From assembly GCF_011745625.1 (NCBI RefSeq), contig NW_027191479.1:300382-320381 (forward strand): a stretch of 20,000 nt of DNA, in the 5' to 3' direction. The first letter of the stretch is position 1; every line of letters starts with the position of its first letter. Below are positions 1 to 20,000 of the stretch, piece by piece. Position numbers and translations under genes: made by a program. The notes beneath the pieces are model-generated. The model was not told the DNA's origin. It was given only the letters and a program-made list of their open reading frames with translations, and did not search any database. The DNA is from Cladosporium halotolerans. Lineage: Eukaryota.

Positions 1-603
1 AGCCGAGCGTGCTGCAAGTGCAATACAACTTGTTCAGCAGAAGAGGCGATGAAGACCTACTCCCTCTGTTGCGCAAGCATGGCATGTCTCTGTATGCCTA
101 CTCGTAAGTCGGTTCAAAGATTTCGCACTGCAAACTATGCTGACTCAGGAACTAAAGCCCAGCGGCGGCTGGAATGCTGAGTGGAAAGGTCAACCGCGAC
201 GTCGCGGACGACACCGAGAGTCGCTGGTCCAAAGAAAGCTTCGGAGGCCAGCTATATGTGGCGCGTAGGTTGTCACTGTTGCTATGATTGCTCCAAAAAC
301 GATGCTGACAAGCTCGACGAAGACTACCACAACGATCCAATCTTCGATGCCTCAAGGGCTATTCGCGAAGTAGCCGCGAAGCATGACATCAAGGGCCATG
401 CGGCCGGTATTAGATGGGTGGTCTATCATTCGCCATTGTCCAATGAGCACGGCGACGCTGCCATTCTTGGCGCCAGCAGCGTCGAGCAGCTGAAGGAGAA
501 CTTGGAGGCTGTTGATGCGGGACGCTTGCCCGATGAAGTCGTCAAGACGATTGAGGATGTTTGGCCGACGGTGAAAGAAGTTGCCCCGTGGAGTTGGTTG
601 TAG
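1..603 (+). CDS. Aldo-keto reductase, AKR7/aflatoxin B1 aldehyde reductase-like (3' part; gene begins upstream of window)
   Basis: Exons <1..103, 158..264 and 323..603; introns 104..157 (GTAAGT..GCTGAC..AAG) and 265..322 (GTAGGT..GCTGAC..AAG). The spliced product reads PSVLQVQYNLFSRRGDEDLLPLLRKHGMSLYAYSPAAAGMLSGK...IRWVVYHSPL...GDAAILGASSVEQLKENL, matching AKR7-type motifs. Confidence 0.9.
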
Positions 604-648
604 ATCAAGTAGCCAATCAGGAATGTTACAAGCGGTTCTGCACAAGAA

Positions 649-1345
649 CTAAGAAGAAGGAAGCAATCTCGAACGCTCGGTGATCTCCTCCTGTTCACTG
701 CGACTCGCCAAGCTTTTGCGATGGAACAGTTTGCGAAACGTCGCAGTCCAGGAAGGCCGTGCCCACGGCTTCCCCTTCCTGCTGCCATCATCGGAGATCT
801 CTACGTCCCAGCCTTGCGCGGAGCCAGTACCATACGTCCGGTTTAGGGCTCGAATGCACAGTATGATCGCGTAGAAGAGAAATAGGGCAAAAATCGTTCC
901 GACAACCGTCACAATTACGCTGAGTAAGGTCGCGGTCGAGCATCCGCAGCCAAGGGCCCTAGTGCGCAATTCGAAACGCTCCTGTCCAAGCGGGCAAGCA
1001 CCGGGCTTGAACACCGGGTCCAGGAGACTGGAGGCGGGCACGCAAGTGGCGCTCTGTCCAGCGCGGTCAGCCGAGATAAGCATTGGGAGTGAACAGGGCT
1101 GGACGCTGGTGTTGGATGTCCATGAGGGATATGAGGTCGTCGGGGGCGTGGCGGAGATGCGCAGATGGAGGGTGCGTCGTATGTGAAGACCGGCAGAAGC
1201 GCACACAAAAAGGTATCGATGAACCTACCTGGCTACACCAACCGCAGCCGTGATGGCTCCTCACGCAGGAACTGCAGTTCTGCTCCCTCCAGCATGCCTC
1301 CAAGCGAGACTGCTGCACGTGGCTGGCGGGCCGCGCGGTGGCCAT
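649..1345 (-). CDS. PSI-domain (Cys-rich) single-pass membrane protein, ~173 aa
   Basis: Exon 1345..1229, intron 1228..1054 (GTAGGT..GCTGAC..CAG), exon 1053..649. The join gives CWREQNCSSCVRSHHGCGWCSQ|SATCVP (PSI pattern CxxC..CGWC..C), then a hydrophobic segment (LLSVIVTVVGTIFALFLFYAIILCI) and a C-terminal ERSRLL. The start could be an in-frame ATG slightly further upstream. Confidence 0.8.
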
Positions 1346-2034
1346 GACGGTGAGACTCGACGGTGGAGAGGTGGTAGCAGCAGAGTATAGCGCAGTTAAG
1401 CGGCGGCCCATGCGAACAGAGGCACGAGAGGGTGCCAGATGCGGATGGAGCAGCGGCGTCAACGGGCAGTCAACGGCGTGGAGGTGGTCAGCACGGTCAG
1501 GAAGAGGGAGCACCTGGCAGCCTGAGGCGCAGGAGATGCCTGGACGTCGCCTCGCGCGACCGGGGTGCGGCGTGGCTGAGACAGGGCGGGGTTCCCTTGG
1601 TCGTTGCGGCCGTCGCCCGGGCGTCGCAGCTTCGCTCGCTTGGAAGCTTGGCACGCCGCCTGGCCGCGTTCCCCAAATACCACCGAGCCCGACCTCATCT
1701 ATCTGAGTATTGCTGCGCTCGGCACCACCACGCAGCCTGCCGCATCCATGCCGTCCCTCCCCGTAGCACGTCGCAGGTATGCGTCGACCGCGCACCCTAC
1801 CTATCGCGGTGGGTCAGCGAAAACTCAAGCCCGCCCGTTGCTTCACGGACGGCACGGTGCAACCGCTGAGACATGAGACTTATATACGCCCGCCGGCTCG
1901 TTGCTCTGCACAGTGAGACTACAACGCTTTCCATTCTTTCCTTTTGGTATATCAGCTCTTTGACAGAGCGTCCATTCGCTCCTTCGGTTCTTCGTCTATC
2001 ATTCTCTGCATAGAAATCCTCCCGGCGAGGCATC

Positions 2035-4930
2035 ATGCAGTTCATTACTCTTCTCCCAGCTCTTTCCCTCCTTTCTGGAGCCTTGGCTCAATCCGCCTAC
2101 ACCGACGACAATGACATCGAATACACCAACGCCTACACCGACGACAATGACATCGAATACACCAACATGAAGCTCTCCACCGATGTGGGCAGCGGAGCCG
2201 GCGAGTTTGGCATTGCGCTGCCGCCCGCGGATGCCGACGACTTCAGCGATGAATACATCGGACGCATGGTCGTTCCCATCCCGAAGCCCGGCACCTGGTT
2301 TGGTCTCACACACCTGGCTGGAATGACCGGCAGCGTCATCCTCCTGGCATGGCCCAACGGGGAGGATGTCATGACCAGCTTCCGCTACGCAACCGGCTAC
2401 TCGTCTCCCGCTCCCTACACCGGAAATGCCACCCTCGGCCAGATCTCCAGCTCCGTTAACGACACTCACTTCGAGCTTACCTACCGCTGCGAGCACTGTT
2501 TTGTTTGGAGCCAGGATGGAACTGACGGAAGCCAGATCCCTAGCACAAAGGCCAACGCCAGGCAGGTCTTTGGTTGGGCGCAGGGAGCAGAGGCGCCTTC
2601 CGATCCTACCGATCCGGACAGCGCTATTGCTCAGCACGCGACCGCCAACATGCTCGCGCTGGGCATCGAGTCGGCCCGTAACGCTGCCTACTCTGACTGG
2701 ACGGCCCTTGCCACAGCCACTGAGGACCCTGCCCCCACCGGCACCTCCGGCGGAAACGGCACCACCAGCGCCGCTCCCACCGCGGTTGCCTGCCCGGACA
2801 CCAACAAGAACGCCAACCAAACTTACGACTACATCATCGTTGGCTCCGGAGCTGGCGGTATCCCCGCCGCCGCTAAGCTCGCCGAGTCTGGTAAGAAAGT
2901 CCTCCTGATCGAGCGTGGCCCTGCTTCTTCTGGCCGTTGGGGCGGCACCATGAAGCCCGACTGGCTCGTTGACACTAACCTCACCCGCTTTGACGTCCCC
3001 GGTCTTGACAATGAGATTCATGTCAACTCCGAGGGAATTGCTTGCACTGACTACTCCGTCATGGCTGGATGCGTTCTTGGTGGTGGCACTGCCATCAACG
3101 CCGGCCTCTGGTGGAACCCCACTCCCCTTGACTTTGACGAGAACTTCCCCGCAGGATGGAAATACGAAGACATGGAGCCCGCGATCGGCCGCGTGTTCGA
3201 CAAGATCCCGTTCAACGATCGCCCGTCGATGGATGGCAAACTGTACAAGCCCCAGGGTTACAACATTGTTGGTACGTATCAGTACTGAGCATTCGTGACA
3301 CATCACAGACTAATCCAAACTTACAGCTGGCGCACTCGAGGCTGCTGGTTGGAAGAACGTCTCCGCCGGCCTTCAACCCGCTGAGAAGAACCTGTCTTAC
3401 TCCCACCCGAACCACATGTTCTCTCACGGCGAGCGTGGTGGTCCAATGGCTACTTACCTCGTGGATGCCAAGGACCTCCCCAACTTCACACTCATGGTCA
3501 ACACTACTGTCAACCGTGTCATCCGTGATGGCAGTGCTGCTACCGGTGTCGAAGTCGAGGCTTTCCTCCCTGGTGGCCAGTGCGGCAACATCAACCTGGC
3601 CACTGGTGGCAAGGTCATCCTTTCTGCTGGCGCCTTCGGATCTCCCAAGATTCTCTTCCGCTCTGGCATCGGTCCCCAGGATCAGCTCGAGATCGTGAAG
3701 GAGGCCGAGGGCGATGCCATGGTCGACGAGGCACAATGGCTCGACCTTCCAGTTGGCAAGAACCTTGACGACCACGCAAACACCGAGATCGTCATCACCC
3801 ACCCCAACGTCGAGTTCTACGACTTCTACGCCGCCTACGATGACCCCATTCCTTCGGACGAGCAGAAGTACGTCGACCAGCGCTCTGGTATCCTCGCACA
3901 GTCTGCTCCCAACCTTGCCGCAGTCTTCTGGCACGACCAGGTTGGCCCGGATGGCATCACTCGTACCAGCCAATGGACCGCTCGCGTTGAGAGCAGCCAC
4001 GGCATCAAGAGCAACAAGTCTATCAGCTTGTCCCACTACCTTGGTCGCGGTAAGACCTCTCGTGGCCGCACCACCATCACTAGCGGCCTCAACATGGTCG
4101 TTTCCGACACTCCTTACGTCAACAACGAGAACGATCTTGCCGCCACCAAGGACGCCTTCCGCACCGTCATTGCCGCCCTGTCCGCCGACAAGCAGATCGA
4201 TGTCGTCGTTCCCAGCAAGAACACAACCCTTGATGACTACCTGGCCGACTACTCCCAGACCACCGGTGGCCGCACCGCTAACCACTGGATGGGCTCTTGC
4301 AAGATGGGTACCGACTCTGGTCTCAAGAACGGTACCGCCGTCGTCGACACCGACACCAAGGTCTACGGCATGGACAACCTCTTCGTTGTTGATGCTTCCA
4401 TCTTCCCCGGAATGATCACCACCAACCCCAGTGCCCTCATCGTTTCCGTCGCCGAGCATGCCGTCGAGAAGATCATGGCTGTCAGTGGCGGGAATGGTAC
4501 CGGAGCTGCCATCGAGGAATCGGCCGCTGGCGCAAACGCCACGTCCACTGCTAGCCCCAAGGCCCCCCTCAACACCGCTCCCGCCGCCACGAGCACTCTC
4601 ACAGCCGAATCCACCGCTCCGGCGGGCAACGCAACTTCCGCAGCCGCCACCGGCAGCAACGCCAGCAGCACCGCCAGCAGCACCGCAGTAGTCTCCAGCC
4701 CCGCTGACAACTCGTCTGCCCCTGCCAACTCTTCCGCCGCTCCCGCTACCACATCCCTTGCCGCCGACGCCGCTGCTCCCACCGCTTCTAGCGCGAGCGG
4801 CAGCGGTCAGGCCGCCAAGATGTGGCAGCAGTGCGGTGGAAACCAGTACGATGGCCCCGCCACGTGCGAGCAGGGCGCGACTTGCAAGAAGTGGAGCGAC
4901 TACTACTCGCAGTGCGTGAAGGCGGAGTAA
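2035..4930 (+). CDS. cdh: Cellobiose dehydrogenase (AA8 cytochrome + AA3_1 flavin domain + C-terminal CBM1), 946 aa, secreted
   Basis: Exons 2035..3271 and 3327..4930; intron 3272..3326 (GTACGT..CTAAT..CAG). Signal peptide MQFITLLPALSLLSGALA; likely heme ligands Met (AGMTGS) and His (IAQHA); FAD motif YDYIIVGSGAGG; TRFDVPGL and GCVLGGGTAINAGLWW; catalytic ANHW and TNP; CBM1 WQQCGG..C....C..WSDYYSQC. Confidence 0.96.
2095..2166 (+). repeat. Perfect 36-bp in-frame tandem duplication (AYTDDNDIEYTN x2) within cdh
   Basis: GCCTACACCGACGACAATGACATCGAATACACCAAC occurs at 2095..2130 and 2131..2166, identical. Confidence 0.97.
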
Positions 4931-5384
4931 TCCGCTTTCGCTGCTGTTGTTGATGAGCTTGCGTTGTTATTTACTTTCTTGGTTGGTTGGCTTTCTCGCG
5001 CCAACCGATACCGACTCTTCATTTTGGATTCTACCCTGTGACAGTACTTTTAGCGGAGCGCTTTATACCTTTTGTTGTTGGTTGACTTTTGAGGAGGTGA
5101 GACGTGGCTGGGCGGGCTTCTGATAGAGCCGCTGCCAGATTTGGGAGGAAACGGGATTGATACATACTCATCGCTTTATGTATGTTTTCGAAATATGACA
5201 TCCTCGACCCCATCTTTACTTCACTTGTTTCAATATTATCATTTCTCCTGATCGTAACGTTCTTCTCATCAAATCCGTATTTTCCAAGATTATCGTACGT
5301 ACATGGCTTCGTGCAGTAAATACATAACACACCGCTTCACCTTTCGCTCCTCACATCATCTTCACTTCAAAATATCAAACCGCC

Positions 5385-6699
5385 CTACTCCTTCCCCAAT
5401 CCCCTCAAAACCTCAACAGCATCCTCCAGCTCCTCCTCATAGACGATAACATGCCCGGCCCTCGCGGTGCTCAAATAGCTCATCTCGAAACCAGGCGCTC
5501 CGCCCATCCCGATTTTTCCTTTCATCCCTCCTACCAACCCCGCTGCGACGCCGCACACGATGCCGGTACTTTGCAGAGGGAGCTGGGATAAGTCAAGCGT
5601 GATGGGAACTTGCACGGGCCCTTCCTTTCCCAGGAGCACGGTGTCGGGGAAGATTGGGAGGAGACTGCTTTCCAGCGTCAGGGATGGGGAGTCGGTTGCT
5701 GTGAGAGTCAAGGAGAGGACAGTCGGGGGAGCAGAGGGAGAGGTGAGAGTTGTTAGGAGGGCGTGCTGGAGGATTGACTGCGTGGGCTCCGAAGAGGGCG
5801 TGCTGTCTTTTATGCCCGCGCAAGTCACTAGCTGGATGTCAGGGTCGACGTGTGGTGTAATGGAATGGGTTTTGAGGAGGGCAAAAGTGCGGAGTTGCAG
5901 TTCTGAGACGGTTGCTGGAGGCGGGGTGCTTGGTGGTTGGGGCGGGAAGTCGAAAGAGGACATAGAAGAGCCATTTCGGTGGTTTGGGTGCAGCAGCGGC
6001 GATGCTGGGTTCGTCATGGTGCTGGCACCAAAGCCGTTGGGGTCTTCGGAGTCGGATTCAAAGAGGAAGCCGCGGTCTTCAAGGGCGTGGATGACAGTTG
6101 CGCGAGCTTTGAGGGGGACCAAGATGAAGTCAGACCAGTAGCTCGTGATGAAGAATATGGGTCTGTACGGGATGTCAGCAGAGGTGATACCCTGGACACG
6201 TTGGGCACACTCACATTTTCGCAAGAGCCAGAGGGCTGCTGAGGTCGAGCACTCTTTGCCCAGCGTCGAGGCCCTCTCCGCCGATGACGATCGCGGAGTA
6301 GTCGTCCCTGCTTACCGTGACGCTCTTTTGGAGGTCCGGTCTCAGGCCTGCTATTACAGGCATGAAGAGATCGTCTGCTTGATCTCGCGGGCACGCGATT
6401 GAGCACTCGTCGTGTGCGATGGAGATGTTTACGAGAGGATGCCAATACTCCCAAGGCTTTTTGGGCTCTATAGGGTCGCCTTCGGCGTCGAGGTTCGTGT
6501 TGTGAAGGAGGAGTTGTGCGATTGGTTGGAGGAAGTGGGAATATGCAGACATCGGGATGTGGATCAAAGCAATGTGAGTGTCCTATTGTATGGTCAATGA
6601 CGGAGATCAGTATGCTGGAGGGACGACGGTGCGCACGAGAAAGCTGATCTGGGCGTTGAGTAGAGTCTGCGACTCGGCCATCATCATTGGGGAGTCCAT
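5385..6699 (-). CDS. CASTOR/GATS-like ACT-domain protein (putative amino-acid sensor), 402 aa
   Basis: Exons 6699..6637, 6582..6215 and 6162..5385; introns 6636..6583 (GTGCGC..TAG) and 6214..6163 (GTGAGT..GCTGAC..CAG); phases are consistent. Product MDSPMMMAESQTLLNAQISFL|DTHIALIHIP..., with ACT-type motifs GQRVLDLSSPLALAKIPIFFITSYWSDFILVP and LPLQSTGIVCGVA...MSYLSTARAGHVIV. Confidence 0.88.
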
Positions 6700-6845
6700 G
6701 GTGAACCGATGCTGCTGATGATCGACTTGAGAAGGATCGGTATGTCCGACGTGAACGTTGACTGTTGACTGACAATGGACCGTCCAACGACCAGCTTTGT
6801 CGAGAAATGGCTGTCGCAGATGGCAAAGCAGACAACCAGGGCTAT

Positions 6846-6908
6846 TCAGCGGTTGACTTGCTCGACAGGCAAAGGATAATCGGCGTACGTCACGGACTGA
6901 AAGTTCAT
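6846..6908 (-). promoter_or_regulatory. Candidate uORF MNFQSVTYADYPLPVEQVNR* in the putative 5' leader of the CASTOR-like gene
   Basis: This is the only minus-strand ATG between 6700 and 7440. It has G at -3 and 20 codons, and its TGA lies 146 nt before the main ATG in a different frame. That it lies within the mRNA is inferred. Confidence 0.55.
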
Positions 6909-7382
6909 GTCGCTGTAATATTATCGTCTCACTGCTTGGGAGTGCAAAAAGAAACGGTATCCAAGAGCGGGTCGCAATCAGCGGGGTTGCGGCAGGAGGG
7001 ATTCCAGCGGGCTGAAGACGTCGACCTTGATGTATGTTGGAATCAGGAAACCGTAGCTAGGGCAGCTCAGCTGAGGGCAAAGACGTCAGACACGGTACGG
7101 GTGTCGTGAGTATAGTCAGTGCGCGTGGGAGTGCAGTCCGCAATGGGTGGGAGTGCAGTTGGTGGCAGCGCCCGAGTCCGGGGAATATGCTCGTCGACGT
7201 GGGGCCTCGCAGGTGGCGGCGAGTCGCGACCAGTGGGAGCTCGTCTGCCCCTCGCGCAGAGCTGCAGGCGTGATCCGGCCGGGTCGGGGAGAAGTGACTT
7301 GCAGAGTGGGATGATGCGCGCGCCGAGAGGGAGCGGGTGATGCTTGGCTGTGAGGGCTGGGGGGAAGGATGAGATTGTGGTG

Positions 7383-7389
7383 ATATATA
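7383..7389 (-). promoter_or_regulatory. Possible TATA box of the CASTOR-like gene
   Basis: GTATATATCA on the minus strand in otherwise GC-rich DNA, followed by C/T-rich sequence typical of fungal TSS regions. Confidence 0.35.
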
Positions 7390-8350
7390 CGGAAGGGCTA
7401 CTATAGGGAAACCGGCGTGACGATTGCGATAATGAGCGTGCATGCGCCTCGCGTGTACTGTCTGCTTTCTGGTATGGCCCGGGTAGGGATGGGCCGATAG
7501 GGCGGCGGTATTGTGGGCCGGTTACCTCAAGCTTGATAGTAACGAATTCGAAGCGCCTACCTCCTCGGCGCACATGGCCTGGAGAGCGCATTGTCTGGTG
7601 ATGGGCGGTGGTGAGACGGCGTGTGCGAAGGCGGTGGCGGACGGCATGGGATGGTCGACGTCAGCAGCTGAACAGGCAGAACGCGCGCCAGTGCGGACAC
7701 GAGGGCGGGTGTGAGGCGATCACGAGGTGAAGTCGAGGAGGGGCTGGTGCGAGTGCTGGTGCTTCGCTTCGCGTGGAGGCGGCCGTGGGAGGCTTCAGCG
7801 CGGGCTGGCAGAAGTTGCAGAGCAGGCTGGCCCGAGTTTGGTAGGAGGAATTGCGCCGCTTTCCGGACGGCGCGCCGAGTCTACACGGCTTCGCCGACAG
7901 TAGCCTATCTACACCAGACACTCGCCCTATAGGAGGTCGAGTCCTCGACTCAACGTAAATCGCAAACTAGCGGGATCACTCTGTCGCATGAGTTGCTGCA
8001 TCGGCGTAGCCTTAAGGCGGCCATGCGCCTGGATGGATCGAGCAGCGAGAGTCTGCGCTTCATGCGTGCCCAAGGCCTGCATGAGTGCAGATGCAAGGAT
8101 GCGAGGGCGAGGCGAGCTGATCCGAATGCTTTTTCGCCGCCTGCCTTTGTGCGTCGCAGTGATGTAGCGTGGTGCCGTGGACTTCTTGCTTGCCACGTAC
8201 GCGCTGTGCTTGAAGGACGGTCCACGCAGTGTGGACGTCCATCTGCAGGCAAGTCTGCGGGCTCACTTCAAAGGCATCATGGCTCGTCCGGAGATCCACA
8301 TGACCGCTCATCACAGCCGCTTGGCCCTCGATTCGTGCCGGCTGTGGCAG

Positions 8351-8948
8351 TCATCCCATCTCACTCCTCCCAAAAGCCCGGTCCATCGCATGGCCCAGCT
8401 CATCCGCAGTGCGCACCTGCTCCTGCTTCTTTTTCGCATCTTCCTCCGCCTCGGGCTGGTCCATCAAGTCTACCTGCCCGCCTCCGACCGCCTGAGACTC
8501 CTGCTTCTTCTGCGGTTGTAGCAACTTGGCCTCACTGTCCAGCCACCCGGGCGCTTTCCGCCTCTTGTCCTGCAACTCCCGCTCCTTGATGCCTTCTTCC
8601 CATTCACGCACTTTCTTCTCGCCGCCTTGTCGTTGCGATGACAGTTGCGAGAGCAAGGCCCTATTCTGGGCCACGATGGCTGACGGGTGTGCTGCGAAGC
8701 CGCTGGATGATGTAACGTATGCCGGCAGCTCGGGATTGGAGGGTGCAGGCGCCGCATGGATTGATGAAGGAGGCAGCGTGGATGGCAAGGACGCGTAGTT
8801 GTGGGGGAGGGTTGGCGGCTTGGGCAGGTCGATGAAAGGGTTGACGCTCAAAGGCGTTTGCTGGAGGAACGGGTGCGCTGGGGACGGTTAGCGAGGTGAA
8901 ATGACCATTCGAGGATGCGGACTAAGGTGACTCACCATCGTCGTGCAT
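8351..8948 (-). CDS. Hypothetical protein, 179 aa, resembling an uncharacterised fungal family
   Basis: Micro-exon 8948..8936 (ATGCACGACGATG), intron 8935..8878 (GTGAGT..GCTAAC..CAG), exon 8877..8351. Product MHDDAHPFLQQTPLSVNPFIDLP... has a Pro-rich N-terminus, a coiled-coil-like segment and an RRKAPGWLDSE motif. Confidence 0.82.
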
Positions 8949-9127
8949 ACTTGCAGGATTTCTTATGGGCTGTGCAATTGTGCGGGCTAGTGTTGTTGCC
9001 GGATGTTGTTTGGTGACGAATGTCCTGTTCGCTGCAAGCCGCAGCCTGGCTTCGCCCGCCGAAGTCGATGCGCGCTTCGGCTATTGAGCTGTGGCTTGGC
9101 CGTGCTGTGATGTGCCAGGAGCCTTCC

Positions 9128-9887
9128 TCACAATGTAATAGCCAGAGCCAGCAGCAAGATCAACACGAAGATCAAGACTCCAATGCAACAGCTAGACCAT
9201 TTATCTGATCGTCAACGTCAGCATCACCACCCAAATCACGACTCACAGCCGCGGAGACTCACCCTCGTTCTTCCGAATCACGAAGTTGATCTTCTTCATT
9301 CCCGTCGCCAACTTCCCCTGAACCCTCTCCGTAATCCCATCCACGTCGTCCAGCATGTCAGCCTGCTCCTCTAGCTCCCTGCCCATAGTATCTGCTTGCA
9401 AGCGCAAGTTCCCCACCGTCTGAAACACCCCGTCTAGCGCCTGGTCCTGCTCGTGCATCATCTCCATCTGCCGCTGTTCCTCGAACTGCCCGTACTCGTC
9501 TTCTTCGTCTCCGTCCCCGCCAAAGGAGTCCGGGTGCGCCAGTGCGCTCTTGTGCGCGACAGTCTCGTTCAGCTGCTTATGCATGTCCTCGATCTCCGCC
9601 CCGATGTCTTCGACCAACTTGCGCCGCCGCGACACCTCGTCGATGTCCAGCCCATATTTGTAAGGGTCGCTCTCGACTGCTTTCACGCTGTCGATCAGGT
9701 CTTGCAGGTCGGTCGAGAGATCTGTAAGGTTGGATTCGAGCTCTTGTCGCGCTTCCACGAGTTGAGGGTTGCTGGGCGAGGACGCTGAGGACCGGATGCG
9801 CAGATAGGAGGTGAAGAGAGGCCGAGTCGAGTCTAGTAGGGAGAGTACGTCGGATTGGACTTGGAGAAAGGGATCTTCGGAGGACAT
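9128..9887 (-). CDS. TLG1: Qc-SNARE Tlg1/syntaxin-6 orthologue, 233 aa
   Basis: Exon 9887..9263, intron 9262..9205 (GTGAGT..GCTGAC..CAG), exon 9204..9128. Syntaxin-6 N-terminal EDPFLQVQ..DLIDSVKAVESDPYKYGL, SNARE motif EQDQALDGVFQTVGNLRLQADTMGRELEEQ, and tail anchor EDKWSSCCIGVLIFVLILLLALAITL. Confidence 0.93.
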
Positions 9888-10643
9888 AATGGGCGGATGG
9901 GAGCAATTGGCGCGCAGAGAAAGGTCGGTGGAAGGGTCAGCGCATTCGTTGGCCTGTGGTGTATTCTATCTAAACTGGAGTGAGCGAAGAAGCCCGGCGA
10001 AGAAGGGCAGAGCGAGTGTACGAGTGGATGGAAATGCAGCTGTCTGATGAGTTGCAGAGGAGGCCAGGCCAGACGCAGCCTGGACGCAACAGCCGCGTCC
10101 ACGGAGGCCGAAGCTGTGGCTGGACGCGTGGCTGTGCTCAGTGCTGCTCTCTTCCCGCATCCCTCCGTCCACCATTCCGGCGCCAGTTACCTCCAGGCTC
10201 ACCTACCTTACTGCATCAAAGTTCTGGTATACCTGACTTACGACCTGGGATGCAAACGCCGTGGTAGTGGGCAAACTAGTGATGTCGAGGCCTCCTGCGT
10301 CCAAGCCTGTGCGAAACCCGCCATTGGAGCATCAAAAGCCAGGTATCATCCCACCACGCGGGCCATGCCCACCACCCAGAGTCACTCAGCGTGGGATTCG
10401 AACTGGCCGTATTAACACGCCCGCTGCGCTCTTTAGGTACGTCCCCGGGCTTAGGGTTGATACGCCCTGCCTCTCGACAGACGCTTGCGGATTGCGTGAC
10501 GGCGGACTCCACCTAACCAGTCCCCGACTGCTGAGAGCGAGAGACCGCACGATCTTCCTCTTTTTCTTTCGTCACGATCCGTCACCGTCTGTCTTTCGCT
10601 GCCTTGCCATCAAGCTGCCCCGTAGATCTTACTTGGTAGCTAT

Positions 10644-11736
10644 ATGAGAGTGTGCCGAAGCCTGCTATAATCTCCTCTTCTGGCTTGTGTGGCAAGTACC
10701 GTCCATGCAGAACAGAAGAAGCTCAGCTCCCTATTTTTCTTGACCGATGATCAAGACCTCAATATGCAGTGCTTGGACTACATACCGCTACTGAAAGAGC
10801 ACATCATCTCGCAGGGCACCCCTTTCGAGAAGCACTATTGTACAATCTCCATTTGCTTCCCATCCCGCGTCATTATCTGGACTAGCCTCGCAGCTCACAA
10901 AAATAATGTTACCGATCTCAAGGCGCCCTATGGAGGCTATCCCCAAGTTTGTTCGAGCATGGCTCAACGTGGACTCGCTCCATGTCTGGTTACAGCAGCT
11001 GGGCTACAATACCTACTATACCGGCAAGCTTTCCAAGTAGCTGGCAGCGATGGCCTTGAACTCGACGGCGCCCCCATTTCTCTTACCAGTGAAGGCCTCG
11101 CGACTTCCTCACCCATCGAACACCTTAACGCCGAATTTTGGGGCTCCGCTCTGGGCGAAGGCAAATACGGCTCGCCATTTCCCGATCATGCCGCTACCGC
11201 AAACAACGCCTACAGAGCCATCCACATTATCGGCGAATACTAAGACCTCTTGTACACCGTTTGGTACACCTGCGAGCGACGAATTCTACGACGTCGCAAG
11301 GGACCCGTCCCAGATGCGTAACTACTTCGATCCCACTTATACTGGCACGCAAGCGCACTATGCACTTCTTGGTCGATCTTTTGCGCACGTTGTCGACCGC
11401 TTGTATGGTCTTTCGATGAACACGAAGGCTTGTAAAGGCCGCACATGCGCTCTGCCCTGGCGAACTTTGCATCCTAGTTTGGAAGTGGCCTCGTTGGCAG
11501 ATATGCTTGGTGAGGAGTTTCACGGGTTCTATCAGAGGCAGCCGAAGGTAGCGTTTAGCTCCTGTGTCAAGGGCCATGATGTCGCTGAGTAAGGGCCGCA
11601 GCATGTGCCGTGAAAAAAAGACGAGCTGCTGGAATGGGGTCCAGGGCTTACGAAGGGCTCGCAAGGCCCATTGCTGCCAGGAACGAAGAGGAGGGCGAGC
11701 CTAGAGAGGCCGGGGAGATGGAGCGATTGGACTAAA
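10644..11736 (+). pseudogene. Arylsulfatase pseudogene (fungal secreted ARS type)
   Basis: Motifs FLTDDQD, HYCTISICFPSR (CxPxR), PYGGYP, WLQQLGYNTYYTGKL, EHLNAEFWG and CKGRTCALPW are present. Lesions: TAA in the signal peptide (10668), +1 frameshift at the CCCC run (10941-10944), the central part missing at ~11030-11040, TAA 11241, a frameshift near 11277 and TAA 11590. Confidence 0.9.
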
Positions 11737-11813
11737 CACGTGAAGCGCTTCAACCCCAGAATCATGTCCTCAAGCCGAATTCTCTGGAGATGTCTTACCA
11801 CACACGTCGCAAC

Positions 11814-13136
11814 TCACCCTACGTACCTGCCCCAACGTGCAAACTCCCTGTCCCGCTTCAGCGCTTCCAAGTCCTCGGGCCTCAGGCACAGCGCGACTAC
11901 TATTTCACCGCTCAGGGTCCTCGGCATCATGTACGCCAGGCCTTCCCAGCCCTCAAACGAAGGCCGCCGTATAGCCTCTGCTCTGCCGAGAATTCTGCCG
12001 AAGTCGAAGTCGTGGCACGCTTCTTTCGCCCATGAGCTCATTTTGATGTCTGAGGAGGGAACTGGTTGTCGAGGAGGAGGGACCGTCGTGCGTGGAGTTG
12101 GCAGAGATTCATGCAGTCGCGTCGCTGCTGTGCGAACCTGAAATCCAATGTTATCTGGTTGCAGGAGAGGTTCTCGAAGCGCAGACGCGATGACGCCGAG
12201 AGGACTGGACACGACTGCTGAGAGAGGTAGGCAAGCCGAGGTCTTGTGGACTACATTTCCAGGCTAGGCTTCCGGTATGCCCAGGTGCTTGCGTACGTCG
12301 ACTTGTCGCTCGAATGTCGAGTGTTTTTCTGTAGCGCCGTGTAGCCTATGCGTACGGGCACGGGTCACAGATTGCCAGACCAAAGCGCTGAGAACATCAT
12401 TCGTCGAGATAAAGGGTGTCGTATTAGCCTCGCCTGCAGCTGCCTTGAGGCTTGACATGGCCTCAGACGAGAAGAGGAAGTAGGTCCAGATTGCTTTCTC
12501 GCTCGGGCTGGCCGCCGGTGGTCCACACGGTTGCTTGGGCGGGATGCCGACGGACGGTACCTGGTGCTCGGTCAAGAGCGGTATGACTGACTGTCGCGGT
12601 AGACATGCTGATGTGACCTCGTCGTCGGTCAGGAAATCGCCGCGGCATGCTTTTGCGAGCAAGTAAATGATTTGCGACTGCCCTCGCATATCCATGCAGT
12701 TGTGCTGGCCGTTGATCACCAGCAGCAGACCTCCTTTGATGGAGTTGAGCTGCAGTGTCAGAACAGGTGCTGGCTTATCGAAATCTCTCGGCAGCGTTTT
12801 GCACGGGGCGATGAGGTCTTCGTCCAAAAGCGCGAAGGGGAATGCGCTCCTCCCATAATGATCAAAGCCGGGCAACTCGTCTTCAAGGTCTTTCACTATG
12901 ACTGAAGGCCATCTCCCGGACTCTACCATGCTGAACGAGCCATGTTCGTCCTGAATCACTTCGCCAGACACCCAAGGAACCCTGTCTGCCAAACGAGCGA
13001 GACCATTTTTGATATGTTCCACGACGAGGTTGCGGGTGACGAAGTCGGACTGTTTGAGGGCGAAGCAGAAGCAGAGCTGGGTATAAAGCTTGAACAATCG
13101 CGGGCTTCCGCCGAAAACGTCAAGCCTCTCAATCAT
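11814..13136 (-). pseudogene. Trichothecene 3-O-acetyltransferase (TRI101)-like CoA-dependent acyltransferase with a single in-frame TAG
   Basis: ORFs 13136..12264 and 12212..11814 share one frame, separated only by TAG at 12266..12264 (GIPEA*PGNV). Motifs LYTQLCFCF, HxxxD (GQHNCMDMRGQ), SSWAK, DFDFG..G.AEAIRRP and terminal RYVG. Length would be 440 aa if read through. Confidence 0.85.
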
Positions 13137-13630
13137 GACAGCCAGGGTGACAGCACGTCGTTGGGATACCTGAAGGTACGTTGGAGCCAGGCTTTGAAGC
13201 TGGGTGCTGAGTGGCGGGCTCCACTTTCACTTGCGCGGGGCATGACTGTGTCACATTAATCCTTCTCCCCGCGACAGATGTGCCATGAACGAAGTGCGAA
13301 ATTGCCTCGCGCTGTGATTTTTGCGATTTGCGCGGTCCCGGTGATTATGGAGTGATGGAAGATATCCGCCCCACGAGCAATACACGATGATGCGAGGGAA
13401 ACGGTTGGTCGAGGCAGCTAGGTCCGCGGACACTAGCATTATTAGGCTCAAATCCACGCTATCATGGGATCGGAAGTCGGATGGCGCGGTGCGATCGCTC
13501 GAGCTTTTATATTTCTTCGTGACCGGCATACTTATCGATCCTTGTCCATGGCCTTTCAAGTCCGGGGAGATAGGTTTCCTGCATCAAGCAATCTAAACAG
13601 TACTTGTTATAGCGGATCCTGCGTCAAATC

Positions 13631-14320
13631 ATGCGCCTCCTGCTCTGGGGTTTTGCAACATTTTTCTGCCTTCTGAACCTCTCGAGCGCCTTTCGAAGCT
13701 CCATCGATGATGCTTGCAGTAGCCAGATTGAAAGGAGAAGTTTGAATTCGCGCAGCAGTGTGTCATCGCGGGAGCCTGCTGCCGATCAATCCCGGCGTCG
13801 CCGGCCAGAAAACATCTTGGAAGAAGGCCCTGAGGATTCAGCTGGTCAAGCAAAAAGCTGTCCAAACTCTGACTCTACGAACAACACCAGAGAGACGAGA
13901 TGCGATCCAGACTACTTGCCCCCGGGCTATTACGACGCTCTCGAAAACCCGATCTCAGAGGAGGAATACCTTCAACAAGTTGCTTACGAGCAGAAGCATG
14001 GGGTTCCTTATGTGCGCAACAGGGTGCGAGAGCAAGCGAACTTGAAGAAGCCCTTATCGCTCTTGGTGTTCTCGGAGATTGAATGCGGTGGCGATGTTAT
14101 GGCGCGAATCAAAGAGCGCGGCACGTGCTATCAAGCTACGCAGAGTTTGAGCGTTTCTGTTGACTCTCTACCGAGCGATTGCGCAGTGATCACGTTTACA
14201 GATGCATCTTGTCAAGTTGATCCTTTTGACATGATCCCAATTCTGAGTGATACGAGTGGATGCCATAGCACAGATGCTTTTAACAGCATACACGTCGCTT
14301 GTCAACTGCTACCAGTTTGA
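13631..14320 (+). CDS. Secreted Cys-rich protein, effector candidate, 229 aa
   Basis: Single ORF after AAATCATG. Signal-peptide-like MRLLLWGFATFFCLLNLSSA, a polar pro-region with dibasic sites (ERR, RRRR), and a C-terminal ~85-aa domain with 6 Cys. Confidence 0.72.
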   Translation: MRLLLWGFATFFCLLNLSSAFRSSIDDACSSQIERRSLNSRSSVSSREPAADQSRRRRPENILEEGPEDSAGQAKSCPNSDSTNNTRETRCDPDYLPPGYYDALENPISEEEYLQQVAYEQKHGVPYVRNRVREQANLKKPLSLLVFSEIECGGDVMARIKERGTCYQATQSLSVSVDSLPSDCAVITFTDASCQVDPFDMIPILSDTSGCHSTDAFNSIHVACQLLPV

Positions 14321-15352
14321 TATCGATGGGAAACAGTCGTTCGTTCAGAAGCAAGTTATGAAGATTGGCGAGCTGCTATGCGGTACAGAATGAATTTACC
14401 GAGCCCCAGAATTGTTCAAGGCATCTGCTACACAGAAAGCGAGTCTCCATTCAAGCGAGACTCAAGCGAAGACTGCGATCGTTGTCAAACCCGATTTTGC
14501 TGTCAGAGGGGTCCATACTAGCGTTCCCAGATTTGCCAAATGATCTCAGGGAGAAATACGCTGTTTGCTAATCACTCACAACTAGTCGCACGAGTCTTCA
14601 AACGACATCATCATGAGATGGCTGTTGACATTGACCAGCACATTGATCACACAGGAATGACCTAATAGACGCCCGCATGCATGCTCCCGCTTTGGAAACT
14701 TCTCGTGAGGACACGGCCAGCAAGGTTTGTTTAGTACAGTCCCTGAGTGAAGCTTGTTTGTTTTGGTCGTCAGAACGTGTCCTTTGAACACATAAAGAGG
14801 TGGGTTATTGAGGGTCTTAGCTAATCCAGATATTGATGCAATGGTGCTGGTATCCACTCGGATGCCATCCAAGTCGTTGAGTCTTTCCAAAGATTCCGCT
14901 GTTTGAGATTTCTAGATTTCTAGATTTCAAAGATGACATTACTTTGCTCTGTGATCTAGAAGCAACCTCCAACAAGATCATTTACTAAAATGTGTTCTCC
15001 AGTAAATCCACTATTCAGCTGATTGACGTGCTCAATGGCACGCTTGGATTCATCTTCTCACTCGACGCACAGGACACGTACGCCAGAATCATCCGTCGCC
15101 CGTGAGGAGTCATGGGCTTGTGGTGATATTGCGCAAGTCATGAAATGTGGCCAAACACGGTGTCGTACCAAGCGCCATCCTGCGCAACCGGCAAAGCCTG
15201 CAGTCACTGTTGACGCACAGCTCCAGATCCTACTCCAAAGCGTCGTTGCAGCCAGGAGTGATTTCACAAAAGTGAGCCAGCATCTCGACTGCTGGCGGGC
15301 CAGTCTCCCAACAACTTGCCAAGAGAAACTATTGGAGGCCGATCTGATCAAA

Positions 15353-16371
15353 TTATCTGATCCGGCCGAAATCGGCGCGTGCGGCAGAAGGCGGGGCGGG
15401 TCTTGTGAAGGCGCTGGCACGTGCCGAGCTCGCACATGTCAAGGATACCGTCGACAGTTCTATGTGAGCTCGCTTTGCGCGTAGCCGTGGTTTCGTGATG
15501 GTTCATGGCATGGTTCCTGCGTGTCCGCGATGTTGCGGTTGTGACAGAAAGCTTTTATATTCGCCTCCAACTGTAGGGTCCTCGCCGTACCGACGGCACT
15601 TCCCCCTGCTGTATTGCTGCGGCATCCGCCATCCCCCGCATTCTGCATGTAGGTTTCTTACACCTGTTGACCAGCGCTAACAACAGCAGTTGGTGGAACT
15701 CAACCATTCGCCACAACCTGCGTTCAATGAGTCGGAAAAGCAGCGCAGGCGACCCGGACTCCTCTATTCTGCACAAGTTTATCAGATCGTCGCCCAGCTC
15801 CGCGTCGATCGAACGGTCTCGGCCGAAAATGCCGCTCCCAGCACTTGGCGACCCTTGGCGACTGCACGCCGAGCTCTTCTGGAAGGGCCAGTCGCGTGGG
15901 ATGCTGCCCGAGCTCTGGCAATCTCATCTGATAACGGCAGATCATTGGCTCGCGCACGCCGTTCGCCAGGGCTGTCCTGCTGGCTTGGTACTCTCGAGCG
16001 CAGCGCATGCAAGCTTGTGGGAACAATGATCGGCTTGTCACGAACAATCGTGCCTGCATGTGCGCGCCACGGGCCTTTGAAGACGCGACTCTCGTGCTTA
16101 TGATCGTGCCCTGACTGACGTGAAGAACATCCAGGCATGGCCAGTGCCGCCCCTCCAGCGAGAAGAAGCAAAGCCGCCGCCAGGGCTGCAATATCCGGAT
16201 GTCTTCTTATGGACTCGCCCGTCTTTGCCAAGTCGCTAATTGCGCTCTTGTGCATCTGCGAAAGAATCTTTTCGCGGCACCCTGATCTTGTTGGGGCGCC
16301 CCGAGCGGACTCTGACCATACAAAAGAGCGGCGCCTCGCCTACTTCATGCCGCCCTCCCATCTTATCTGAT
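15353..16371. promoter_or_regulatory. Four SreA-type GATA elements (ATCWGATAA) upstream of the siderophore transporter
   Basis: TTATCTGAT 15353..15361, TTATCAGAT 15779..15787, ATCTGATAA 15926..15934 and TTATCTGAT 16363..16371, plus a near-match ATCTGATCA at 15342..15350. Confidence 0.85.
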
Positions 16372-16439
16372 CGGGCTCTTCACCTTCACTCCCTGTCCCA
16401 CTGATTCTGCCGAGCACTCCGTCAAGTCTCGCAGTTGCC

Positions 16440-18456
16440 ATGGGCTTTCTCAGCAGGCTTCGGCCTGATCCCAGTGCCGGCTCGCCGGAAATTGTGCGCA
16501 CCCAGTATGCCACTACCGACCGGAGCACAGAGAAGACGGGCGCCGCGGTCGCCGACACGACTTCTGTCGAAGCCAACCAGTCGCACAACATCAAGTCCGT
16601 GCCATCGCAAGACAGCGACAACGAAGATGAGCTGGTGCATAAGGACATGCAACCTGGTGTCCAGAAGATCGAAGGAATGGCACAAGTCTGGCCTAGGTGG
16701 GCGCTGTGGACCACCTACATTCTGTAAGTTGCAGCGCTGTATACCGTGAACCACAGATCGCCAGTAACTGACTCGCGAGTAGCGTTTGGGTCATCTACTT
16801 CATTGATGCCTTAGAAGGGCCCACAGGATGGACGTTGACCCCTTATGTCACGAGTGAGTTTCAGCTTCACGGTCTCACTGCCATCACCTCAGTCGTGGCG
16901 CAGCTTGTCGCAGGCTTGTTCAGGCTTCCTCTCGCAAAGGTATGCTGCCAAAACCCAAGTTCGAACAGAATGACCGGCTGACAGTTAAGCAAAGCTCATT
17001 GATGTCTGGGGCCGTCCAGAAGGTCTCGCACTTTGCGTTGTCCTCATGACCGTCGGATCGATCATGATGGCAGCTACCAACAGCGTCCAGATGTATGCTG
17101 CAGCCGAGGTCTTCAGTCAGACAGGGTGAGTACCAATTGGCATGTCAGCCTCTAGACCCTTATTTCTGACAGTGTTTGTGTAGTGGTGGCAACCGCAACT
17201 ACATCCTCAGCGTTATCCTGGCCGACACCTCGCAGCTCAAGAACCGAGGACTCATCTTTGCATACATTGCATCGCCATACCTGATCACGACCTTCACATC
17301 AGGATACTTCGCAAACTCTATGCTGAACGGCCCTGGCTGGCGATGGGCTTTTGGCATCTTTGCGATCCTGCATCCCTTGCTCAATCTTCCGCTATTTGTC
17401 ATGTTGATGTACTATCAACGCAAGGCTATTCGTCAGGGTCTTGTCCCACTCCGGAACAGCGGTCGCACGGTCTTGCAGTCCATCAAATACTACTCAGTCG
17501 AGTGCGATGTCTTTGGTCTTGTGCTGCTGGTCACCGGTCTGGCTCTCTTTCTTCTGCCGTTCAACCTATTCCCCTATCAGGGTGCTACACTTTCCGAGCA
17601 ATGGTCTTCCGCCCTGGTGGTATCTATGCTGGTCATCGGACTCAGCATCATCATCGCCTTTGTTATCTGGGAGTGGAAGTTCGCACCTGTCACTTTCATC
17701 CCCTTCCACCTGCTCAGGGATCGCACAATCCTCGGTTGTTCCTTAATCGCGGCGATCTTGTTCGTGGAATTCTACATCTGGAACACTTACTTCTCATCCT
17801 TCCTCCAAGTTGTTCCGGGCTTGAACATTGTGCAAACCGGCTACGTCCAGAACATCTACAGCATGGGGGCTTGTTTCTGGAGCTTTGTCGCGGGCATCAT
17901 CCTGCGATACACTGGCGACTTCAAGTGGCAGTCTCTGGGATTTGGAATGCCTTTCACACTGCTCGGTATTGTACTCATGATTGTATTCCGCCAGCCCGAG
18001 GTCAACATTGGATACATTGTGATGTGCCAGCTATTCATCGCGTTCGGAGGCGGTACACTCGTCATCGCGCAGCAGGTTGGAGCCATGGCCGCGACAACAC
18101 ACCAGTACATCGCGGTTGTCCTCGCAATTTTGTCAGTCTTCAACTCGATCGGTGGCGCTATCGGCGCCTCTATCGCTGGCGCAATCTGGGGAGGAACGTT
18201 CTCCTCCGACCTTGCGCGCTTCTTGCCAGTGGAAAGCCAGGCCGACGCGCCCCTCATCGCTGGAAACCTGACTATGCAGCTTAGCTACCCCATCGGAGAT
18301 CCGACCAGAATCGGCATCCAGAATGCCTATGGCAACTCTCAGCGGATTATGCTAATCGCTGCTACCGCCATCACGGCTTTGGGTTTCCCGGCAGTTGCGA
18401 TGTGGCGCGCAATTGACACCAGGCAGAGGAAGCAGGTCAAGGGCAGAGTCTTGTGA
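16440..18456 (+). CDS. Siderophore-iron MFS transporter (SIT/ARN family, MirB/Sit1-like), 614 aa
   Basis: Exons 16440..16723, 16783..16939, 16995..17125 and 17184..18456, with canonical GT-AG introns of 55-59 nt and consistent phases. Family motifs QPGVQKIEG..QVW, PYVTSEF..H, LPLAKLIDVWGRPEG, ADTSQLKNRGL, WRWAFGIF and YPIGDPTRIGIQNAY, and many TM segments. Confidence 0.94.
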
Positions 18457-18539
18457 GGATTTTGAGTAGACGAGATCATTGTAGCATTAACCACCTTCGA
18501 GATATGCTGTAATATAGGTCATAGTAGTACAAGAGTTTA

Positions 18540-19901
18540 AGTCTCACCGGCTGAAGAAGCTTCTTTACCTCACTAACCAAGAACCTATTATAGCCAAATA
18601 CTCTTACGCGCGTACATATACCCAAGCCAAGTATACTAAGCTCGTACTATATGACTATCGAGATAGTAGTATACTTACTCTCTAACTTTAGGGTTTGGGT
18701 TTCGCGCTATAGAAGAAATAGATTTCTTAGGAATTTTTAAGATATCTATCCACTTTTCAACTCGGTACGATATATACTTACCCTACTATCGTAGATTGAA
18801 AACGATAGCTTTTTAAAAAATTAAGGTTTTTAGAGAATTTGAAAATATAAGGTAATTTCCTAATATAGTAATATAATTTCCTAATACCTTTAAGTAGGTA
18901 CTTAAAGTATTAAAGAGTAGTATAGTATCTTAATCTTAAAGAATATAAAAGATATATATAATATTATATAACTTCTTAGTATAATATCTATAACGTTTCG
19001 TATTCTAACTAAAATATAAAAATCTTACTTTAGACGCTTCTAGATATTTTATAATACTAGGTATTATAAAATAGCCTAATATAGTAACCTAGGGGTTTCG
19101 TATTCTTAAGAAAGTCTATATTATAAGAGAGTAATACCTACGTAGAAGCTCCTTATAGTATTTAATAAGTTCGATATTACGAAGCGAAGGTTCTTTATCT
19201 AAGTCTACTTAAAAGGGGGTAGAACGCCAAGTATACGAGTATAGCCCGTATACGCTTCTAGGGCTTACTCTTTATAATACCTTCTTCCTCTCTTCTTCTT
19301 TAAGGACCGACCGTTTTCTTCTAATATCTACTACTTTTCCCTAGTAGCCTTTATAATATAGTCCTATTAGGATTTCGTAAGGCTCTAGGATATATTATCT
19401 AGGTACTATAAACTCGTCTTACTACTAACTTTACTTTATATTATTATATAATTTTTTAGTATATAAATATAATATTACGTCCTAATCCCTTCTTTACGTA
19501 TACTATATCCTTATAATCGTTATAACTTAGTAAAGTTATAGTTATCTTTATATACGTAGTTATATATATAACTTTTATTTAACTATACTATTATATATAT
19601 ATCCTTTACTTAGCTACGTAGTTATATATTATTTATAAGTAGCGAACTATATAGTAGCTAGGGACTACCCTATAAAAGACTACTTCTACTTCTATTCTCT
19701 CTTTCTCCTTTTCCTTCTATAACTATAGTAGTAATAGTAATAGTACTAGTACTAGTATTCTTCGCCTATAATATAAATAACTCCTATATATCCCTAGTAG
19801 CCTCTATAGTATACTAACTAGGGTTTAGATATCTACTATTATCTACTATATCTTTTACGCCTAGGCTAGTATTAACTACTATAACTAGCTTATAAGTTTA
19901 G
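18540..19901. mobile_element. AT-rich RIP-degenerated repeat (probable transposon relic, family not identifiable)
   Basis: Abrupt GC drop, no ORFs and extreme TpA excess. By manual scan of 18901..19900 I found one CpA (19228) and no TpG, while CpG is retained. This is the CpA>TpA signature of RIP. Confidence 0.88.
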
Positions 19902-19975
19902 TCCTCGCCAAAAGGCAACGGAGGAGAACACTGATCTCCTCGCCAAAAGGCAACGGAGGAGAACACTGATCTCCT
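19902..19975. repeat. Perfect 35-bp tandem repeat (2.1 copies)
   Basis: TCCTCGCCAAAAGGCAACGGAGGAGAACACTGATC at 19902..19936 and 19937..19971, then TCCT. Confidence 0.95.
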
Positions 19976-20000
19976 ACTAACCCTAAGGCGGCGCTAACCG

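Follow-up and report, generated by a model that had tools for sequence, protein, structure and literature searches.

The window, which is the whole 20,000-nt stretch of DNA analysed here, carries a short upstream open reading frame (uORF; 6908-6846, minus strand) in the leader of a CASTOR-like gene. The peptide encoded by this uORF is under purifying selection across the Dothideomycetes. The uORF opens at ATG 6908 and encodes MNFQSVTYADYPLPVEQVNR-stop. It has a G at position -3, in agreement with the purine reported in the initial annotation of this DNA. With moderate confidence, we read it as a conserved-peptide uORF that most likely acts in cis, through stalling of the nascent peptide near its stop codon. 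It probably represents a new conserved-peptide uORF family and a new translational control switch.

AUG content and structure of the leader

In the 740 nt between 6700 and 7440, the minus strand contains exactly one sense ATG, at 6908. The initial annotation had described this lone ATG, and the count confirms it. The strand of the feature, which was left unstated there, is the minus strand, and the position of the main ATG is 6699 rather than 6700. Across 6553-7600, sense ATGs (CAT on the plus strand) start at 6681, 6684, 6687, 6699, 6908, 7443, 7575 and 7591, the first four of these being Met codons 7, 6, 5 and 1 of the main ORF. The ATG-free gap from 7443 to 6908 spans 535 nt, and no longer one exists on either strand of the 20-kb window.

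The single ATG compares with an expectation of 8.2 +/- 2.2 in 5000 dinucleotide-preserving shuffles (P(<=1) = 0.0004) and of 6.8 in mononucleotide shuffles (P = 0.005). The AUG depletion that had been proposed is upheld by these values, and the 9-11 ATGs given as the expected number were slightly too many. On the antisense strand, these 740 nt contain 16 ATGs. Elsewhere in the 20-kb window, 740-nt intervals with at most one ATG are found only in 18505-20000. This region is depleted of ATG on both strands because it is an AT- and TpA-rich, RIP-like relic, so that a strand-specific AUG desert occurs nowhere else in the window.

Orthologous leaders were compared over 600 nt upstream of the gene. 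AUG-poor leaders are present in L002 (2 observed vs 8.1 expected), L004 (1 vs 8.7), L029 (1 vs 8.2), L009 (3 vs 7.6) and L034 (1 vs 3.5). In four of the 12 leaders there is no depletion over this distance (L035, 7 vs 8.4; L038, 9 vs 8.5; L006, 6 vs 7.0; L062, 7 vs 13.3).

Contigs from two studies, X2 and X6, cover the leader. All X contigs come from close relatives that are about 97-99% identical to the window and are not its own strain, and they are strandless. In X2 and X6 the uORF is contiguous with exon 1 and the leader is unspliced. The X2 contig skips both coding introns, is unbroken through 6636-8000 and continues beyond 8000. Record 15 of X6 skips intron 1, then runs through 6636-7320 and ends at 7320. 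Since they are without the coding introns, the X2 contig and X6 record 15 are taken to be RNA-derived, an origin read from the missing introns only. Contigs X1 and X7 retain the introns and were used as DNA-like comparisons. Loose ends in X6 at 6162 and 6215 coincide with the exon ends that flank intron 2.

No canonical splice joint was found within 6700-7320 in the X2 and X6 contigs. A leader intron, or use of the uORF as an alternative first coding exon, was considered and rejected because there is no canonical joint and because the stop codon is present in 16 of 17 copies. The initial annotation had raised the possibilities that the uORF is spliced out or spliced into the main ORF. Contigs in which it is contiguous with exon 1 speak against both, and the placement of the uORF in the mRNA leader is borne out by the intron-less X2 and X6 contigs.

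A putative transcription start near 7320 is hinted at by one contig end, that of X6 record 15. A TATA-like box is located 63-69 nt upstream of this end, and X6 has zero depth in the 7323-7423 bin that contains the box. The X2 contig passes 7320, so longer transcripts that contain ATG 7443 may exist. In the leader alignment, the sole conserved block besides the uORF is a 23-nt block at the putative transcript start. In the window, L002, L004, L006 and L038, its core precedes the main ATG by 474-604 nt. With the leader at roughly 620 nt, the uORF ATG falls about 410 nt into it (Table 1).

One further X6 contig, with a depth of 16.9, aligns only at 6215-6290, at 6845-6916 (the uORF) and from 7198 on, with non-canonical joints. 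It may come from a diverged relative whose uORF forms a conserved island, and it was left out of the evidence.

Table 1. Features of the uORF-bearing leader and the downstream gene, in window coordinates
Feature	Position	Strand	Basis
TATA-like box (TATATAT), putative function	7383..7389	-	Read from sequence
Conserved 23-nt block, core CTGCAAGTCAC, at putative transcript start	7294..7316	-	Leader alignment
Putative 5' leader, about 621 nt, unspliced, single AUG	6700..7320	-	RNA contigs and ATG counts
Conserved-peptide uORF, 20 codons + TGA	6846..6908	-	HMM, identity, pN/pS
Intercistronic spacer, 146 nt, without AUG, not conserved	6700..6845	-	1 of 180 alignment columns invariant
Main ORF exon 1, 21 codons, Met at codons 1, 5, 6 and 7, context CACCATGG	6637..6699	-	Prediction
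Intron 1, 54 nt, GT..AG	6583..6636	-	Predicted; skipped exactly in X2 and X6 contigs
Main ORF exon 2	6215..6582	-	Prediction, ACT_7, orthologue alignment
Intron 2, 52 nt, GT..AG, splits first ACT_7	6163..6214	-	Predicted; skipped in X2 contig
Main ORF exon 3 to TAG stop	5385..6162	-	Prediction; domain, profile and fold matches to CASTOR

Conservation of the uORF peptide among orthologues

The uORF peptide is found upstream of the orthologous gene in 17 of 63 metagenomic loci and is intact in 15 of them. An HMM was built from 14 uORF peptides and searched against stop-to-stop ORFs of at least 8 aa on both strands of the 63 loci and the window. The window and 13 loci match with E<=2.7e-11, followed by L015 (8.5e-6), L034 (0.006) and L035 (0.05). 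All of these matches are on the strand of the gene and upstream of it, and the next match has an E value of 0.64.

Eighteen loci group with the Dothideomycetes and have at least 400 nt upstream of the LIHIP anchor. Thirteen of these contain an intact uORF, two contain a uORF that is intact after intron removal, one has lost the stop, one is degenerate, and one has no uORF within its available sequence. The carriers span both Dothideomycete subclasses and include Alternaria-, Ascochyta-, Zymoseptoria-, Teratosphaeriaceae- and Coniosporium-like lineages. For example, identity to named proteins is 100% for L059 (Alternaria), 95% for L018 (Coniosporium uncinatum), 93-94% for L015 (Paraphoma/Parastagonospora), 88% for L034 (Kalmusia), 83% for L009 (Ascochyta) and 79% for L006 (Teratosphaeriaceae).

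The gene tree is a midpoint-rooted, single-gene FastTree phylogeny from which L037 and L049 (in-frame stops) and the loci with short matches were left out. In the clade of L019, L031, L033, L032, L045 and L028, the leaders are without the conserved uORF island. In L039-L058, no shared uORF is seen except in L057. Since orthologues of other clades are without the uORF, the element is not essential to the gene. A different uORF, with T-F-Y-R-P-P, occupies the same place in L016, L023-26, L037, L050 and L057, which are lichen-fungus-like and more distant orthologues. This type and the Pleosporales form of the uORF have a common M-N-x-x-N-x-T-x-x-x-P spacing.

The uORFs share the core [YW]-P-x-[PG]-[VQ]-E-x-[VI]-N-R-stop. 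The N-terminal half is variable in sequence and length (19-21 codons in total); the last 10 residues and their distance to the stop are fixed. Fifteen of the 17 uORFs have a purine at -3, and in 16 of the 17 the stop directly follows N-R. In L035, CGA replaces the stop and the frame reads on for 25 codons. The L010 copy has four core substitutions and no stop. In L015 and L034, an intron is located at the same site inside the uORF, after the Gln codon, and its removal restores the same last six residues and the stop.

Nucleotide identity is 0.76 over the uORF, where 32 of 63 columns are invariant. It is 0.22 in the upstream flank, 0.21 in the spacer and 0.63 in coding exon 1. In the three length groups, pooled pS/pN is 0.664/0.156 (8 sequences), 0.58/0.175 (5) and 0.735/0.027 (3), which corresponds to pN/pS of 0.24, 0.30 and 0.04, with synonymous sites saturated. 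The comparison of orthologous upstream regions that had been proposed in the initial annotation thus finds a conserved peptide with pN/pS well below 1. Located in the leader and conserved as a peptide across distant taxa, the uORF fits the operational definition used for the conserved-peptide uORF (CPuORF) groups of plants and animals.

The uORF is a sharply bounded island in an otherwise unalignable leader, and the opposite strand of the window has an open ORF of 100 codons. Both would suit an element that works at the nucleotide level (for instance as an RNA structure, as a binding site for a protein or as an antisense feature), with the open frame incidental. The pattern of variation, however, follows the sense frame. 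All 10 third-position columns of the final 10 codons are variable, compared with 5 of the 10 second-position columns, and the codons for Leu (TTG/TTA/CTA/CTT) and Arg (CGC/CGT/CGA/AGA) differ among copies at two positions. Sixteen of the 17 copies retain ATG and stop, the introns break the nucleotide block yet keep the frame, and an Rfam search of 6600-7500 gives only a chance-level match to sroE (E 0.23). A nucleotide-level element is therefore very improbable.

The uORFs of GCN4 and cpc-1 act mainly by reinitiation kinetics and not by peptide sequence. The leader described here resembles theirs in that it is a long fungal leader, and in those systems uORFs gate the translation of a nutrient-response regulator. 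An ordinary, sequence-independent uORF would lower main-ORF translation only by capturing scanning ribosomes, through leaky scanning or reinitiation. A single short uORF in a moderate start context, followed by a spacer of 146 nt and a strong AUG at the main start, would suit this reading. Fungi are known to have long, uORF-bearing leaders, such as the cpc-1 leader of more than 700 nt with two uORFs (available text of PMC5487733). Such a uORF predicts no constraint on the peptide, whereas here the peptide itself is under selection (pN/pS 0.04-0.30 with saturated synonymous sites), its C-terminus is invariant and its frame is kept across an intron. We regard a sequence-independent uORF as quite unlikely.

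The downstream CASTOR-like gene

The spliced main protein has 402 aa in three exons, and its N-terminus aligns with the annotated starts of orthologues. Pfam ACT_7 is present twice, once in exons 2 and 3, with intron 2 between the halves, and once near the C-terminus. Orthologues are named 'CASTOR ACT domain-containing protein' in their sources. In a profile search, the CASTOR2 and CASTOR1 chains are matched with E values of 2.7e-8 and 7e-7. The protein that was modelled with AlphaFold2 is the orthologue P0008 (pLDDT 84) and not the window's own spliced protein; the top fold matches of this model are human CASTOR1/2, with E about 1e-16 and a target-normalised TM of 0.73-0.82.

The downstream protein is CASTOR-like, with a predicted four-ACT-domain fold. 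The assignment made in the initial annotation holds, given the two ACT_7 domains, the orthologue names and the orthologue fold that best matches human CASTOR1/2. The best named relative of the window protein is from Cladosporium fusiforme, with 67% identity. A PDB sequence search with exon 3 alone returned 0 matches, and a sequence search with the last 80 residues returned noise only, with no usable alignment to CASTOR1. For the CASTOR-like proteins of the Dikarya, arginine sensing and a role in TORC1 or amino-acid sensing are unsettled, according to the available text of PMC11836306.

Proposed mode of action and relation to known uORFs

With a purine at -3 and no other AUG ahead of the main start, the uORF should be translated by most ribosomes. 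Scanning 40S subunits would meet only this AUG on their way to the main start. Selection on the peptide is strongest in the last ten residues and the stop is fixed, so that a cis-acting mechanism is the most likely one. The nascent chain would contact the exit tunnel and the peptidyl-transferase centre, and the ribosome would be slowed or arrested at or near termination. An arrested ribosome would block later scanning subunits and limit how often ribosomes reinitiate at the main AUG, which is strong and lies 146 nt further on. Exposure of the mRNA to decay may be a further effect of the arrest, which could be constitutive or tuned by a small molecule. We infer translation of the uORF, stalling and repression of the main ORF, and likewise the exact transcription start.

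Purifying selection fits a product that acts in trans as well as one that acts in cis, and wherever the peptide occurs it accompanies the same gene. The uORF could then encode a trans-acting micropeptide of 19-21 residues, for example a partner of the CASTOR-like protein, from a functionally bicistronic mRNA. The peptide is, however, very short, and a variable N-terminal half combined with a fixed last 10 residues and a fixed stop distance is the pattern of a tunnel-acting peptide. A trans-acting product appears unlikely.

Cis-acting arrest near the stop has precedents. In the hCMV gp48 uORF2 and the AdoMetDC uORFs of mammals and plants, the peptide, and especially its C-terminus by the stop, arrests termination, and some termination-stalling uORFs are polyamine-responsive (available text of PMC7038982). 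The fixed C-terminus and fixed stop position of the uORF described here are similar, with the arrest here presumed. There is no sequence similarity to these uORFs, and the conserved Pro is nine residues from the stop rather than adjoining it.

The arginine attenuator peptide (AAP) of N. crassa arg-2 and yeast CPA1 is the model of ligand-dependent stalling at a uORF stop codon (available text of PMC7038982). It too is a conserved-peptide uORF of fungi, some 20-25 codons long, and the only uORF of a long leader upstream of a gene for amino-acid metabolism or sensing. The initial annotation had pointed to a resemblance between the two peptides. The window copy does contain T-x-x-D-Y, and the modelled fold downstream is that of an arginine sensor, as might suit a diverged AAP homologue with arginine-responsive stalling. 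The resemblance does not extend to the orthologues. The full T-x-x-D-Y is present in one of 17 uORFs, and the Asp in two of 17 (the window and L007), with E, H or R elsewhere. In the AAP, Asp-12 is needed and D12N abolishes the arginine response (available text of PMC7038982). The AAP is located upstream of the arginine-specific carbamoyl-phosphate synthetase small-subunit gene and not of a CASTOR-like ACT_7 gene. The two peptides have no common conserved motif; conservation here peaks in the last ten residues, in the C-terminal P..E..NR-stop. Since the Asp of T-x-x-D-Y is not conserved, the uORF is not considered an AAP homologue, and this reading is disfavoured as exceedingly improbable.

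The CPuORFs of plants and animals have amino-acid sequences conserved across distant taxa and are often upstream of regulatory genes (available text of PMC2075485 and PMC5587730). The uORF described here differs in that it is fungal, has so far been seen only in Dothideomycetes and their neighbours, and precedes a CASTOR-like gene. In the main text of the survey of animal CPuORFs, the terms CASTOR, GATS and GATSL do not appear. No description of this uORF, its peptide strings or fungal CASTOR-like uORFs was found in the literature covered, with subscription journals outside that coverage.

More tentatively, and with rather low confidence, the uORF could be an ancient ligand-sensing arrest peptide, with the T-F-Y-R-P-P uORF as a diverged homologue and an origin before the Dothideomycetes-Lecanoromycetes split. 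If ligand sensing is true, the uORF would be a second device of the AAP kind, with an amino acid or a related metabolite read by the tunnel and the nascent chain together. It would place a feedback or feed-forward loop on the synthesis of a CASTOR-like amino-acid sensor.

To our knowledge, only a few regulatory nascent peptides have been described in eukaryotes, and the AAP is the main fungal model. If the uORF acts through its peptide, fungi would have a second such uORF, conserved class-wide, and with it a new sequence for studying how nascent chains are read by the exit tunnel. An experimental handle on the CASTOR-like proteins of the Dikarya would be a further gain; the nutrient signal that their pathway serves would be indicated by whatever conditions lift the uORF block. 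The host lineages include major crop pathogens and rock-inhabiting fungi, and recognition of the uORF would improve gene models in these lineages, which are now annotated with the main ORF only.

ATG content and transcript position of the uORF

The uORF and the CASTOR-like gene are on the minus strand, the strand to which the coordinates of the initial annotation apply. Between 6699 and 7443, the only sense ATG is at 6908, as had been claimed for the ~740-nt leader. The uORF that starts there is preceded, at a distance of five codons, by an in-frame TAA, and its -3 base is G. When the 740 nt are shuffled, 8.2 +/- 2.2 ATG are expected with dinucleotides preserved (P(<=1) = 0.0004) and 6.8 with mononucleotides only; the depletion claimed earlier stands, and the expectation of 9-11 falls to 7-8. 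The antisense strand contains 16 ATG over the same 740 nt. No ATG-free run in the window, on either strand, exceeds the 535 nt between 7443 and 6908. Only 18505-20000 is equally ATG-poor, and there ATG and CAT are both scarce, a depletion on both strands attributed to its AT/TpA-rich composition, like that of a repeat relic mutated by RIP. Near 19903-19972 the stretch contains two ~35-nt copies in tandem.

Contigs of four sequencing runs from close relatives of the window's strain were compared with 5000-8000. Two runs (X2 and X6) are RNA-derived, an origin read from absent introns; no run is labelled RNA. In X2, a contig of 7755 nt and depth 117 lacks exactly the two main-ORF introns and is unbroken from 6636 to past 8000. 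X6 record 15 (975 nt) lacks intron 1, spans 6636-7320 and ends at 7320; intron 2 is removed as well, as is evident from loose X6 ends at 6162 and 6215. No canonical splice joint was found in the leader in the X2 and X6 contigs. The uORF is therefore within the spliced transcript and contiguous with exon 1 in two studies of close relatives (~98-99% identical over this segment), so the proposed feature belongs to the mRNA and is neither spliced out nor joined to the main ORF. Relatives X6 and X7 have 7-nt and 1-nt deletions (6757, 6831) in the spacer that separates the uORF from the main ATG. This comparison covers indels and lists none inside the uORF.

X6 depth is zero in the 7323-7423 bin, and another contig of different depth begins at 7479. 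Together with the TATA-like box, this is consistent with transcription starting near 7320 and a ~621-nt leader, but is only a hint, as the contigs show neither ends nor strand. Against a TSS at 7320, the X2 contig extends farther upstream. With a start near 7320, the transcript would exclude ATG 7443, and the AUG desert would coincide with the leader. The conserved block at 7294-7316 may be a TSS/core-promoter element or a 5'-terminal mRNA motif. In the window and four orthologous loci, 474-604 nt separate its core, TGCAAGTCA, from the main ATG downstream; two distant loci also have the core upstream. The X6 contig over 7479-8000 may be a long 3' UTR of the small neighbour gene. Four distant loci (L044, L046, L058, L063) have small ORFs beginning M-H-D-[AGV]-[QE]-H a long way upstream of their CASTOR-like gene, which suggests that gene order is conserved.

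Features in the window and in metagenomic loci (L numbers) with CASTOR-like orthologues
Feature	Location	Strand	Detail
Window uORF	6908-6846	-	MNFQSVTYADYPLPVEQVNR-stop, opened by ATG 6908
Main ORF exons (model)	6699-6637, 6582-6215, 6162-5385	-	protein 402 aa
Main-ORF introns 1 and 2	6583-6636 and 6163-6214	-	GT..AG, 54 and 52 nt
TATA-like box	7389-7383	-	inside X6 depth gap
Conserved block CATCATCCCAC.CTGCAAGTCAC	7294-7316	-	at RNA contig end (7320)
Same block, other loci	L002 ~2895-2930, L004 ~2883-2918, L006 ~112, L038 ~3034, L039 ~2832, L055 ~1556		
Small neighbour gene	~8350-8948	-	ATG 8948, intron 8935-8878, begins M-H-D-D-A-H-P
uORF with intron	L015 ~2944-3075; L034 ~1276-1450		two Pleosporales-like loci
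uORF, stop lost	L035 ~3310-3445		CGA for stop, ORF continues 25 codons
uORF, degenerate	L010 ~2941-3000		four core substitutions, stop to Tyr
Second uORF type	L016 ~3156, L023-L026 ~3151, L037 ~3157, L050 ~511, L057 ~3327		

The CASTOR-like gene and the uORF in its orthologues

Since 17 of 23 annotated orthologues start at the aligned column of the window's Met 1, the main start is ATG 6699, which corrects the earlier 6700. The orthologue N-terminus follows the pattern M-x-x-x-...-E-S-x-T-L-L-N-A. Met occupies main-ORF codons 1, 5, 6 and 7 (6681-6699, minus strand), and several orthologues likewise have two or three Met among the first seven residues. These clustered codons might catch reinitiating ribosomes.

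The exon-3 translation has 1172 relatives. Among the best 120, the named ones are almost all Dothideomycetes, the top one is Cladosporium fusiforme (67% identity) and a frequent label is 'CASTOR ACT domain-containing protein'. Pfam ACT_7 gives one domain divided exactly by intron 2 and another near the C-terminus. The family profile matches human CASTOR2 (E 2.7e-8) and CASTOR1 (E 7e-7). In the AlphaFold2 model of one orthologous protein (P0008; pLDDT 84, pTM 0.84), the top fold matches are human CASTOR1/2 (E ~1e-16, target-normalised TM 0.73-0.82), and aspartate-kinase ACT modules are far behind. From the Pfam, profile and predicted-fold matches, the original label 'CASTOR-like' is sound at fold level. 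In a published survey, arginine sensing by Dikarya CASTOR-like proteins is left open (PMC11836306).

Scanning metagenome contigs with the family alignment gives 63 loci. The main ATG was placed by an exon-1 motif in 14 of these and afterwards also in L009, and a small ORF recurs upstream of these starts. An HMM from 14 uORF peptides was compared with every stop-to-stop ORF (8 aa or longer) from the two strands of each locus. There are 14 matches at E<=2.7e-11, followed by L015 (8.5e-6), L034 (0.006) and L035 (0.05); noise begins at E 0.64. Every match above noise precedes the gene and has the same orientation. The uORF ATG is 107-511 nt from the main ATG.

Orthologous loci: uORF peptide, nearest named proteins by identity of the encoded CASTOR-like protein, and sense ATG in 600 nt upstream of the main ATG
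Locus	uORF peptide	Assignment	ATG observed vs expected
L001, L005	MNFQTVTYAEYPLPVEQVNR		
L002	MNFQTVTHNHHPLPVEQVNR		2 vs 8.1
L004	MNFQTVTHNHHPLPVEQVNR		1 vs 8.7
L006	MNHQTVNVAEYPLPVEQVNR	near Teratosphaeriaceae species, 79%	not scarce
L007	MNFQAALYEDYPIPLEHVNR	with Zymoseptoria/Septoria (single-gene tree)	
L009	MNFGFKNDISHWPVGQEHINR	near Ascochyta, 83%	3 vs 7.6
L015		near Paraphoma/Parastagonospora, 93-94%	4 vs 8.4; three within uORF intron
L018	MNFKNDTTHWPVGQEHINR	Coniosporium uncinatum, 95%	2 vs 5.2
L027	MNFKNDTTHWPVGQEHINR		
L029	MNFKNDYSHWPAGQEHINR	no close named relative found	1 vs 8.2
L034		near Kalmusia, 88%	1 vs 3.5
L035		no close named relative found	not scarce
L038	MNFQTVTVEEYPLPVEQVNR		not scarce
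L059	near-identical to L009	Alternaria, 100%	
L062	MAFRYIYAHWPVGQESINR	no close named relative found	not scarce

In L015 and L034, the ORF apparently diverges past W-P-V-G-Q. In both, base 1 of the same Glu codon is followed by a GT..AG intron, of 64 and 112 nt respectively, and with the intron taken out the same last six residues and stop are regained. The unspliced form would have a different, longer C-terminus. The L009 and L059 uORFs are without the intron. The stop lost in L035 is kept in its close relative L062. Eighteen Dothideomycete-grouping loci include at least 400 nt of sequence before the LIHIP anchor; the uORF is intact in 13, intact minus the intron in two, without its stop in one and degenerate in one. 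In the eighteenth, L013, the available sequence before the main start (383 nt) contains no ATG.

By these locus assignments, the uORF spans the two large subclasses of Dothideomycetes. Not all orthologues have it: the leaders of the L019 clade (nearest Geoglossomycete proteins) contain no conserved island, and in most of the distant loci a shared uORF was not observed. Eight of the twelve leaders in the ATG count, the window included, are ATG-poor. AUG depletion is recurrent, not general, among orthologous leaders.

A second uORF type is found 130-210 nt before the main ATG. Its core, T-F-[YC]-R-P-P, is conserved while the codons vary synonymously, and its tail past Pro-Pro is of variable length. 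Its hosts are lichen-fungus-like loci (L016, L023-26) and L037, L050 and L057. The spacing M-N-x-x-N-x-T-x-x-x-P is common to its inner Met form and the Pleosporales uORF, and it is possibly a diverged homologue of the window uORF.

Selection on the peptide and its proposed action

The peptide-level conservation named as a check in the initial annotation is found in the orthologues, and pN/pS is well under 1. Pooled Nei-Gojobori estimates are pS 0.664 and pN 0.156 (ratio 0.24) for the 20-codon group (8 sequences), 0.58 and 0.175 (0.30) for the 19-codon group (5 sequences) and 0.735 and 0.027 (0.04) for the 21-codon group (3 sequences). Over the last ten codons of 16 intact copies, all ten columns vary at the third position and five of the ten at the second. 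Synonymous codons there include Leu TTG/TTA/CTA/CTT and Arg CGC/CGT/CGA/AGA. In an alignment of eight leaders, the uORF has a mean pairwise identity of 0.76 (32 of 63 columns invariant), compared with 0.22 in the upstream 120 columns, 0.21 in the spacer (1 of 180 invariant) and 0.63 in coding exon 1. The uORF is a conserved island within the leader. All indels are in its N-terminal half, and the length from the conserved Pro to the stop is constant. The common core is [YW]-P-x-[PG]-[VQ]-E-x-[VI]-N-R-stop, with TGA (13), TAG (2) or TAA (1) as the stop, and 15 of 17 copies have a purine at -3.

These patterns show that selection acts on the peptide rather than the nucleotides. Both the codon evidence and the introns that keep the frame are at odds with a nucleotide-level element, which is very improbable. 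The codon evidence also contradicts a uORF that works independently of its sequence, which is quite unlikely.

The initial annotation saw a resemblance to the arginine attenuator peptide (AAP) in T-x-x-D-Y. In the AAP, Asp-12 is required, and D12N abolishes the arginine response (PMC7038982). The whole motif is present in one of 17 uORF copies, that of the window, and the Asp in two of 17; the others have E, H or R there. The gene context is also different. On these grounds the window uORF fails as an AAP member, and the motif resemblance does not hold. As a working analogy, the two are alike in being a lone peptide uORF in a long leader.

By this analogy, the best model is stop-codon stalling: the nascent peptide of the lone uORF would stall ribosomes at its own stop codon. 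Constraint is focused on the residues expected to occupy the tunnel with the stop codon in the A site. It is unlikely that the uORF instead makes a trans-acting micropeptide.

No description of the uORF was found in literature outside subscription journals, including by peptide strings, and the main text of an animal survey of conserved-peptide uORFs (CPuORFs) makes no mention of CASTOR, GATS or GATSL. The uORF is filed as a new CPuORF family. A ligand response is a possibility and, if true, would be more interesting than a new CPuORF family alone.
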